Assembly (NCBI GenBank): GCA_037190965.1
Contig: JBBCKI010000019.1
Coordinates: 51,537-115,536, forward strand
Source of the DNA: Chthoniobacteraceae bacterium
Lineage (GTDB): Bacteria; Verrucomicrobiota; Verrucomicrobiia; Chthoniobacterales; Chthoniobacteraceae
DNA length: 64,000 nt
Direction of reading: 5' to 3'
In this document: in pieces, positions 1 through 64,000 of the stretch
How positions within the stretch are numbered: the first letter of the stretch is position 1
Layout of the letters: each line of letters begins with the position of its first letter
Notes under the pieces: generated by a model
What the model saw: the letters and a program-made list of their open reading frames with translations, nothing else
Databases searched by the model: none
What the model was told of the DNA's origin: nothing
Program-made: the position numbers and the translations under genes

Positions 1-454
1 TATATTGGGCTTCTGCCTGCTCGGACTGCTTGTCGCGATCTTCCGCGGTGGGCCTACCCCCGGTGACGCTTACGAAGATCAACGTGCCGCAGAGCGGACC
101 AAGCGGCTTGCCGAGCTGCGCGAGGAAGCGCATGCGAAGCTTACGAAGTATGCGGTCGATAAGGAGAAGAAGACCGCACAGATCCCGATCGAGCGCGCCA
201 TGGAGCTGACGCTCAAGGATCTGGTTGCCAAGGGAATTTCCCCCAGTGCCGAGAAGGCCGAGATCGTCCCGAGCCTCTTGGTTCCTCCGTATCTGAAGCC
301 AGCCGTCGCAACCGAAGCTGCTCCGCAAGAAGCAGCGCCCGCTGCTTCGGCGGCTCCCATCCCTGCCGCTGCCGAACCGACGCCCGCCAGCCAGCCCAGC
401 CCGGCTGCCGAGCCCCAAACTCCCGCCACCCCGGCTGCTCCCAGCGAGAACTAG
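1..454 (+). CDS. ActG-like small membrane protein (alternative complex III accessory subunit-like), 5' truncated
   Basis: N-terminal hydrophobic stretch; LTKYAVDKEKKTAQIPIERAMEL resembles the ActG-type Y..VD....IPI.RAMEL motif; Pro/Ala-rich tail; frame open at the window edge. Confidence 0.55.
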   Translation, partial: ILGFCLLGLLVAIFRGGPTPGDAYEDQRAAERTKRLAELREEAHAKLTKYAVDKEKKTAQIPIERAMELTLKDLVAKGISPSAEKAEIVPSLLVPPYLKPAVATEAAPQEAAPAASAAPIPAAAEPTPASQPSPAAEPQTPATPAAPSEN

Positions 455-465
455 AATTTTTTTCA

Positions 466-1983
466 ATGAGCGTGCCTTCCACAGTTACTCGACAGTCCTC
501 CGGGAGAGAAGTGATCCCCGGCGAACTCGAACAGGTTGAACGGGCGTCAATCGATGCCTCCGCGCGGGTCCCCGTGCTAACCTTTTATGCCTCAGCGGTA
601 TTCTGGCTTCTGGTCCAGACCGTTCTCGGCGTGATCAACGCCGTCAAGGTCCAGTGGCCGGAGTTTCTCGACGGCTGCGCCTGGCTGACTTTTGGCCGAC
701 TCTTTCCGGTCCAGAACAGTCTGATGATTTACGGCTGGGCGAGCCTTGCCGGTATCGGCACCGCCCTCTGGATTCTTGCGCGCCTTTGCCGCGTTGCCCT
801 TCCGAAGCCGGCGATGCTGCTCACGGGAACGATGCTCTGGAACGTGGCGCTGATCGCGGGCTCCCTCGAGATCCTCGCCGGGAACGGACGCGGGTTGATT
901 TATCTGGAGTTTCCGAGGTACGTCTTCGGGCTTCTCTTCGTCGCCTATAGTATAGTGGCGGTGTGGGGAGTAATCCTGTTTTTCAATCGCCGCCCCGGGC
1001 ATATCTACATTTCCGCGTGGTATCTCATCGCGGCGCTCTTCTGGTTCCCTTGGCTCGTCGGTGGCACGAACCTTCTGCTCGGCTCCGGGCTTCCCGGTGC
1101 GGCCGGTGTTCAGGGGGTGATGCAGGCGATCGTCAATGCGTGGTTCGCACAGAACGTGATCAATCTCTGGTTGAGCGCGATTGGCTTGGGTGCCATTTAC
1201 TACCTTGTTCCGAAGGTGGTTGGCCGCCCGATTCATAGTTATCACCTTGCTTCTGTCGGTTTTTGGTCGTTCGCGATCTTCTCGGTCTGGACCGGCGGCC
1301 AGCGCCTTGCCGGTGGCCCTGTTCCTGCCTGGGTCATCACCGTGGGGATCGTCGCGGCGATCCTGATGCTCATCCCCGTCGCCACCGTGACGGCCAATTA
1401 CTTCATGACGATGAAGGGCAAGTTCAATCTTGTCTATCACAGCCCGACCATCCGGTTCGTGTTCTTCGGGGCCGTGGCTTACACGCTCGCCAATCTCGTG
1501 TTGGTGGCGGGTTCCTTCCGCAGCCTCAGCAACATCACCCAGTACACCTGGTTTACGGTGGGCAGCGATTACCTCTTCATCTACGGCTTCTACTCGATGG
1601 TGATGTTCGGGGCGATGTACTACATTATCCCGCGTCTGGTCGGCTGCGAATGGCTCTCCGCCAGTTTCATCAAGCTCCACTTCTGGGGCACCGCTTACGG
1701 ATGGGGAATGACCATCGCCATGCTGCTGCTGGCCGGTTACTCACAAGGGCAGATGCTGGCGAACGTGCATGAGGTTCATGCGACCAACGCCGGGGCTGAC
1801 TTCATGCTTTCGGTATCCGCAGCGTTGCCGTTCCTCCGTGGACGCAGCATCGCCCAGATCCTACTCTGCGTCGGCCAACTCTTCTTTGCCCTTAACTTCC
1901 TGCTGATGTTGCTGCGTCTTGGCCGTCCAAGCGGAGCCCAGCCCACCCTGTTCGCACCCATCCACGAAGGAGCCAAGTCGTGA
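466..1983 (+). CDS. cbb3-type oxidase subunit I (CcoN)-like membrane protein lacking the heme/CuB ligands
   Basis: CcoN-like segments WLTFGRL, HIYISAWY, YYLVPK...RPIHSY, YYIIPRL, LHFW; ligand His positions read Q, Q, QR and S/Y. Confidence 0.85.
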   Translation: MSVPSTVTRQSSGREVIPGELEQVERASIDASARVPVLTFYASAVFWLLVQTVLGVINAVKVQWPEFLDGCAWLTFGRLFPVQNSLMIYGWASLAGIGTALWILARLCRVALPKPAMLLTGTMLWNVALIAGSLEILAGNGRGLIYLEFPRYVFGLLFVAYSIVAVWGVILFFNRRPGHIYISAWYLIAALFWFPWLVGGTNLLLGSGLPGAAGVQGVMQAIVNAWFAQNVINLWLSAIGLGAIYYLVPKVVGRPIHSYHLASVGFWSFAIFSVWTGGQRLAGGPVPAWVITVGIVAAILMLIPVATVTANYFMTMKGKFNLVYHSPTIRFVFFGAVAYTLANLVLVAGSFRSLSNITQYTWFTVGSDYLFIYGFYSMVMFGAMYYIIPRLVGCEWLSASFIKLHFWGTAYGWGMTIAMLLLAGYSQGQMLANVHEVHATNAGADFMLSVSAALPFLRGRSIAQILLCVGQLFFALNFLLMLLRLGRPSGAQPTLFAPIHEGAKS

Positions 1984-2651
1984 AGCCTACGCCACTTCTT
2001 TTTGCCGGAATCTTTGCTTCGTTTGCCGCCGCCTGGCTTGGTCTGATCGTCGCGTCTGACACGCAGATCGGTAACCTCCAGCCGCAGGTTGACGAAGAGA
2101 ACGCCGATGTTTACCCGATCAACGTAGCCGGACTCGCCGAGCAAGGCCGCCGCGTCTACATTGCCAATGGTTGCAACTATTGCCACACGCAATTGGTTCG
2201 CGAACCCCATGCCGGCCCGGACATCGCGCGGGAATGGGGCACCCGCCGCACGGTTGCCCGGGACTACATTTACGAGAGCGGCGCTGTCATCGGGTTCATG
2301 CGAAACGGTCCGGATCTCGCCAACATCGGCGCTCCCAAGGCTGAGAATTCAAGACGGGGCTACGTCAATGATCCGAAGTGGCAGTACGCGCATCTTTACA
2401 ATCCGCGCGCGACCACCCCGGCTTCAAACATGCCCGCCTATCGCTATCTCTTCGAGAAGAGGAAGATTAGTGGCGAGCGCTCCGAGAACGCGCTGAACCT
2501 GACGGAAGCCGACGGAGTTGAGGCCGGTTACGAAATGGTCCCCAACAATGACGCCAAGGCGCTCGTCGCCTACCTCCTCTCTTTGGATAGGAGCCATCCC
2601 TTAAAAGAAGTCAAAGGAGCCGCGCCTGCCCCCGCCGCTGCTGCCAAGTGA
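1980..2651 (+). CDS. ccoO: cbb3-type subunit II (CcoO)-like monoheme cytochrome c
   Basis: N-terminal TM helix, GRRVY..NGCNYCHTQ, GPDL, HLYNPR, SNMPAY; start overlaps the upstream stop. Confidence 0.85.
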   Translation: MKPTPLLFAGIFASFAAAWLGLIVASDTQIGNLQPQVDEENADVYPINVAGLAEQGRRVYIANGCNYCHTQLVREPHAGPDIAREWGTRRTVARDYIYESGAVIGFMRNGPDLANIGAPKAENSRRGYVNDPKWQYAHLYNPRATTPASNMPAYRYLFEKRKISGERSENALNLTEADGVEAGYEMVPNNDAKALVAYLLSLDRSHPLKEVKGAAPAPAAAAK

Positions 2652-3370
2652 GCACGAAGAGCCCAGATCCTTTAATGCCCATGCAACCAGGAGAAGACGA
2701 AATTGATTATCGCGAAACGGCCGATGTGACGCGTGTCCACGGCGCAGTGAAGCGCGAGCACAAGGAACCGGAGGCGGGCATCGTCCCGGTGCCGGTCTGG
2801 TGGTTTGCCGTGGTCATCCTTGTGACCTTCGGAGCCGCCTTCTACTTCGGACAGTTCGGCGGCGGCTTCAGTGGGGAAGTCTTCAATGAACGCGAAGGTT
2901 CGCTGGCTGCCGGCGCGAAAGAAGGCGGTGCTGCCGCCGGGGCGGAAGCTGCCAAAGAGCAATCCCTCGCCGAGATCGGCAAAAAGGTTTTCAACCAGAA
3001 CTGCGCTTCCTGCCATCAGGCTAACGGGCTGGGGCTCCCCGGCACTTATCCTCCCTTGGCGGCATCGCACTGGGTCAGTGGTTCCACCAAGCGTCTGACG
3101 GCGCTCGTCCTTAAGGGGATGCAGGGGCCCGTTGTGATCGAAGGGAAGAGTTACAATGGAGCGATGCCCGCCTGGGGCCGCGACTTCAACGACAAGAAGA
3201 TGGCGGCCGTCCTGAGCTACATTCGCTCGGCCTGGGGCAACACGGCGGGAGAGATCACTCCCGAACAGGTCGCCGTGGTTCGGGCAGAGTTCGCCAGCCG
3301 GACAGAGTCATTCGCTCCGCCGGAGTTGGAAGCCATTACGGAGGATATCCCCGCGGTACCCGCCCCTTAA
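2648..3370 (+). CDS. Membrane-anchored monoheme cytochrome c
   Basis: PVPVWW TM anchor, CASCHQANG.G..G.YPPLA, YNGAMP, YIR.AWGN. Confidence 0.9.
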   Translation: MSTKSPDPLMPMQPGEDEIDYRETADVTRVHGAVKREHKEPEAGIVPVPVWWFAVVILVTFGAAFYFGQFGGGFSGEVFNEREGSLAAGAKEGGAAAGAEAAKEQSLAEIGKKVFNQNCASCHQANGLGLPGTYPPLAASHWVSGSTKRLTALVLKGMQGPVVIEGKSYNGAMPAWGRDFNDKKMAAVLSYIRSAWGNTAGEITPEQVAVVRAEFASRTESFAPPELEAITEDIPAVPAP

Positions 3371-3373
3371 ATC

Positions 3374-3401
3374 TTGCCATAATTAGTAGAATTTATATAA
3401 T
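3374..3401 (+). promoter_or_regulatory. sigma70-type promoter upstream of coxA
   Basis: TTGCCA-N16-TATAAT in an AT-rich patch immediately after the cytochrome c stop. Confidence 0.6.
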
Positions 3402-3572
3402 CCCTGAAACCCCAGCCATCCCGGCGTCTTCTGCGCGGTATTCTGCAGCAAAAGCTCTCTCTTGAGCGAGCGTCTGGACGGCGTAAGTTCGCCCCGTCGA
3501 ATTTGCTGCGGTCCTCAAAAGACCGCGGGTTTCACACATTTCAGCGTCGCCAAAGCCTCAGCAATCACACCC

Positions 3573-5384
3573 ATGGAAATCTCAACGCACTCTTCGCACT
3601 CCGGTGCGGGACATGATGATGGTCATCACGACCATCACGAGCTCGGCTTTTGGAGCAAATATGTCTTCTCCACCGATCACAAGGTGATCGGTATCCAGTA
3701 CGGGCTCTCCGGGCTTCTTTTCCTGTTCCTCGGCTTCTGCTTGATGATGCTGATGCGATGGCAGCTTGCCTACCCAGGCCAGGCACTTCCGTATTTTGGG
3801 GCCGTTCTTGCCAAGGTGTTTCCTCAAGAAATGCCCAACGGCATCATGACGCCGGACTTCTATAACTCCCTCGGCGCCATGCACGGGACGATCATGGTCT
3901 TCCTCGGCATCGTTCCTGTCTCCTTCGCGGCGTTCGGTAACTATGTCGTCCCGCTCCAGATCGGCGCACCCGACATGGCGTTCCCCAAGCTGAACATGGC
4001 AAGCTTCTGGGTATTCTTTATCGGCGGCGTCATCATGCTCATCAGCTTCTTCGTTCCCGGCGGAGCGGCGAAGAGCGGCTGGACCTCCTATCCTCCTCTT
4101 GCCAACATTGCGGACACCGGCCCCGCGTTCCACCACATCTGGAACGGCCAGACGCTCTGGTTGATGGGCATGGTCTTCCTGATCACCTCCTCGCTGCTTG
4201 GCTCGGTGAACATCATTACCACGGTGATCCAGCTTCGCGCTCCCGGGTTGACCTGGATGCGCCTCCCGTTCTTCACCTGGGCGATCCTGGTGACCTCCTA
4301 TATTCTCCTCCTCGCGTTTCCTCCGCTTGAAGCCGCCGGCATCATGCAGTTGATGGATCGTGTCGCAGGTACCTCGTTCTTCAGTCCGAACGGCTTGATC
4401 GTCAGCAGCCTCGGTGGCCAGCTCGACATCAGCGGTGGCGGCAGCCCGCTTCTGTGGCAGCACCTCTTCTGGTTCCTCGCGCACCCGGAAGTTTACGTTC
4501 TTATTCTTCCCGCGCTAGGAATTGTGGCCGAAGTTATCGCCAACAACACCCGCAAGCCGCTCTGGGGCTACAAGGCGATGGTCTTCTCCGCCCTTTTCCT
4601 CGGGTTCCTCTCGTTCCTTGTCTGGGCGCACCACATGTATCTCACGGGCATGGGTACCAAGGTGAGCGCTTTCTTCCAGACGACCACCATCATGATTTCG
4701 GTGCCGTCGGTCATTATTCTCACGGCGCTTCTGATCTCGCTCTGGGGAGGGTCCATCCGTTTCACCACGCCGATGCTCTTCGCGACGGCGTTCCTCCCGA
4801 TGTTCGGCATCGGCGGTCTGACGGGTCTGCCCCTGGCGTTCAACTCGCTGGACGCCTACCTCCACGACACCTACTACATCATCGGTCACTTTCACTATAT
4901 CGTCGCGCCCGGTACGATCTTCGGCATCTTCGCAGGGGTCTACTACTGGTATCCCAAGATGACGGGCCGCACGATGAGCGACACGCTCGGTAAGCTCCAC
5001 TTCTGGGGTTCGCTCATTACGATCAACGGCATCTTCTTCCCGATGTTCCTCCAGGGTATGGCGGGGATGCACCGCCGCTGGTATGACGGCGGCCATGTTT
5101 ACGAACAGATCAGCGGGCCGATGCTCCACTGGAACAGCTTCATGTCCTGGTCGGCATGGTTGCTTGGCATTGTTCAGATCTTCTTCATCATCAACGTCTT
5201 CTGGAGCATCCGGAATGGCCGCAAGGTGAACACGAATCCCTGGGATGCGACGACCCTCGACTGGAGCACTCCGTCGCCCCCTCCTCACGGCAACTTCGAC
5301 AAGCCGGTTACGGTTTATCGTGGGCCGTATGAATACAGCGTCCCCGGTGCCGCTAAGGATTTCTCTCCCCAGGCAGAAGCATAA
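3573..5384 (+). CDS. coxA: Cytochrome c oxidase subunit I, A-family (A1)
   Basis: STDHK, MHGTIM, GAPDMAFP, WFLAHPEVY, WAHHM, LHDTYY, GHFHY, GMHRR; ATG 3573 preferred over TTG 3462. Confidence 0.97.
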   Translation: MEISTHSSHSGAGHDDGHHDHHELGFWSKYVFSTDHKVIGIQYGLSGLLFLFLGFCLMMLMRWQLAYPGQALPYFGAVLAKVFPQEMPNGIMTPDFYNSLGAMHGTIMVFLGIVPVSFAAFGNYVVPLQIGAPDMAFPKLNMASFWVFFIGGVIMLISFFVPGGAAKSGWTSYPPLANIADTGPAFHHIWNGQTLWLMGMVFLITSSLLGSVNIITTVIQLRAPGLTWMRLPFFTWAILVTSYILLLAFPPLEAAGIMQLMDRVAGTSFFSPNGLIVSSLGGQLDISGGGSPLLWQHLFWFLAHPEVYVLILPALGIVAEVIANNTRKPLWGYKAMVFSALFLGFLSFLVWAHHMYLTGMGTKVSAFFQTTTIMISVPSVIILTALLISLWGGSIRFTTPMLFATAFLPMFGIGGLTGLPLAFNSLDAYLHDTYYIIGHFHYIVAPGTIFGIFAGVYYWYPKMTGRTMSDTLGKLHFWGSLITINGIFFPMFLQGMAGMHRRWYDGGHVYEQISGPMLHWNSFMSWSAWLLGIVQIFFIINVFWSIRNGRKVNTNPWDATTLDWSTPSPPPHGNFDKPVTVYRGPYEYSVPGAAKDFSPQAEA

Positions 5385-5395
5385 TTTTCTCTACA

Positions 5396-6271
5396 ATGGA
5401 AATTCCATATACAGTCAAGCCGAGGCCGGACACGGGTCTCTGGAATGCGAAGATCGGCATCTGGCTCTTCCTCGCCTCGGAAGTGATGCTCTTCGGCGGT
5501 CTCTTTTCGGCATACATTTTCCTGCGTCTCGGCGCGGAACCGGGTTATTGGCCCAAGGGTCTTTTGAACGTTCCGGTCGGCACCATCAATACGGCCATCC
5601 TGATCGCCTCTTCGGTCAGCGTGGTTTTTGCCTGGGCGGCGCTCAAGATGCGGAACTTCAAGCGGTATCGCCTCTGCATGATGTTCACCCTGTTGTGCGG
5701 GGTGGTCTTCCTCGGGGTGAAGCTCGGTTACGAGTGGCCCGCCAAGTACCATCATTTCGGCGCTTTCATCAAACCGGAAGCCCGTGCCAAGTACGAAGAG
5801 TTCCTGGGCAACGAGCACCTGGCTGCGAAGGGGTTGCACCCCCGTGTCGAAATTAGCGGACACCTGGAGAACCACGACGCCCTGCATGACAAGGAGATCA
5901 AGGAATACCACATCCGGCTGGATGCGGTGAACGCGGACCCGACCTCTCCCGCCAACGATCACCCGCACTTCTGGCCTCGCCCGATGTCGGACAAGGTGGC
6001 GCACGTCGCGAAGGAAGACGTCCAGTGGGCAAGCATGTTCCTGCCCAAACACAGCACTTACTTTGCCGTATACTACACGATCACCGGTCTGCACGGGTTG
6101 CACGTCTTGGGCGGTCTGGTCATGTTTGCGTACTTCCTGCTTCCGGTCAGCACGCGCCTTTACCAGAAGGATCCCGATCATCTGGCGAACCGGATCGAAG
6201 TGGTGGGACTTTTCTGGCACTTCGTCGACCTCGTCTGGATTTTCGTTTTCCCGCTGTTCTATCTCCTCTAG
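5396..6271 (+). CDS. coxC: Cytochrome c oxidase subunit III with a long hydrophilic insertion
   Basis: WLFLASEVMLFGGLF, TGLHGLHV, GLFWHFVDLVW. Confidence 0.95.
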   Translation: MEIPYTVKPRPDTGLWNAKIGIWLFLASEVMLFGGLFSAYIFLRLGAEPGYWPKGLLNVPVGTINTAILIASSVSVVFAWAALKMRNFKRYRLCMMFTLLCGVVFLGVKLGYEWPAKYHHFGAFIKPEARAKYEEFLGNEHLAAKGLHPRVEISGHLENHDALHDKEIKEYHIRLDAVNADPTSPANDHPHFWPRPMSDKVAHVAKEDVQWASMFLPKHSTYFAVYYTITGLHGLHVLGGLVMFAYFLLPVSTRLYQKDPDHLANRIEVVGLFWHFVDLVWIFVFPLFYLL

Positions 6272-6290
6272 CCGATTTTAATCCATCTCT

Positions 6291-6644
6291 ATGAGCGATC
6301 CTCATCAACACGGCTCTCCCGCTACCGCGGCCGATCACCCGGTTCCGCATGACGCCGCGCATTTCCACGACCATTCCAAGCTTTACCTCGGGGTTGGGGC
6401 AGCCCTGCTGGTCCTGACGGCGGCCACGGTCGGACTGTCGTATGTTCATTTCGGCTCCGAAGAAATGAACATTCTGATCGGCATGCTCCTCGCGACCTTC
6501 AAGGCCTCGCTGGTGGCGTTGATTTTCATGCACCTCAAGGAAGAAAAGATGACCATTTACCAGTTCATGCTCGCGACGATGGTGTTCGTCACCGGGCTGT
6601 TCCTTTTGACGCTCCTGGCGTTCAAAGATCACATCGTCCTCTGA
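6291..6644 (+). CDS. Cytochrome c oxidase subunit IV (CtaF/COX4_pro-like)
   Basis: Three TM helices, KASLVALIFMHL motif. Confidence 0.9.
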   Translation: MSDPHQHGSPATAADHPVPHDAAHFHDHSKLYLGVGAALLVLTAATVGLSYVHFGSEEMNILIGMLLATFKASLVALIFMHLKEEKMTIYQFMLATMVFVTGLFLLTLLAFKDHIVL

Positions 6645-6689
6645 TCTCACCCACGAATCACGGAACCAAACCAAAGAAGAACCCATTTT

Positions 6690-6893
6690 ATGTCACTTCG
6701 CGGAGTTCATATCCTCTTCATCCTCCTCAGTGTCCTGCTCTCGTTCCTGCTGGCAGCTTTCGAGCTGACAGTATACCGGCAGGGTCACGCGTTGGTTGAC
6801 GGGGTGGTCGCTTCGCTCTCGGCTGCAATTGGGTTGGGTCTCGCGGCTTACGGAATCTGGTTCATCCGGAAATCGGGGAAATCCACCGTATGA
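6690..6893 (+). CDS. Small two-TM membrane protein
   Basis: 67 aa, MSLRGVHILFI start, two hydrophobic helices, inside the cox operon and overlapping the next ORF. Confidence 0.7.
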   Translation: MSLRGVHILFILLSVLLSFLLAAFELTVYRQGHALVDGVVASLSAAIGLGLAAYGIWFIRKSGKSTV

Positions 6894-7165
6894 ACCGCCC
6901 TCTGAACATCACGCTTCCTGCCCTTCTGATTTCCATATCGATGAAGGGGAACGCCCTTGCCTGCGCGGTATGCACCGGCTCGGCCGATGCTCCTATCGCC
7001 CCGGCGATGAACGCGTCGATGGTGTTTCTTCTCGCTGCCATCGCGGTTGTCGGCAGCATGTTTTTCGGTTTTTTAATCTATCTTGCCCGGCGGGACGGCC
7101 TGCCTGCAAACGTTAATCAAGAACTCTCCGGGGAGATGGAATCCCCTATCTCTCAACAAAGCTGA
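6890..7165 (+). CDS. Small membrane protein with signal-like N-terminus and CxxC (CAVC) motif
   Basis: ALA-CAVC then one TM helix; coupled to the upstream ORF; stop 1 nt before the coxB ATG. Confidence 0.7.
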   Translation: MNRPLNITLPALLISISMKGNALACAVCTGSADAPIAPAMNASMVFLLAAIAVVGSMFFGFLIYLARRDGLPANVNQELSGEMESPISQQS

Positions 7166-7166
7166 T

Positions 7167-7982
7167 ATGTTGAATAAATTGTTAGGAATGCCCCTGAATG
7201 CTTCCGAGCACGGGTTTCAAGTCGACCAGATGCTCGAGTTTGTGCACTGGATCATGCTGGTGCTCTTCGTCGGGTGGTCGACATTCTTCATCTTTACTTT
7301 GATCCGCTTCCACAAGTCGCGGAACCCGAAGGCGGATTACCACGGCGTAAAATCCAAGGCTTCCACTCACATCGAGTTCATGGTGGTGCTGGTGGAGTCG
7401 GTCTTTCTGCTCGGGTTCGGTATTCCCCTGTGGGGCAAGCGAGTTAATGGACCAAAGCCGGAAGGAGGCGACGTGGAACGTGTCCGCGTGGTCGCCGAGC
7501 AGTACAAGTGGAACTTTCATTATCCCGGCGCAGACGGGGTGATCGGCCGCCGGAAGACTGAACTCGTGAGTGCTTCGAACCCTGTAGGGCTCGACTACAC
7601 GGATCCTGCCGCGAAGGACGATATTGTGACCGCCAACGAGATGCACCTCCCGGTCAACAAAGATGTCATCCTGGAGATCAGCTCCAAGGACGTCATTCAT
7701 AGCCTTTCGCTCCAGTTCATGCGCATCGGCCAGGACGCGACGCCCGGCCTGGTGAGCCCCATCTGGTTCAAGCCGGTCAGGACCGGCGAGTTCGAGATCA
7801 TCTGCGGCCAGCTTTGCGGTTACGGTCACTACCTCATGCGCGGAAACATGGTCATTGATTCCGCCGAGGATTATCAGGCCTGGTTGAAGGAGAAGGCGGC
7901 AAATGCCGGCGCTCCTGCTGCACCGGCTGCCGGCGCCGCAACTCCTGCTCCTGCCGCCCCTCCCGCAGGGGCCGCGCACTAG
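7167..7982 (+). CDS. coxB: Cytochrome c oxidase subunit II (CuA), no fused cytochrome c
   Basis: Two TM helices, QYKWNFHY, DVIH, CGQLCGYGHYLM; ATG 7167. Confidence 0.95.
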   Translation: MLNKLLGMPLNASEHGFQVDQMLEFVHWIMLVLFVGWSTFFIFTLIRFHKSRNPKADYHGVKSKASTHIEFMVVLVESVFLLGFGIPLWGKRVNGPKPEGGDVERVRVVAEQYKWNFHYPGADGVIGRRKTELVSASNPVGLDYTDPAAKDDIVTANEMHLPVNKDVILEISSKDVIHSLSLQFMRIGQDATPGLVSPIWFKPVRTGEFEIICGQLCGYGHYLMRGNMVIDSAEDYQAWLKEKAANAGAPAAPAAGAATPAPAAPPAGAAH

Positions 7983-8083
7983 CGGCGGCGTCCACGATGT
8001 GGGGCGCCATAGTCGCCCCATCTTCCCACCAGGGGGGAGGCACCGCTTGCTTTCCGCGAAACGTGTTGAATTATTAGATCTCC

Positions 8084-9052
8084 ATGCAACCGGCTAAACT
8101 CTGGCTATCCCGCTACGCAAAGTTCGTCGTCGTCTTCACACTGTTTCTGATTTCAGTGGGTGGCACGGTGACGACCAAGAAGGCGGGGCTGGCAGTGCCG
8201 GATTGGCCCACCAGCTTCGGGTACAACATGTTCACTCTCCCGTTCCACTTTTGGGAGGGGGACGCTCTTTTGGAGCATTCGCATCGCCTGGTTGGCTCCG
8301 TGATGGGGATGCTGGTCATTGGCCTTTTGATCTGGACGGCCTGCGTGGAACGACGCTCGTGGGTCAAGCAGCTCACCTGGGTCGCGTTGGTCATGGTGAT
8401 TGTGCAAGGGATCATGGGCGGGCTGCGCGTCACGGAGCTCTCCATTGCCTGGGCCATCGTCCACGGCTGCACGGCTCAAGCCTTTCTTTGTCTTTTGCTC
8501 CTGATCGCGGTTGCGCTCTCGCCGGAATGGGACCGTCCTCTGGCTGCTTCGGTGAGCCCGGCGCGCGTGGCGAATTGGCGGCACTGGGCCTGGATCGTCG
8601 TCGGTGCCGTTTTTCTTCAGTTGTTTTTGGGGGCCTTCATGAGGCACATCGATGCCGGGCTGGCGATTCCGACCTTCCCTCTCACCCCCGAAGGGACCTT
8701 CATGCCGACCGTGCATAACAAGCACGTCGATATTCACTTCGCCCATCGTTTCTGGGCTCTGGTGGTGACGGTGCTTGTTGGAATCCTGACCACCAAGGTG
8801 CTCCGGTCCGCATGGGCGGAAAGGCGCTTCCGTCGACCCGCATTGGGCCTCATCGTGCTTCTGATCGTTCAGATTGCACTTGGAGCCTCGATTATCTGGA
8901 CCCAACGCGCTTCCCATCCGACGACTCTCCACGTGGTGAACGGTGCCGTGGTGCTGGCATTGAGCTTTCTTCTGGGCATTCGGGCGAACCGTTTTTCCAA
9001 GGCCCATAACGATCAACCTTTTTCGGCCTCCCCCACGCCGCTTCAAGCATGA
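8084..9052 (+). CDS. ctaA: Heme A synthase (COX15/CtaA)
   Basis: GLAVPDWP, EHSHR, QGIMGG, HFAHR; about 8 TM helices. Confidence 0.9.
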   Translation: MQPAKLWLSRYAKFVVVFTLFLISVGGTVTTKKAGLAVPDWPTSFGYNMFTLPFHFWEGDALLEHSHRLVGSVMGMLVIGLLIWTACVERRSWVKQLTWVALVMVIVQGIMGGLRVTELSIAWAIVHGCTAQAFLCLLLLIAVALSPEWDRPLAASVSPARVANWRHWAWIVVGAVFLQLFLGAFMRHIDAGLAIPTFPLTPEGTFMPTVHNKHVDIHFAHRFWALVVTVLVGILTTKVLRSAWAERRFRRPALGLIVLLIVQIALGASIIWTQRASHPTTLHVVNGAVVLALSFLLGIRANRFSKAHNDQPFSASPTPLQA

Positions 9053-9984
9053 ACGAAATCACGCAATTAGAGGGGATGGAGGGTAATCAGGCCCAGCGGC
9101 AGGGCTCCATCGAGGAGGCTGGCCTCGCCGGTTTCGTCGGAGACGTCATGCTTCTGGTCAAGGCGCGTCTGACGCTGCTGGTGGTTATCACCACGTTTGT
9201 CGGTTTTTGCATGGCGAGCCGTGGCTCCCTCGACTGGGCGCAACTTGCCCATACCGTGGTCGGCACCGCCCTGGTGGCCGCCGCCGCCGCCGCTTTCAAT
9301 CAGGTGTTGGAGATCAACGTTGACCGCCTCATGGAGCGGACCCGTCAGCGTCCGATCGCCGCGGGCCGGATGACCAAGAAGACGGCAATCCTGCTCGGTT
9401 CGATCATGGCCATCGGGGGCTTTGCCCAGCTCGCCATCGCCACCACGTGGGTCGCCGCTTATCTCTCGGCGGCTTCATTCCTGATCTACATTCTTTTCTA
9501 CACTCCGATGAAGCGTCACACGGCGCTTTGCGTGACGATCGGCGCGGTTTCCGGCGCCATTCCGCCGGTGATCGGCTGGACCGCGGTGGATGGCTCTTTT
9601 GGCATCGGCGCGTGGGTGCTGTTCGGGATTCTCTTTGCCTGGCAGATGCCCCACTTTCTTGCGATTGCCTGGATGTACCGGGACGAGTATTCGCAAGCCG
9701 GGTTTGTCATGCTGCCCAGGAAGGATTTTTCGGGGGCGTGGACAGCGGCTCAGGCGCTTCTTTACTCTGTGGCTCTCACGGCCTGCACGCTGGTTCCGTT
9801 CTTTACCGGAGAAGGGGGAGCTCTTTATCTCACGGGAGCGCTCGTGTTCGATCTTTTGATGGTGGCCTGTTCGATCTACTTCATGGTGCAGCGGACACGG
9901 CAGGCGGCGCGGCTTCTCTTTTTCTCATCGATCGTGTACCTTCCCGGGCTGCTGTTGTGCCTGATGGTTTTTACCAAACCTTGA
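9049..9984 (+). CDS. ctaB: Protoheme IX farnesyltransferase (heme O synthase)
   Basis: NQ.LE..VD.LMERT..RP, YTPMKR, GAIPPVIGW, WQMPHF. Confidence 0.95.
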   Translation: MNEITQLEGMEGNQAQRQGSIEEAGLAGFVGDVMLLVKARLTLLVVITTFVGFCMASRGSLDWAQLAHTVVGTALVAAAAAAFNQVLEINVDRLMERTRQRPIAAGRMTKKTAILLGSIMAIGGFAQLAIATTWVAAYLSAASFLIYILFYTPMKRHTALCVTIGAVSGAIPPVIGWTAVDGSFGIGAWVLFGILFAWQMPHFLAIAWMYRDEYSQAGFVMLPRKDFSGAWTAAQALLYSVALTACTLVPFFTGEGGALYLTGALVFDLLMVACSIYFMVQRTRQAARLLFFSSIVYLPGLLLCLMVFTKP

Positions 9985-10144
9985 TTCGGTCGGTTATAAG
10001 CCGGTTCTGAACCGGTCCGAACCTTGCCGCGGAAGGCGGCCTTTTGAAGTCCTGTCAGTGACACAGGGGCGCGCGGTGAAACTGTGTGTAGACAGGGAGG
10101 AGGGGATCTTCTCCTCCTTTTAACCCTTGGGGAGTCAGCTTTTC

Positions 10145-10792
10145 GTGAAAAAAATCATCTACTTTATCGCGTTATTGGTGGCGGTTGGAGGGGTCTCCTT
10201 GCAGCTCTGGCTGACCAAGCTGAGCCGTGAGCGCTCTGATGTCATTGTGCGCTCCGTCCCCGCTCAGGAGGGTTTCAGGGAATACTCCACGGTGCCGGAT
10301 TTCCAGTTTACCGACAGAAGCGGCAAGCCGGTATCGTTGGGCGACCTCAAAGGCAAGGTTTGGCTGGCGAATTTCATTTACACGACCTGCCCGACCACCT
10401 GCCCCATGCTCAGCAACCGGCTTTCGGCTCTTCAGGAAGCGGCGCTCGGAAAGGGAAACGGCGACGAAGTCCGGTTGATTTCTTTTTCCGTGGATCCGGA
10501 CAACGACACGCCGGAAGTGCTCCAGGGGTATGCCACTGCCCTGAAGGCGCAGGACCGCTGGCTTTTCCTGACCGGTCATAAGCAGCAAATCGAGCGCATC
10601 GCCCGGCAAGGGTTCCTGCTTGGGTTCGAGAAAGTCCCGGGAATTTCCAACGACATCAGCCATAGCACGAAGATCGCGCTGGTGGACCGGAAGGGAGTCG
10701 TCCGAGCTTTTTACGATGGGATCGGAGAGAACGACGAAACCCCGAAGATTCTGAAAGACATCGACGCCTTGCTCAAGGAGGACGGTAAATGA
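10145..10792 (+). CDS. SCO family copper chaperone
   Basis: FIYTTCPTTCP, SVDPDNDTP, ISHS; start GTG 10145 or TTG 10127. Confidence 0.92.
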   Translation: MKKIIYFIALLVAVGGVSLQLWLTKLSRERSDVIVRSVPAQEGFREYSTVPDFQFTDRSGKPVSLGDLKGKVWLANFIYTTCPTTCPMLSNRLSALQEAALGKGNGDEVRLISFSVDPDNDTPEVLQGYATALKAQDRWLFLTGHKQQIERIARQGFLLGFEKVPGISNDISHSTKIALVDRKGVVRAFYDGIGENDETPKILKDIDALLKEDGK

Positions 10793-11232
10793 CGATCAGC
10801 GATCTCCCCGCGCTCAATGCCAGTCTCAACTCATTGAGCACACTGTTTCTCCTCTTCGGGTGGTGGTTCATCCGGAAGGACCGAAAGAAGCAGCACATCA
10901 CGATGATGGTCTGTGCGCTGGTAACCTCCACGCTCTTCCTGGCCTCGTACCTTACCTACCACTTCAACGTCGCCGCGGTGACCAAGTTCGAAGCGGAGGG
11001 GATTATTCGCCCCATTTATCTGACGATCCTGGCGACTCATGTCGTCCTCGCCATGGTGATCGTGCCAATGGTGATCATGACCGTTGTTCCCGCGCTGCGC
11101 GCCCGATTCGATCGCCATCGGCGGATCGCCCGGTGGACCCTTCCGCTCTGGCTTTATGTTTCCGTGACCGGGGTGCTTGTCTACTTCATGCTCTACCAAT
11201 GGTTCCCGCCATCGTCCGTCGCCGCTTCCTGA
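10789..11232 (+). CDS. DUF420 (CtaM-like) membrane protein
   Basis: LPALNASLN, LFLASYL.YH, H.RIARWT.PLWLYVSVTGV. Confidence 0.9.
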   Translation: MTISDLPALNASLNSLSTLFLLFGWWFIRKDRKKQHITMMVCALVTSTLFLASYLTYHFNVAAVTKFEAEGIIRPIYLTILATHVVLAMVIVPMVIMTVVPALRARFDRHRRIARWTLPLWLYVSVTGVLVYFMLYQWFPPSSVAAS

Positions 11233-11245
11233 CCCTTATCCCTGT

Positions 11246-13147
11246 ATGAGCGCACATTGGAGCGAAAAGACCTGGCGAGAACATATCGAGAATCGGCGGC
11301 AGCAGTCGGCAGTGTGGCAGTTCATCCATCTGTGCGGCTCGATGAGGCTGGCGATGGTGCTGCTTTTCACCATCCTCGTGGCGTGCGCGATCGCCACGCT
11401 TTACGAATCCAAGTTCACCGCCCAGATCGCCCAGGCTTATGTCTACAAAAGTCAGTGGTTCATCTTCTGGCTCGCGGTGCTTTGCATCAACCTGTTTTGC
11501 GTCACGCTGACGCGCTGGCCTTGGAGACCGAAGCATTGGGGGTTTGTGATCACCCATTACGGCATCATTCTCCTGCTGATCGGCGCTGCCGTCGGGCAGA
11601 AGCTCGGGTTTGAAGCCAACGTCACGCTGCGGGTTGGCGGAGGGGCGACTCGGGACCTCATCATCAACCGGACGATTCTCCAGGTGCAAAGCGGTCAGGA
11701 CCGGCTGGCTTACAAGATCCCTGTCGACGTTCACATCCGGCCTCCGGTGCCGGAGCGCCCCAAGGCGATTGCCCTCCCGGCAAGCAAGCTCAAGTTGCGA
11801 ATCGAAAACTACGCGGAACTCGGGGAAACCCCTGAGCTGGTGGAATCGCCCCTTCCGAAATCGGGCGCCGGGGTGGCGCTGGAGTTTTCTTCCGGCATGA
11901 TGGCGCAGAGCGTCCCCGTCAACCTCACGCGTCTTCCGGAGACCGCCAGCAGCAATGACTTTTTTGGCCGGGCTCGGATCGAACTGGTCGATCAACTGCC
12001 GGATCGCTCGGGAGCGCAAGCCCCGGATCTCGCCTTTGAGGAATCGCAGATGGTCTTTGCGCAGTCCGAGCCGGTTATCTCCACCCGCAAGGGGAAGCCG
12101 AGCGGTTATCGGCTGGCGTTGATCATGGAGGGAGCCACGCCTCAGGTGGTCGTGGAATCGCCGCTTTCGACACCCGCCCCGGGTCACGGGGGCGGAGCGT
12201 CACCGCGCCGCGAGATGTTCGAGCTTTCCAAGATTCTCGGCAAGCCGTTCTCCCTTCAGGGGGAGGCGACGGAGATTCACATCCGGGAGTACTGGCCCGA
12301 CATGGAATTGCGCGACGGCGTCCCTGTTTCGAAGTCCGACGAACCCAACAACCCCGCCATGCTGGTGTTGATTTCCGGACAGGGCGCAGGGGAGAAGCCG
12401 TTGTTGGAAATCGCAATGGCGGAAGGAGGCGGGATTGTCTATCAGATGAGCCGGGGTGGCGCGGTCGCGGCCTCCGGAAAGGCGGCGGTGGGGGAGAGTT
12501 TCCAACTCGGGTGGGCCGACTGGAAGGCGTTGGTCAAGCAGGCGCTTCCCAACGCGATGATCCGCAACCAGCTTTCGCCTGTCGATGAAAAGGCGGCAGC
12601 CGCATCCGGCCGAGAAAGTCTGACCCCGGGGATCTTCGCCCGTCTGGTGGACCGGCAGAAGGGCGAGGGAGAAGCGGAATGGATTCCCTCCGGACGCGGC
12701 ACCATGTTGCGACTCGGCGACGAGACGGCTTTTGTCGGCTTCGGCCTGGAGGTTTACAAGCTTCCGTTCACCATTGAATTGTTGAAGTTCGAGGTGCCTC
12801 GCGACCCGGGGACTGAAACCCCGGCAGACTTCCAGAGCAGCGTCCGCTTTACCGACTCCGCCACCGGACAGACAGTCGATTCGTTTATTCACATGAACAA
12901 CCCGGCCAGTTTCCCGGAGGGGTTCTGGCGGGCGGCACTGGGACGCAATTTCAAGTTCTCTCAGGCTCAATGGAACGCCCGCGATCTCAACGAAACGACG
13001 CTGCAGATTCTGCATGATCCGGGCTGGCCGCTCAAGTGGATCGGCTCGCTGGGCATTTGCATTGGCATTGCAATCATGTTTTACGGCAAACCGGCGGGAT
13101 CGAAGAACCGCAAGCAATCCACGCGCAAAAGCGCAAAAACCGCATAA
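11246..13147 (+). CDS. ResB-like cytochrome c biogenesis protein (System II)
   Basis: Three N-terminal TM helices with THYGII, large soluble domain, MNNP, C-terminal DPGWPLKW.G TM. Confidence 0.8.
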   Translation: MSAHWSEKTWREHIENRRQQSAVWQFIHLCGSMRLAMVLLFTILVACAIATLYESKFTAQIAQAYVYKSQWFIFWLAVLCINLFCVTLTRWPWRPKHWGFVITHYGIILLLIGAAVGQKLGFEANVTLRVGGGATRDLIINRTILQVQSGQDRLAYKIPVDVHIRPPVPERPKAIALPASKLKLRIENYAELGETPELVESPLPKSGAGVALEFSSGMMAQSVPVNLTRLPETASSNDFFGRARIELVDQLPDRSGAQAPDLAFEESQMVFAQSEPVISTRKGKPSGYRLALIMEGATPQVVVESPLSTPAPGHGGGASPRREMFELSKILGKPFSLQGEATEIHIREYWPDMELRDGVPVSKSDEPNNPAMLVLISGQGAGEKPLLEIAMAEGGGIVYQMSRGGAVAASGKAAVGESFQLGWADWKALVKQALPNAMIRNQLSPVDEKAAAASGRESLTPGIFARLVDRQKGEGEAEWIPSGRGTMLRLGDETAFVGFGLEVYKLPFTIELLKFEVPRDPGTETPADFQSSVRFTDSATGQTVDSFIHMNNPASFPEGFWRAALGRNFKFSQAQWNARDLNETTLQILHDPGWPLKWIGSLGICIGIAIMFYGKPAGSKNRKQSTRKSAKTA

Positions 13148-13160
13148 GTCTTCTCACGCG

Positions 13161-14813
13161 ATGAAAACATATCTGTTGGCTTTCTTTCTGGCGTTGGCGG
13201 TTTCCGCCTCGGCCGCGATTACCGATTTCTCCGGTGTTGAGAATATCCCCATCCAGGGCGGTGGCCGCGAGAAGCCGTATTTCACCTACGCCACCGAAAC
13301 ACTCCAGACGCTCACCGGGCGGGCCACCTACCGCGACGGCGAAAGGAAGATCCCTGCGATGGAGGCGATCTTCGACATCGGTTTCCACCCGCACGCATGG
13401 GGCGAACGCCCGCTGATCCTGATCGATTACAAGCCGCTCAAGGAAGCCATTGGGCTCCCGACCGATCGCAAGCTTTTCTCGCTCTCGGAGCTCGCCGCGA
13501 ACGAAGGCCTCAAGGAACGGGTCGCGGAAGTTGAAAAGCTGTTGGGCGATCCTGCCAAGCCGAAGCTGAACCGCGAGCAGACCGAGGTCAGCGAGATCAC
13601 CGCCCGCGTCAGGCTGGCTCACGCCTTGATGGAGGGCAACGCGTTCGCTTTTGTCCCGCATCCCTCGGGCCCGGTGTGGCTGCCTGTCGCGTTTGTCGCC
13701 AAGGCTTACCCCAACGCGGGGGGAGAGGCGGTTGCGCAGGGCTGGACGGAACTAGGAAACGCCTTTTTGAAGGGGGATGACACGGCCTTCAGGTCGGCTG
13801 CCGGGAAGTTTGCCAGCGGGCTTTCCGCGTTGCGTCCGGACGCCTACCCAAGCGCGGATGTCATGAAGCTAGAGACCGTCTACGGCAAGGCTCATCCGTT
13901 CCGCTGGGCGTGGCTCCTCTACGCGCTGGCTGCAATCGTGCTTTGGGTGACCACGCTTTGGGCGAGGTCGGGCGGATATCGGATTGCCTGGGGCCTCATC
14001 TCCATCGGCTTCGTTCTCCAGATTGCGGGCTTTGTCGCCCGGATCATTATCGGCGGGCGGGGGCCGGTCACCAATATGTACGAGTCGGTGATCTGGGCGG
14101 CCTTCGGGACGATCCTCTTCGCCATGATTCTGGAGGCGATCTACCGTTCGCGGTATATGTTCCTCGGGGCGACTCCCGTGGCGGTGGTTTGCCTCATTCT
14201 TGCCGACACACAGACGACCATTCTCAAGCCTTCCATCGATCCGCTGGCGGCGGTATTGAGGAACAACTTCTGGCTATCCACCCATGTCACCAGCATCACG
14301 CTCAGCTACGCGGCGTTTGCGCTGGCGCTCGGGGTGGGGCATATCGTGTTGGGAAAAGTGTTTTTCAGGCGGCCTGTTTCCGCCGCCCTTTACAACTATC
14401 TCTACCGCTCGCTCCAGATCGGGGTTCTGTTGCTGGCCATCGGGACGATTCTCGGCGGCGTCTGGGCCAACGTCTCCTGGGGCCGGTTTTGGGACTGGGA
14501 CCCGAAGGAAACCTGGGCGTTAATCGCGCTGTTAGGTTATCTGGCAATCCTGCACGGTCGCATTGCCGGGTGGTGGAAAGGTTTTGGCCTGGCAGTCGGC
14601 TCGGTGCTGGCGTTCCAGTCGGTGCTGATGGCGTGGTACGGCGTCAATTTTGTCCTCGGCGAGGGCTTGCATAGTTATGGATTCGGGACGGGGGGCTTCC
14701 CTGCCGTGCTCGCTTATGTCATTGCCGAGGTCGTCTTCGTCGCCCTGGTTATTGCCCGTCGCAAGAAGGAGTCGGCGGCGGCCGAACCCGAGGTCGAAGA
14801 GATCGAGGCATAG
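13161..14813 (+). CDS. ccsA: Cytochrome c biogenesis protein CcsA/ResC
   Basis: PVTNMYES, WLSTHV, WANVSWGRFWDWDPKETW, GLHSY. Confidence 0.93.
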   Translation: MKTYLLAFFLALAVSASAAITDFSGVENIPIQGGGREKPYFTYATETLQTLTGRATYRDGERKIPAMEAIFDIGFHPHAWGERPLILIDYKPLKEAIGLPTDRKLFSLSELAANEGLKERVAEVEKLLGDPAKPKLNREQTEVSEITARVRLAHALMEGNAFAFVPHPSGPVWLPVAFVAKAYPNAGGEAVAQGWTELGNAFLKGDDTAFRSAAGKFASGLSALRPDAYPSADVMKLETVYGKAHPFRWAWLLYALAAIVLWVTTLWARSGGYRIAWGLISIGFVLQIAGFVARIIIGGRGPVTNMYESVIWAAFGTILFAMILEAIYRSRYMFLGATPVAVVCLILADTQTTILKPSIDPLAAVLRNNFWLSTHVTSITLSYAAFALALGVGHIVLGKVFFRRPVSAALYNYLYRSLQIGVLLLAIGTILGGVWANVSWGRFWDWDPKETWALIALLGYLAILHGRIAGWWKGFGLAVGSVLAFQSVLMAWYGVNFVLGEGLHSYGFGTGGFPAVLAYVIAEVVFVALVIARRKKESAAAEPEVEEIEA

Positions 14814-14965
14814 TTGCGTCCGAGCTTGAAGTTATTGCCGAGAGTTTCCAATTCTTCCGTTTCAAATTTGAATCTCAGATTTGAGATTGACCGCGAAGGG
14901 ACTGGACGCTATAGACCTGTCTAGTGAGAGACGACGACACTGTTGGGAAGAAAGCATCAACTTCA

Positions 14966-15373
14966 ATGAGTCACCAATGGCGCCTCAGGTACTATCGTCC
15001 TGCTTCGATCGGATTTGCGGGGGTTACCCTGACTATTCTAAGCCTCATTGCCCTGATGGCCTCGCCGTTTCTCCTGGTGTTTCAGCAGATGAACGGAGGC
15101 TGGGGTTATTTCCCGGATGTCAATCCTTTCTACGTGGCTGGGGCTCAGGCGGGGATCTCCGGAACGCTCTGCATTCTGTCATTCTTTATACTGAGGGGAC
15201 ATAACTGGGCCCGTTGGGGGTTTCTTCTTTTCGGAGCGGCTGTGCTCGGTTTGCTGGTGATTCGGTTCGCCTCTCCTTGGGAAGGGTTGCCCGCCTTGGG
15301 ATATGTGAGCTTTGCGGTGATTTTGTTTCGTCCGACTGCCAATGACTTTTTCAATCTCGCCAAGGCGTTTTAA
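14966..15373 (+). CDS. Hypothetical four-TM membrane protein
   Basis: Four hydrophobic segments, G.NWAR motif, ends LFRP.ANDFF; lower GC than flanks. Confidence 0.65.
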   Translation: MSHQWRLRYYRPASIGFAGVTLTILSLIALMASPFLLVFQQMNGGWGYFPDVNPFYVAGAQAGISGTLCILSFFILRGHNWARWGFLLFGAAVLGLLVIRFASPWEGLPALGYVSFAVILFRPTANDFFNLAKAF

Positions 15374-15588
15374 TGCGATGTCAGGCGAGTTCCTTGGATA
15401 AGAGGGAAGCGTTCTCTCGTTGCCAATCTCCAGATTGGTATTGCCAATATCCCCGAATCTCTGATTCGAAAGTCTTGTCATCTCAGGGTGCCGAAACGGA
15501 CAAGGGTTGCGAAACTGGAGTTTCGAAGATACGTGTCGTTCCCAAACAGAGTTTTGGAACGAGGAAAATTTTGCCAAGGCGTTTTAAT
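15359..15588. repeat. 16-bp direct repeat GCCAAGGCGTTTTAAT (15359-15374 and 15573-15588) flanking a palindromic element
   Basis: Identical 16-mers read directly from the sequence. Confidence 0.9.
15412..15564 (-). repeat. REP/REPIN-like palindromic element, family A, copy 1
   Basis: Hairpins CCAATCTCCAGATTGG, CGAAACTGGAGTTTCG, CGTTCCCAAACAGAGTTTTGGAACG; reverse complement aligns to 48342-48495. Confidence 0.85.
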
Positions 15589-15593
15589 CGCAA

Positions 15594-16709
15594 CTAGCTC
15601 CCCGCATTCATGGCGGTAAGCCAAGCCTGGTAGGCGGCGGGCGAGATCTCGGAGGGTTTGATTTCGCTGCGTCCTCCCCAGAAGACGCTGGTATAGTTGA
15701 CGGGAATCCCGCACTCCGCCAAATGCGCGTCGATGGCGGCTTTATGTTCCAGGAGGCGCGGTTTTTCCGTGCCGTGGGCGACGGCCATGATGTTGACGTT
15801 GCAAAAGTCCGGTCCTCCTTCGCGCCAGTAGCAGTGCGTCAGAATTTCATGACGGCCCACTTCGCCACCGGCCTCGATTTCACGCCCCGCCGGGACGGCC
15901 CAATGGAAGAGCCCGTTGAATCGCGTGACTCTCTGCCCGGTTTGTAGCGGTTTGACGTGCTCTAGGAACGTGGAGAACCGGCCAATGACTCGCCGCTTTT
16001 GAAGTGACTCGGCCACTTCGTAGAACGTCGGCAGCGACACTTCCGCTTCCAGCGCGCGCGCCTTCCAGGGGTGCGGGCCGATTTCTTCGAGGGCAAGCTC
16101 GCGCTTGAGGGCGACGAGAACGCGCCACTCCAGGTCGCCCAGGGTGACCACACCGGTTGGAATCATGGAGGCGGGCTGCGGGGCTCGCGTGCCCGGTTCG
16201 ACGCTTTTGCGCCGCACATGGCCCACTCCGAGCGTGAAGATCCCCCTTGCGGGCATCAGCCTGTATTGCTCGCAACCGGTTCGCTCCATCAGTAAAGCGG
16301 CGTGGCGCTCCATCGAGACTCCTGCGGGGACTTTCAAGGTGGTCCAGAGCCGGTAGTCGGACCCGGCGGTGGCCTGGTCCGTGGAGCGCACGACGACGTG
16401 ACCCGAGAACGGGTCTTCCTTCGACATGAAGTCGAACGCGGCGTTGAGTTTTTCCTCCGGCACTTTCCATGCCACCAGCGCCCCTTGCGCCAGGTTCGTG
16501 GCAATCAATGTCTGGCGAACCCGCCGGATCGTCCCCGCCGCAAGCATGGCGCGAATTCTCTCCATGACGCTTTCCAACGGCACGCCGGAGCGTTCGGCAA
16601 TGAGAAGGAACGGTTCGCGGACAAACCCCTGGATTTTATCTTCGGAGATGGAAAGAATCCGGGCATTGAGGGGGTCGGTATGGTCGATGGGTATGGCAGC
16701 AGCGCTCAC
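15594..16709 (-). CDS. Fused AhbA/AhbB (NirDL-like) siroheme decarboxylase-like / Lrp-AsnC fold protein
   Basis: Two tandem wHTH+RAM-like halves with SGHVVVR and THCYWR motifs. Confidence 0.7.
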   Translation of the reverse strand: MSAAAIPIDHTDPLNARILSISEDKIQGFVREPFLLIAERSGVPLESVMERIRAMLAAGTIRRVRQTLIATNLAQGALVAWKVPEEKLNAAFDFMSKEDPFSGHVVVRSTDQATAGSDYRLWTTLKVPAGVSMERHAALLMERTGCEQYRLMPARGIFTLGVGHVRRKSVEPGTRAPQPASMIPTGVVTLGDLEWRVLVALKRELALEEIGPHPWKARALEAEVSLPTFYEVAESLQKRRVIGRFSTFLEHVKPLQTGQRVTRFNGLFHWAVPAGREIEAGGEVGRHEILTHCYWREGGPDFCNVNIMAVAHGTEKPRLLEHKAAIDAHLAECGIPVNYTSVFWGGRSEIKPSEISPAAYQAWLTAMNAGS

Positions 16710-16816
16710 GATGTTTTACAGTCGTTCGAAACTCGTTGATTTCCAGCGAGATGGATTTTTTTTGAAAAAACTCTAAGAAACCCCCGCGATGCCGCGTTGA
16801 CTCTTTGAAAAACCCC

Positions 16817-17335
16817 ATGTCAACCAGCCCCCTGAGTTGGATCGAACCGATCCTGGAACGTTACGAGCGGCCTCTGCTCCAGTACGCCGCCAGCATTTGC
16901 GGCAACGCCGAGAATGCCCGGGATGTGGTTCAGGACACCTTTGTGCGGCTGGCACGGCATGGCGCACCCGAGGCGGAGCATCTTGCCCCGTGGCTCTTCA
17001 CTGTTTGCCGAAACCGCGCCCTGGATTGGCGTCGCAAGGAGGATCGAATCATGCCAATGAACCACGAACCGCACGATGCGGAGACGGCCGCCGACGCGCC
17101 GAGTCCTGCCGCGTCGCTGCAACAAAAGGAGACGGCAGAGCGCCTCGCCGTTTTGTTGGAGCACCTTTCCGAGAACCAGCGGGAGGTGATCCGGCTGCGC
17201 TTCCAGTGCGATCTGAGCTACCGGGAGATCAGCGAGATCACGCAACTCGGCGTCAGCAACGTCGGGTTTCTCATTCACACGGGCCTTAAAAAGCTGCGCC
17301 AGCTGTGGCCCGAAAATCTGGAGGTAAAATCATGA
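16817..17335 (+). CDS. ECF sigma-70 factor
   Basis: ARDVVQDTF, WLFTVCRN.ALD, QREVI.LRF...LSY.EIS. Confidence 0.93.
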   Translation: MSTSPLSWIEPILERYERPLLQYAASICGNAENARDVVQDTFVRLARHGAPEAEHLAPWLFTVCRNRALDWRRKEDRIMPMNHEPHDAETAADAPSPAASLQQKETAERLAVLLEHLSENQREVIRLRFQCDLSYREISEITQLGVSNVGFLIHTGLKKLRQLWPENLEVKS

Positions 17336-19581
17336 ATCTGGACGATCCCAAACTGACGGCTTACGCCTTGGGGGAATTGGACGAATTGACCGGCGAGGAA
17401 CGCCTCGCTCTGGAGAAGCTGCTTGCGGAATCCGCGGAGGCCCGCGCCTTTGTGGAAGAGACCGCCGCGTTTGCTCAAACCCTGAAAGGGGAGTTCCTCA
17501 CGGAAATGCCAGCGACCGCGCTGAGGCAGGTAAGCCGCGCCGAGTTGCTCTCGGAGGTTGAGGTGGCGAGAAAAATCGCGCCTTTTTCCGCAGGACGGCG
17601 GGTGGCATGGGCCGTGGGGTTGAGCGCAATGGCCGCCGCGTTGGCGACGGTTTTTTACCTGCCGTTTGAGGCGAAGGAAGCGGAACGTTCGAAGGCGCGT
17701 TCGCGGAACGAACGGGTCTCGGTGCTCACGGAAGCCGGGGAGCGGAAAGTGGAAGGCAATCTGGTGAAGGCGAAGGCGATCGATGCCGCAATCGGAGACA
17801 ACGTGGTTATGAATGAGCCGATTGACTCGGAAACAGCTCTAGCTCTTTCGAGCATAACGACTTCCGCTCCATCTGCAACGCTGGACAGTTTGGTAGTGAC
17901 TCCTCCTATGGAGTTGAAGTCGCCTGCAATCCCGGCAGCAGTTCCTCCACCTATCGTTTCGGTAGCTGGGGTTTCGGCACCTGTGCTTGCCTCCAAGTTG
18001 ACTGCTGCACAAATCAAAGAAGTGGCGGCATTTACCGGAGGTTGGGCGAGAAGAGAAGGAGCTTCAGATTTTCGGGGGAATGGGCTGGGCGCAATTCATG
18101 AGATGGAGAGGAATGTAAGGGAACGACGTGCATCGGAGGCCTTCAATACCGAAGCCTACGCCGACCTGGACGAAAACCCGTTCCTCGCCGTTGGGCAGAA
18201 CCCTCTCTCCACCTTCTCCATTGATGTCGATACGGCGAGCTATTCGAACGTGCGGCGGTTCCTCACGGCCGGGCAGCGGCCTCCGGTCGGGGCGGTGCGG
18301 ATCGAGGAGTTGCTCAATTACTTCCGTTATGACTACGCACCGCCGAAGGGTGACGCGCCGTTCGCTACGCATGTGGAGGTGGCCCAATGCCCATGGCAAC
18401 CCGCTCACCGGCTGGTACGGATCGGGTTGAAAGGGCGCGAGCTTCGCGAGGAGGGGCGCGCGTCGAGTAACCTGGTGTTCCTGATCGATGTTTCCGGCTC
18501 CATGAACGAACCCAACAAGCTGCCGCTCCTCAAGCAGAGCATGCGCCTCCTTGTGGAGAAGCTGGGAGAGAACGACCGGGTGTCGATGGTCGTCTACGCA
18601 GGCGCGGCGGGCCTGGTCCTTCCAGCCACGCGCGGCGACAAGAAGGAGGCGATTCTCGCCGCGCTGGAACGGTTGCAGGCGGGCGGGTCCACCAATGGCG
18701 CGGGCGGCATCGGGCTCGCCTATGAAACCGCCGTGGAAAACATGATCCCGGGGGGAATCAACCGCGTGATTCTCGCGACCGATGGCGACTTCAATGTCGG
18801 CGTGACCAATGAGTCCGAACTGGCTCGATTGATCGAGGCAAAGGCAAAGACGGGGGTATACCTTACGGTGCTCGGTTTCGGCCAGGGGAACTACAACGAC
18901 GCCACGATGAAGAAGCTCTCCACCAAGGGGAACGGCAACTACGCCTATATCGATTCGCTGCGCGAAGGGCGCAAGGTGCTCGTGGAGCAGATCGGCGGGA
19001 CGCTCGTGACCATCGCCAAGGATGTGAAGATCCAGGTCGAGTTCAACCCGCGCGTCGCCGGCACCTACCGGTTGATCGGGTATGAAAACCGGCTCTTGAG
19101 GAAGGAGGACTTCAACGATGATAAGAAGGATGCCGGTGAGATCGGCGCCGGGCATACGGTCACCGCGCTTTACGAGGTCGTTCCGGTTGGAGTCAGCGCC
19201 GGGACCGGCAAGGTGGACGCCCTGAAATACCAGCCCGCGCCCGCGGAAACCGTGCGCGGCTTGGAAACGCCTGCGTCGGAAGAGTTGCTCACCGTCAAGC
19301 TGCGCTACAAGAAGCCGGACGGGGAGACCAGCTTGCTTCTCGAGCATCCGGTGACCGATCGCGGGGCGGCGATTGGAGAAAGCTCGAAGGACTTCCGCTT
19401 CGCCGCCGCCGTGGCCGAGTTCGGGATGCTACTGAAGAACTCGGCTCATGCGGGATCGGCAACCTGGGAAAGCGCCCGGGAACTGGCGACGGAAGGGAAG
19501 GGGATCGACGAGGGAGGCTACCGGGCCGAGTTCATCGAGTTGCTGGAGAAAGTAAAAGGGTTTGGTTTGCAGGATCGGTAA
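17332..19581 (+). CDS. YfbK-type vWA/DUF3520 protein with anti-sigma-like N-terminus and TM helix
   Basis: LTAYALGEL N-terminus, TM helix, PLSTFSIDVDTASY, DVSGS MIDAS, LATDGDFNVG, DAGEIGAGH. Confidence 0.9.
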   Translation: MNLDDPKLTAYALGELDELTGEERLALEKLLAESAEARAFVEETAAFAQTLKGEFLTEMPATALRQVSRAELLSEVEVARKIAPFSAGRRVAWAVGLSAMAAALATVFYLPFEAKEAERSKARSRNERVSVLTEAGERKVEGNLVKAKAIDAAIGDNVVMNEPIDSETALALSSITTSAPSATLDSLVVTPPMELKSPAIPAAVPPPIVSVAGVSAPVLASKLTAAQIKEVAAFTGGWARREGASDFRGNGLGAIHEMERNVRERRASEAFNTEAYADLDENPFLAVGQNPLSTFSIDVDTASYSNVRRFLTAGQRPPVGAVRIEELLNYFRYDYAPPKGDAPFATHVEVAQCPWQPAHRLVRIGLKGRELREEGRASSNLVFLIDVSGSMNEPNKLPLLKQSMRLLVEKLGENDRVSMVVYAGAAGLVLPATRGDKKEAILAALERLQAGGSTNGAGGIGLAYETAVENMIPGGINRVILATDGDFNVGVTNESELARLIEAKAKTGVYLTVLGFGQGNYNDATMKKLSTKGNGNYAYIDSLREGRKVLVEQIGGTLVTIAKDVKIQVEFNPRVAGTYRLIGYENRLLRKEDFNDDKKDAGEIGAGHTVTALYEVVPVGVSAGTGKVDALKYQPAPAETVRGLETPASEELLTVKLRYKKPDGETSLLLEHPVTDRGAAIGESSKDFRFAAAVAEFGMLLKNSAHAGSATWESARELATEGKGIDEGGYRAEFIELLEKVKGFGLQDR

Positions 19582-19593
19582 CGGTCGCGGACC

Positions 19594-19632
19594 AAAAAAA
19601 AGCCCTCCCGCACAAGGATTGCGCGGGAGGGC
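19594..19632 (-). terminator. Intrinsic terminator between convergent genes
   Basis: GCCCTCCCGC/GCGGGAGGGC stem with an A8 tract on its left (U-tract on the minus strand). Confidence 0.75.
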
Positions 19633-19655
19633 GAAAATATTTTGGAGTACAACCG

Positions 19656-20273
19656 CTAGTACTTCACCCCGCAGCCGTATGACTTCGAGGTTGGGTGCGA
19701 GACCGGCTTGCCGGCGGCAAGCTCATCCAATGCTTGTGTTACGTAGTTTTTCGAGGCGGCGATGTCAGCCTGCTTGGGCGTGGGTTTGTCGTCAATGGCA
19801 CCCGCGTAAACCAGCATTCCCTCGGGGTTGATGACAAACATTTGTGGTGTCGTCTTGGCCCCATAGGCGCGGCCTACCTTGCCATCGCTATCGATCAGGC
19901 TCGCGGTGGCGGCGACTTCATGCCCCTTGTCATAGGCGGCCACCTGCTCGGCTGTCAGGGCTCCCTGCTTGCCGGGTGCGCCGGAGTTGATGCGGTACCA
20001 GACGACGCCCTTCGCCAGCGCGTCCTTCTGGAGTTTCTGCATGTCGCCTTTCTCGTAATACTTCTTCACGAACGGGCATTCCGGGTTGGTCCATTCGAGA
20101 ACGACGGTCTTGCCTTTGGCGGAGGCGAGGTCGTGCGTTTTCCCATCCCCGCCCGGGAGGCTGAAGTTGGGAGCCGGTTTGCCGACTTCCGCCGGAGAGT
20201 CCGCGGCGTGCAGGACAGGAGAGACGGCGAAAAGGGCTGACAGGGCGAACGGAACGAGGAGGAGTGTTTTCAT
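19656..20273 (-). CDS. Secreted redoxin / thioredoxin-fold (AhpC/TSA-like) protein
   Basis: Signal peptide, VVLEWTNPECPFV, YGAKTTP, YAGAIDD, C-terminal YGCGVKY. Confidence 0.88.
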   Translation of the reverse strand: MKTLLLVPFALSALFAVSPVLHAADSPAEVGKPAPNFSLPGGDGKTHDLASAKGKTVVLEWTNPECPFVKKYYEKGDMQKLQKDALAKGVVWYRINSGAPGKQGALTAEQVAAYDKGHEVAATASLIDSDGKVGRAYGAKTTPQMFVINPEGMLVYAGAIDDKPTPKQADIAASKNYVTQALDELAAGKPVSHPTSKSYGCGVKY

Positions 20274-20487
20274 AGTCGTGGGATTCCTTCGATTCGTGAG
20301 GGTTCTAGTGAATGGATGTTTTTTTCCGAGGCTCGAGCACGATTGCGAAAGCAGCCGGGCGCGAGCGTACCTTTTTTGGATTCCATTCCTGCCAAAACGT
20401 TCAAACTTTTTAGGGAGTTTCGTCACGAGAGGCGCATGGCAGCAGCAAGCCGAAGTGGATGGCTTGCGACACTCGTGACGAAACGAC

Positions 20488-21504
20488 CTAGAAGAGCTCG
20501 TTGGGCCGGTTTGGCGGCGTCACCCCCACCTTGCGATACGCCGGGGCAAGAGCGACGCGCCCCTGCGGGGTGCGCTTGAGGTAACCTTGCATGATAAGGT
20601 AGGGCTCATTGACATCCTCCAGGGTGCCCGCCTCCTCGCCAATGGCGACAGCCAGCGAGTTCAATCCTACCGGGCCGCCTTCGAAGGTATGGATCAGGGT
20701 TTCGAGAATCCGTTTGTCCATTTCGTCGAAGCCGTCTTCGTCGATGTCGAGCATGCGGAGGGCGCGGTCGGCCACTTCCCGGTTGATGGCCGAGTCCGCC
20801 CGGACCTGTGCGAAGTCGCGTACCCAGCGCAGGAGATTATTGGCAATGCGGGGCGTGCCTCGCGAGCGCGCCGCGATTTCCAGCGCCCCGGGACCATCGA
20901 TGTCGATATTAACGATCCGCGCGCTTCGCTGGATGATCGCCTGGAGTTCGTCCGCCGTGTAGTAGTCGAGGCGGCTGGTCATCCCGAAGCGCGAACGCAG
21001 CGGTGCCGAGATCATGCCGGAGCGGGTGGTCGCGCCGATGAGCGTGAACTTCGGGAGGTTGAGTCGCACGCTCCGGGCGTTGGGCCCCTGGTCGATAATG
21101 ATGTCGAGCTTGAAGTCCTCCATCGCCGGGTAGAGGTACTCCTCAATGGTCGGCTGGAGGCGGTGGATTTCGTCGATAAAGAGGACGTCGCCACGTTCCA
21201 GGGTGGTGAGCAGCCCCGCGAGATCTCCGGCTTTCTCAATAGTCGGCCCGCTGGTATTCTTGATGCTCACGCCCATGGCGTTGGCGAGGATGTAAGCCAG
21301 CGTCGTTTTGCCGAGGCCGGGGGGGCCGCTCAGGAGAACGTGATCGAGCACGTCGCCGCGTTGCCGCGCCGCTTCGACGATCACCTCAAGGCGTTCGCAC
21401 ACCTTTGCCTGCCCGGCAAACTCGTTGAACATCGGCGGCCGCAGGGAGATGTCGAACGGGGTATCGGGGGCGTCCAGGGTGCTTCTGACGAAATTTTCGG
21501 ACAC
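20488..21504 (-). CDS. ruvB: Holliday junction branch migration helicase RuvB
   Basis: [46 protein letters not shown]. Confidence 0.98.
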
Positions 21505-21582
21505 GCCGGAGATTCAAGTGCGGCCCGGGCCGGTTTGCAAATCCTTTCCGGTCTCCGGTCTCAGCTTTCCGGTTTTCTTCGT

Positions 21583-21978
21583 TTACTCGCGCTCGTCGGG
21601 GAGGTCGATCTCCAGACGGCATTGCAGCATTCGGTCGTGTTCGGCTTCGTCGAGCCCTTCGGCGACAAGCTCTTCGCCAATGCTGGCGTTGCCGTCCACC
21701 TCCGTCCGGCCAACATGATGGCCGAGGGTTGGCGCGATCATGTCGCGTTCCGAGATGATCTCCGCCATCTGGTCGTCAGGACCGTTGAGATTGAATAGAT
21801 CGGGGTCGTGATTGCCGCCGTGAAGTTCTCTGTAGGCGCGTCGCCAGTCGAGTTCAGTCTGATGATCGCGGCCGTCGATGAGGGCGAGTTCACGGGCGCG
21901 TTGCCGGACGGTTTCGGGCGATGGGATCCCCATCCCTTCGGTGTGTCGCAGGATTTTCCCGGAAACCGGCCGCTTCAT
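21583..21978 (-). CDS. Hypothetical acidic protein
   Basis: Plausible codon pattern, RARELALIDGR and EELVAEGLDEAEHDRM segments; start uncertain. Confidence 0.7.
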   Translation of the reverse strand: MKRPVSGKILRHTEGMGIPSPETVRQRARELALIDGRDHQTELDWRRAYRELHGGNHDPDLFNLNGPDDQMAEIISERDMIAPTLGHHVGRTEVDGNASIGEELVAEGLDEAEHDRMLQCRLEIDLPDERE

Positions 21979-22023
21979 TCGCATACTTACCGATACTCAG
22001 AAAATGGCCGGGCGCAAGCGGCT

Positions 22024-22217
22024 CTTCAAGGGGGGGCGTTCGGCCACCGGATGAGCTAGGCACGAAAGGTACCGCGTTCAGTGTAGCGCACCGCCACGTC
22101 GCCGCCGTCCGCAATCATTCCGTCCACCGTCAGATTGATCGTAAAGCTCTCGATCAACTAGCTCCAGATTTCAAGGGCCTGGCCAATCGGCACCGCACCG
22201 AGCACCCCCGATTGAAG
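22024..22217. ncRNA. Candidate structured ncRNA (possibly 6S-like)
   Basis: End-to-end pairing 22024-22043/22198-22217, inner stem GAGCTAG/CTAGCTC, hairpin TTGATCG/CGATCAA; no credible ORF. Confidence 0.45.
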
Positions 22218-22420
22218 GCGGCAACGTAAGCATGAATCACGTCGATATCGGAGGGCCTATTTGCAGCGTCGAAGAAACATGAAACGCGCGGAAAGGAAAG
22301 TCGGGCGCGCCACCTCTGCCCGATTGGTGAAAAATTCATCCCGATCTATGAAAAAATAATCGCCGAAACGCCCGCTTTTACGGACGCGTGTCACAGACAA
22401 ACGCAAGTGGAAATTAACCT

Positions 22421-23740
22421 ATGACACATAGAGTATTACTCAAGAATCTTTTTCAGCCTTCCGCTCCGGTGGCGCACCCGAAGGGTAGCTCTCTCCGTCG
22501 GCTCTCGGGCAGAATGACCCGACTGGCAATTTTTGGCGCTTCGCTGGCATTCATGGGGAAGGCCCACGCGGTTGATGCCACATGGAACACAGGGACCGGC
22601 TCATACCACCTCGGCTCCAACTGGGTTGGGGGAACCGCGCCAGCGGGCGCATCAGTCGCCACCTTCAGCAATTCCGGCGCAGGCACCGTCACTATCGTAG
22701 GTAACCTGGGGCTCAAAGGGATCACTTACACTGCGAACGCCAGCGCCTACACATTGTCTCAAACAGACAGCCCTTATATCGAGTTCAACGACGGCACGAT
22801 TCAAACGACCGGGACAGGCGCGAATAGCCAGAACATCACCGCCACCCTTGCAGTGGTAACGGGGCTCGTCCTGAGCAGTGGCTATACGTCTCCTTCGCAT
22901 GTTCTCAATATTTCAGGCGCTGTTTATGGCCGCGCTGGCTTGACCAACACAGTCACCCTGACCGGTGCGAATACCGGCGCAAACAAGATCAGCGGCGTTA
23001 TCAGCAACACCACTGGCACCACCGCCATTACCAAAAGCGGCGCGGGAACCTGGGTGCTATCGGGCGTCAATACCTACACCGGCGCGACCCAGGTGAACCA
23101 GGGGCTGCTCCTGGTCACCGGCACACACTCCGGGGCCTATACGGTCAATGGAGGTCAATTGGGTGGCGCAGGAGGCAAAATCACGGCGACCGGCATTACG
23201 TTGGGCAGTGCGGCAGGATCCGGAATCAACGTATCCGGGGCTGGCTTGGGCACCGTAGGATCGCAGAACGGCGTCGTGGCAACCGGAACTCTCGAACTTG
23301 TCCTGGGCGGCGGTTCGCTCAACATCAGCCAGGCGGGCAACAGTTCCCTGACATTCGCTCTGAACACGCCGGGTAACAGCGATCAGGTAAAGCTCACTAC
23401 CGGCACCCTGAATATCGGCGTCGGAGCGCTCAGCCTTGCGAGTTTCAACTTCGATATTTCCAATTGGGAACCCACTGGCGCGCAGGGTACCTACAACCTG
23501 TTTACGACTTCTTCTCCCGGCGGTATCACCGGTTCGCTGGCAAGCAGCAACCTTACCGGAATCTGGGGCGGCTACAACGTGACGCTCACCCAGGGTTTTG
23601 ATGGGGGCGGGAACGCGGCGATCCAGCTTGTCGTGGTTCCGGAGCCTTCCACCCTCCACATTCTGGGCGCAGGCCTGCTCGTGGGAATCGCGGCCGTTCT
23701 TCGCCGCCGCAAGAACGGTGTAGCCGTGTCTGTTTCGTAG
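22421..23740 (+). CDS. PEP-CTERM surface protein with an autotransporter-associated beta-strand repeat
   Basis: Signal peptide (AHA-V), G/T/S/N-rich, ITKSGAGTWVLSGVNTYTGATQV repeat, VPEPS+TM+RRRK. Confidence 0.92.
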   Translation: MTHRVLLKNLFQPSAPVAHPKGSSLRRLSGRMTRLAIFGASLAFMGKAHAVDATWNTGTGSYHLGSNWVGGTAPAGASVATFSNSGAGTVTIVGNLGLKGITYTANASAYTLSQTDSPYIEFNDGTIQTTGTGANSQNITATLAVVTGLVLSSGYTSPSHVLNISGAVYGRAGLTNTVTLTGANTGANKISGVISNTTGTTAITKSGAGTWVLSGVNTYTGATQVNQGLLLVTGTHSGAYTVNGGQLGGAGGKITATGITLGSAAGSGINVSGAGLGTVGSQNGVVATGTLELVLGGGSLNISQAGNSSLTFALNTPGNSDQVKLTTGTLNIGVGALSLASFNFDISNWEPTGAQGTYNLFTTSSPGGITGSLASSNLTGIWGGYNVTLTQGFDGGGNAAIQLVVVPEPSTLHILGAGLLVGIAAVLRRRKNGVAVSVS

Positions 23741-23791
23741 AACAGACGCCGCAGGGGGGATATGTGCCTCCCCGCTAAATAGGCTCAAATG

Positions 23792-23832
23792 AAAAGCCGG
23801 CTCCCGAGTGTGACCACTCGGAAGCCGGTTTT
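23792..23832. terminator. Bidirectional intrinsic terminator
   Basis: AAAAGCCGGCTCCCGAGTG/CACTCGGAAGCCGGTTTT between convergent genes. Confidence 0.75.
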
Positions 23833-23835
23833 AAC

Positions 23836-23918
23836 TTGTTGGGACGCGGCCCTCATGAAGCCACGGAAGTCGATACCCGCGCTCGACGGCGCGAGCGTGC
23901 TACCGGTGCTCCCGCACC
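23836..23918 (+). repeat. GTAG-REPIN family B, half copy
   Basis: Matches the right half of 31979-32136 and of revcomp 41670-41830 (CCCGCGCTCGACGGCGCGAGCG...TACCGGTGCT). Confidence 0.8.
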
Positions 23919-24032
23919 ATTTGTTTCTTTCTACCTCCCCTTCATGCACAGCGAGGAACCGTGAGGCTCGACGAAAGTCACTCGCGGCCAGCGGATTGCG
24001 CCAGATCGCCCCGATCTATTGACGTTTTTAGG

Positions 24033-24914
24033 CTAAGTGCCCGTGATCTGGCGGCACGCCTTGACGGTGTTCGCCATCAGCATCGCAATCGTCATCGGCC
24101 CGACGCCACCGGGGACCGGGGTGATCCTGGAGCATTTCGGGGCGACTTCATCGAAATCGACGTCGCCGACGAGTTTGTAACCCTTGGCGTTGGAGGGATC
24201 TTCCACGCGGTTGATGCCAACGTCGATGACCACCGCGCCTTCACGGACATGCTTGGCTTTGACAAAGCCGGGCCTGCCGATGGCGGCGATCAGGATATCA
24301 GCCGAGCGGGTGATCTCCGCCATATTCCGCGAACGGGAATGGACGACGGTGACGGTGGCGTCTCCCCCTTTGCCCTTGGCCATGAGAAGGAGGGCCATCG
24401 GTTTGCCGACGATCATGGAACGGCCCAGCACGACGGCATGGAGCCCGGCGGGATCGACGCCGCTCGCCAGCAGCAAACGCTGGCAGCCAAGCGGGGTGCA
24501 CGGGACGAAGCCGGTGGGGTCGCCCAAGGTCAGCTTGGCGACGTTGATCGGGTGGAACCCGTCGACGTCCTTTCGCGGGTCGATGGTTTCCACCACTGCC
24601 GCCTCGTCGATATGGGGAGGAGGCGGCGATTGGACGAGAATGCCGTGGATCGCCGGGTCGGCGTTGAGCTGGCGCACGAGCGCGACAAGATCCTCCTGGC
24701 TGGTCTCTGCCGGAAGCTCGTGCTTCACGGAGTGCAGCCCGAGTTCGCGGGACATCTTCTCCTTGGAGCGGACGTAAGCGCGCGAAGCGGGGTCGTCCCC
24801 CACCAGCACCACCGCGAGCCCGGGGGTGATTCCCTTTTCCTTGAGCTTGGCGACTTCGGCGCGGGTTTCGGCGTGGACTTCGTGGGCGATCTGTTTGCCG
24901 TCGATCAATTGCAT
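24033..24914 (-). CDS. folD: Methylenetetrahydrofolate dehydrogenase/cyclohydrolase
   Basis: [36 protein letters not shown]. Confidence 0.98.
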
Positions 24915-24947
24915 GTGCGGATTCCTTGGTGGTTGCCTGTCTTTATT

Positions 24948-26243
24948 CTATTCCAGCCGGATTTCGGCGGAGCGGCCATGGGCGTCGAGCCCTTCAATGG
25001 TAGCGAAAGTCTGGATGACGGGAAGCGATTTGCGGAGCGACGCGGCGTCGAACCGGACAAGGCTCGTACGACGCTGGAACTGGTCCACGGTCAGGCCCGG
25101 GAACGATTTTCCGGCTCCGCCCGTGGGGAGTTCGTGCGATGGGCCTGCGACAAAGTCGCCGCCCGCGACGGGAGAATACCCACCGAGGAAAATGGCACCC
25201 GCCGTTCGGATCTGAGCCGCCAGCGCATCCTCGGTTTTGGCGTCCTTCGCGACGATGGAGACATGCTCCGGGGCGTAAGCGTTGCAGAGCGCCACGGCAT
25301 CCTTGAGGGTTTTTACGAGCACCAGGGTGGTGCTTTCGTTCAGGACTCCCGCGATGTGCGGGACGCGGGAAAGCGTTTTGGCCTGTCGGGCGACTTCCTT
25401 TTCCACGGCGTTGAGAAGACGCGCGGAGTTGGTGACGAAGATCACTTCACTGTTGTGGCCATGCTCGGCTTGCGCGAGGAGATCGGAGGCGATCCAGGCG
25501 GGATTCGCGGAAGCGTCCGCAATCACGAGGATTTCGCTCGGGCCGGGGAGGAGATCGACGGCGACACGGCCGAAAACCTGCCGTTTGGCTTCCACGACGT
25601 AGGCATTGCCCGGGCCGTAGATCTTGGCGACGGGCCGGATGGAGGCGGTTCCGTAAGCAAGAGCGGCGATGGCCTGGGCACCGCCGACTTTGTAGACCTC
25701 CGTGGCTCCGGCGACTTGAAGCGCGTAAAGAAGGGCGTCGTTAACCCGGCCATCAGGACCGGCGGGAGTGGCGACGACAATCTCCGGAACGCCTGCCACG
25801 GTGGCCAGCGTGCAGGTCATGATGGCGGTGGAGACGAGCGGAGCCGTTCCCCCGGGAACATAGATGCCGACCCGCTGGAATGGATCGAAGCGTTCGCCGA
25901 CTTTTACCCCGTGAGCATTGCGTCCGCTCCACTCCTTGCGGCGACTCCGTTCCGCGAAGCTCTTTACGTTGGCGTGGGAGGCGGCAACGGCCTCTCTCGT
26001 GGCGGCATCGACGCGGCCTGAGGCGGTCTTGAATTCCTCAGGGGTGACCCGCACTTTTTTGGCGGTGAGGCGGGGGCCTCCGAATTTTTCGGTCAGCTCG
26101 AAGAGAGCCTTGTCGCCTTCTTTTTGAATCCGCTCGACGATTTGCCCCACGGTGGCGTGAACTTCCGCGCTCGGCGCGGCGGCGCGATTAAGGGTGGCAA
26201 TGGCTTTGGAGAAGCCGGGATCGGTGTATCGCAGGAGGCGCAT
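24948..26243 (-). CDS. hisD: Histidinol dehydrogenase
   Basis: GIYVPGG, GGAQAIAALAYG, GPGNAYV, GPSE, DLLAQAEH, APEH, GPSHELPT. Confidence 0.97.
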   Translation of the reverse strand: MRLLRYTDPGFSKAIATLNRAAAPSAEVHATVGQIVERIQKEGDKALFELTEKFGGPRLTAKKVRVTPEEFKTASGRVDAATREAVAASHANVKSFAERSRRKEWSGRNAHGVKVGERFDPFQRVGIYVPGGTAPLVSTAIMTCTLATVAGVPEIVVATPAGPDGRVNDALLYALQVAGATEVYKVGGAQAIAALAYGTASIRPVAKIYGPGNAYVVEAKRQVFGRVAVDLLPGPSEILVIADASANPAWIASDLLAQAEHGHNSEVIFVTNSARLLNAVEKEVARQAKTLSRVPHIAGVLNESTTLVLVKTLKDAVALCNAYAPEHVSIVAKDAKTEDALAAQIRTAGAIFLGGYSPVAGGDFVAGPSHELPTGGAGKSFPGLTVDQFQRRTSLVRFDAASLRKSLPVIQTFATIEGLDAHGRSAEIRLE

Positions 26244-26310
26244 GGACGAAAAATGAAGGAGAGGTGGCGAAAAACGGCAGCGGGATCAGACGAACGGCGA
26301 TGAAACAACC

Positions 26311-26343
26311 CAGCGCGTCTTCCGCTTTGCGGGAGACGCGCTG
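26311..26343. terminator. Strong GC hairpin, possible terminator of the upstream minus-strand gene
   Basis: CAGCGCGTCTTCCGC-TTT-GCGGGAGACGCGCTG; no clear U-tract. Confidence 0.5.
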
Positions 26344-26394
26344 TCGGTAAGGAAACCCGGGGTTTTTGAGGAATCCCGGGACTTCAAAGGCGGT

Positions 26395-27183
26395 TTATCC
26401 GTTGGTGACCGGGGTCTCGTGATGAATGATGTAGCCCGGAGGGAACATCACGTCATCCGACTTGAGGCGTTTCAAGCTCGCGCGGATCTGTTCGCGGATC
26501 GCCGGGTCATCGATCACGTCGAGGACGCCCCGTTCCACCTGGTCCAGTAAATCGTCGGGAACTCCGAGCGCCCGGAGGGTCGCGGTGAAAATCTCGACGA
26601 TCTTGGCGGTGAAATCGAGTTCCGGGCCAACCAGTACCACGGCCTGAACCAATTGGATGATCAAAGCCTGGTTTGCGGGATTCGACGGATCGAGATGATA
26701 GGCAAGGATGGCGGCCACGTTTCCGATCTCCGTGGCGCAGGCGTCGGCGAGAGTCGGTGATTCGGGTTCGATGGTTCCCTTGAAGTCTGGCTCTCCGTCG
26801 GGGCGGAGCTTGTTTTTAATAGAGATGGTGATCTGCCGGGCGATTTCCACTACCTGAGCTGCAAGTGCCGGGTGATTCGGGAAAAGTTTGCCGATGGCTT
26901 CCGCGATTTCTTTGCCGCGTTCGAGAGGAGCTGCTTTTGCAAGAGCCCCGGCGATGGTGGGAGCCTCGCTGGCCGGATGGGCGAGGATTACGCGCTGGAC
27001 TGCGTCTTGAAAAACCGAGGTCGGCGCGTTGTTGATATTCAAACCGGAGGGAAGCGCCTGATTGACTTCCCGGACGTACTGGTACCGGGAGGCGGCCTGG
27101 ACTGATGGAACGGCAATGGGGGCCATCAGCAGAGCCAGTGATAGCGCCGTATGCCGCACAAGCGTTTTCGTGAAAGTTGGCAT
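26395..27183 (-). CDS. Secreted alpha-helical hypothetical protein
   Basis: Signal peptide MPTF...VQA; Ala/Ile-rich amphipathic segments; ends ETPVTNG; only the 3' part of the 698-aa track ORF looks real. Confidence 0.8.
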   Translation of the reverse strand: MPTFTKTLVRHTALSLALLMAPIAVPSVQAASRYQYVREVNQALPSGLNINNAPTSVFQDAVQRVILAHPASEAPTIAGALAKAAPLERGKEIAEAIGKLFPNHPALAAQVVEIARQITISIKNKLRPDGEPDFKGTIEPESPTLADACATEIGNVAAILAYHLDPSNPANQALIIQLVQAVVLVGPELDFTAKIVEIFTATLRALGVPDDLLDQVERGVLDVIDDPAIREQIRASLKRLKSDDVMFPPGYIIHHETPVTNG

Positions 27184-27372
27184 GATTATAAAAAAAGCGT
27201 TTGTACAACGCGGGCTTACGCGGGTGGTGCACGGCGGTCCACGCCGGCAATGGTCAGCGGGAGTGTAAAGGAGGCGGGGCAGGGGTGTCCAACCTAAAAA
27301 ATACGCCCCAATCATGGCATTCGCGGGAGTAGCACCCGCGAATGCCCCGCCGTTCGATTGGAGATGTTTAGG

Positions 27373-28527
27373 ATGAGTCTCCATTGGAACACGCATTGGA
27401 AGCGAGCGATCCTGGCGGTGGCGATCGCCGGATTCCTGTTGGGAACCGCGGGTGCGGAACTTCCTTCGCCTCTCTCCGCCTTTGTCCCGACGGTGGAAAA
27501 TGCTGCCGTGCCGCGCGAGTCCGGGCAGGGCCCGGAAGGGATGGCCTGGATCCCCGGCGGCGAGTTTTCGATGGGGTGCGATACTTGCGCCTCGGGTGTC
27601 TGCGGAGGGGGGCAGGCAGAAATGACTGATGCCCGGCCGGTTCATCGCGTTTACGTGGATGGCTTTTGGATGGACAGGACGGTGGTAACCAACGAGCAGT
27701 TCGCCCGGTTTGTGGATGCGACGGGTTATGTGACCGTGGCCGAGCGGCCTCCGCGCGCGGAGGATTTTCCGGGAGCGCCGAAAGAGAGTCTGGTGGCGGG
27801 TTCGGTGGTGTTCGCGCCTCCCGACGGCCCGGTGCCACTGTGCAACCAGTATCGGTGGTGGACTTACGAGAAAGGAGTCAGTTGGCGGAATCCATCGGGT
27901 CGGACCGGGCAAGTGGGGAGCGATCTGAAAGGGATGCCCGTTGTCCATATTGCCTATGAGGACGCGCTGGCCTACGCCAAATGGGCCGGGAAGCGCCTTC
28001 CAACAGAAGCGGAATGGGAGTTCGCCGCGCGCGGCGGCCTTACCGGCAAAAATTACCCGTGGGGTGATGAATTCGTGCCGGGCGGGCGTTGGATGGCCAA
28101 CACATTTCAGGGGCATTTCCCGTATCAGGATATCGCTGAAGATGGTTTTGCCGGGATCGCCCCTGTCGCCCAATACCCGCCGAACGGTTATGGGCTTTAT
28201 GACATGGCGGGGAATGTCTGGCAGTGGTGCAGCGATTGGTATCGTGCCGATACTTACCAGGGTAACGCCGCGTCCGACTTCGTCGCCCGTAATCCACAAG
28301 GCCCGGCTACTTCTCTGGATCCGTCCGAGCCATCGCAGAAAAAGCGGGTGCAGCGGGGCGGCTCCTTTCTTTGTTCCGATCAGTATTGCGCACGATACTT
28401 GGTGGGATCTCGAGGCAAGGGGGAGGAGAGCAGCGGCAGCAACCATATCGGGTTTCGCTGCGTGCGCGATGGGAAAGCTGCTTCTGCACAATCAGGAATC
28501 ACAAACGTAAAGGGAATCATACCATGA
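27373..28527 (+). CDS. Formylglycine-generating enzyme family protein (FGE-sulfatase)
   Basis: RLPTEAEWEFAARGG, NGYGLYDMAGNVWQW, RGGSFLCSDQYCARY with both catalytic Cys, HIGFRC. Confidence 0.93.
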   Translation: MSLHWNTHWKRAILAVAIAGFLLGTAGAELPSPLSAFVPTVENAAVPRESGQGPEGMAWIPGGEFSMGCDTCASGVCGGGQAEMTDARPVHRVYVDGFWMDRTVVTNEQFARFVDATGYVTVAERPPRAEDFPGAPKESLVAGSVVFAPPDGPVPLCNQYRWWTYEKGVSWRNPSGRTGQVGSDLKGMPVVHIAYEDALAYAKWAGKRLPTEAEWEFAARGGLTGKNYPWGDEFVPGGRWMANTFQGHFPYQDIAEDGFAGIAPVAQYPPNGYGLYDMAGNVWQWCSDWYRADTYQGNAASDFVARNPQGPATSLDPSEPSQKKRVQRGGSFLCSDQYCARYLVGSRGKGEESSGSNHIGFRCVRDGKAASAQSGITNVKGIIP

Positions 28528-30104
28528 GAGATTGGATCATCGCAGGGTTGGCATTGGGTTTTGGCTGGCTGTCCGCTGCGCAGGCCCAGCAGAAGCAGCC
28601 GAACATCGTGGTCATTATGGGTGACGATATCGGCTGGTTTAACATCGGCGCTTACCATCAGGGGATCATGGCGGGCAGAACGCCCAACCTCGACCGGCTC
28701 GCCTCGGAGGGGATGCGGTTCACTGATTACTACGCCGAGGCAAGCTGTACGGCGGGCCGCGCCAACTTCATCACCGGCGAACTGCCGATCCGCACCGGGT
28801 TGACCACGGTTGGCCAGGCGGGGGCAAAGATCGGTATTCCGGCGCAAGCCGTCACCATTGCCACGGTGCTCAAGTCGATGGGATACGCCACCGGCCAGTT
28901 CGGGAAGAATCACCTGGGCGATCTGAATGAATTTCTTCCCACGGTGCATGGGTTCGACGAGTTTTTCGGCTATCTCTATCATCTCGACGCGATGGAGGAC
29001 CCCGCCCATCCGAATTACCCGCAGGATCTTCTTGATAGGGTCGGCCCGCGCAACATGATCCATTCCTGGGCAACGGAGGTGGATGATGCCACCGTGCAGC
29101 CTCGCTGGGGAAAGATAGGCAAACAGAGAATCGAGGATGCGGGGACGCTTTTCCCCGAGCGGATGAAAACCGTGGACACCGAGATCCTCGATCACACGCT
29201 CAAGTTCATCGACAAGGCCCAGAAGGACGGCAAGCCGTTCTTTATCTGGATGAACCCGAGCCGGATGCATGTTGTGACGCACCTCTCCGAGAAGTATGAG
29301 AAGATGCGCAACTCCGAAAACGGTTGGTCGATCCAGGAGGCCGGTATGGCGCAGCTCGACGATGTTGTCGGCGCGGTGATGGAAAAGCTCAAGGAGGCTG
29401 GGCTCGATGACAACACCATCGTCGTTTTTACCACCGATAACGGAGCGGAAAACTTCACATGGCCCGACGGCGGGCAGACGCCGTTTGCCGGAGGGAAGGG
29501 GACGGCGCTGGAAGGGGGATTCCGTGTCCCCGCGTTGGTGCGCTGGCCGGGGAACGTGCCCGCCGGCAAGGTCGAAAACAGCATCATGTCGGGGCTCGAC
29601 TGGTTCCCCACCTTCGTCGCCATGGCTGGGAATCCCAAAATCGCCGATGAGCTTAAGCAGGGAAAACAGTTGGGTGACCGGAAGTACAAGGTCCACCTCG
29701 ATGGCTATAATCAGTTGGACTTCATCACGGGCAAGGGCCCTTCGCAGCGGCATGAGGTTCTCTATTTCACGCAGAGTACCCTCGGCGCAGTGCGGATCGA
29801 TGATTTCAAATATCGCTTCGTCGACCAGCCAAGCGGCTGGCTGGGCGCTACCGTCAAAGTCGATTGGCCCATCCTCACCAATCTCCGGTTGGACCCGCTT
29901 GAGCGTACCGGAATCACCGGTTCACTCCAGTATGCGAACTGGTTTATCTATGAATTCTGGCGGTTTGTGTTCGTGCAGCAGCAGATCGAAAAGATCGGCC
30001 AGACGTTTGTGGAGTTTCCGCCGCTTCAGAGGGGCGCAAGCTTCAACCTCGAAGCGGTGAAGGAGCAAATCATGAAAGCCATCCAGTCTCGGGAAGGGAG
30101 CTGA
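28524..30104 (+). CDS. Arylsulfatase (Cys-type)
   Basis: Signal peptide, PNIVVIMGDD, SCTAGRA...TG, GKNHLG, TDNG, EGG.RVP. Confidence 0.95.
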   Translation: MRDWIIAGLALGFGWLSAAQAQQKQPNIVVIMGDDIGWFNIGAYHQGIMAGRTPNLDRLASEGMRFTDYYAEASCTAGRANFITGELPIRTGLTTVGQAGAKIGIPAQAVTIATVLKSMGYATGQFGKNHLGDLNEFLPTVHGFDEFFGYLYHLDAMEDPAHPNYPQDLLDRVGPRNMIHSWATEVDDATVQPRWGKIGKQRIEDAGTLFPERMKTVDTEILDHTLKFIDKAQKDGKPFFIWMNPSRMHVVTHLSEKYEKMRNSENGWSIQEAGMAQLDDVVGAVMEKLKEAGLDDNTIVVFTTDNGAENFTWPDGGQTPFAGGKGTALEGGFRVPALVRWPGNVPAGKVENSIMSGLDWFPTFVAMAGNPKIADELKQGKQLGDRKYKVHLDGYNQLDFITGKGPSQRHEVLYFTQSTLGAVRIDDFKYRFVDQPSGWLGATVKVDWPILTNLRLDPLERTGITGSLQYANWFIYEFWRFVFVQQQIEKIGQTFVEFPPLQRGASFNLEAVKEQIMKAIQSREGS

Positions 30105-30115
30105 TCGCCATCACC

Positions 30116-31903
30116 TCAGTCGCCCTTCGCCGTCTCTTTTTTCTCTGTCAGCTTGAGATGCTGGGCATAATAGGTCTGAAGGACTCTCAGCTTGGGATCC
30201 CACCGGAGTGCCATTTGATAGGCGTCTTTCGCTTCCTCGTGCCGGTTCAGCCCGTCGAGCGCTTGCCCGAGCCGCGTCAAAAGGTTGATGTCCTGAGGCA
30301 CAAGACGAAGCCCATTTTTGTAGGCATCGACCGCTTCCTCAAAAAATGACGTTCGCAGGGTGGCTATCGGGATCATTGAGGCCCGGCTTCGGTGGGATTC
30401 TCCCAGGTAGAACCACGGGTCCGGGTTCTCCTGTTCAACGAGAATGGCGGCTTTGGAGTAGCGGATGGCGTCGCTGAATTTCCTGTCACGCATTGCCACG
30501 CGGGCTTGTTCCGTTAGTCGCTCCCCTTCGAACCTGGGGATGACCGCGCTGACGAGGCAGGCCCCGATGACCGGCAGGGCGAAGCGGGCGAGAGTGACGG
30601 TCGAGGCGCGCGACGGTCTCAAGGCAGGGAGCGGACCGTCGCCCGGGTTGGCCAGAATCCCGAAGGCAAAAGCGTAGAGCAACGCGTTGCCGGGGATGTG
30701 CATGTTAAAATCCACGACGGAATGAGCCATCAGCGCGGCAACGACGCCGAGCGCTCCAAGGTTGAGCGCGAGGGTGTTGCTCCAGGGGGGGGACTGCGGA
30801 TCGGTGAGTCTTTGCGTGGTTATTTTCCGCGCGCCGCGTATTCCGTTGGCAATGTGCATGACCAGGAAAAGGGCTGCCAGCGTTCCTCCGACGGTCCCGT
30901 ACTCGGCCAGCATCTCCAGGTAGTCGCCGTGCGCATGGACGGGATCGGTCTGGAGCTCCGGGCGGCGGAAGAGGCGTCCGTAGATCAGGTGGGTTCCCGC
31001 GCCGGTTCCCCAGACGGGGGAGAGATGAAACTGATCCAGCGCGGCGGCCCAGTTCGCATAGCGGATGTCGTTGGCGATGACTTTCTGGGCGCGAAGGCGA
31101 ATTTTGTCGTTCCTCGCGCCGATGGAGAGCGCGGTGGCGAAAAGGGTCAGCAGGGTGAGGACCACGACAAGCCCGGGGATGAACGCTTTCCCGGGCCGGA
31201 CTCGGGAGATCATCCAGAGGAAGAGTGCCGCAAGGATCACCAGCGAGAAGGCGGAACTGAGATAGCCGCCACGGCTCAGGCTGATTGCCACGCCGACATA
31301 ACAGAGAATCGCCACCGCCGCCGCCGTCAGTTTCTCCGCGATGGGCCAGCGGCTCCAGCAGGCAAGGGCCAGCGCAAACATGGCCGCCGCTTCCAGATAG
31401 CCCGCAAAGTGATTTGGGCTGATGAACATGCCGCTGGCGCGGTGGACCATCCCGTCGTTTGCCATCGCGTCGGGCCGAAGAAAGCCGAACAGCATAAAGC
31501 CGCTCTTTTGGGTGAATTGAAAAAAGCCCAAAGTGACTTGAAACGCCGCGATGACCAAAAGGAGGGTGACGATGCGGAGGCGGTCGCGCGATCCCGTCAG
31601 GTAGAGCGCCGTCATCAGGTAGACGATGAGGCATCCCGCCGTCATGAAGAGATCGGGTCTTGCGAGGTACGGGTAGGGCGAGTACCAGGCGCGAATAAGC
31701 ACGTAACCGCCGAGCAGGGTGGTGCTCAGCAAAGCGAGTCCGGAGGGTTTAGGAACGGGGCGGCGAAACGACGCAAGGGTGAGAAACGCGGCCGTTCCCA
31801 ACAAGGCGTAGGAGGGATAACTGAAAAGCAATCGCGTGCCTCCAATGAGACACTGAATGACGACGAACGCGATGGCAATGAGGAGGAAGTAGAGGAAATT
31901 CAC
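30116..31903 (-). CDS. O-antigen ligase (Wzy_C) family protein with C-terminal TPRs
   Basis: RASG.F..PNHFAGYLE, SLSRGG, G.GAG, HAHGDYLEML.EYG; TPR-like C-terminus. Confidence 0.88.
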   Translation of the reverse strand: MNFLYFLLIAIAFVVIQCLIGGTRLLFSYPSYALLGTAAFLTLASFRRPVPKPSGLALLSTTLLGGYVLIRAWYSPYPYLARPDLFMTAGCLIVYLMTALYLTGSRDRLRIVTLLLVIAAFQVTLGFFQFTQKSGFMLFGFLRPDAMANDGMVHRASGMFISPNHFAGYLEAAAMFALALACWSRWPIAEKLTAAAVAILCYVGVAISLSRGGYLSSAFSLVILAALFLWMISRVRPGKAFIPGLVVVLTLLTLFATALSIGARNDKIRLRAQKVIANDIRYANWAAALDQFHLSPVWGTGAGTHLIYGRLFRRPELQTDPVHAHGDYLEMLAEYGTVGGTLAALFLVMHIANGIRGARKITTQRLTDPQSPPWSNTLALNLGALGVVAALMAHSVVDFNMHIPGNALLYAFAFGILANPGDGPLPALRPSRASTVTLARFALPVIGACLVSAVIPRFEGERLTEQARVAMRDRKFSDAIRYSKAAILVEQENPDPWFYLGESHRSRASMIPIATLRTSFFEEAVDAYKNGLRLVPQDINLLTRLGQALDGLNRHEEAKDAYQMALRWDPKLRVLQTYYAQHLKLTEKKETAKGD

Positions 31904-31978
31904 ACGGCGGGGATCGACCCGCGCCTATCGTGGCCTTGCGCGGAGGCGAAGTCAACGGGATCGAAAGGGGGGCTGGCC

Positions 31979-32136
31979 AGGTAGACCGCTCTCGCCGAGA
32001 AGCGCGGGAGATGAGCAGGAAACGCGTTTGACATTATCCCGCAAGGTGGGCTGAAGTTGTTGGGATGTAGCCTTCAGGGAGCCGGGAGCCGATGCCCGCG
32101 CTCGACGGCGCGAGCGGACTACCGGTGCTGCGCACC
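31979..32136 (+). repeat. GTAG-REPIN family B, full copy
   Basis: GTAG-ACCGCTCTCGCCGAGAAGCG ... CGCTCGACGGCGCGAGCGGA-CTAC; aligns with revcomp 41670-41830. Confidence 0.85.
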
Positions 32137-32169
32137 GATCGTTAGGGAGGCGTCGAATTTTTCTTCTTT

Positions 32170-32544
32170 TCAGGTTGATTCATCCGAAAGCGAATCGAGC
32201 TCCCGGCGTTCGCGCTTGGTGGGCCGGCCTGCGCCTTTTGGTCTCACGCCCGGCATCCGGAACGCGGCGTCCCGTTGTTTTTCGAATTCCTCGGGTGGCG
32301 TGAGGTCTTCGGCGAATTGAGGAACCAGTTTTGCCCCGACCCGGGAGGGGGGCATGGCTTCGAGCGCCCGCAGGGTGCGGGTGATGACCCCGGTGCGCGC
32401 GGTGATCAGTTCATTTGGCTTTACGGCATGGGATGGCTTTGCCGGGGTGCCGTTGACCTTCACGTGGCCGCCCTTGATGGCCGTGACGGAAAGGGCGCGG
32501 GTTTTATAAAGTCGAACCGCCCAAAGCCATTGGTCGAGTCGCAT
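32170..32544 (-). CDS. hslR: S4 RNA-binding heat shock protein Hsp15
   Basis: MRLDQWLWAVRLYKTR, GRPTKRERR. Confidence 0.9.
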   Translation of the reverse strand: MRLDQWLWAVRLYKTRALSVTAIKGGHVKVNGTPAKPSHAVKPNELITARTGVITRTLRALEAMPPSRVGAKLVPQFAEDLTPPEEFEKQRDAAFRMPGVRPKGAGRPTKRERRELDSLSDEST

Positions 32545-32556
32545 CGGTTGAAGGGG

Positions 32557-34062
32557 TCAATCCAGTGAGGGAAGCTCGTAGACTTCCAGCCCGGGGTGGA
32601 GGTAGATGACAGTGCTGCGGGGGCGTTTCCAGAGCGGTTGGTTGCCGTCCTGAAGCTCGCGGTAAAGCCGGATGGCCTTGCGGTGCGTCTCCTCCGCGCC
32701 GGGTTGCGGGCGCAGGCTTTTGAGCTGGTAGCGGCCGTAGGCGCTCTCGGAGAGGACGATGTGGGTGACGCCCTCTGCGCGCAGGGCGTCGGCATCGGCA
32801 AACGACTCGATGTTCCGGCCGATGATCTCGGCGGTGACGGGCGGCTGATACGCGTTGAACTTCCGGCGTTTCGGGGTGGGGAGCATGACCTTTCGGTCGA
32901 CGGCCAGTTTGGCGTTGGGGAGTTCCGTGTTAAGCCACGCCGTCAGGTCGGTAAGGTCGTCTTTCCGGAAAGCTCGGTAATATTTTACAAGATCGGGCAA
33001 TTGCACCAGCGCGAGCCCCACGATCAGGGCCGTCGCCGGAAGCTGCAAGGGCCATTGTTTTCGCAGGTAGTAGACGCCAAGCGCCGCCCCGCAGAGGAAA
33101 AGGGCGGTGGCGGGGAGGAAGTAGCGGTCGTTGGTTTTCGGCGAAAAAGAAAGAATCGCCAGAAAGACGATCGGGAAGAGCGTCAGCGTCCATTCGACGG
33201 CGGAGAGCTTCCTGCGCCGTTTCCAGCAGGTGATGTAATACCAGAGAAGCGGGACCCAGAGGAAGAAGATGACATTCTGCTGGAAGGCCGTGAGATAGAC
33301 GTCGTGAGGGACGGAGCGCGTCGTTCCGCGCTGGCCTTCGATCACCATTTTCATCTCCCGATCGAGCCCGGCTTCGAAACCGGCCAGATTGGAGACGATG
33401 GGCCAGTTGATGAGTGCAAAGGCGAAGGCGAGCGTTCCGCCGAACGCGGCAAGGACTTTGCCTCGTTGTCCTTTTTCCACGGCGAAGGGGATCAGCACCA
33501 GGGAGAGGAGCGGGGCGAAAGCGCCCAGGTATTTCCCCGAAACGGAAAGCGCCGCCCCGATGCCGAGGAGCGCGGCGGTTCCAATGGAGGGCCGTTTCCA
33601 GTAAAGAGTGAGCGTGAAAAACCAGGCGCTGATGCCGAAGAGCAGGGAGGTGTCTTCCTTGAAATAGTGCGCCAATTCGAAGAGCTGGTGATTGGTAAGC
33701 AGCAGCACTCCGGCGGCCAGCGCGGCGAAAGGTCCGGCGATCAGCCAGAGCATCAGCGAGAGCAGGACGACGGCTCCCGCGCAAAAAGCCGCCGAGACGA
33801 AACGCCCCGTTTCAACGACGTGCTGCCCGTTCTCCAGTTCGCCCGGCGTGCTGCTTGCCGCCGTCACGGCGCGCACCGTGGAGAGCATGAGCATCGGGTG
33901 ATGGTAGTTCCACTCGGCGGTTTGGATCTGTTCCGCCTTTCCCGGTTCGTCGGGGTGATAGTAGAACGGGAACCGGTTCTCCCGCGTGAACAGAAAGAGC
34001 GCGGCGGCGAAGAGCGTCACCGCAAAGAGCCAGGTTTCAACTCGAACTCGGAAACATCTCAT
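32557..34062 (-). CDS. GT-C (PMT/ArnT-like) membrane glycosyltransferase
   Basis: YHPDE, HP motif, KED, GKY, DRYFLP; many TM helices; start uncertain. Confidence 0.7.
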   Translation of the reverse strand: MRCFRVRVETWLFAVTLFAAALFLFTRENRFPFYYHPDEPGKAEQIQTAEWNYHHPMLMLSTVRAVTAASSTPGELENGQHVVETGRFVSAAFCAGAVVLLSLMLWLIAGPFAALAAGVLLLTNHQLFELAHYFKEDTSLLFGISAWFFTLTLYWKRPSIGTAALLGIGAALSVSGKYLGAFAPLLSLVLIPFAVEKGQRGKVLAAFGGTLAFAFALINWPIVSNLAGFEAGLDREMKMVIEGQRGTTRSVPHDVYLTAFQQNVIFFLWVPLLWYYITCWKRRRKLSAVEWTLTLFPIVFLAILSFSPKTNDRYFLPATALFLCGAALGVYYLRKQWPLQLPATALIVGLALVQLPDLVKYYRAFRKDDLTDLTAWLNTELPNAKLAVDRKVMLPTPKRRKFNAYQPPVTAEIIGRNIESFADADALRAEGVTHIVLSESAYGRYQLKSLRPQPGAEETHRKAIRLYRELQDGNQPLWKRPRSTVIYLHPGLEVYELPSLD

Positions 34063-34235
34063 GAGGTTGGGCCGCAAGGCTCATTTGCGTTCTTCACCCC
34101 GCCAGGGAAGGTGGTGGCTACCCGGCATAGATTCGAACTATGACTAAGGGCTCCAAAGACCCCTGTGCTACCTTTACACCACCGGGTAAAAACCCACGGA
34201 AATTCCGTGGGAGGCAAATGGATAATGGGTTCGGC

Positions 34236-35780
34236 TCAGGATTGCAAGCGGCGGAGAAGATTTTTTCCGGTCATTTCCGCAGGAACCTCCAAACCGAGCA
34301 GCCCCAGGAGCGTGGGAGCCACGTCGGCGAGGATTCCGTCCTGCACCTGCACCTTGTCAGCGTCGTCGCCCGCGTAGATGACGTGCACGAGGTTGGTGGT
34401 GTGCGCCGTGTTGGGGGAGCCATCCGCGTTGCGCATCTGCTCGCAGTTCCCGTGGTCGGCGGTGATCAGGAGCTTGCCGCCCAGCTTGAGGGTCGCCTCG
34501 GTCACTTGTTGCACGGCTTTGTCGATGGTTTCCACCGCCTTGATGCCCGCCTCCACGACGCCGGTGTGGCCGACCATGTCGGGGTTGGCGAAGTTGAGGA
34601 TGACGAGATCATACTTGGGCAGGAGTTCCTGAACGGCTGCCGAGACCTGCGCCGCGCTCATCTCCGGCTGGAGATCGTAGGTGGCCACCTTTGGCGAGGG
34701 GATGATCTCCCGGTCTTCGCCGGGGTGGGGGGCTTCGACGCCGCCGTTGAAGAAGTAGGTGACGTGCGGGTACTTTTCCGTTTCCGCGATCCGGAGTTGC
34801 TTGAGCCCCGCGCGGCTGACGACTTCGCCCAAAAGGTTGTTCATCGACTCCGGGCTGAACACCGCCGGGACGCCGTAGGTTTTGTCATATTCGGTGAGCG
34901 TCACGTAGCTCACCTTGGGGGTGACCTCGCGGTCGAAGCCATCGAAATCCGGACGCAGGAACGCTTCCGAGAGCTGGCGGGCGCGGTCGGCACGGAAGTT
35001 GAAGAAGAGCACCACGTCGCCCGTGCGCACACGCTGTTCGTTGGGGTGCGAGAAGATGAGCGGGGGCATGAACTCGTCGGTCACGCCGTCGCCGTAGCGG
35101 TCGCCCAGGGTTTCCGAGGGGGAAAGCGGGGAGAACGTTCCCCGGCCCAGCACGATGGCGTCCCAGGCGAGTTTGGTGCGGTCCCAGCGGTGGTCGCGGT
35201 CCATGGCGAAGTACCGACCGACGACGGTGGCGATCTGCGCACCGCTCGGCTTCAATCCCTGTTCCACGTGTTTGAGAGAGGCCGCGCCCCCGGTCGGAGA
35301 GCAGTCGCGCCCGTCGGTGATCGCATGCACCATGATGTCGTTCACCCCGGCTTCGTGCGCTGTGTTGGCGAGGGCGATCAAATGTTCCTGGTGGCTGTGC
35401 ACGCCGCCGTCGGAAACGAGCCCCAGAAAATGGAGCCTCGCTCCCGGCTTGCGGGCTTTTGAAAATGCTTCTTTGAGCACCGGGTTGTCGTGCAGCTTTC
35501 CTTCCGCCACGGCTTTGTTGATCCGGGTGAGATCTTGATAGACGATCCGTCCCGCGCCGAGGTTGAGGTGCCCGACTTCGGAGTTGCCCATCTGCCCGGC
35601 GGGGAGCCCGACATCCAGGCCGCTCGCGCTAAGGGTCGCGCCCGGGTAGCGGGCGTAAAGCTGATCGTGAAAAGGGGTTTTCGCGAGGAGCGTGGTGTTG
35701 CCGTCCGCTTCCGCGTGGACGCGGCCACGTGGATTGATTCCCCAACCGTCACGAATGATGAGCACTACTGGTTTCGCCAT
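34236..35780 (-). CDS. gpmI: 2,3-bisphosphoglycerate-independent phosphoglycerate mutase
   Basis: DGWG, MGNSEVGH, SDGGVHSH, DGRD, AETEKYPHVT, NPDMVGHTG, TADHGN. Confidence 0.98.
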   Translation of the reverse strand: MAKPVVLIIRDGWGINPRGRVHAEADGNTTLLAKTPFHDQLYARYPGATLSASGLDVGLPAGQMGNSEVGHLNLGAGRIVYQDLTRINKAVAEGKLHDNPVLKEAFSKARKPGARLHFLGLVSDGGVHSHQEHLIALANTAHEAGVNDIMVHAITDGRDCSPTGGAASLKHVEQGLKPSGAQIATVVGRYFAMDRDHRWDRTKLAWDAIVLGRGTFSPLSPSETLGDRYGDGVTDEFMPPLIFSHPNEQRVRTGDVVLFFNFRADRARQLSEAFLRPDFDGFDREVTPKVSYVTLTEYDKTYGVPAVFSPESMNNLLGEVVSRAGLKQLRIAETEKYPHVTYFFNGGVEAPHPGEDREIIPSPKVATYDLQPEMSAAQVSAAVQELLPKYDLVILNFANPDMVGHTGVVEAGIKAVETIDKAVQQVTEATLKLGGKLLITADHGNCEQMRNADGSPNTAHTTNLVHVIYAGDDADKVQVQDGILADVAPTLLGLLGLEVPAEMTGKNLLRRLQS

Positions 35781-35867
35781 AAAAAATTTGAAATGCCGGG
35801 AGATCATTCATGGCGACAGGCCGATTTGCAACCGGCGATTGCGGGGAAACGCCCTGATTTTGCAGCC

Positions 35868-36674
35868 TCAATGGCCCGCGAGCCGCGCCTGGAGAAGCCT
35901 GAACTCATGCTCCGCCAGCACCCACCATGCGTACTGGAGGAATTTGAAGATCGGGTATGGCGGGCAGACCGTCCGGCAGGCTCCGGCTCGGATGGCATCG
36001 AAGATCGCCTCCGCCGAGGCGTCGTCTCCATTGTGCTCCGCCTTTACCAGGGTGTAATGACGGCCGAAGTAGTCGAGCCGGTGGGCGTCGGAGGTTGCCA
36101 GAAGCGGTTTGTTGAAGCGATGGGCAATGCGGAGCGCGGCCCGGTTCGGATTCAGGAGCCGGGTGTGAAAGTGACTCAGTTCGATGGCGTCGAAAAGGTC
36201 GATATGCTCGATGAGCCGCCGGTTCCCGATGGAGCCGCCCATAAGATAAAAGGGGTGAGGGGCGAAGATCAGAACGGAGCCGCCCCGCCGTCGCCGCAAC
36301 GCCTCCAGATCGCGAAGGTGCCGCAGTTCCCTCGCTTCCTCTTCGCAAAGGTTGACGATCACCACGTCGGCTCCGTCGAGACGCATCTCCGCGGCGGGAA
36401 TGAGCAGGATGCCGAGTTGGCGCGCCGTCTCGAAGACTTCCGGTTTGGTCAGCACGTGATCGTGGAGCGTGATGGCCAGCGCCTCGAAGCCAAGGGCGTG
36501 GGCGCGGTGCAGGAGATCGATCGCGGAGTGTTCCAGCTCATCAAGCGGATCCTCGCTGGCGTGGAGATGGAAATCGATCTTCAGCCACGGCTCCGGCTCC
36601 CCGGAGGCTTCGGTATCATCCGGGGAGGTAGGGACTTCCGAAGATGGAAGGGGCGGGTTTCCTGCTTGGGGCAT
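35868..36674 (-). CDS. PHP-family metal-dependent phosphoesterase
   Basis: DFHLH, AITLHD, PAAE, PHP, SDAH. Confidence 0.85.
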   Translation of the reverse strand: MPQAGNPPLPSSEVPTSPDDTEASGEPEPWLKIDFHLHASEDPLDELEHSAIDLLHRAHALGFEALAITLHDHVLTKPEVFETARQLGILLIPAAEMRLDGADVVIVNLCEEEARELRHLRDLEALRRRRGGSVLIFAPHPFYLMGGSIGNRRLIEHIDLFDAIELSHFHTRLLNPNRAALRIAHRFNKPLLATSDAHRLDYFGRHYTLVKAEHNGDDASAEAIFDAIRAGACRTVCPPYPIFKFLQYAWWVLAEHEFRLLQARLAGH

Positions 36675-36725
36675 GGCGGTAGTTTCAGCCGGAAAAAGAA
36701 ATTCTCAAGTTTTGAAAAAAGTCGC

Positions 36726-36753
36726 TTGCGCCCCTGAAAACCCGTGGTAGAAC
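36726..36753 (+). promoter_or_regulatory. Promoter of tRNA-Leu
   Basis: TTGCGC-N16-TAGAAC with extended -10 TG. Confidence 0.55.
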
Positions 36754-36772
36754 TAACGGCCCATCGCACAAG

Positions 36773-36853
36773 GCTCGGGTGGTGAAATGGCAGACACGTA
36801 CGTTTGAGGGGCGTATGCCGCAAGGCATGGGGGTTCAAGTCCCCCCCCGAGCA
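36773..36853 (+). tRNA. tRNA-Leu(GAG)
   Basis: Acceptor GCTCGGG/CCCGAGC+A, anticodon stem TACGT/GCGTA with loop TTGAGGG, long variable arm, GTTCAAG T-loop; CCA not encoded. Confidence 0.95.
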
Positions 36854-37014
36854 CTTCTTCTAAAATCTTGAAACTCCAATCGGGGTTTTACTGCAAGGGA
36901 CCAATCTTACGGTCAGCTTCGGCTTCAGTTCCGATGGTTGCATGCTGTTCATCCAATCCGTAATTTGTGGCGGGGGCCATGACGGGGGCGATGAAGGCTA
37001 AATCCTACCCTTGC

Positions 37015-37671
37015 ATGGAACCACTATTGCCGAAAGCGAAGGACGACCTTGCTGCAAGCAAGGTATTGATTGTCGATGATCAAGCCGCGATCTCCGGACT
37101 GTTGCGCCTGCTGATGCGCGACTGGCCCGGGTTTGAGGTGGTGGGTGAGTGCGCTTCGGCGGAAGATGCGCTCTGTTTCTGTAGGCAGGAATCGCCAGAC
37201 CTGATCATCATGGATGCGGCGGTGAACGGACTGCAGCCTTCCCAGTTTGTCCAAGCCGTTAAAACGATCTCTCCGTCGATCCGACTGCTGGTTTTCTCGC
37301 GCTGGGATCATCCTGATTTCGCCCGCACCTTCACGGTGGCGGGCGTTCACGGGTTTATCTTCAAGCGGGACGCCCTGGAGATTCTTCAGGGGGCGGTCTG
37401 CACGGTTGTTTCCGGCGGAACGTACTTCTCGCCCCTCATCGAAGAAGCGCAGCGCACGCTCAAGCCAGGGAGACACCCTTTGACGGAACGGGAGATTGCC
37501 GCGCTACGCCTGATTGCGGAGGGGCATTCCACCAAGGAGATGGCTTCGGCGCTCGATATCAGCGTCAAGACGGCGGAGAAATATCGGGAGCGGATCATGC
37601 GGAAGCTCGATCTCCATGACGCCGTGCAACTGACCCATTTTGCGATCAGGCGGGGCATCGTTGCTCCGTAA
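37015..37671 (+). CDS. NarL/LuxR family response regulator (orphan)
   Basis: VLIVDDQ, PDLIIMD, LTERE...IAEG.STKE.A..L.ISVKT; start uncertain. Confidence 0.9.
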   Translation: MEPLLPKAKDDLAASKVLIVDDQAAISGLLRLLMRDWPGFEVVGECASAEDALCFCRQESPDLIIMDAAVNGLQPSQFVQAVKTISPSIRLLVFSRWDHPDFARTFTVAGVHGFIFKRDALEILQGAVCTVVSGGTYFSPLIEEAQRTLKPGRHPLTEREIAALRLIAEGHSTKEMASALDISVKTAEKYRERIMRKLDLHDAVQLTHFAIRRGIVAP

Positions 37672-37765
37672 TCTCTTCACGTCTCGCGGACGTGCCCCGT
37701 TAAGGAGGTGGGCGAAACGCCGGGTTTGACACTGGGCGTAGGTCCGGTAACCTCCTTTACCGACC

Positions 37766-38746
37766 ATGCCGGAAAGTCAGACCTTGCAGTTTGAGAATGC
37801 CAGGGCGCTTCAATCCCTCTATGCGGGAGATTTGAAGCTGCTCAAAACCCTCGAAGAGGCGCTTTCCGTGCGCGTCACGACGCGGGAGGGATGGGTGCGT
37901 CTTGAAGGAGAAACGGAGAATATCGAACGCGCCAAACGGGTTTTCGAGCAATTGGAACGGGCCCGCCAGGGGGGGATGCCGATCCGGCGGCACGAGTTCA
38001 ATTACGCGCTTATGTCCGTCATCGAGCCCAACGGAAGCGGCGAACTCCGTGAGTTGCTCGACACAAAGCTGGTGACCTCGCCTCGCCGCTCGCCCATCGT
38101 CCCGAAAACGGCGACCCAGCGGGCCTACGTGCAGGCGATTCAGGAGCACGACCTCGTTTTTGGCCTCGGCCCCGCCGGGACCGGAAAGACCTACCTCGCC
38201 ATGGCGATGGCGCTGGTCGCGCTCAGGAAGGAGCAGGTCAACCGGATCATCCTGACCCGTCCCGCCGTGGAAGCCGGGGAGGCGCTTGGCTTTTTGCCGG
38301 GAGATCTCAAGGAGAAGATCGCCCCGTATCTGCGCCCGCTTTACGACGCTCTCCAGGACATGCTGGAGGACGATGAGCGGGAGCGTTACGTGGAGCGGAA
38401 CATTATCGAGATCGCTCCGCTGGCCTACATGCGCGGGCGTACCCTCAACCACGCTTTCATCATTCTCGACGAAGCCCAGAACACAACCACCGAACAGATG
38501 CTGATGTTCCTGACGCGTCTTGGGGTCGACTCCAAATGCGTCATCACGGGTGACACCACCCAGATCGACCTCCCCAGCAACAAGCGTTCGGGGTTGATCG
38601 AGGGGGTTCAGGCGCTCAAGGACGTGAAGGGGATCGCCTTCACGACGTTTGAAGAGCGCGACGTGGTCCGGCACGAACTGGTCCGTCAGATCGTAAGGGC
38701 CTATAAACGCCATCGGTCGGGAGACGTCGCTCCCCGCCAGGACTAA
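37766..38746 (+). CDS. phoH: PhoH family ATPase
   Basis: GPAGTGKT, RPAVEAGE.LGFLPG, MRGRTL, DEAQN. Confidence 0.96.
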   Translation: MPESQTLQFENARALQSLYAGDLKLLKTLEEALSVRVTTREGWVRLEGETENIERAKRVFEQLERARQGGMPIRRHEFNYALMSVIEPNGSGELRELLDTKLVTSPRRSPIVPKTATQRAYVQAIQEHDLVFGLGPAGTGKTYLAMAMALVALRKEQVNRIILTRPAVEAGEALGFLPGDLKEKIAPYLRPLYDALQDMLEDDERERYVERNIIEIAPLAYMRGRTLNHAFIILDEAQNTTTEQMLMFLTRLGVDSKCVITGDTTQIDLPSNKRSGLIEGVQALKDVKGIAFTTFEERDVVRHELVRQIVRAYKRHRSGDVAPRQD

Positions 38747-38764
38747 GGGTTTTGAATTCTTGTC

Positions 38765-40357
38765 ATGTTTGAATTTTTCGAACGTCAACGTCTTGTTAAG
38801 AAGGGGCTAGCCTCCCAGAAATCCCGCCGCCGCCGAGCCAGCAGCGAGATGCTTCAAAGCGTGGAGGGGTCTTTCGGCCTGAAGATGCTGATTTTTATCG
38901 CCTTTGTTGCCGGCCTGGCGGCCCTGATTTATACCAGCGCCGAGCCGCGCCGCACCGAGGCTTTTTTCACGAGCCTGCTGATTTTCCTCACGGCGGTCGC
39001 CCAGCTTTGGATTAATCATCCCGAGACTTACGCCCGCAATTCCCGACTGGTGCTGGTGCTGGGGGTCTGCTTGACGCATCTTGCTGTCATCAAGGGGATT
39101 TTGCTTCTCTCCTTGAACGGAACCATCGATCGGAGCCTGGGGCCGCTTCTAATCCCCTTCGCCTTCGCCCCGCTGGTGCTCTCGGTACTTCTGGGGAAAA
39201 ATCACGGTATTTTCGCGGCGATTTTCGTCAGTCTTTGGGGCTCTATCGTGGTGCGCGGCATCAATCCGGCGGTTTTCATCGTCATCAGCCTGATCACCGG
39301 TTTTATCGCGGTTTTTGTAACTCTTCAGGTACGGCAGCGGAGCCGTTTGATTCGCGCGGGGGTGTTTGTCGGCCTTGCAACCTGGGTGCTCGCCATCATG
39401 TTCGGCCTGATCGGGCCGATCGTGATCGAGAACATCAACTGGAAAGTCCTTGTGCTCCAGAGCGTTGCCACCATCGGCAGCGGAGTGATCACCGCCATTC
39501 TTGTCAGCGGAGCGCTCCCGATCCTGGAGAGCCTCTTCCGGATCACCACCGATATTTCCTGGCTGGAAGCCGCCGACCTCAACCACCCGCTGCTTAAGCG
39601 GATGACCATCGAGGCTCCGGGGACCTATCATCATAGCCTTGTGGTGGCCAATCTTGCCGAGGCCGCCGCGGAAGCCGTCGGCGCCAACGCCACGATGGCC
39701 CGCGTCTGCTCGTACTTTCATGATATCGGCAAGCTGGTGAAGCCGGAGTATTTCACCGAGAACATGGCGGAGCGCAACCCGCACAACGATCTTGCCCCGA
39801 CGATGAGCGCGCTGATCATCATCGCGCATGTGAAGGAGGGGGTTGACCTCGGGCTCAAGTACAAACTCAAGAAGCAGATCATTGACGTCATCCAGCAGCA
39901 CCACGGCACCTCGCTGGTCTGGTATTTTTATCAGAGGGCGCTCCAGCAGCAGGAGGACGCACGGCAGGGCGGTAAGATCATGAACATTCGGGAGGAAGAC
40001 ATTCCCGAAGTTCGTGAAGAGAGCTTCCGCTACTCGGGGCCGCTGCCGCAGACTAAGGAATGCACTATTATTTCCCTGGCTGATTGTGTGGAAAGCGCGT
40101 CGCGGAGCCTGGAGAAGGTGACCCCTCAGCGGGTGGACCAGATGATTCAGGATATTATCTCGGCCCGGATCGAAGGGGGACAGCTCGACGATTGCGATCT
40201 CACTCTCAAGGAACTCAAGATTATTGCCGCGACTTTCAAATCGACGCTGTTGAGCATGCTCCACAGCCGGGTCGCCTATCCCAAGCAGAACGTCGAAGGG
40301 AAATCCTCGGACGGACAGGGAGACGGGAACGTGGCTTCGCCGGTTCCGGCGGCCTGA
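38765..40357 (+). CDS. 7TM-HD phosphohydrolase (PgpH-like)
   Basis: Multiple TM helices, APGTYHHS, HDIGK, HV..G, HHGT, LAD. Confidence 0.9.
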   Translation: MFEFFERQRLVKKGLASQKSRRRRASSEMLQSVEGSFGLKMLIFIAFVAGLAALIYTSAEPRRTEAFFTSLLIFLTAVAQLWINHPETYARNSRLVLVLGVCLTHLAVIKGILLLSLNGTIDRSLGPLLIPFAFAPLVLSVLLGKNHGIFAAIFVSLWGSIVVRGINPAVFIVISLITGFIAVFVTLQVRQRSRLIRAGVFVGLATWVLAIMFGLIGPIVIENINWKVLVLQSVATIGSGVITAILVSGALPILESLFRITTDISWLEAADLNHPLLKRMTIEAPGTYHHSLVVANLAEAAAEAVGANATMARVCSYFHDIGKLVKPEYFTENMAERNPHNDLAPTMSALIIIAHVKEGVDLGLKYKLKKQIIDVIQQHHGTSLVWYFYQRALQQQEDARQGGKIMNIREEDIPEVREESFRYSGPLPQTKECTIISLADCVESASRSLEKVTPQRVDQMIQDIISARIEGGQLDDCDLTLKELKIIAATFKSTLLSMLHSRVAYPKQNVEGKSSDGQGDGNVASPVPAA

Positions 40358-40399
40358 TCGCCGGGATTGAAGGAAACCCCCGCACGAACTTTTTAAGCG

Positions 40400-40852
40400 T
40401 TGGAAATCTCACTGCACAATCGCCAGCGAAAGGTCGCGATTCCCTTTCCCTGGCTCAAACGGTTTGCTCCTGTGGCTCTTGAGGAGTGCCTGAAGCACCC
40501 TCGGCACGGGAATGCCCCGCTGCCCACGCTGGGGGAGGTGGAAGTGACTTTTGTTTCCGATGCCACCATCGCCCGGGTACACCGCGATTTCATGGAGATC
40601 CCCGGAGCCACCGATGTGATTACCTTCGACCACGGGGAGATCGTCATCAGCACCGAGACGGCCCGGGAAAACGCGAACCTTTATGGGCGGCCTCTTGAAG
40701 AAGAACTCGCGCGGTACATCGTGCACGGGTTACTGCACCTCAACGGATTTGAGGACAAAACCGAGGCTGAAGCCGCCGAAATGCACGAGCTTCAGGAAAA
40801 GATCCTCGCCGGTTGCCTCGCCACCCCTTTGATTTTGCCATCGCATGATTGA
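40400..40852 (+). CDS. ybeY: rRNA maturation endoribonuclease YbeY
   Basis: TDVITF, GEI.IS, HGLLHLNGFED. Confidence 0.9.
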   Translation: MEISLHNRQRKVAIPFPWLKRFAPVALEECLKHPRHGNAPLPTLGEVEVTFVSDATIARVHRDFMEIPGATDVITFDHGEIVISTETARENANLYGRPLEEELARYIVHGLLHLNGFEDKTEAEAAEMHELQEKILAGCLATPLILPSHD

Positions 40853-41120
40853 GACTGCTCCAGAAACTGAAGAAAAGGTCGCCCTCGACATCCCGTGGAA
40901 CGTGGTCGTGCATAACGACCCGGTCAACCTGATGAGCTATGTCACCATGGTCTTCAAGCGGGTCTTCGGCTATTCAACCGACCGGGCCACCAAGCACATG
41001 CTGGAGGTACACCATCAGGGACGCTCAGTGGTTTGGACGGGGCCCCGGGAGCGGGCGGAGTTTTACATCCAGCAGTTGCATTCGTACCTGCTCCTTGCGA
41101 CCTTGGAGAAGGCGATCTAA
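40845..41120 (+). CDS. clpS: Clp protease adaptor ClpS
   Basis: VVHNDPVNLMSYV, MLEVH.QGR. Confidence 0.9.
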   Translation: MIETAPETEEKVALDIPWNVVVHNDPVNLMSYVTMVFKRVFGYSTDRATKHMLEVHHQGRSVVWTGPRERAEFYIQQLHSYLLLATLEKAI

Positions 41121-41169
41121 GGCCCTGAGACCCCGGGCCATCAGGACAGTTCTAAAAGGAGGAGTTTTT

Positions 41170-41646
41170 TTGCAGATCGAGCGCACCGAGGAAGGTTCAT
41201 TTATTATCTCCGCATTGGAGCCGCCCCTGATTGGTCTGTTCATGGCCATCCCCGAGGCGGCGGACCCGGGGGAGAATTCCGCCGCCAACAGACGGCTCTA
41301 TCCGGAGCCATCCGCAGATCAGGAGATTCGGGAGGAGTGGCGTGAATACGTCGAGCCCGGCCTGCGGGAGTGGTTCGAGAGCGCGACCTCCACGGTGAAG
41401 GGCGATCTACAACAGTTGGAAGCGACGGAGACGCTTACCATCGACTTGGAGCACGTGGATGCCTGGTTGAGCGCCCTCAATCAAGCCCGGCTTGCGCTGG
41501 CCGCCCGTTTCGAAGTCACCGATGCCGACATGGAGCGCGCCGTTTCTCCAGTGCTACAGAACGAGCGCGAACTGGCGCTCTTCCAGATTCATTTTTACGG
41601 ATTTGTGCAGGAATGCCTGATCCGGGGCATCGAAAGCGGGGATTGA
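41170..41646 (+). CDS. DUF2017-like protein
   Basis: RLYP...EWREYV, AWLSALNQARL.L, Y..VQE; follows clpS; TTG start. Confidence 0.7.
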   Translation: MQIERTEEGSFIISALEPPLIGLFMAIPEAADPGENSAANRRLYPEPSADQEIREEWREYVEPGLREWFESATSTVKGDLQQLEATETLTIDLEHVDAWLSALNQARLALAARFEVTDADMERAVSPVLQNERELALFQIHFYGFVQECLIRGIESGD

Positions 41647-41669
41647 TCGGCGAGGGTAGGGGCATGACG

Positions 41670-41830
41670 GGTGCGGCAGCACCGGTGGTCCGCTCGCGCC
41701 GTCGAGCGCGGGTATCGGCTCCCGTGGTTCATGGGAGCCGCATCCCAATACCAGCAGCCTGTCCTGCGGGGATGGATGTTAAACGCGATTGATTAACCCA
41801 TCCCGCGCTCTCGGCGAGAGCGGGCTACCT
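41670..41830 (-). repeat. GTAG-REPIN family B, full copy
   Basis: Reverse complement aligns with 31979-32136; lies between convergent genes. Confidence 0.85.
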
Positions 41831-41878
41831 TGCCTACCCTCGCATCTGGGTTACACGAGACGCTCGGTGAAGCGCTCT

Positions 41879-43981
41879 CTATACGGCTGCCGTGGCTTGC
41901 AGCAGCTCTTCCGTCGCTTTGAGTTGCTCTCCGGTGCCGAGCAGCAAGACGCGGTCGCCGTCGAGCAATTCCTCTTCGGGGCCGGGGTTGATGATGTTGT
42001 TTCCCCGACGTTCGATGCCCACGATGCTGACGCCCGTCTTCGTGCGAAGCTTAAGATCGGCGATCATCTTGCCGACGACCCACGATGCCGACTCGATGGC
42101 GACGGTCAGCAATTGGGCTTCACGGAGCATTTGCGGAAGCGGGACGACTGGTTCCTCCTCGTGGGCGTGATGATGCTCGGGCGTTTGCTCGAAGGTTTCG
42201 ATCAGGGCGATCTGCGCCTTTGCGTAGACTCTCACGAAGGCGCGGCGCAGGAGGATCACCGCGACGACCAACGCGAGGCCGAGCACGATCAACATATTGC
42301 GTGAGGGCAGGATGGTGGAGCTCAGGAGCAGCGTCAGCAGCACGAGGGCGGCGCACCCGCCGGCCACCACGGTGGTGGAGATCAGACCGCGAAGAGGCGC
42401 GGTGTTTTGCCCTGCCGCAGCGCGGGTGACGCTCATTTCCGACACCAGCATCCCCGCTGCCTGAAGCTTGCGGAAAACGGCGATGAACATCGGGAGGCTC
42501 AGGATCATTGCGCCCAGCCACAGGATGGCCTTGATGCCGTTTTCGCCGATCGGGGCTTCCGGCCAGAAGGCGATGGCATGCTTGCGCATGGCTGCCGCCG
42601 CGATGAAGACCGCGGTGATCAGCAGGAGATTGAGGCCGATCTGAAGCCCCCATTTGCGAAGAAGATTCATCCCGATGTTGCCGCGCCGTTTCTCGGAGAC
42701 GGCCCCGAGCCAGCGGCTGTAGGCATCCGTCATCCGGTGGAACGACACCGGTGCGTGCTTGTCGATCCAGTCGGCCAGCGGATCGGAGGCTTTGATCAGG
42801 AAGGGAGTCAACAGGGTGGTGATGGCCGAGACGGCCACCGCAATCGGGTAAATGAAAGGATCGACCACTTTGAAGTGCAGCCCGAGCCCCGCGATAATGA
42901 AGGAGAACTCACCAATCTGCGCAAGGCTCATGCCGACCCGCAGGGAGGTGCGGATGTCGTTGCCCGCCACAAAGCTCCCGACGGAGCAGGCGATAATTTT
43001 GCCAAAGACCACCGCGCCGGTGATGACCAGAATGGGCGCCCAGTATTTGAGCATTTCGTTGGGGTCGATCAACAACCCGATGGAGACGAAGAACACCGCG
43101 CTGAAGAGGTCGCGCACCGGGTTCATCAGCATCTCGATCTTGGCGATCTGCCGGGCTTCCGCGATGACGGCTCCGATGAGGAACGCGCCGAGCGCGACGC
43201 TGTAACCCATCTTCAAGGCAAGCAGGGAGATACCGAAGCAGAGCCCGATGACCGTGAGGAGCAGCATCTCGTTGCTCTTGAACCTTGCGACATAATCGAG
43301 CAGCCGGGGAACGAGGATCAACCCCGCAACGAGGACGACCCCGAGGAAGGCGCTCAGTTGGACCACGGTGATGCCGATCTCCTTGGGTGCGAGCGAACCG
43401 GTCGCAGCGAAGCCGGAGATGAGCGCGAGAATGACGATCCCCAGGATGTCTTCGACAATCAGAATGCCGAATATCAGGCCCGCAAAGCGTTCCTTGGTCA
43501 GGCCAAGTTCATTGAGCGCCTTGATGATGATCGTGGTGGACGACATCGCAAGGATGGCTCCCAGGAAGATCGCGTTGACTTTGGACCATCCGAAAAGAAG
43601 GCCGATCTCATACCCGAGGAAGGCCATCAGGAGGATTTCCGCCGTGGCGCCAATGACGGCCGTAGCCCCCACGTCGCCCAGTTTTCGCAGGCTGAACTCA
43701 AGCCCAAGCGAGAACATCAGGAGAATGACCCCAAGCTCCGAAAGCGATTCGATGGTCTTCCGATCTTCGATCAGGGTGTACGGGGGGGTATGTGGCCCGA
43801 TGATGAGGCCCGCCAAAATATAGCCGAGCACGACCGGCAATTTGAGTTGCCGAAAGAGAATGGTGACGATGCCCGCGACGATCATGACGGTCGACAGGTC
43901 CTGCAGGAAGACCTGGATATGTCCGGCGACGGCGAGGATCGGGAGCGAGAGCCCGGGAAGTGATGTCAGGTGTGCAAGCAT
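41879..43981 (-). CDS. CPA2 cation:proton antiporter with C-terminal RCK-C (TrkA_C) domain
   Basis: GV.LLMFSLGLE, SSTTI, LIVED, RDLF.AVFF, QIGEFSF; NPGP...GD C-terminus. Confidence 0.92.
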   Translation of the reverse strand: MLAHLTSLPGLSLPILAVAGHIQVFLQDLSTVMIVAGIVTILFRQLKLPVVLGYILAGLIIGPHTPPYTLIEDRKTIESLSELGVILLMFSLGLEFSLRKLGDVGATAVIGATAEILLMAFLGYEIGLLFGWSKVNAIFLGAILAMSSTTIIIKALNELGLTKERFAGLIFGILIVEDILGIVILALISGFAATGSLAPKEIGITVVQLSAFLGVVLVAGLILVPRLLDYVARFKSNEMLLLTVIGLCFGISLLALKMGYSVALGAFLIGAVIAEARQIAKIEMLMNPVRDLFSAVFFVSIGLLIDPNEMLKYWAPILVITGAVVFGKIIACSVGSFVAGNDIRTSLRVGMSLAQIGEFSFIIAGLGLHFKVVDPFIYPIAVAVSAITTLLTPFLIKASDPLADWIDKHAPVSFHRMTDAYSRWLGAVSEKRRGNIGMNLLRKWGLQIGLNLLLITAVFIAAAAMRKHAIAFWPEAPIGENGIKAILWLGAMILSLPMFIAVFRKLQAAGMLVSEMSVTRAAAGQNTAPLRGLISTTVVAGGCAALVLLTLLLSSTILPSRNMLIVLGLALVVAVILLRRAFVRVYAKAQIALIETFEQTPEHHHAHEEEPVVPLPQMLREAQLLTVAIESASWVVGKMIADLKLRTKTGVSIVGIERRGNNIINPGPEEELLDGDRVLLLGTGEQLKATEELLQATAAV

Positions 43982-44407
43982 TGGTGTTTGGTGGGCAGTA
44001 GTTCCATCAAATCGAAAACCGATACCGAGTGCGGAGAGTAGCAGCGATCCGCCGGGCGCGGGTGCTTTGCAGTCAGGAACTCATCGCATCCAAAGATACG
44101 CTTTGTCCTTTCTTAGCATCCCGGCTCAGCCTCTGGCGCCAGCTCGTCCGACCCGTTACCGGAGATCGGGTACAATTCGGGTAAGTTGGCGATGATTTGG
44201 AGCGACCCTGATACAATTCGCTAGTCGCAAGCAACTTACGTCGAGGCATAACCTCTGTGCCAAACCCACACCCCATCGCCGTGGCTTAGGGTAAACGCGG
44301 GGACCGTGGGCGATCTAGTTTTTTGTGCAAAAAATTTTCAAACTATCGGAAAGCGGGGGAAAGCAGCTTGTTCGCGGCTTTCGCTTGAGGCACCGTATCG
44401 CGCTCCG

Positions 44408-45391
44408 ATGAGTCTCCTTACCAGCGATTATGATTATGCCCTGCCCGAAGTGTTGATTGCGCGGTACCCTCTCGCGCGCCGGGAGGACTCACGCATGATG
44501 GTGTTGCACCGCGACGGGCAGCGGATCGAGCATCGCTCTTTTCGGGATTTCTCCAGCTTCCTGCGCGAAGGGGATCTTGTTGTGCTCAACAACACCCGAG
44601 TGATTCCCGCGCGGGTCTTCTCCGACGACGGCAAGGTGGAGCTTCTTTTTCTGGAGGCAGAGGGGGAGGATGTCTGGAAGTGTCTCGTCAAGCCGGGCCG
44701 CAAAATGCGCGAGGGCCGCACCGTGACGGTGGGCGGCGTTAAGGGGATCGTCCTGGAGGTGCTCGAAAGCGGCGAACGCCGGGTGGCGTTTTCCGGGCCG
44801 GTCGATCTGAATGCCGTGGGCCGCCTGCCGCTTCCGCCATACTTCGAGCGCGAGAGCGAGGCGGCGGACGAGGAACGCTACCAGACGGTTTACGCCTCCG
44901 CCCCGGGAGCTGTCGCCGCGCCGACCGCCGGGCTGCATTTTACCCCGGATCTCCTCGCGCGAATCCCTCATGCCTTCGTCACGCTTCATGTCGGAGTCGG
45001 GACCTTCAAGCCGGTGCAGGTGGATTGCATCACCGATCACCTCATGCACCGGGAGCGATTCTCCGTTTCCACGGAGACCGGGGAAGCCATCGCCGCCGCA
45101 AAGCGCGTCGTGGCGGTCGGCACCACCAGCCTGCGCGTCCTGGAAGCTTGTGCGCGCGAGAACAATGGGGCGGTCCCGCCGGGGGAGGGGAGCACCGACA
45201 TCTTCATCTACCCGGGGTATCGATTCCGCGCGACGGGAGCGCTGCTCACCAACTTTCATCTTCCGAAGTCGACGCTCCTCATGCTCGTCTCCGCCCTTGC
45301 GGGTCGGGAGTTCGTCATGGAGGCCTATGCGGAAGCAGTGAGGGAGGGGTACCGTTTCTATAGTTACGGCGACTGCATGTTGATCCTTTAG
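44408..45391 (-). other. Antisense shadow of queA (not a gene; see the + strand call)
   Basis: Track ORF 44489-45433 (-) mirrors queA codons. Confidence 0.1.
44408..45391 (+). CDS. queA: S-adenosylmethionine:tRNA ribosyltransferase-isomerase
   Basis: NNTRVIPAR, PLPPY, YQTVYA, AAPTAGLHF, LHVGVGTF, TNFHLPKS, SYGD. Confidence 0.98.
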   Translation: MSLLTSDYDYALPEVLIARYPLARREDSRMMVLHRDGQRIEHRSFRDFSSFLREGDLVVLNNTRVIPARVFSDDGKVELLFLEAEGEDVWKCLVKPGRKMREGRTVTVGGVKGIVLEVLESGERRVAFSGPVDLNAVGRLPLPPYFERESEAADEERYQTVYASAPGAVAAPTAGLHFTPDLLARIPHAFVTLHVGVGTFKPVQVDCITDHLMHRERFSVSTETGEAIAAAKRVVAVGTTSLRVLEACARENNGAVPPGEGSTDIFIYPGYRFRATGALLTNFHLPKSTLLMLVSALAGREFVMEAYAEAVREGYRFYSYGDCMLIL

Positions 45392-45440
45392 GCTGTGTTG
45401 ACGAATTGAGAAAAAGTGAGCCGTCGGCTGCAAGGGAGTG

Positions 45441-45554
45441 CGGCGGCGTCGCGGAGCTCCGCCCTCCGGTTGGAGGGTATTTCACACTAGATGCTTGCGC
45501 CCTGCGCGCGCTTGCCGCGCGGTAGATGCAGGGCGGAGTTCCACGACGCCGCCG
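45441..45554. repeat. 25-bp inverted repeat pair
   Basis: CGGCGGCGTCGCGGAGCTCCGCCCT (45441-45465) vs AGGGCGGAGTTCCACGACGCCGCCG (45530-45554), 2 mismatches. Confidence 0.75.
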
Positions 45555-45702
45555 TCTATGGCCAAAGGCCCTCTATTTCTTCTTCTCAACAACTCGTGCT
45601 TGCGCGGCCTTTTCTTGACTTACTGATCGTCTCAAAAGCGATTTGACGCAATCAGTCCGGCGGCCTGTAGACATCTTTCGCATCGGGTGTAATACACCTG
45701 TC

Positions 45703-45924
45703 ATGAATTCGAAAGATCTCACAGACACGGAAGAGTTCGACAAACCAAGGAAGCAAAAATTCAAGCGCCTGCATCAGGAGCGGTGCGGGGGCGCGCGGCA
45801 GGAATACGATAGCTATGCCGATGTGCGCGAGGCTTGCGAACGCAAACTGGCCGAATGGGAGCGGCAGGGAATCCTCGCTCCATACAATCAACGGGGCAAC
45901 GATTGGCTGTTCGGGGGACAGTAG
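45703..45924 (+). CDS. Small hypothetical charged protein
   Basis: 73 aa; TAGACA-N16-TAATAC directly upstream suggests a leaderless transcript. Confidence 0.55.
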   Translation: MNSKDLTDTEEFDKPRKQKFKRLHQERCGGARQEYDSYADVREACERKLAEWERQGILAPYNQRGNDWLFGGQ

Positions 45925-46029
45925 CGCGTGGATTGCGGCGTTGATATAGATGCATCACACCGCAGTTTTCGGTTTTTTCCTTGCCTTCAGCGCCTGAAGA
46001 CGGGAACTTTCGAGTGCTGGCGAGAGTCA

Positions 46030-46218
46030 GCCGGGACTTGATAACCCCGTAACCAACGGCTGGCAATAGCCGAAAACCTATTGCCGTTTCCGGGCTCATA
46101 TATGGTCGGGAGGCGGCGGCGTATGTCCAGGCCTTGCGGCTAAAGGCTGTCGCGGCTGTTTGGTTACGGCTTATCAACTCCCGGCCACCTTCGAGCAATC
46201 GAGGTGGCCGTTTTGTTT
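46030..46218 (+). ncRNA. C4/CI-like antisense RNA or attenuator module
   Basis: TGGTCGGGAG/CTCCCGGCCA closing stem; inner segment complementary to 46030-46060; overlapping terminator hairpin with U-tract. Confidence 0.5.
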
Positions 46219-46236
46219 ATTAAAGCTGCCAAGCCC

Positions 46237-46458
46237 ATGAAGACTGCCGAAAACAACATTTTTCACGCAAAAAGTGCCGAAGGACTCGCGGAATGCCTTG
46301 GCATCCTATTGTTTGAACTGGACGCTGCGATCCTCCCCACCCCGAATCTCGAATCGCTCTGTATCGAAATTCACGCGCTTTCGGCTCACATCGACGTGTT
46401 CAAACTCCGCGCCGCCGGGGAAATCGCAGCACGGCGGGACGCGCCCCGCAAGCCTTGA
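46237..46458 (+). CDS. Small hypothetical protein downstream of the C4-like module
   Basis: 73-aa ORF in the position of a regulated gene; no recognised motif. Confidence 0.4.
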   Translation: MKTAENNIFHAKSAEGLAECLGILLFELDAAILPTPNLESLCIEIHALSAHIDVFKLRAAGEIAARRDAPRKP

Positions 46459-46545
46459 TATTTCCCCGCCAATATCGCAGTGCGGGATAAAATCTTGGCA
46501 GAAGTCGGGAGACCTGCTTTATCGTTCCCGCTTACCTTGCATTTC

Positions 46546-48315
46546 ATGAGCGCCAGAAAAAAATCCAAAGCCCCTAAAGCAAAGAACGACCTGCGCAAAT
46601 TTTCATCCCAGGTTGTGGATGGCGCGGACCGCGCCGCGAGCCGCGCGATGCTTCATGCGGTTGGTTTCACCCGCGAAGATTTCAAGAAACCGCAGATCGG
46701 CGTCGCTTCGCTTTGGAGCCAGGTAACCCCGTGCAACCTGCACATCGACAAGCTGGCGCTGGAATCGGCGTCGGGCGTGGATGGCGCAGGCGGCAAATCG
46801 GTCATTTTTCCAACCATCACCATTTCCGACGGCATCTCGATGGGGACCGAGGGGATGAAGTATTCCCTCGTTTCGCGCGAGGTGATCGCCGATTCCATTG
46901 AAACCGTTGTCGGTTGCGAAGGCTTTGACGGCGTGGTGGCCATTGGCGGCTGTGACAAGAACATGCCCGGGTGCATCATCGGCATCGCGCGGTTGAACCG
47001 CCCTGCGGTGTTTGTTTACGGCGGCACTATTTTGCCAGGCTGTCTGACCGGAATCCTCGCGGCCAACCGGATCAACAAGGATCGCGCTGAGGAGTTGTCC
47101 AAGAAGAAGCTCGATATCGTCTCGGTGTTCGAGGCGGTGGGCGCCCATGCCAACCACAAGATTGATGACGCGGAGTTGGAGTTGATCGAGGAGACCGCCA
47201 TCCCCGGCCCCGGCGCATGCGGTGGCATGTATACCGCCAATACCATGGCCAGCGCCATCGAAGCCCTGGGGATGTCGTTGCCCGGAAGCTCCGCGCAGGA
47301 CGCCGTTTCCAAAGCGAAGATCGTTGACTGCCGCAATGCAGGCGCGGCGGTCGTCAACTTGCTCAAGAAGGGGATCAAACCGCTCGACATCATGACCCGC
47401 AAGGCGTTCGAAAACGCCATCACGGTCGTGATCGCCTTGGGCGGCTCGACCAATGCCGTGTTGCACCTCCTTGCCATGGCTCACGCCTGCGGCGTGAAAC
47501 TGAGCATCGACGACTTTACCCGCATCGGGAAGAAAGTCCCCGTGCTGGCCGACCTCAAGCCGAGCGGCAAATACCTCATGGCCGAGCTTGTCGCGATCGG
47601 CGGTATCCAGCCGCTCATGAAGACGCTGCTCAAGGCGGGGCTGCTGCATGGCGACTGCCTTACCGTCACCGGCAAAACGCTCAAGCAGAACCTCGCCAGC
47701 GTGAAGCCTTACGCAAAAGGGCAGGACATTGTTCGCCCGCTTTCCAACCCGATCAAGAAAGACAGCCACCTGGTCATTCTCTACGGAAACCTCGCCGCCG
47801 AGGGAGCCGTCGCCAAGATTTCGGGCAAGGAAGGGCTCTCCTTCACCGGTCGTGCTCGCGTGTTTGACGGCGAAGAGCCGGCAATGACGGCGATCCTCGA
47901 CGGCACCGTGAAGAAGGGCGACGTCATTGTCATCCGCTACGAAGGGCCCAAGGGCGGTCCTGGCATGCGGGAAATGCTCGGGCCAACCTCCGCCGTCATG
48001 GGCAAGGGGCTCGGCAAGGATGTCGCGCTGATCACCGATGGGCGTTTCTCCGGCGGCAGCCACGGCTTTGTCGTGGGGCACATCACGCCCGAAGCCGCTG
48101 TCGGCGGCCCGCTGGCCATCGTTAAGGATGGCGACCGCATCACCATCGATGCCGAAAAACGCACGCTCAACCTGGAGGTTTCCAAGGCAGAGATCGCCAA
48201 GCGGCTCGCCAAGTGGAAAGCGCCCAAGCCGCGTTATACTCACGGGGTTCTTGCCAAGTACGCGAAACTCTGCAGTTCGGCTTCGGAAGGGGCTGTGACG
48301 GATCGTTATCTGTAA
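46546..48315 (+). CDS. ilvD: Dihydroxy-acid dehydratase
   Basis: [54 protein letters not shown]. Confidence 0.98.
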
Positions 48316-48341
48316 CTGAATCGAGTATTACAGAATTGCCT

Positions 48342-48495
48342 CCTCGTTCCCAAACTCTGTTTGGGAACGCCCATGTCTTCGAAACTCCAGTTTCGCAACC
48401 TTCTTCGTTCCGGGACCCTGCACGAGATGACAAGGCTTTCGAACCAGAGATCGGGGACAATGGCATTACCAATCTGGAGATTGGTAACGAGAGAA
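48342..48495 (+). repeat. REP/REPIN-like palindromic element, family A, copy 2
   Basis: CTCGTTCCCAAACTCTGTTTGGGAACG, CGAAACTCCAGTTTCG, CCAATCTGGAGATTGG; matches revcomp of 15412-15564. Confidence 0.85.
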
Positions 48496-48532
48496 TGAGG
48501 GGATTCATTCTTTAAATATTCACTAACGCACA

Positions 48533-49273
48533 TTGAAGACACTGCTATCAATCATTGGAGTTGAGCTCAGTGCCGTTTCTTATCGGGAGAAGATTCTCTC
48601 CGCGCTGGGTGGCTTGATCGCCATTGTGTCGCTGATATGGGTGACGCGCCAGGCTCTTGGGCTGCAAGGCGCCATGTGCCTGATCGCGTCCATGGGAGCC
48701 AGCGGTGTGCTGCTGTTTGCGGTGCCGCACGGGCAGTTGTCGCAGCCATGGCCGGTGATCGCTGGAAATGTGTTTTCGGCTTTTGTCGGAGTGTTGTGCT
48801 ATCGCTGCATACCGTACGAAGGACTGGCGGCGGGTGCGGCGCTTGGCATCTCAATCCTGTTGATGCATCAGTTGAAGTGCATCCACCCGCCCGGTGGAGC
48901 GACCGCTTTGACGGCGGTATTGGGGGGAGATGCCGTTCATGCGCTTGGCTTCAAGTTCGTGGTGTTTCCCGTGCTGATCAATGTTCTGATTATGGTGGGG
49001 GTCGCCATTTTGTTTAATTGGGGTTTTAAGTGGAGGCGTTATCCGGCGGCGTTGGGGAGGAAAAATCTTTCATTGAAGCCGCATCCTCTGGGGCTTGAAA
49101 CGTCCCATGAGGACATCGTCAAAGCATTGAGGAATCTGGATTCCTTCGTGGACATTACCGAGGAAGAATTGCTTCAGCTATCGCGCATGATCGCCCGTGA
49201 AAGGGAGGCCCGTTTGCTCAAAACCGCCCGGCAGCGTGTTCGAAGCGCAGAGCCGGAAGCCGCCGCCTCTTGA
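48533..49273 (+). CDS. HPP family membrane protein
   Basis: ASMGAS.VLLF.VP...LSQP, CIHPPGGATAL, RRYP; start codon uncertain. Confidence 0.9.
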   Translation: MKTLLSIIGVELSAVSYREKILSALGGLIAIVSLIWVTRQALGLQGAMCLIASMGASGVLLFAVPHGQLSQPWPVIAGNVFSAFVGVLCYRCIPYEGLAAGAALGISILLMHQLKCIHPPGGATALTAVLGGDAVHALGFKFVVFPVLINVLIMVGVAILFNWGFKWRRYPAALGRKNLSLKPHPLGLETSHEDIVKALRNLDSFVDITEEELLQLSRMIAREREARLLKTARQRVRSAEPEAAAS

Positions 49274-49334
49274 GTTCCGCTCGCTTTTCGGGAGCCATCC
49301 CCCCGATTTGCCGTCGGCATTCGTTTTAGGGGAT

Positions 49335-50381
49335 GTGCAAACGTCAAAATCTTCCCGAGTCGTCAATGGCACGAACTCACTCACTTCGGAAATTTCCCGT
49401 AGGGAGTTTGTCCGGATGGCCCTGGCCGCAGGATTGTTCTTTGGAATCGGCGAAGGAGCGAGTCTGGCTGTCGAAAGCAAGGATGGCATTCCGTATCGAA
49501 AGCTGGGCAAGACCGGGGAGAAGGTTTCAGCCGTAGGCGTGGGCGGTTGGCATATCGGGGTTCCGAGCGAAAAGGAAAGCATCCGGATCATTCGCACGGC
49601 GCTCGATCGCGGAATTAATTTCCTGGATAACTGCTGGGACTATCACGACGGTGCTTCCGAGGTTTGGATGGGGAAGGCATTGCGCGACGGGTATCGCGCG
49701 AAGGCGTTTCTGATGACGAAGTTTGACGGCCGGAGCAAAGCGGCCGCCGCCCGGCAGATCGACGAATCGCTGCGGCGTCTGCAGACCGATTCCGTCGATC
49801 TCATGCAGATTCATGAAGTGATCCGCATGAGCGATATCGAGCGTGTTTTTGCGCCGGGAGGGGCGATGGAGGCCGTGACCGAGGCACGGAAGGCCGGGAA
49901 GTTCCGTTACCTTGGTTTCACGGGCCACAAAAGCCCCGAGATCCATCTCAAGATGTTGGAAGCGGCTCGTCAGCACGATGTCCGGTTCGACGCCGTTCAA
50001 ATGCCGCTCAACGTCATGGACGCGCACTTCAACAGTTTCCAGCGGCTGGTGCTTCCCGTTCTTCTAAAGGAGGAGATCGGCGTTCTCGGGATGAAGCCGA
50101 TGGGCGGGGGCGAGATTCTCACCAGCAAGACGGTCTCTCCCGAGGAGTGCCTGAACTATGCATTGAATCTGCCGACGAGCGTCGTCATCACCGGGTGTGA
50201 TTCCATGAAGATCCTGGAGCAGGCGATAAACACCGTTCAAAAGTTCCGCCCCATGAGCGAAAAGGAAGTCGCTGCATTGCTCGCGAAGACCGCCAAAGTC
50301 GCCAAGGCTGGAAAGTTCGAGCTTTACAAGACAAGCGCTGAATACGACTCCACAACGGAAAATCCGCATTTTCTCGGTTGA
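49335..50381 (+). CDS. Aldo/keto reductase with Tat-like signal
   Basis: SRREFV, YRKLGKTG, GINFLD...Y..G.SE, SLRRL.TD.VDL.QIH, GFTGH, MK; start uncertain. Confidence 0.88.
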   Translation: MQTSKSSRVVNGTNSLTSEISRREFVRMALAAGLFFGIGEGASLAVESKDGIPYRKLGKTGEKVSAVGVGGWHIGVPSEKESIRIIRTALDRGINFLDNCWDYHDGASEVWMGKALRDGYRAKAFLMTKFDGRSKAAAARQIDESLRRLQTDSVDLMQIHEVIRMSDIERVFAPGGAMEAVTEARKAGKFRYLGFTGHKSPEIHLKMLEAARQHDVRFDAVQMPLNVMDAHFNSFQRLVLPVLLKEEIGVLGMKPMGGGEILTSKTVSPEECLNYALNLPTSVVITGCDSMKILEQAINTVQKFRPMSEKEVAALLAKTAKVAKAGKFELYKTSAEYDSTTENPHFLG

Positions 50382-50508
50382 ACCCGAACTTTGGCGTTGA
50401 GCGCGGCGGTGGATTCTTCGCTCTTTCAGTGGAATCCGACCGCAAGCAGGTATTCCTTCATACCATAGTTCCTCCTTGCCGCACTGTAGTAGTGTGGCGG
50501 CAGTCTCA

Positions 50509-51003
50509 CTAAGAGAGATCTTGTCGCTCCCTGTGTACTGATCTGGCGAAAAAGAGCCGATCCAGTGACCAAGCTCCTCCTCCGACGATGATAAGAAATA
50601 GGCTGCCTAAAAACATGCAAAAGTCAGTGCGTGCTTCGTGTGCCATTGCCCAAAATCCGTAGCTCGTCATTTTCGGAAGGCTGAATCCTGCAAATCCATG
50701 CCCGAGCAAAATTGGAATCTTCGTTGAAATGATCGCCACCGAAATATCTACCAAAAGGAGCGCCGCAGCAATTCGGGTGAGTAATCCGAGGATTACGGCC
50801 GCACCGCAGACGATTTCAACAACTCCAACGAAAGGCGCCATCACTTCCGGTGCGGGAATTCCAATCTTGGCGAAACGTCCTACCCCGAGTTCAGCGGGGA
50901 ACAAGAACTTTTGAATTCCCTCGGAGAGAAAAACGGCTCCCACGAGCAGACGAACGAGAATGGTAGCCGGGTGCGCCGCGGTATGACATAGCTTCATTCT
51001 CAT
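50509..51003 (-). CDS. DoxX family membrane protein
   Basis: RLLVGAVFLSEGIQKF, VEI..G...LGL.TR, HEARTD, GGG.WSLD; ATGA-coupled to the upstream gene. Confidence 0.9.
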   Translation of the reverse strand: MRMKLCHTAAHPATILVRLLVGAVFLSEGIQKFLFPAELGVGRFAKIGIPAPEVMAPFVGVVEIVCGAAVILGLLTRIAAALLLVDISVAIISTKIPILLGHGFAGFSLPKMTSYGFWAMAHEARTDFCMFLGSLFLIIVGGGAWSLDRLFFARSVHRERQDLS

Positions 51004-51722
51004 ATTTTCGGTGTAAACCGTGAGAGGTCGTAGATCCCGAGCGTTTTTTCGATTTCTGCAACTTTATTGACCATGACTTCGAATCCATCCGCTCCGAACA
51101 GCTCGTGTTCCTTCTTTTCGAACTCCTCCCCCAGGGAATCATATTCGTTTCTGCTCACGATTTTACGAAATGCAGGAAAGAGCACCGTATCTTCCCGGGC
51201 TTCGTGCGGACTATACATGCGGATAAATTGATGCATGGACTGGACCAGTTTTCGCCGGCTTCCCGCATCCTTGAGCGCCTGAAGGTTCGCGAGGCTCATC
51301 GTAATATCCGTAACACTTCGCCCCGCCTGGTGTTGTTCGCGCAGAATAGTCACAAGATCGACCAGCACCCCTTTCTTTTCGAACCGTGGAAATAAAAAGT
51401 TCTCCTCCAGCTTCTCGTGGTAGTCTTCAATAAAGTCCCGGATGATTCTGGAAGACTTCGCGATGGCCTCTGGCGGCAATTCCTCATTAGCTTCGATGCG
51501 CCGGATCACTTCCCCGTAAATTAAAAGAATCCGTTTGAGGACACCGTGCTCCCGCATGAGATCTTCCGCCGGGGATACTTCTTCCGCCGTTTCTTCCTCC
51601 TTTTCAGCGGCAAAAATCGACCCCGTTGCGCCAAAAGTTGAAATCGCGGCAACAAGCAGGCCGTTTTTGCGAATGAAATCCCGACGTGATGAATGCGTGA
51701 TGATGTTCATAAAAACCGCCAT
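51000..51722 (-). CDS. Hemerythrin-like (HHE) protein with Tat signal
   Basis: SRRDFI, EH, HEKLEE..LFP, QH, HEARED.VLFP. Confidence 0.88.
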   Translation of the reverse strand: MAVFMNIITHSSRRDFIRKNGLLVAAISTFGATGSIFAAEKEEETAEEVSPAEDLMREHGVLKRILLIYGEVIRRIEANEELPPEAIAKSSRIIRDFIEDYHEKLEENFLFPRFEKKGVLVDLVTILREQHQAGRSVTDITMSLANLQALKDAGSRRKLVQSMHQFIRMYSPHEAREDTVLFPAFRKIVSRNEYDSLGEEFEKKEHELFGADGFEVMVNKVAEIEKTLGIYDLSRFTPKI

Positions 51723-51733
51723 TCCTGGAGTTA

Positions 51734-51751
51734 TTTACGAAAATCGTTATT
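51734..51751. promoter_or_regulatory. Putative PadR operator 1
   Basis: TTTACGAAAATCGTTATT; 17/18 match to revcomp of 52379-52396. Confidence 0.65.
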
Positions 51752-51956
51752 GGATTTGATGGCGGCTGTAGAAATTGACGAGACCATGATCAGTGCCCGA
51801 GGATCAAGATCGCGATACACCGGCCGAGAGCTCCAAAAGATTTTGCAGGGCAGTCGAATTTCGACTATGGTCGTCGGATATCGTTCGTGAAATTGGGTAA
51901 TGTTTTCTCCGGTGGCGCACCCCAGAAACACTGTGATTAAGGAACGTCTTTCGTGC

Positions 51957-52277
51957 ATGGATTCTTTTGATAAACCTTTGCAACGCCTTCTTGGTGGGTT
52001 CATCCGGATGCATGTTCTCCATCATGCAGCGGTGGGAGGAGTTTATGGAAACTGGATGATCGAAGAATTGCGCCATCATGGTTACAAGATCAGCCCAGGC
52101 ACCCTCTATCCGATGCTGCGCGCCATGGAGAAGGATGGCTGGATCGCGGGAAAGGACGCGGCAGACGGAACCCGCAGGCGCCTTTACAAGATCACTCCAG
52201 CCGGTCGCAGGGCTTTGAAGGAAGCTCGTGCAAAGCTCCGTGAGCTTTTTAGCGAGGTGGCGAAGAGTTCGAAATAG
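51957..52277 (+). CDS. PadR family transcriptional regulator
   Basis: HVLHHA, YG..MIEEL, SPGTLYP.L..ME..G, RR.Y.IT..G. Confidence 0.93.
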   Translation: MDSFDKPLQRLLGGFIRMHVLHHAAVGGVYGNWMIEELRHHGYKISPGTLYPMLRAMEKDGWIAGKDAADGTRRRLYKITPAGRRALKEARAKLRELFSEVAKSSK

Positions 52278-52378
52278 TCCGATCCATAAAATCTTCAGTT
52301 TCGGGGTAGGTCCGGGAAAATCGGAAGGTTCGAATCAGGAGCAAAAGTTTCCATTTGACAATGTTCTCCCCACGGATC

Positions 52379-52396
52379 AATTACGATTTTCGTAAA
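52379..52396. promoter_or_regulatory. Putative PadR operator 2, downstream of TTGACA (52355-52360)
   Basis: AATTACGATTTTCGTAAA imperfect palindrome upstream of chrA. Confidence 0.65.
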
Positions 52397-52454
52397 CAGA
52401 ATTCCGCAATCCAAATGACGCACTCTTTCGGTGGGAAAACCGGGGAGGGAAAAG

Positions 52455-53705
52455 ATGTCCGAAATCTCACTTCATCCTACGCCAGCGAAGTCTACGCCCG
52501 ACCGTAGACTTCAGAATCCGCTCGCGGGCCGGCTTCTTGAAATCATGGCGGCATTTTTCTGCCTAGGGTGTATTTCATTCGGCGGGCCCGTGGCGCATCT
52601 GGGTTATATGCGCGAGGAATTTGTCAGCAAACGTCGTTGGCTCGACGACTCGGACTATGGCGATTTGGTTGCGCTCTGCCAGTTTCTTCCAGGCCCGGCG
52701 AGTAGCCAGGTTGCCTTCGCTTTGGGAATGCACCGGGCAGGGTGGCTGGGTGCCCTCCTGGCGTCCCTTTGTTTCACGTTGCCCGCCGCTGTTGTGATGA
52801 TCTTATTTGGCTACGGCGTCTCGGCGCTTGGCAACCTGCAACACGCAGGCTGGTTGCACGGCTTGAAGTTGGCGGCGGTGTCGGTCGTGGCACAAGCCGT
52901 GTGGGGGATGGGGCGCAATCTTTGCCCGGATCGAACCCGATTGACCATTGCCATTGTGGCGGCAGCATTGCTTCTTTTTGTTCCGAATGCCTTGGTTCAA
53001 ATTGGGATCATTGTTGGCGGAGGCGTGATCGGCTGGTGGCTTTATCGGAAGGAAATCTCCCTCGCCCAAAATGCGGAACGCGCAGACTGGAAACATCACC
53101 TTATCGCTGGCGCCATTCTCTGCGTGTTTTTGCTGCTGTTGATTTTCCTGCCCGTGTTCGTGTCCGCCACGGGAAGCAAAGCCCTCCTCGTCTTCGATAA
53201 TTTTTATCGTGCTGGATCACTAGTCTTCGGCGGTGGTCATGTTGTCCTGCCTTTATTGCACGCCGGGGTTGTTCCAAACGGCTGGGTCGATGATAACGCT
53301 TTTTTGGCCGGCTATGGAATGGCTCAAGCGGTGCCCGGGCCGCTGTTTACCTTCGCTGCTTACCTGGGAACGGTGATTCATTCCGGTTCGCATCCGTGGC
53401 TGGGAGGTTTGTGGTGTTTGCTCGCGATTTTTCTTCCGGCATGGCTCCTGATCGCCGGCGCGCTTCCGTTCTGGCGTCAACTACGGGTCAAGATTTGGGC
53501 ACAGGCCGCCTTGCGTGGAGCGAATGCTGCGGTGGTCGGCATCCTCCTGGCGGCGCTCTACAATCCGGTTTGGGTGACCGGTGTGCATCATGGGCGTGAC
53601 GTGGCTGCCGTAGCCGCCGCCTTCGGATTGTTACAGTGGTGGAAAACACCACCATGGCTTGTCGTTTTGCTGATGGCCGCCATGGGTCAATGGATTTTGA
53701 GGTGA
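52455..53705 (+). CDS. chrA: Chromate ion transporter (CHR), long bidomain
   Basis: SFGGP.AH, CQFLPGPASSQ, FGGGHVVLPLL, AQAVPGP. Confidence 0.95.
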   Translation: MSEISLHPTPAKSTPDRRLQNPLAGRLLEIMAAFFCLGCISFGGPVAHLGYMREEFVSKRRWLDDSDYGDLVALCQFLPGPASSQVAFALGMHRAGWLGALLASLCFTLPAAVVMILFGYGVSALGNLQHAGWLHGLKLAAVSVVAQAVWGMGRNLCPDRTRLTIAIVAAALLLFVPNALVQIGIIVGGGVIGWWLYRKEISLAQNAERADWKHHLIAGAILCVFLLLLIFLPVFVSATGSKALLVFDNFYRAGSLVFGGGHVVLPLLHAGVVPNGWVDDNAFLAGYGMAQAVPGPLFTFAAYLGTVIHSGSHPWLGGLWCLLAIFLPAWLLIAGALPFWRQLRVKIWAQAALRGANAAVVGILLAALYNPVWVTGVHHGRDVAAVAAAFGLLQWWKTPPWLVVLLMAAMGQWILR

Positions 53706-53841
53706 CCCCATGACTTTCAAGGGAAAAGGGGCTCAACTTCATTCGGCCACGTCGCCAGGCGATGTAGGCTGGTTTCAGAGATGGCCGGGCATCCGCATGC
53801 TCAACGGCCTGGCGGACAAGCTGGCGTGATGGTCAAACGCT

Positions 53842-56334
53842 ATGGATCACTTTTGGACACAGCCGGCAGGGGGCGTCTTAAAGTCATTCGGCACTGATGC
53901 GGGACATGGACTGACTTCCTCGAAGGCAAGAGAGAATCGGATAAGGTATGGGGCGAATGAGATCGAAGCAATCCGCCCGGCCGGCGCCTTCGATCTCATC
54001 CTCGAAGGCGTGCGCGAGCCGATGATGATAGTCCTGCTCGCGATTGGCGGATTCTCACTTCTTTTTGGCAAGACCGCAGAAGCGGTTGTCATGATATTCG
54101 TGGTTGCAGCGTATATCGCTGTCGAATTTGTGAACAAATACCGCACGGACCGGACGATGACGCATTTGCGGAAGCTGACGTCGCCGACCGCGAGGGTCAT
54201 CCGTGATGGAGAGCCCCGGTACGTGGCGGCGCGCGATGTCGTCTGCGGCGATATTCTGATTCTGACCGAGGGGCTCCATATCCCGGCTGACGCTCGTCTG
54301 ATTGAGTCATTCGGCTTGTCTCTCGGTGAGGCCTCACTAACGGGAGAGTCGCTTCCGGTCGAGAAAATGGCGGATGCCGTTCTCGATGCCAACACGCCGC
54401 TTGCTGAACGTTGCACGATGATTTTCGCGGGCACCACCGTCTTCAATGGAGAAGGAAAGGCCATAGTCACCGCCGTCGGGGCCGAAAGCGAATTGGGAAA
54501 GATCGCTGGCGGGATTACCCGGGTAGGCAAGGAGAGAACCGTTTTGCAGGAAGCGATGACGCGATTGGCCAAGATCTTGGCCCTTTTCGCAGTTGGCGTG
54601 AGCATCGTCATTCCGGCCATTGGTTTCTTGCGAGGGCTTGGCTTGCAGGAAATGATTGTCACTTGGTTGGCCTTGACGTTTCTGATGATTCCCGGCCAGC
54701 CTCCGATCATCATTACGATGGCCCTGGCGTTGGCGTCGTTCAAGTTAGCGAGCATCAAACTCGTGGTGAAACGGCTTCGTGGCGTTGAGTCCCTTTCACA
54801 GGTTACTGCCATTGTGACAGACAAGACCGGGACAATCACTGAAAACACCATGCGTGCCGAGCGTTTTATTCTGCCGACTGGCGAAGCCATTCCGCCCGAC
54901 GCATTGGGTGTTGAATTAAAGCGGTCAATTCTTCATGCCTTGCCGCATTTCAGCAATGACCCCACGGATGAGGCGGTTCGTTTTGCGGTCGGAGATTTTC
55001 TGGAAATTGAGAGACCGGTCGCCTTTGGCGGTTTTTCCGAAGATCAGCCATGGCGAATGATTGAGTATGAAGTCGAGGGTAAACGAATTCACTATATTGC
55101 CGGCAGGACGGAAAGCGTGCTGGAGAATGCGGGAATGGACGGAAGCCGCATTCTGGCTGAAGTGATCCAAGAGGCCACGATAAATGGAAAGCGCGTCGTT
55201 GCTTATGGCCGAACCGACGGTCCCGGAGGCGGCAGGCGCGTGTCACTGTTGGCGCTCGCCGTCCTCAGCGATCCGGTCCGCGCGGGAGTGGCTGCGACGC
55301 TCGGGGCGCTTCGCGGTGCGTCGGTGAAGACATTCATTGTGACGGGCGATCATCCGGCAACGGCGCAGGCCATTGCCCGGGAGCTGGGGATGGCGACACG
55401 GGTGGTCACCGGGGCCGAATTGGATACGCTCGATGACGCCAAACTCGAAAGAGTATTTGCGGAAGCCAGTATCTTCGCGAGAATTTCTCCGTCGCAAAAA
55501 TTGCGACTCGTTGAGGCGCTTAAACGCAATAGCGAAACCGTGGCGGTTATTGGCGACGGCGTCAACGACGCTCCGGCGCTCAAAGCTGCAAATGTCGGCA
55601 TTGCGATGGGAGAGATCGGTACGGATCTGGCGAAGGAAGCGTCCGACCTCGTTCTCACCGATGACAATTATGTCCATATTGTGGAAGCAATTGGCATTTC
55701 CCGCTCCGCGCTCGATAACTTTCGCAAGGGATTGACTTATTACTTAACGGCAAAGGGAATTCTTTTATCGATTTTCCTCGTTCCGTTGGCGCTCGGAATT
55801 CCGTTCCCCTTCGCGCCGATACACATCATCTTGACGGAACTCCTGATGGACTTGGCGTCATCCACGATTTTTGTCACAGAGGCTCCCGAGCCTGATGTGC
55901 TCAGGCGGGGCGTACGCAAGCTCAATGAATTTTTGGGCAGAAAGCTTGTTTTCAGGATCATCACTGACGGGGTGTGGCTCGCAATGGGCATTACGGCCTT
56001 GTACCTGTTTGTGTATTACAGAACCGGAGACACGACTTTAGCTCAAACGACTGCCTTCGTAACCTGGCTGCTAGGCCATATCTTGCTCGCATTGAACCTA
56101 AAGCAGGAGAAACTACCATTGACGGAGCAGGGGTTCTTTTCGAATCGCTTCGGAGCAGGGTGGCTGTTGGGGATGGTTGCGTTATCGCTGGTGATTACCG
56201 AGGTTTCTTTTCTGCATTCTTACCTGAAGACTTCAGCTCTCTCAGTCCCATTGTGGATCGCGATCGTCGCGGTCGTTATCGTATCCACATTCTGGATCGA
56301 AGTGAGAAAGCATGTAATGAAGAGACGCGCATGA
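53842..56334 (+). CDS. P-type ATPase (P2-like architecture), substrate unclear
   Basis: LTGES, DKTGT, TGD, GDGVNDAPAL; TM4 reads IPGQPP. Confidence 0.93.
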   Translation: MDHFWTQPAGGVLKSFGTDAGHGLTSSKARENRIRYGANEIEAIRPAGAFDLILEGVREPMMIVLLAIGGFSLLFGKTAEAVVMIFVVAAYIAVEFVNKYRTDRTMTHLRKLTSPTARVIRDGEPRYVAARDVVCGDILILTEGLHIPADARLIESFGLSLGEASLTGESLPVEKMADAVLDANTPLAERCTMIFAGTTVFNGEGKAIVTAVGAESELGKIAGGITRVGKERTVLQEAMTRLAKILALFAVGVSIVIPAIGFLRGLGLQEMIVTWLALTFLMIPGQPPIIITMALALASFKLASIKLVVKRLRGVESLSQVTAIVTDKTGTITENTMRAERFILPTGEAIPPDALGVELKRSILHALPHFSNDPTDEAVRFAVGDFLEIERPVAFGGFSEDQPWRMIEYEVEGKRIHYIAGRTESVLENAGMDGSRILAEVIQEATINGKRVVAYGRTDGPGGGRRVSLLALAVLSDPVRAGVAATLGALRGASVKTFIVTGDHPATAQAIARELGMATRVVTGAELDTLDDAKLERVFAEASIFARISPSQKLRLVEALKRNSETVAVIGDGVNDAPALKAANVGIAMGEIGTDLAKEASDLVLTDDNYVHIVEAIGISRSALDNFRKGLTYYLTAKGILLSIFLVPLALGIPFPFAPIHIILTELLMDLASSTIFVTEAPEPDVLRRGVRKLNEFLGRKLVFRIITDGVWLAMGITALYLFVYYRTGDTTLAQTTAFVTWLLGHILLALNLKQEKLPLTEQGFFSNRFGAGWLLGMVALSLVITEVSFLHSYLKTSALSVPLWIAIVAVVIVSTFWIEVRKHVMKRRA

Positions 56335-56403
56335 TGATCAAAACTCGCGCCGCAGGAGGTCGCCGATCGGCGCGGAGCATGGAGCCATTATTTGAGGTCT
56401 CCT

Positions 56404-56997
56404 TCAGCGTTTGGGCGATGGCTTCTTTGCGGGACGGCGCGCAAGATCAGCCGGATAAGTGATTTTGGGCCCGCGAACCTTCGCAAAAGGCGTGAGTGAA
56501 TGAACCTGCCGATGAGTTGGACTCATGATGTCCTCTGTCTGAATTCCATGAACCAGCAGGGCATCGGCGATGAGAGAACGATGGCAGCGCCATGGCACCG
56601 CTTCGGCGCACATCAGTGCGAGCCGGTCCTGGTTCGCCAATTGGATCAACTCTTTGAGGCTCTTTTCAAATTCAGGCGTCTGCATGTAATCCGCGTAGCC
56701 TCGAAAGGAGGCATTTCGCCAACCCATGTTGAGGGAATCAGCCTTGGCATGGCGCAGCCCACCCAGGCCTGGCAGATGAATGTATCCCACGCCAACTCTC
56801 TCCAATGCCTGCGGCAATGACGTCTTGTTGAACTGTGGATTGTGCCGAGAGCGCGGTATCGTTCGCACATCCACGACACGAGATACAGCGTGTGCCTGGA
56901 GGAGATGAATAAATTCATCTAGCGTGCGAGTGGAATGGCCAATCGTTAGCACGATAGGAGGAGATTTCAGAACACCAGTCTTCGTGCTTGCATTCAT
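56404..56997 (-). CDS. DUF488 family protein
   Basis: TIGHS, DVR..P.SR, LGG.R, MCAE...RCHR.LIAD. Confidence 0.92.
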   Translation of the reverse strand: MNASTKTGVLKSPPIVLTIGHSTRTLDEFIHLLQAHAVSRVVDVRTIPRSRHNPQFNKTSLPQALERVGVGYIHLPGLGGLRHAKADSLNMGWRNASFRGYADYMQTPEFEKSLKELIQLANQDRLALMCAEAVPWRCHRSLIADALLVHGIQTEDIMSPTHRQVHSLTPFAKVRGPKITYPADLARRPAKKPSPKR

Positions 56998-57640
56998 AAC
57001 GGCAACCTCTGCGGTGATAGGCCGTTGCCTGCGATGTGCCTCGGCCGCGACGCTGGTCCCGCGATGGTTCGGACCGCACCAACGGTTTGGTCGCTCCCGG
57101 CTGAACCACGCGAGGAACGAGGCAAAGAGCCGCGTCGCATCAGGAGATTTCCGGCAGCGCGCTCAGGCAGCCTTCTGAACCGTAGCAACCAAGGCGACTG
57201 CGATTCCCCCTGTAGGTGCGTCAGAGAGATTCTCGTCGCAGGGAAATCCGAATATTTCGAACAATCTGAGCAAGCTCGAACGACGAAGCATCTGGCGCTA
57301 GCAAACGTCGCAGGGATCGGGGAAAATTATGGCATCTTCACAGAAACAGAAAAAGGCGGGTGTTAAACCGGAGCCACACACCGAGAAGTCCACCATGACC
57401 GAGCCGCAAGAGGAATTCATCGAACAGAAGGGCCGACCGTCAAGACCTATGAGCCCTTCCCGATCGCGCCCGGAGCCCAAGGATAAAGAAAGACCGAGAA
57501 AGCAGGCATAAGAATAATCGGACAATCTGCCCCGTTCACGGCGGAAACGCGCCAGCTTCATTGAACCTGGTGAGGACTCCTGCCCATTGGGGTGCCTGAG
57601 ACTACCGTGCTTCCAAGGAAATTGTCCGGGGGACTTATCG

Positions 57641-59563
57641 TCATTTTCCGGATTTGACCCTGGCGCCTCGGGTAGCGCCTAAAGGGGGGAGGCACCTCAA
57701 ATAATCCGGCACGGCATAATCGCCCGACTTGATCTGGGAGGCAGTCACATCCTTTCGTATAAAGCGGAGATAGAAGCCCCAGGCCGCCCCATTGTTCAAG
57801 TCCATCGCGATCCGGATCTCATGAACCCCAGCAGCGAGGGAGATCGTTTTGCGACTCTCGTCAGGGAAGCTGGGGTTGGTGCCGGCCAGGTCCTGAAAAA
57901 GCGGCTTTCGGTTAAGCCACAGGCGAAACGGACCATCATAACCCATCAAAAATTCTAGTCGCATCGGCTTAGGTAGGCGGAGTTGGGTGCTAAAATAGGC
58001 GTGGCCAGACTTGCCAGCCCAGCGTGGATACTCGTTAACAAAACCTTCAGGTGCCTCTGTATACGTTCGAAGCACAGGCCGATGGGCATCAATATCAACC
58101 AGATGGACCTTTGCTAAAGAGGCGGAAGTCGGAATAACCTTGGATACCTTCCAGGTGGTGACGAATGGGAGAAATGCCGTTGGTTTTAAGATCGGAATAG
58201 GCCCGAAAACGGGCAGAGCGAATCCCCGTCCATCGACAATATTGCAATATGGCGTGAGTCCATGCCCGTAAGCCACTGAATGCGGTCGAGGCCCCCAAGG
58301 GCTTCGGTAGATCCTTACCGTGTTACCGTGAAGGGTGGTTTTGTAGATGGTCACTAAATTTTTTCCCTCTTTATCCAGAACGGAAAATCCATTGGGAGCC
58401 CCCACTGAATGAAGTCCGCCAACCACATCTTTGAATCGGATCTCCAATATCGAAGTAGTTCCTTTGATGGGTAACAAAGTGATCTTGTCCAACTGCGGGG
58501 GGCGCAACTCGCGCCGATTTCCCAAAACAAGACGATCGGCAACCCTGGCCATGCGCGCCGCTAACAGGGGATATGAGTCCGAGCTGATATGGATCTGATC
58601 GTCAAGCAGCAGGTCGATGGCGGCGACTGTCTCCAGGTGCTTGATCCATCCGGGCAACTGCCGCTGCTGTTCCTGGATGGAGTTCCAGGCTTGAACGCCC
58701 TGTTCTGGGCGCCGTTCGATCACTCGTGCCAGCTGGACCATGATCCAGGGCAGGCGAGGCTGGCGCAGATTCCGACGGGTTGCTGCGACAAGGCGCTTCA
58801 TTCTTTCGGTATAGTGAGGCGCACTTTCGACATTCGCGTCACTCTCTCCCTGATACCAGAGGAGCCCGGCAACTGGTTGTCCCGTGGCGCGCACTGAAGC
58901 CAGCATGGAAGCATAGAGCGATTCTCCCTTTAGCTTTTTTCGCTGCGGACTCCACTGCTCCATGCTGGTTCCACCATGAGCGGCACAAATCAACCCTTGG
59001 GGCACCCCTGAGCGCTCCAGCATTTCGCGCCCGAAATAGACGCCGACTCCCACGCCTTTGGTTGCTGCTTTTCGCAATTGCTCCCCAACTTCGGGGGTGC
59101 ATTGCGCTCCTTCGCGATGGCAGGCATCGGGCGACTCGGACAAAATGTGGATCGGGTCGATGGCCTTGCGCCAAATCCGGCGCATCGAAAAGGCACGAAC
59201 CAATGCGTGAGGAACGGCTGCGCCCTCGCGGTTGCCATAACCCTCCATATTGCTCTGCCCGGCCAGAATCCAGACATCGCCGACAAAAAACTCCTTGATG
59301 CGCGCCGACTCTCCCTGCCTTGTGCACAACTCGAGGCGGTACGGGCCTCCCGCAGGGATGCCTGAAAGCTGAATGGAGAAACATCCACCCGAAACCTCTC
59401 CAAGCCGCCGCGCTTTCCAGCCTATCAGACTCCCTTTGCTATTGGAAATTGTCGCGAATAACGGACCTGCTTCGCTAACCATGCCGGAAATGAGAACATT
59501 TGCGCCTTTCCGTCCAAGGCGTTGCAAAACCTGCCCCTCGGCAAGACCTTCGATTAATTTCAT
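57641..59563 (-). CDS. Sialate O-acetylesterase (SASA/DUF303, SGNH) with C-terminal beta-sandwich domain
   Basis: GDVW.LAGQSNM, GGT....W, WYQGESD, DQIH. Confidence 0.85.
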   Translation of the reverse strand: MKLIEGLAEGQVLQRLGRKGANVLISGMVSEAGPLFATISNSKGSLIGWKARRLGEVSGGCFSIQLSGIPAGGPYRLELCTRQGESARIKEFFVGDVWILAGQSNMEGYGNREGAAVPHALVRAFSMRRIWRKAIDPIHILSESPDACHREGAQCTPEVGEQLRKAATKGVGVGVYFGREMLERSGVPQGLICAAHGGTSMEQWSPQRKKLKGESLYASMLASVRATGQPVAGLLWYQGESDANVESAPHYTERMKRLVAATRRNLRQPRLPWIMVQLARVIERRPEQGVQAWNSIQEQQRQLPGWIKHLETVAAIDLLLDDQIHISSDSYPLLAARMARVADRLVLGNRRELRPPQLDKITLLPIKGTTSILEIRFKDVVGGLHSVGAPNGFSVLDKEGKNLVTIYKTTLHGNTVRIYRSPWGPRPHSVAYGHGLTPYCNIVDGRGFALPVFGPIPILKPTAFLPFVTTWKVSKVIPTSASLAKVHLVDIDAHRPVLRTYTEAPEGFVNEYPRWAGKSGHAYFSTQLRLPKPMRLEFLMGYDGPFRLWLNRKPLFQDLAGTNPSFPDESRKTISLAAGVHEIRIAMDLNNGAAWGFYLRFIRKDVTASQIKSGDYAVPDYLRCLPPLGATRGARVKSGK

Positions 59564-59720
59564 GGTGCTTTGCTTTCAAAGGAAAATCTATCCATCAAGG
59601 GGCAACTAATCATCACCCCGGGTGATCGGAACGCTTTTGATCTCGAGAGTCCGAATCCGTATTCAATCCCTCTACAGCCCTGTAGAAACTCGCAATTTGA
59701 ATGGAAACTGAAAAAAATCA

Positions 59721-59750
59721 TCGACAATCTTTAACTCTATAGGTAGAGTT
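59721..59750 (+). promoter_or_regulatory. sigma70 promoter overlapped by a palindromic operator
   Basis: TCGACA-N17-TAGAGT; AACTCTA-N4-TAGAGTT palindrome at 59733-59750. Confidence 0.65.
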
Positions 59751-59758
59751 TGTTCAAC

Positions 59759-60898
59759 GTGAACCTGCCCACGCAAAATTCCTTTACCGCTGACCAGGAG
59801 CCGAAGCACATCGCGCTACGCCGGGCGCTCCTCGAGGTCATCCAACGAAGTGCGCCAAACACACCGCTGCCGAGTTACTCGCAGATTGTCCGCGAATATG
59901 GGGTAGTGCAGACGACAATTGACCGTGTCTGGCGAGAGCTGGAAGCCGACGGATTGATTGTGCGCAAACACGGCAAGGGAATCTTCGTCTCGCCGCGCGC
60001 AAAGCAGATCAACATCGGTCTCGTTTTCGGTGTGAATGTTTTTGGAACCGCCATTTCTCCGTTTTACGGCACCCTTCTGCAGCGATGCCAACAGCGTACC
60101 CAGACTCACAACGAGCATTTTTCCTTTTATCTTGATCTGCCAACGACACAACTCGGCGGCGTGTCATTTCCCGCGCACCGAGACTTGGTGGAAGACATCG
60201 AGGCGAGCAAGCTGCACGGAATTCTGTTGGTGTCTCGTCACAGTGAGGAGCAGGAAAATTGGTTACGGCAGCAGAATATTCCAGTCGTTGCTTTCGCTCC
60301 TGAAATGCGCACCAAGGATGTCGTCGGGATTGATTACGGAGAATTGGTGCGATTGGGCGTTGAATCCCTGGCCGCTCAAGGGTGCAAGCGCATCGCCTTG
60401 ATGACTGGCCTCGGCCATGCCAGATCCCACACGCCTCCTTTTAGGGAGGACACGCAGGCGTACGAAAAGACGCTTCGTCGATTGGGGTTGGAGTGCCGGC
60501 CCGAATGGATCTGGGAACCCGATGCACCGATCGAAAGGAAGAAAGGCGGAGCTTGGATCGAAGACGGGCGGCAGGGAATGCGCGCGTTGCTCGAAGGCTC
60601 GCGCGATACCGTTCCCGATGGCATTGTCATCACCGACGATATCATGACCGACGGAGCGCTGCTTGCAGCACAAAAGATGAAACTGGTCGTTGGTCGGGAA
60701 ATCAGGATTGCCAGTCATTCCAACAAAGAATCACCGATACTTCATCGCTATGATGAATTTCTTACACTAATCGAGATCGATACAGACGACATCGTCGAGG
60801 CGATGTTCAACATGCTGGAAGGTCAGATCAGTGGGAGGAAACAGAACAAGCGAACGGTTCTGGTGAAACCGAAGGTCCACGTCCGAGGCGACGACTGA
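59759..60898 (+). CDS. GntR-HTH / LacI-type effector domain transcriptional regulator
   Basis: LPS......YGV...T......L..DG.I....GKG.FV, then sugar-binding domain with PDGIVITDD; GTG 59759 preferred because TTG 59750 abuts the -10 box. Confidence 0.9.
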   Translation: MNLPTQNSFTADQEPKHIALRRALLEVIQRSAPNTPLPSYSQIVREYGVVQTTIDRVWRELEADGLIVRKHGKGIFVSPRAKQINIGLVFGVNVFGTAISPFYGTLLQRCQQRTQTHNEHFSFYLDLPTTQLGGVSFPAHRDLVEDIEASKLHGILLVSRHSEEQENWLRQQNIPVVAFAPEMRTKDVVGIDYGELVRLGVESLAAQGCKRIALMTGLGHARSHTPPFREDTQAYEKTLRRLGLECRPEWIWEPDAPIERKKGGAWIEDGRQGMRALLEGSRDTVPDGIVITDDIMTDGALLAAQKMKLVVGREIRIASHSNKESPILHRYDEFLTLIEIDTDDIVEAMFNMLEGQISGRKQNKRTVLVKPKVHVRGDD

Positions 60899-60972
60899 CG
60901 CCCGACAGGATCGACTGGTTAGCATTTTCCAAAAACCGAGCCAACCCAAGCCCCCAAAAAGGAGAAGCTCAC

Positions 60973-63549
60973 ATGAAATCGAACCCGCGTGCCCGGATCG
61001 GGGAGATCGCAAAGTCGAGATTGGCAGGCCTCACGCTGGCGCTAGCTATTTTATTGGCGGGCGTCGCTCCGTCACAAGCAGCCGTTCTTGCACAAGATGA
61101 TTTTTCTGATGGAAACTACACTAGCAGTCCCTCGTGGACGACGGTAAATCCTGGATTATACCAGGTTACCGGAGGGAAGCTTAAGATGTATAATGCTTCC
61201 ACTGCTGCGCCGTTAGCTCTTGGCTTCACGATGGCCTCCAACACTCCATTGATGATATCCTTGCAATTGCAGAACGAGATCTTCAATGCCGATGGGCATT
61301 GGTTTATGCTCAGCCTTCGGGACAGTGTCTCTGGAAGGGGTTACTCCGTGGTAGGGAGTGGTTCCCCCAATGCCTTTGGAACCAGTCCTAACGGAAGTGG
61401 ATTCGGATTTGGGAACTACGGTGTTATTGCTGCCCCTGGCGTAGTAGGGCAGCGATTGAATCAGAATACGATATCCCAGACTTTGGTGCTCACATTCGAT
61501 CCAACGACGCAACAGGTGACCTTGACAAAGGATGGAACGACAGTCGCCTCGTTCGTCGGAGCGAACGCTCTCGCAAGTGTAGATACTTTGGACCTGCGCC
61601 TGTCGCATTATTCAGGCGGCCCCGCGCGTCTGGTCGATGATATCACAATTTCGACTTCCGACCCCGCCATTTTGGCGAAAGATGACTTTGCCGATGGTGA
61701 CTACTCCATAAACCCGGCATGGACAACATTGAATACCGCCTTTTATCAGGTTGTCTCCGGAAAATTGAAGGCACTCAACGGCTCCCTCACTGCGCCACTT
61801 TCAATAGGGTTTGCAATGGCGGATGACACGCCATTGACGATTTCATTGCAACTGCAGAACGAGATTTTCAATGTTGACGGCCACTGGTTCATGATGAGCA
61901 TCCGAGATAGTGTCTCCGGCCTTGGCTATTCCGTCACGGGTAGCGGCCTGGCGACTGCTTTCGGAGCAGGGGCGAGCGCCAGTGGATTCGGGCTGGGAAA
62001 TTATGGAACCATCACCGCACCCGGCGTGCCCGGCCAGCGGCTAAATCAAAACACGATCTCTCAGAATCTCGTCCTGACCTTTGATCCACTTACCCAACGA
62101 GTAACTCTGAAGAAAGACGGAACAACGGTGGCTTCCTTTGTGGGGGCCAATAATCTGGCTAGTGTTGACAGTCTTGATCTCCGTCTTTCCAACTATGGTG
62201 GCGGTCCCGGCCGATTCGTAGATGACGTCTTGATCAAAGGCCGACGGCCAAAGGCAGATCTTCCGCCGGATTGGGTTCCCCTCGGAGCATATCTTAGCTG
62301 GGAGAGGCCTACCGCTTTGGCGCAATATCGAGGCGTCGATCGCTGGCAGGATATCGAGGACCGGCTCGACCAGCTTGTGGAGAATTCAGTCGATACTTTG
62401 TGGGTCTCGAACTTGCTGGAGGCCGACACGCCCCGATTGATTGAAGAATGCGAGATGCGTGGTCTGCGGCTGATCGCTTCGCTGAACACGGTTGAAGCGA
62501 AGGTTCCCGGGCGTTTAGATAGTCCAACCTACTATAACACAGCCATTCCCCGTGTGGTGAATCTGGCTGGTGATTCAAACACTCTCGCCGCCTGGGTGCT
62601 CAGCGATGAACCGGGGAGTGCGGAAATTGCAAAGCTGGAAGCGCTTCGTCAGAAGTTCCGCTATTACGATCCTGAGCGTTTCTGCCTGACAGTCGCCATG
62701 TGGCCACAGGTGCCAGCCGTCGTGCAACAGACCAATCACCCCGTTTTCTGCGTGGATTTGTACCCATTCTTCGGCCCGAATGATCCGAACGGTCCCCACA
62801 CAGACAGTGACAGCCGATTATTCTTTCGCTCAAAGGCGGCCGTCATGGTCAATTCCATCGGCGAAGGGGAAGCTGTCGGTTGGGTGATGGCACAGTGTTT
62901 CAGCGAGATTTGGGGGCCCCGCCGCTTTGATGTGAATGGTCACCTGATTGGATTAGCTGGATCTTATCTCCATTGGAAATGCCCGACACTGGCGGAGATG
63001 CGCTGGCAAGTCTGGGAATCGCTCCGCAGCGGGAGCAAAGGAATCATCATTTACATGGTGGCTCCCGAAGCACCGAACCCGGCGACGGAGACAGCTCCTT
63101 CTCCTACAAGTGTGCCTCCCTCGATCCTTGCAACGCAAGTGACAGATCTTGGTCCCAATGCTTTGACAAAGCCAGATTCGACCGCAACGCCACAACTCCA
63201 GGAGTTAGGCATCGCCTATCGGCGAATTCGTCCGCACGCCGCACTCATTCGCCGCTGGGAAAGACTTGATTCATCCCTTTCCGGAATCACTCCTACGACC
63301 GCTCCCTTGGCAAGTGCGACCTATTTCTCCGACCCTCAAACGTCCAATCGGAGCTACTTGGTCATCATTAACGACGATCTTCAGCAGGGGAGTATCATCC
63401 CGCTTTGCCTTCCATTGAATATTGTCAGCGCCGAAGATATTGCCCGCGGAGGGTCGCTGGCGCTGACTTCTGATGTCGCAAACAATCTTAGGAGAACACA
63501 GGTTCAACTTCAAGCTGGCGAGGGAACTATTCTCCGGCTGACGCGCTAA
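60973..63549 (+). CDS. Secreted protein with two tandem 195-aa beta-rich domains and a putative glycoside hydrolase-like barrel
   Basis: RBS AAGGAG, signal peptide SQA-A, internal duplication, AWVLSDEP, VDLYP, WVMAQ, PT.AEMRWQ. Confidence 0.75.
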   Translation: MKSNPRARIGEIAKSRLAGLTLALAILLAGVAPSQAAVLAQDDFSDGNYTSSPSWTTVNPGLYQVTGGKLKMYNASTAAPLALGFTMASNTPLMISLQLQNEIFNADGHWFMLSLRDSVSGRGYSVVGSGSPNAFGTSPNGSGFGFGNYGVIAAPGVVGQRLNQNTISQTLVLTFDPTTQQVTLTKDGTTVASFVGANALASVDTLDLRLSHYSGGPARLVDDITISTSDPAILAKDDFADGDYSINPAWTTLNTAFYQVVSGKLKALNGSLTAPLSIGFAMADDTPLTISLQLQNEIFNVDGHWFMMSIRDSVSGLGYSVTGSGLATAFGAGASASGFGLGNYGTITAPGVPGQRLNQNTISQNLVLTFDPLTQRVTLKKDGTTVASFVGANNLASVDSLDLRLSNYGGGPGRFVDDVLIKGRRPKADLPPDWVPLGAYLSWERPTALAQYRGVDRWQDIEDRLDQLVENSVDTLWVSNLLEADTPRLIEECEMRGLRLIASLNTVEAKVPGRLDSPTYYNTAIPRVVNLAGDSNTLAAWVLSDEPGSAEIAKLEALRQKFRYYDPERFCLTVAMWPQVPAVVQQTNHPVFCVDLYPFFGPNDPNGPHTDSDSRLFFRSKAAVMVNSIGEGEAVGWVMAQCFSEIWGPRRFDVNGHLIGLAGSYLHWKCPTLAEMRWQVWESLRSGSKGIIIYMVAPEAPNPATETAPSPTSVPPSILATQVTDLGPNALTKPDSTATPQLQELGIAYRRIRPHAALIRRWERLDSSLSGITPTTAPLASATYFSDPQTSNRSYLVIINDDLQQGSIIPLCLPLNIVSAEDIARGGSLALTSDVANNLRRTQVQLQAGEGTILRLTR

Positions 63550-63605
63550 GGAGCCCGGACTTCTTCTGTCGCACTTAGTTCCCCCTCACGTAAAACCAAA
63601 ACATC

Positions 63606-64000
63606 ATGCACGCTGGAAAGCCCTCAACTTGCCGCTCTGAAGTGGCTTTTACTATCATAGAACTGCTGGTGACCATCGCCATTCTTGCTGTTCTTTTGAT
63701 CTTATCGATGTCGGCAATCTCCGGTGCCCGCTTTAGGTCAAATCTCGCCAAGTGCCTTAATAACCATAAGCAGATTACGACGGCATACCAGCTCTATCTT
63801 GCCGACCGAAACAACATGCTGTGGTTTCGACCTAAGGATAGTCAGTGGAGCCAGGGTTCCGGCGCCCTGTATGGGCAGCAGACTTACGCTAATCCCGGAG
63901 GCTTTTGCACCCTGCTTGAACTTTACGGATTGAAGCGCGCCGTCTGGAATGCAGACAAGCCAATCCCCGACCGGACATCAACCGTTTGGTATTGTCCAAC
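63606..64000 (+). CDS. Prepilin-type N-terminal cleavage/methylation protein, 3' truncated (not in the ORF track)
   Basis: Manual translation: MHAGKPSTCRSEVAFTIIELLVTIAILAVLL...AKCLNNHKQI...WYCP; open to the window edge. Confidence 0.85.
   Translation, partial: MHAGKPSTCRSEVAFTIIELLVTIAILAVLLILSMSAISGARFRSNLAKCLNNHKQITTAYQLYLADRNNMLWFRPKDSQWSQGSGALYGQQTYANPGGFCTLLELYGLKRAVWNADKPIPDRTSTVWYCP

Follow-up and report, generated by a model that had tools for sequence, protein, structure and literature searches.

A ligand-less cbb3-type subunit I within an alternative complex III operon of Verrucomicrobia

Introduction

What does the catalytic subunit of a haem-copper oxidase (HCO) do once every residue that should hold its metals has been replaced, and in what role would an alternative complex III (ACIII) operon retain it? 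In databases and papers the ccoN gene of such operons passes for a high-affinity cbb3 oxidase and is read as a sign of microaerobic ability. Passages of three articles treat the ACIII-adjacent cbb3 of Opitutaceae and verrucomicrobial methanotrophs, which is the same cluster as the one studied here, as a working high-affinity oxidase (PMC8498564, PMC6688271, PMC11102522; Refojo 2010 cited there).

Here we report an analysis of this locus at the start of a 64,000-nucleotide stretch of a Chthoniobacteraceae genome (the window), together with a comparison of sampled genomes within the phylum Verrucomicrobia. The original prediction, made from the window sequence, was that a cbb3 oxidase had been repurposed so that a dead CcoN holds two haem c subunits as an electron relay from ACIII to the CuA centre of an aa3 oxidase, replacing the haem c of caa3 enzymes. 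With a probability of roughly 60%, we conclude that the locus is a verrucomicrobial ACIII operon with a built-in CcoNOP module, in which a pseudoenzyme CcoN anchors a tethered cytochrome that feeds an A-type oxidase.

Results

Gene content of the locus

All genes lie on the plus strand in the order first described (Table 1), and the act genes that had been expected just upstream of the window were found there. The first open reading frame is ActG, as claimed: a profile of 48 homologues was needed to match Chloroflexus ActG, the single sequence giving no match in the PDB. Every ACIII component is thus present at the locus, namely pentahaem actA, Fe-S actB, NrfD-type actC, actD, monohaem actE, actF and actG; ActF, which has no Pfam match, was identified from its position and from its homology to the same-position gene at other loci. 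The genes from act through the cytochrome form one translationally coupled run with gaps of -4 to 27 nt. Three features were absent from the earlier description: a 202-nt gap with a promoter-like site between the cytochrome gene and coxA, a pair of short conserved ORFs separating coxD from coxB, and the missing K-channel Lys of CoxA.

Table 1. Features of the locus (window coordinates; negative positions lie upstream of the window)
Feature	Position	Strand	Evidence and remarks
actA-F	-7783..-48	+	directly before actG
ActG (3' part)	1..454	+	profile vs 8K9E_G, E=1.6e-5; start codon 46 nt upstream of window
Ligand-less CcoN, pseudo-oxidase subunit I, 505 aa	466..1983	+	C-family fold kept; all 6 His and Tyr replaced
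CcoO, membrane-anchored monohaem c	1980..2651	+	CNYCH, Met151
CcoP-like anchor, ~27-aa Ala/Gly/Glu linker, c552-type monohaem domain	2648..3370	+	CASCH, Met173
Sigma70-like promoter sequence TTGCCA-16-TATAAT before coxA	3374..3401	+	11/12; consensus match only
CoxA, A1-type subunit I	3573..5384	+	metal ligands and D-channel residues present; K-channel Lys replaced by Ile382
CoxC, subunit III, N-terminally short form	5396..6271	+	Pfam match starts at model position 77
CoxD, caa3-type subunit IV	6291..6644	+	domain match
67-aa hydrophobic ORF, no family	6690..6893	+	conserved in these cox clusters
91-aa ORF, no family	6890..7165	+	conserved CxxC after signal-like stretch
CoxB	7167..7982	+	CuA motif; no fused haem c; extra Glu in helix II
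Maturation genes ctaA, ctaB, SCO, DUF420, ResB, ResC/CcsB	8084..14813	+	domain matches

CcoN has lost its cofactor ligands and kept its fold

The ligand loss is real. CcoN aligns over its full length with Pseudomonas stutzeri CcoN (3MK7_A, E=1e-39), and none of the six His is kept (H60 to Q83, H207 to Q229, H257/H258 to Q279/R280, H345 to S367, H347 to Y369), nor is the Tyr (Y251 to S273). We take the six His to be the ligands of haem b, haem b3 and CuB, and Y251 to be the cross-linked Tyr. Eight His remain elsewhere in the protein, so the description 'His-less' should read ligand-less. Not one binuclear-site His is left, which sets this CcoN apart from NO reductases and other HCO variants with altered ligands, where His is retained (PMC11214002). 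The predicted structure (pLDDT 91) has the 12-helix C-family fold, with top Foldseek matches that are all CcoN and TM-scores of 0.85/0.92 to 3MK7, pointing to descent from that family; the score against TIGR00780 is 173 bits, under the cut-off of 583.

Among the best 120 homologues of this CcoN, 118 keep at most two of the six His, and act genes are present at all 86 dead loci for which 2.5 kb or more of upstream sequence is available (12 further loci being too short to judge); ligand loss and act linkage are therefore not chance. Of 73 sampled genomes with this ACIII, as defined by ActC type, 72 carry the complete module (act, actG, ccoN, ccoO and cytochrome c). In contrast to the published view of this 'cbb3', CcoN is dead in 31 of the 72, as well as in a published sequence discussed below, and catalytically intact in 41. 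Many relatives encode the ancestral-type module as a complete cbb3 oxidase.

Dead CcoN is retained under purifying selection, with dN/dS about 0.1: the value for this CcoN against its relative at locus L006 is 0.127, and the median is 0.098 for dead (range 0.04-0.25, 17/18 pairs usable) and 0.067 for intact proteins (9/12 pairs usable). Dead lineages have lost 39 of 166 conserved columns, among them the ligand positions and their neighbours, whereas 49 structural columns are kept in at least 10 of 11 lineages. The number of inactivations is between 3 and 11, depending on the tree: CcoN changes state 11 times on an ActC/D/E/F tree (FastTree, 119 loci), eight times on a CcoO plus cytochrome tree (38 rows) and three times on CcoN trees, where long dead branches may attract each other. 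The sequences thus show loss of cofactor ligands in several lineages with fold and selection kept; this is apparently a pseudoenzyme of an HCO catalytic subunit that arose more than once and has living intact and intermediate relatives.

The haem c subunits and a predicted complex

The haem motifs of CcoO and the cytochrome are as originally described, and dead loci keep CxxCH in 94/94 CcoO and 93/93 cytochromes. The cytochrome Met is present in 92 of these 93, the sole exception being a truncated ORF. The CcoO Met is changed in six complete proteins of dead loci, three times to His, so not every dead locus can have a tuned two-haem wire. Among solved structures, the CuNiR-tethered cytochrome and Thermus c552 come closest to the cytochrome haem domain, and both donate electrons to cupredoxin copper. 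The FixP_N anchor profile (PF14715) weakly matches 13 of 49 cytochrome homologues and does not match this copy.

The scaffold part of the original prediction is supported by a predicted complex of dead CcoN and cytochrome, which places the cytochrome anchor on CcoN. It scored 0.71, against 0.00 for the best of three controls, on a measure whose mark is reached by 116/157 solved and 2/215 mismatched pairs; likeness to solved CcoNOP may explain the pass. Run agreement is at least 85% and partner pLDDT at least 73. Confident CcoN contacts in the model involve cytochrome residues 30-83 only, with none through the haem domain, and predicted interface columns are retained no better than conservation-matched columns (p=0.58).

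The neighbouring oxidase and its regulation

CoxA has the six His, HPEVY motif and D-channel Asp/Asn of A1-type aa3 oxidases. CoxB carries the CuA motif and, as claimed, no CxxCH, so the oxidase is not of the caa3 type. The K-channel position K354, Ile382 here, is I, L or V in 44 of 64 aligned CoxA rows, some loci being counted twice.

The predicted co-distribution of dead ccoN with an adjacent haem-c-less aa3 oxidase is partial: cox genes adjoin 8/29 dead loci in an even sample, and 2/40 sampled and 6/9 named intact loci. Wherever CoxB is adjacent to the module it lacks haem c (36/36). The same holds beside fully intact CcoN (CxxCH absent in 10/10), so this arrangement is independent of inactivation. 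Nine of 30 dead genomes yielded no CuA subunit other than one with a haem c of its own, and replacement of the caa3 haem c is thus not general. Two different haem-c-less oxidase operons were found behind the cytochrome; four methanotroph genomes share the gene order described here, and in one sub-lineage coxB starts about 15 nt or less after the cytochrome stop. CuA with A-type subunit I is present in 30/30 dead genomes (CuA also in genome G000) and CuA in 33/41 intact ones, a comparison confounded by kinship.

Loci L006-L009 have a TTGCCA-16 site at the position corresponding to the one before coxA here. Promoter-like sites (three in total, shuffle mean 4.5) and the terminator scan (chance level) gave no excess, so the case for a coxA promoter consists of its consensus match and conservation in these four close relatives.

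Methanotrophs

In all four pMMO-encoding genomes that have the gene, CcoN is dead; COX1 matches of about 197 bits in methanotrophs were considered as CcoN and rejected, being cNOR. The published 'cbb3' CcoN of Methylacidiphilum caldifontis IT6, whose sequence is in the supplement, lacks five of the six His. The IT6 ccoNOP transcripts are at levels similar to act, while cox transcripts are several-fold higher in the first condition (TPM 640-1052 vs 110-245) and differently regulated, ctaE/coxD rising strongly where ccoO/ccoP fall. Together with the promoter-like site before coxA, this argues against the oxidase as a dedicated, fixed part of the assembly. We found no published report of a ligand-less ACIII-linked CcoN in the titles, abstract openings and open-access passages searched.

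Discussion

The original prediction stands for the upstream act genes, the retained dead CcoN, the conserved haem motifs and a CuA oxidase in every dead genome; a dedicated aa3 partner is not borne out as a general rule. In the reading we favour, dead CcoN, with CcoO, would be a membrane platform keeping the CcoP-like protein beside ACIII. Its c552-type haem domain would swing on the linker, taking electrons from ActA/ActE, perhaps via CcoO, and delivering them to CuA of whichever A-type oxidase the cell has: here probably the neighbour-encoded haem-c-less CoxB, elsewhere caa3. The oxidase would be a separately regulated partner. We put forward more tentatively the broader view that an HCO repeatedly became a cofactor-free adaptor, the complex of ACIII, dead CcoN/CcoO and tethered c552 docking on an A1 oxidase in which a subunit II Glu replaces the K-channel Lys.

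A stable ACIII-CcoN/O/P-aa3 supercomplex, whose two haem c subunits would stand in specifically for the caa3 haem c, is rather unlikely. The gene order shared with the four methanotrophs, the uniformly haem-c-less adjacent CoxB, the two different oxidase operons and a short-form CoxC resembling the Flavobacterium form that mediates ACIII contact all favour it, but cox genes adjoin only a minority of dead loci, nine dead genomes have haem-c-fused CoxB only, the same layout occurs with intact CcoN, and the promoter-like site before coxA and the IT6 transcripts point to the separate regulation described above.

It is less probable still that dead CcoN and CcoO are structural or assembly partners of ACIII only, with ActE reducing the oxidase directly and the haems largely vestigial. 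R. marinus ActE has been proposed as a direct reductant of caa3, the CcoO Met varies, and the module is retained in two genomes (G198, G192) with caa3 as sole CuA oxidase, in which neither a further CcoN nor bd was detected. Against this, no complete cytochrome departs from the CxxCH motif or the Met, caa3 genes without any CcoN occur at 13 loci of another ACIII subtype, and ACIII persists in the one sampled genome without CcoN/CcoO (G039). That genome retains a haem-c-less CoxB, so the module is dispensable where a soluble c552 paralogue exists, a point that counts against the reading we favour. We abandoned the idea that this soluble c552 derives from the tethered one by release, since four related methanotroph genomes carry both the soluble protein and the module.

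Slightly lower again we place the idea that the module gives ACIII a general electron port in the periplasm, for electron entry or for partners such as a separate intact cbb3, ba3, NosZ or peroxidases rather than mainly for A-type CuA. A second CcoN-family match occurs in 20 of 31 dead genomes (intact in G000), and a nos cluster lies between actF and actG in one genome (G132), and a nos cluster is described likewise for IT6. Against it, no second CcoN was found in the other 11 of 31. In genome G216, moreover, PF00034 domains are confined to ActE and this cytochrome, and COX1 is otherwise represented by the adjacent A-type subunit alone, which is accompanied by a CoxB without haem c; this leaves no alternative c-type acceptor among PF00034, PF00115 and PF00116.

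That CcoN acquired a new activity, either as an ion path or through a low-spin haem b kept as a sensing or quinone-side centre, seems very improbable: in 29 of 99 dead proteins both haem b His survive and all four CuB/b3 His are gone, but at least one haem b ligand is missing from this copy and from 69 others, and the replacement residues vary from lineage to lineage without converging on a new site. A decaying pseudogene, suggested by long branches and the complete loss in G039, has next to no probability given open, full-length frames, dN/dS far below 1 in 17/17 usable pairs and transcription in IT6.

The module offers a testable answer to how electrons pass from an ACIII with pentahaem ActA to an oxidase without haem c. 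The metals of cbb3 catalysis cannot be bound in 31 of 72 gene-bearing sampled genomes, including all four methanotrophs with the gene and many soil Chthoniobacterales. If the adaptor reading is true, soil Chthoniobacterales and Methylacidiphilum would be without any ACIII-linked high-affinity oxidase, and one operon would permit comparison of working copies, half-dead copies with haem b alone and fully dead copies.

Compared with known systems, the module shares with P. stutzeri cbb3 CcoNOP (3MK7) its fold, N-O-P order, CcoO haem and, by prediction, the CcoP-like anchor on CcoN; unlike it, this CcoN lacks ligands for haem b, b3 and CuB and the cross-link Tyr, the CcoP-like subunit has a single c552-type haem, and the genes lie within an ACIII operon. 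In the Flavobacterium johnsoniae ACIII-aa3 assembly, which also has a short subunit III, the shuttle is the sixth haem of ActA (PMC8552683, PMC8361435). The tethered c552 domain would fill the role of that mobile haem, so that ACIII would again feed aa3 through a membrane-anchored mobile monohaem domain; the difference is that ActA is pentahaem here and that a dead oxidase subunit would carry the shuttle. Pentahaem ActA, ActE and ActG recall Rhodothermus-type ACIII with caa3, from which the locus differs in its CoxB without haem c; genome G000 has a second ACIII cluster of Rhodothermus-type layout on contig C66. Finally, the replacement of K354 by a hydrophobic residue with the D-channel kept resembles K-channel-less A-family oxidases (bioRxiv 2020.03.01.968255; 10.64898/2026.01.22.701106). 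Those of the former report are A2-type and have also lost subunit II E78, whereas this oxidase is A1-type, retains the Glu at E78 and carries a further acidic residue in helix II.

A conserved CcoN variant within the alternative complex III operon

The ccoN-ccoO-cytochrome c module of the alternative complex III (ACIII) operon, in which CcoN may lack its cofactor ligands (dead) or keep all six His (intact), is real and conserved in its dead form and is a variant of a known system. ACIII-linked ccoNOP clusters are already known and are called a working cbb3 oxidase in passages of PMC8498564, PMC6688271 and PMC11102522. No published report of ligand loss in ACIII-linked CcoN was found in the literature covered, which includes parts of PMC10205796, PMC13608581, PMC8361435, PMC11214002, PMC8552683 and of the preprints bioRxiv 2024.01.15.574570, 2020.03.01.968255 and 10.64898/2026.01.22.701106.

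The act genes expected upstream of the window were found directly 5' of it, in the order actA (217 aa, five CxxCH), actB, actC, actD, actE (one CxxCH) and actF. The first ORF of the window encodes an ActG homologue (profile from 48 sequences against 8K9E_G, E=1.6e-5), and from actA through the cytochrome gene the intergenic gaps range from -4 to 27 nt. Next comes an intergenic stretch of 202 nt with the promoter-like TTGCCA-16-TATAAT, and then coxA, coxC, coxD, two small ORFs, coxB, which carries no fused haem c, and maturation genes. The source genome also encodes an intact fused CcoNO-CcoP cluster (contig C23) and a second ACIII cluster with caa3 (C66); the closest named loci come from Chthoniobacteraceae MAGs.

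Features of the window and of a second cluster in the source genome
Feature	Position	Strand	Observation
The window	G000:C19:51537-115536
CcoN	466-1983	+	Dead
CcoO	1980-2651
Cytochrome c	2648-3370		CcoP-like, monohaem
CoxA	3573-5384		K-channel Lys replaced (Ile382); usually Glu253
Small ORF	6690-6893		67 aa, hydrophobic, conserved; look-alike clusters in Acidobacteriota and Verrucomicrobiota; possible extra oxidase subunit
Small ORF	6890-7165		Membrane protein, conserved CxxC, found in these cox clusters, no Pfam family; possible copper-handling accessory
CoxB	7167-7982		Additional Glu/Asp in helix II at a position that is Pro in others
CoxA of caa3 cluster	G000:C66:32212-33837	-	Pro (CCT) at first CuB His (FYSPPAVY; relatives SHPAVY), suggesting either an assembly error or an inactivated copy

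Loss of ligands, number of inactivations and selection

The window CcoN aligns over its length with 3MK7_A and has other residues in place of each of the six His and of the Tyr, which confirms the ligand loss noted originally; we take the roles of these positions to be those of the reference 3MK7. Its AlphaFold model (pLDDT 91) has CcoN as best match (TM 0.85/0.92). Of the 99 dead proteins, both haem b His persist in 29 and one binuclear-site His in 16; the other 54 retain neither set. The substitutes vary between lineages. Changes to or from the dead state number 11 on the ActC/D/E/F tree, 8 on the CcoO plus cytochrome tree and 3 on the CcoN trees. Restoration of all seven residues would be implausible unless genes had been transferred, and we therefore put the inactivations at three or more, perhaps about ten.

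Dead CcoN is under selection, with dN/dS of 0.04-0.25 (median 0.098; 17 of 18 pairs usable) against 0.03-0.14 for intact CcoN (9 of 12 usable) and a similar range for ActB and ActF. At dead loci, CxxCH is retained in 94/94 CcoO and in 93/93 cytochromes found. The cytochrome Met is invariant among complete proteins; the CcoO Met is altered in six complete dead proteins and at one six-His locus (L069). Most act genes are gone from this locus as well, with only an actA fragment nearby, and its CcoN is without the Tyr; it may represent early decay following ACIII loss.

Distribution across the phylum

The family alignment had matches in 92 of 301 genomes sampled evenly across the phylum (the even sample), and we fetched the loci of the best 79 non-self matches (at least 220 bits) and one weaker match. 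ACIII linkage was found in 71, of which 41 have the full set of six His and 30 are dead; the other 9 were ordinary CcoN. An ActC search of this sample added one same-class genome with this ActC type, G039, which lacks the module. Counting the source genome, and with G039 the lone exception, the module is therefore present in 72/73 genomes with this ActC type; G001, with act and ccoN on two contig ends, is included. G238 and G070 belong to a different class, have a similar ActC and were left out; their loci (L227, L228) carry actA-E, no actF, and directly afterwards an Nqr/Rnf-like set, judged from N-terminal sequences only. The 80 named loci, picked for similarity to the query, comprise 68 dead and 12 six-His forms. 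Where the flank sufficed, act genes accompany 86/86 dead and 48/49 intact loci; 16 loci were too short. A nos cluster sits between actF and actG in L240 (G132), and a protein with seven CxxCH motifs precedes the ordinary CcoN of L157-L161.

Predicted anchoring of the cytochrome and a proposed role

A weak N-terminal FixP_N match occurs in 13 of 49 homologues of the cytochrome and not in the window copy. The linker has 16-37 residues, and the nearest relatives of the haem domain are Thermus c552 and the tethered cytochrome of copper nitrite reductases. In one complex prediction with CcoN 18-498 and CcoO 1-212, the cytochrome (15-235) as partner gave a score of 0.71 versus 0.00 for the best control (partner pLDDT 73 or higher; runs in agreement on 85% or more of the contacts), passing a mark reached by 116/157 solved and 2/215 mismatched pairs. 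The model would anchor the cytochrome on dead CcoN, and its pass may come from likeness, since CcoNOP complexes are already solved. Confident contacts involve cytochrome residues 30-83 only, which fits a mobile haem domain. Interface columns showed no special retention in dead lineages (matched p=0.58). The CcoP-like protein carries its c552 domain in duplicate, with two haems, at L015, L018, L024 and some ten Chthoniobacter loci like them, where a soluble c552 copy comes next.

Gene structure, ligand loss, selection, retained haem motifs and co-occurrence, together with the anchor model, suggest, with a probability of roughly 60%, that dead CcoN serves as a platform from which the c552 domain passes electrons to CuA. 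The module would be attached to ACIII, and electrons would run from ActA/ActE, perhaps through CcoO, to the c552 domain and CuA. In an intact ancestor one cytochrome could have fed both oxidases; once an A-type oxidase took over O2 reduction, the platform alone would have been needed.

Relation to the aa3 oxidase

The original prediction went further, uniting ACIII, the module and aa3 in a fixed supercomplex that replaces the caa3 haem c. In favour of an aa3 link, none of the 36 adjacent CoxB has a haem c, and a CuA subunit and an A-type subunit I occur in 30/30 dead genomes (CuA in 33/41 intact; kin among them are not independent). In G216, which has one A-type oxidase with haem-c-less CoxB and a bd oxidase, ActE and the module cytochrome carry the only class I cytochrome c domains. 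However, cox genes adjoin just 8/29 dead loci (2/40 intact) in the even sample, compared with 30/51 dead and 6/9 intact named loci. The best CoxB match is haem-c-fused in 21/30 dead genomes, 9 of which have no second match, so replacement of the caa3 haem c is not a general purpose of the module. Moreover, CcoN/O are missing from G039, where ACIII and a haem-c-less CoxB remain; a soluble c552 paralogue occurs in G039 and in four relatives that retain the module. A fixed supercomplex appears unlikely; the scaffold and relay part of the original prediction holds as an inference. The promoter-like site 5' of coxA recurs in L006-L009 and is not clear in more distant loci.

Methanotrophs and minor oxidase features

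Five sampled genomes encode pMMO, four with the module and a fifth without. In the four, the module CcoN has one remaining His, and these genomes otherwise have only A-type, ba3-type and cNOR subunits. Four methanotroph genomes (G111, G279, G093, G132) each carry a second, stand-alone Lys-less coxA paralogue. Independent evidence comes from the roughly 400 N-terminal residues of M. caldifontis IT6 CcoN printed in Supplementary Dataset 7 of PMC11102522: on visual reading, the six His positions hold S, E, S, H, F and V, and the Tyr position holds S. The IT6 TPM values in that source (O2 then N2O, an order inferred from nosZ) are 110/83 for ccoN, 239/81 for ccoO, 245/115 for ccoP, 102-528/30-254 for act genes, 1052/857 for ctaD, 817/1386 for ctaC and 923/6841 for ctaE; in these data, module expression reads as tracking act, not cox. 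A preprint gives the IT6 'cbb3' as the same in oxic versus anoxic growth.

Among 32 paired CoxA/CoxB loci, 25 combine the acidic CoxB residue with a Lys-less CoxA and 7 combine Pro with Lys (two clades, not independent), a pattern that, from residue identities, might reflect a compensated K-channel.

Follow-up and report, generated by a model that had tools for sequence, protein, structure and literature searches.

We identified a CcoN-like protein in a Chthoniobacteraceae bacterium which has the fold of heme-copper oxidase subunit I, is under selection and stands outside the active cbb3 family, and which is therefore a pseudo-enzyme: its catalytic residues are lost, its reading frame is intact and its gene evolves under purifying selection. 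Judged by its sequence, the protein is unable to reduce O2 or NO because all metal ligands are lost, as the initial annotation of this DNA had concluded. The gene closes the operon of an alternative complex III (ACIII) and is followed by the genes of two monoheme cytochromes, a CcoO-like protein and a membrane-tethered third protein (together with ccoN referred to as the trio; Table 1). We consider it likely that this dead C-family oxidase is retained as the scaffold of the cytochrome exit wire of ACIII. The DNA analyzed, referred to as the window, is a stretch of 64,000 nucleotides (G000:C19:51537-115536). The nearest named relatives are Chthoniobacteraceae, and the matching sequencing runs are soil metagenomes.

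Table 1. Features of the window discussed in the text (positions in the window).
Feature	Position	Strand	Remarks
ActG-like single-helix gene, 3' part; last gene of the ACIII cluster	1..454	+	label by position only
Ligand-less CcoN (pseudo-enzyme)	466..1983	+	505 aa, 12 membrane helices plus an N-terminal helix
CcoO-like monoheme cytochrome c	1980..2651	+	PF02433; CxxCH and axial Met151 kept
Membrane-tethered monoheme cytochrome c	2648..3370	+	CcoP-like anchor, flexible Gly/Ala linker, c552-type domain
Sigma70-like promoter match, 11/12	3374..3401	+	between trio and coxA; 1 site found versus 1.1 expected by chance in 4 kb
A-family oxidase subunit I, intact	3573..5384	+	HGT, HPEVY, HHM and HFH motifs
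aa3 subunit III (COX3)	5396..6271	+	
aa3 subunit IV (COX4_pro)	6291..6644	+	
aa3 subunit II	7167..7982	+	CuA motif, without cytochrome c domain
ctaA, ctaB, SCO and DUF420 assembly genes	8084..11232	+	
ResB-like and CcsA cytochrome c maturation genes	11246..14813	+	

Loss of the Metal Ligands in an Intact Reading Frame

The ccoN gene consists of a single frame with zero internal stops. It starts 11 bases after the end of the ActG-like gene, and its stop overlaps the start of ccoO in a GTGA at positions 1980-1983, in agreement with the earlier description of an intact, full-length frame coupled to ccoO. The ccoO gene and the third gene overlap in the same way at 2648-2651. Positions 1-5400 of the window are matched by a single contig of run X1 with one different letter, which does not lie within the ccoN frame; X1 may be the source of the DNA, so this match is not independent.

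Window CcoN was aligned to CcoN of P. stutzeri (3mk7_A) using HMMER, residue numbers being counted on this alignment, which is gap-free around all ligand sites. None of the six heme-copper His ligands is present and the cross-link Tyr in helix VII of active C-family oxidases is Ser273, so that all seven residues reported as replaced are indeed changed (H60 to Q83, H207 to Q229, Y251 to S273, H257 to Q279, H258 to R280, H345 to S367, and H347 to Y369; the roles of these residues are taken to be those known from structural work on cbb3). The YYxxPK, RPxxSY, YYxxPRL and HFW motifs, said to be kept, are all present. Ligands at shifted positions were ruled out: the eight His residues of the protein (179, 257, 260, 325, 405, 435, 438, and 500) are found in loops, at helix ends or in a lineage insert of the structural model, and none of them in a ligand segment. 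An assembly error was also rejected as the source of the ligand loss, which is common to 117 of the 119 best homologues. No split or complementing partner was found among the four COX1-family genes of the genome; the operon has no second ccoN and the canonical cbb3 oxidase encoded on contig C23 has all ligands.

The subunit I fold of the superfamily is recognized by PF00115 (169 bits, cut-off 34.8). With the ccoN equivalog model TIGR00780 the protein scores 172.9 bits, below the cut-off of 583, a score that does not separate dead from live proteins. An AlphaFold2 model built with 118 homologues reached a pLDDT of 91 and has 3mk7_A as its best match; compared to P. stutzeri cbb3 (3MK7/5DJQ) the TM-scores are 0.84/0.91 at 25% identity. 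A search of the ESM Atlas returned COX1 clusters only. The positions of the presumed K-channel residues T215, Y223, S240, and Y317 are occupied by Ser237, Tyr245, Ala262, and Tyr339, which is not the set of an active C-family oxidase. Window CcoN keeps neither heme b His, nor R57. The equivalent of Glu122 is Ile145 in the ExxE register of intact relatives; HMMER aligns this loop otherwise, also without a Glu. In window CcoO, compared to 3mk7_B, Ser102 and Thr105 correspond to Phe106 and Asn109. CcoO Ser102 is described as a Ca2+ ligand that forms the Ca2+ site together with CcoN Glu122 (available text of PMC10256718), and with Ile145 and Phe106 both of these residues are replaced here.

The actA-B-C-D-E-F cluster lies directly upstream of the window (G000:C19:43753-51488) in the same order as in relatives. 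Read from sequence and gene order, the putative ActA has five CxxCH motifs and the putative ActE has one. The promoter-like site behind the trio suggests, as a lead only, that the aa3 genes may be transcribed separately. Two small ORFs between coxD and coxB (window 6690-6893 and 6890-7165) have no Pfam match and are kept in the aa3 clusters of many relatives. The bc1 cytochrome b (PF00033) was not found in this genome, which is 97% complete. A second ACIII cluster, immediately followed by caa3 genes and lacking a ccoN trio, is located outside the window (G000:C66:32212-43705, minus strand). Its caa3 subunit I has Pro at the position of the expected helix VI CuB His (YSPPAVY); this difference could be genuine and inactivating, or an artifact of the assembly.

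Distribution of Intact and Ligand-Less CcoN

Among the best 119 homologues, 117 keep at most three of the seven residues and two keep all. All 33 named matches are called cbb3 subunit I and each of them keeps at most two of the seven residues; the suspicion that automated annotation would miscall such proteins was thus justified. A CcoN match is present in 139 of the 151 genomes of the order, a count that takes in an unpublished genome (G137) and a small number with canonical ccoN only, and matches also occur in most sampled families of the class. The ligand state was scored in 159 distinct subfamily proteins, which come from named loci and from genome regions hand-picked across families and are not a random sample. 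Their distribution is bimodal: 74 proteins keep all seven residues, two keep six (one of these is truncated) and 83, hereafter referred to as ligand-less, keep none to three (0, 1, 2, and 3 residues in 39, 32, 10, and 2 proteins, respectively). In L094, whose sister genomes have intact CcoN, a single CuB ligand is missing (H257 replaced by Gln), and this protein may represent the beginning of the loss.

The actF gene precedes 82 of the 83 ligand-less genes, and this linkage is the basis on which CcoN is regarded as a putative member of ACIII. Both cytochrome genes follow in 81 of the 82 loci with enough DNA, and the remaining locus continues into unrelated DNA. In Verrucomicrobiae and Planctomycetota, intact copies are likewise found at this position behind actF/actG, and one protein labelled Methylacidiphilales has intact ligands. 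Five records from Beta- and Gammaproteobacteria (L038, L039, L041, L042, and L043) have intact subfamily copies in the order ccoN-ccoO-cytochrome-SCO, and the DNA fetched for these records contains no act genes. Second subfamily copies, located apart from the act cluster, occur at L079 (G132:C26) and L120 (G063:C1), each with ccoO and a copper-ATPase-like gene behind it; the copy is intact in G132 and frameshifted in G063. The titles of L012, L021, L025, L031, L035, L030, and L027 (Akkermansia, Arcobacter, Alcaligenaceae, and Chromulinivoraceae) disagree with their sequences, which group with or near other Verrucomicrobiota, and these labels look unreliable.

The canonical ccoNO-Q-P-G-I cluster on C23, which has counterparts in several relatives, leaves room for the idea that ligand-less CcoN serves as a decoy or regulator of this separate cbb3 oxidase. 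We regard this as extremely improbable, since many ligand-less genomes (e.g., G004, G013, G014, and G048) have a single CcoN-like match only and the gene travels with the act genes and with its own CcoO.

Purifying Selection After Repeated Loss of the Active Site

The dN/dS ratio (Nei-Gojobori) of ccoN in the window compared to its closest locus (L003) is 0.115, similar values being obtained for actC (0.100) and coxA (0.098). Finite dS values were obtained for 19 of 21 pairs of ligand-less genes, with dN/dS between 0.047 and 0.239, and 11 of 13 intact pairs gave values of 0.017-0.111; these ratios are approximate, as dS in many cases approaches or exceeds 1. When rates are scaled to ACIII, ligand-less CcoN has changed at about twice the pace of intact CcoN (median 2.16, n = 21, versus 1.11, n = 9). 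The sequence comparisons thus indicate that the evolution of ligand-less CcoN is relaxed, not neutral. Recent neutral decay, the outcome that would have overturned the initial annotation, does not account for the window protein, and the proposal that it is kept for another role is borne out by the clade-wide loss together with dN/dS values far below 1.

Slow decay of a redundant oxidase gene, a reading to which we give next to no weight, is already largely refuted. The faster evolution compared to intact CcoN is what it would predict, and the gene at L121 is cut short before unrelated sequence, while the locus at L045 is frameshifted throughout, other genes included. Such decay is difficult to reconcile with the low dN/dS in all 19 pairs and with full-length frames that persist across whole families after the loss.

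To reconstruct the history of the loss, ligand state was mapped onto an ActC-D-E-F tree built from 110 loci. The state changes 14 times in this tree, whose supported branches provide 11 independent pairs. In a FastTree of the full CcoN set, the 83 ligand-less rows form a single weak clade with a support of 0.73. The single ancient loss suggested by this tree was rejected by AU tests of ligand-less CcoN monophyly (p = 0.005 with all CcoN columns and p = 1e-6 with ACIII), which used 32 hand-picked rows, a fast search and one model. In a 394-column version of CcoN without the relaxed columns p was 4e-5, the removed columns having been picked by the trait itself. The direction of change was taken to be loss rather than gain because the outgroups have intact CcoN and different lineages carry different replacements. 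On the ACIII tree we infer that the active site was lost about 11-14 independent times.

Relaxation of the Cofactor Side

Residues around the former cofactors have relaxed together with the ligands, most of all in the cofactor-side helices 6, 7, 9, and 10. R57 is present in 74 of 74 intact and in 18 of 83 ligand-less proteins, which retain E122 in 32 cases. The decay extends to the CcoO loop that faces the hemes, where the Ser102 equivalent is Thr or Ser in 44/44 intact loci versus 22/62 ligand-less loci, and the T105 equivalent is lost in 61/62 ligand-less versus 2/44 intact loci, with the same direction in 10.3 of the 11 independent pairs (p about 0.002). The junction from CcoO to heme b has thus decayed while the c hemes are under selection, and electrons must therefore go elsewhere than to CcoN.

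The relaxation extends to the K-channel. S240 is Ser in all 74 intact proteins but in only 12 of the 83 ligand-less ones (Ala in 69), which retain T215 in 22, Y317 in 45 and Y223 in 70 cases. In about 8 of the 11 independent pairs, ligand loss is accompanied by a change at S240, and the same holds for Y317. These numbers bear on the possibility that CcoN is kept as an ion conduit whose proton channel couples ACIII turnover to proton or ion movement. The retention of the Y223 equivalent could be read in its favor, as could the fact that proton pumping by ACIII is presented as unsettled in the accessible part of PMC8498564, but the replacement of S240 and the losses of T215 and Y317 make such a role very improbable.

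The replacement residues amount to 7-14 kinds at each ligand column, none being common across lineages. This argues against the binding of a new cofactor, gas or quinone in the emptied pockets, by which CcoN would act as a sensor, heme chaperone or residual heme b relay, as does the location of the strongest relaxation and the absence of both heme b His and R57 from the window protein. Some observations fit such binding: the H258 site is Arg in 44/83 and the E125 equivalent is kept in 65/83 ligand-less proteins, and both low-spin heme b His residues are present in 8/83, which all belong to a single lineage with a Ca. Udaeobacter record (L008) among its members. Taken together we consider a new pocket function quite improbable. 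The retained His residues in that lineage may represent an intermediate stage or residual heme. Its members (L008, L053, L054, L057, L058, L059, L062, and L063) have lost the ligands of the binuclear center and kept R57 and ExxE along with the low-spin heme b His residues, and CcoO of the L008-type lineage carries a long Ala/Pro-rich insert.

Two Conserved Cytochromes Encoded With the Dead Subunit

As in cbb3 architecture, window CcoN has a CcoO partner with a c-type heme (CxxCH, Met151, and modelled binding). The third protein has one CxxCH and scores 50.8 bits with the ccoP model (cut-off 180), and is therefore not a diheme CcoP. Its model consists of an anchor helix, a disordered linker of 36 residues and a globular c552-type domain, for which Thermus c552 and the c domains of heme-Cu nitrite reductases are the closest solved relatives (109 and 137 bits; rmsd 1.3-2.5 A). 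These c552 and c domains donate electrons to CuA or type-1 Cu (cupredoxin copper).

The initial annotation had proposed modelling CcoN alongside CcoO. A three-chain model of CcoN, CcoO and the cytochrome scored 0.87 (best control 0.16), above a mark which 116/157 solved and 2/215 mismatched pairs reached and which is only roughly valid for a three-chain job with custom alignments. At least 80% of the contacts were shared by three runs, and the pLDDT of the partners was 85 or higher. The model supports the view that CcoN would bind CcoO and the cytochrome anchor, although its score may stem from likeness to solved cbb3. Conserved residues of ligand-less proteins showed no significant enrichment at the modelled interface (p = 0.06, 0.07, and 0.48). 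A search for an ACIII-specific surface motif gave seven candidate residues, which are a lead only, the non-ACIII comparators being five proteins of one clade.

Both heme-binding motifs are invariant in ligand-less loci (CxxCH in 82/82 CcoO and 81/81 third proteins), and so is Met173 of the third protein (61/61). The axial Met of CcoO is retained in 73/82 ligand-less loci and replaced in nine. It is Cys (SxCPP) in seven loci from three separate ligand-less lineages (L080, L081, L091, L092, L093, L095, and L174), His in L186 and perhaps Lys in L192. Such ligation suggests that a Cys- or His-ligated CcoO heme is of low potential and retuned, and the CcoO heme may therefore not sit on a high-potential path everywhere.

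A-Family Oxidases Accompany Ligand-Less CcoN

An A-family oxidase match was found in all 73 ligand-less genomes searched and in 38 of 45 intact genomes. The seven genomes without such a match all have intact CcoN; related genomes in these counts are not independent, four of the seven sharing a genus. Genes for aa3 occur within about 10 kb in 41/62 ligand-less versus 8/51 intact loci, leaving 21 ligand-less loci with no aa3 genes within that distance. At L103, L105, L106, L124-L126, and L129-L131, coxB lies right behind the trio and the fetched DNA shows no coxA after it; coxA was located elsewhere in the two genomes that were checked. Of the aa3 genes, the one for the CuA subunit has the tightest linkage to the module.

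In R. marinus (ACIII-caa3) and F. johnsoniae (ACIII-aa3), ACIII is bridged to the oxidase by an additional c domain, carried by subunit II or by ActA, according to the available sections of PMC5928083. The heme c motif is absent from all 51 subunit II rows adjoining the module and ActA has no sixth heme. The possibility that the trio is kept only where the oxidase lacks heme c was rejected: a subunit II with its own heme c (caa3) is present in 13 of the 18 ligand-less genomes of which the best A-family locus was fetched. The missing bridge is thus not the whole reason for keeping the trio.

The trio is also kept where caa3 could accept electrons straight from ActE (PMC5928083, available sections), the linkage to the act genes is tighter than that to the aa3 genes, and the axial ligand of CcoO drifts in nine loci, all of which would be expected if dead CcoN were an entrenched structural subunit, needed only for ACIII assembly or stability, with the two cytochromes outside the main electron flux. 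We consider this unlikely. Cytochromes that carry no main flux would hardly be expected to keep both CxxCH motifs and Met173 invariant, the ACIII of R. marinus works without the trio (PMC5928083), and the second act cluster of this genome lacks it.

A Proposed Scaffold for Electron Exit From ACIII

Of the four roles proposed initially (scaffold, electron-wire anchor, ion conduit, and assembly factor), scaffold or electron-wire anchor fits best and ion conduit fits poorly, the K-channel residues having relaxed with the ligands. In the mechanism that we propose for a scaffold, the ancestral ACIII operon would have ended in a working oxidase composed of CcoN, CcoO and the tethered monoheme cytochrome, which apparently is still intact in many lineages. 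Where an A-family oxidase is present, the active site of CcoN would have been lost repeatedly and the protein retained. Dead CcoN would then position CcoO and the tethered cytochrome beside ACIII, and electrons would pass from quinol via ActC/B/A/E to CcoO and/or the tethered c552-type heme, and from there to CuA (or a c heme) of the A-family oxidase. At the window locus the acceptor would be the aa3 oxidase of the neighboring genes, and the two c hemes may act in either order.

Compared to P. stutzeri cbb3, the module shares the fold, the N-O-cytochrome order, the CcoO heme motif and the modelled packing of CcoN, CcoO and the anchor. It differs in that CcoN lacks the heme b, b3 and CuB ligands and the cross-link Tyr, in the relaxed K-channel and Ca2+ site, in the monoheme c552-type domain on a flexible linker in place of a diheme CcoP, and in its location within an ACIII operon. 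The c552 of T. thermophilus and the c domain of three-domain heme-Cu nitrite reductase are most similar to the domain of the third protein, which differs from them by its CcoP-like anchor helix. In the R. marinus and F. johnsoniae supercomplexes, as would be the case for the window module, ACIII electrons reach an A-family oxidase via an extra c-type heme. In those two systems subunit II or ActA contains the bridging domain. Here, with five hemes in ActA and none in the neighboring subunit II, the candidate bridge is a separate cytochrome pair on dead CcoN. ActF, a non-catalytic copy of ActC according to the part of PMC5928083 available, likewise is a membrane enzyme fold without substrate site in the same complex (for CcoN putatively, by gene linkage). 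It has a different fold and is fixed in all ACIII, whereas the death of CcoN is repeated and lineage-specific.

In the accessible parts of PMC8498564 and PMC6688271, the ACIII-adjacent cbb3 genes of verrucomicrobial methanotrophs and Opitutaceae are treated as working oxidases, the latter as high-affinity ones. These genes occupy the same slot after the act genes, and 74 intact orthologues were found here, yet 83 of the 159 proteins cannot be oxidases. In the portions available of PMC13608581 and PMC10205796, cbb3 is listed among the oxidases and its ligands are unnamed. A full-text search, with most subscription papers outside its reach, returned no description of a ligand-less, ACIII-linked CcoN.

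On a wider scale, Verrucomicrobiae may have a third type of connection between ACIII and an oxidase, in which a whole terminal oxidase has turned into an obligatory output module of ACIII. Its core would have been inactivated in a dozen independent events and its cytochromes would have been rewired so as to feed A-family oxidases; in at least three lineages, a His- or Cys-ligated, retuned CcoO heme may hint at additional acceptors or at reverse electron flow. We find this generalization plausible and stop just short of calling it probable.

To our knowledge, the six His ligands are regarded as a universal feature of heme-copper oxidase subunit I, and a widespread, selected and metal-free subunit I would be a new use of this fold. 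A label of cbb3 subunit I is taken to indicate respiration of the high-affinity, microaerobic type, which is wrong for this copy in much of Chthoniobacterales, including the Ca. Udaeobacter record. The occurrence of live and dead CcoN in sister lineages constitutes a natural replicated experiment on the change from enzyme to scaffold, and the trio is a concrete candidate for the handover of electrons from ACIII to aa3 where a bridging domain is absent.
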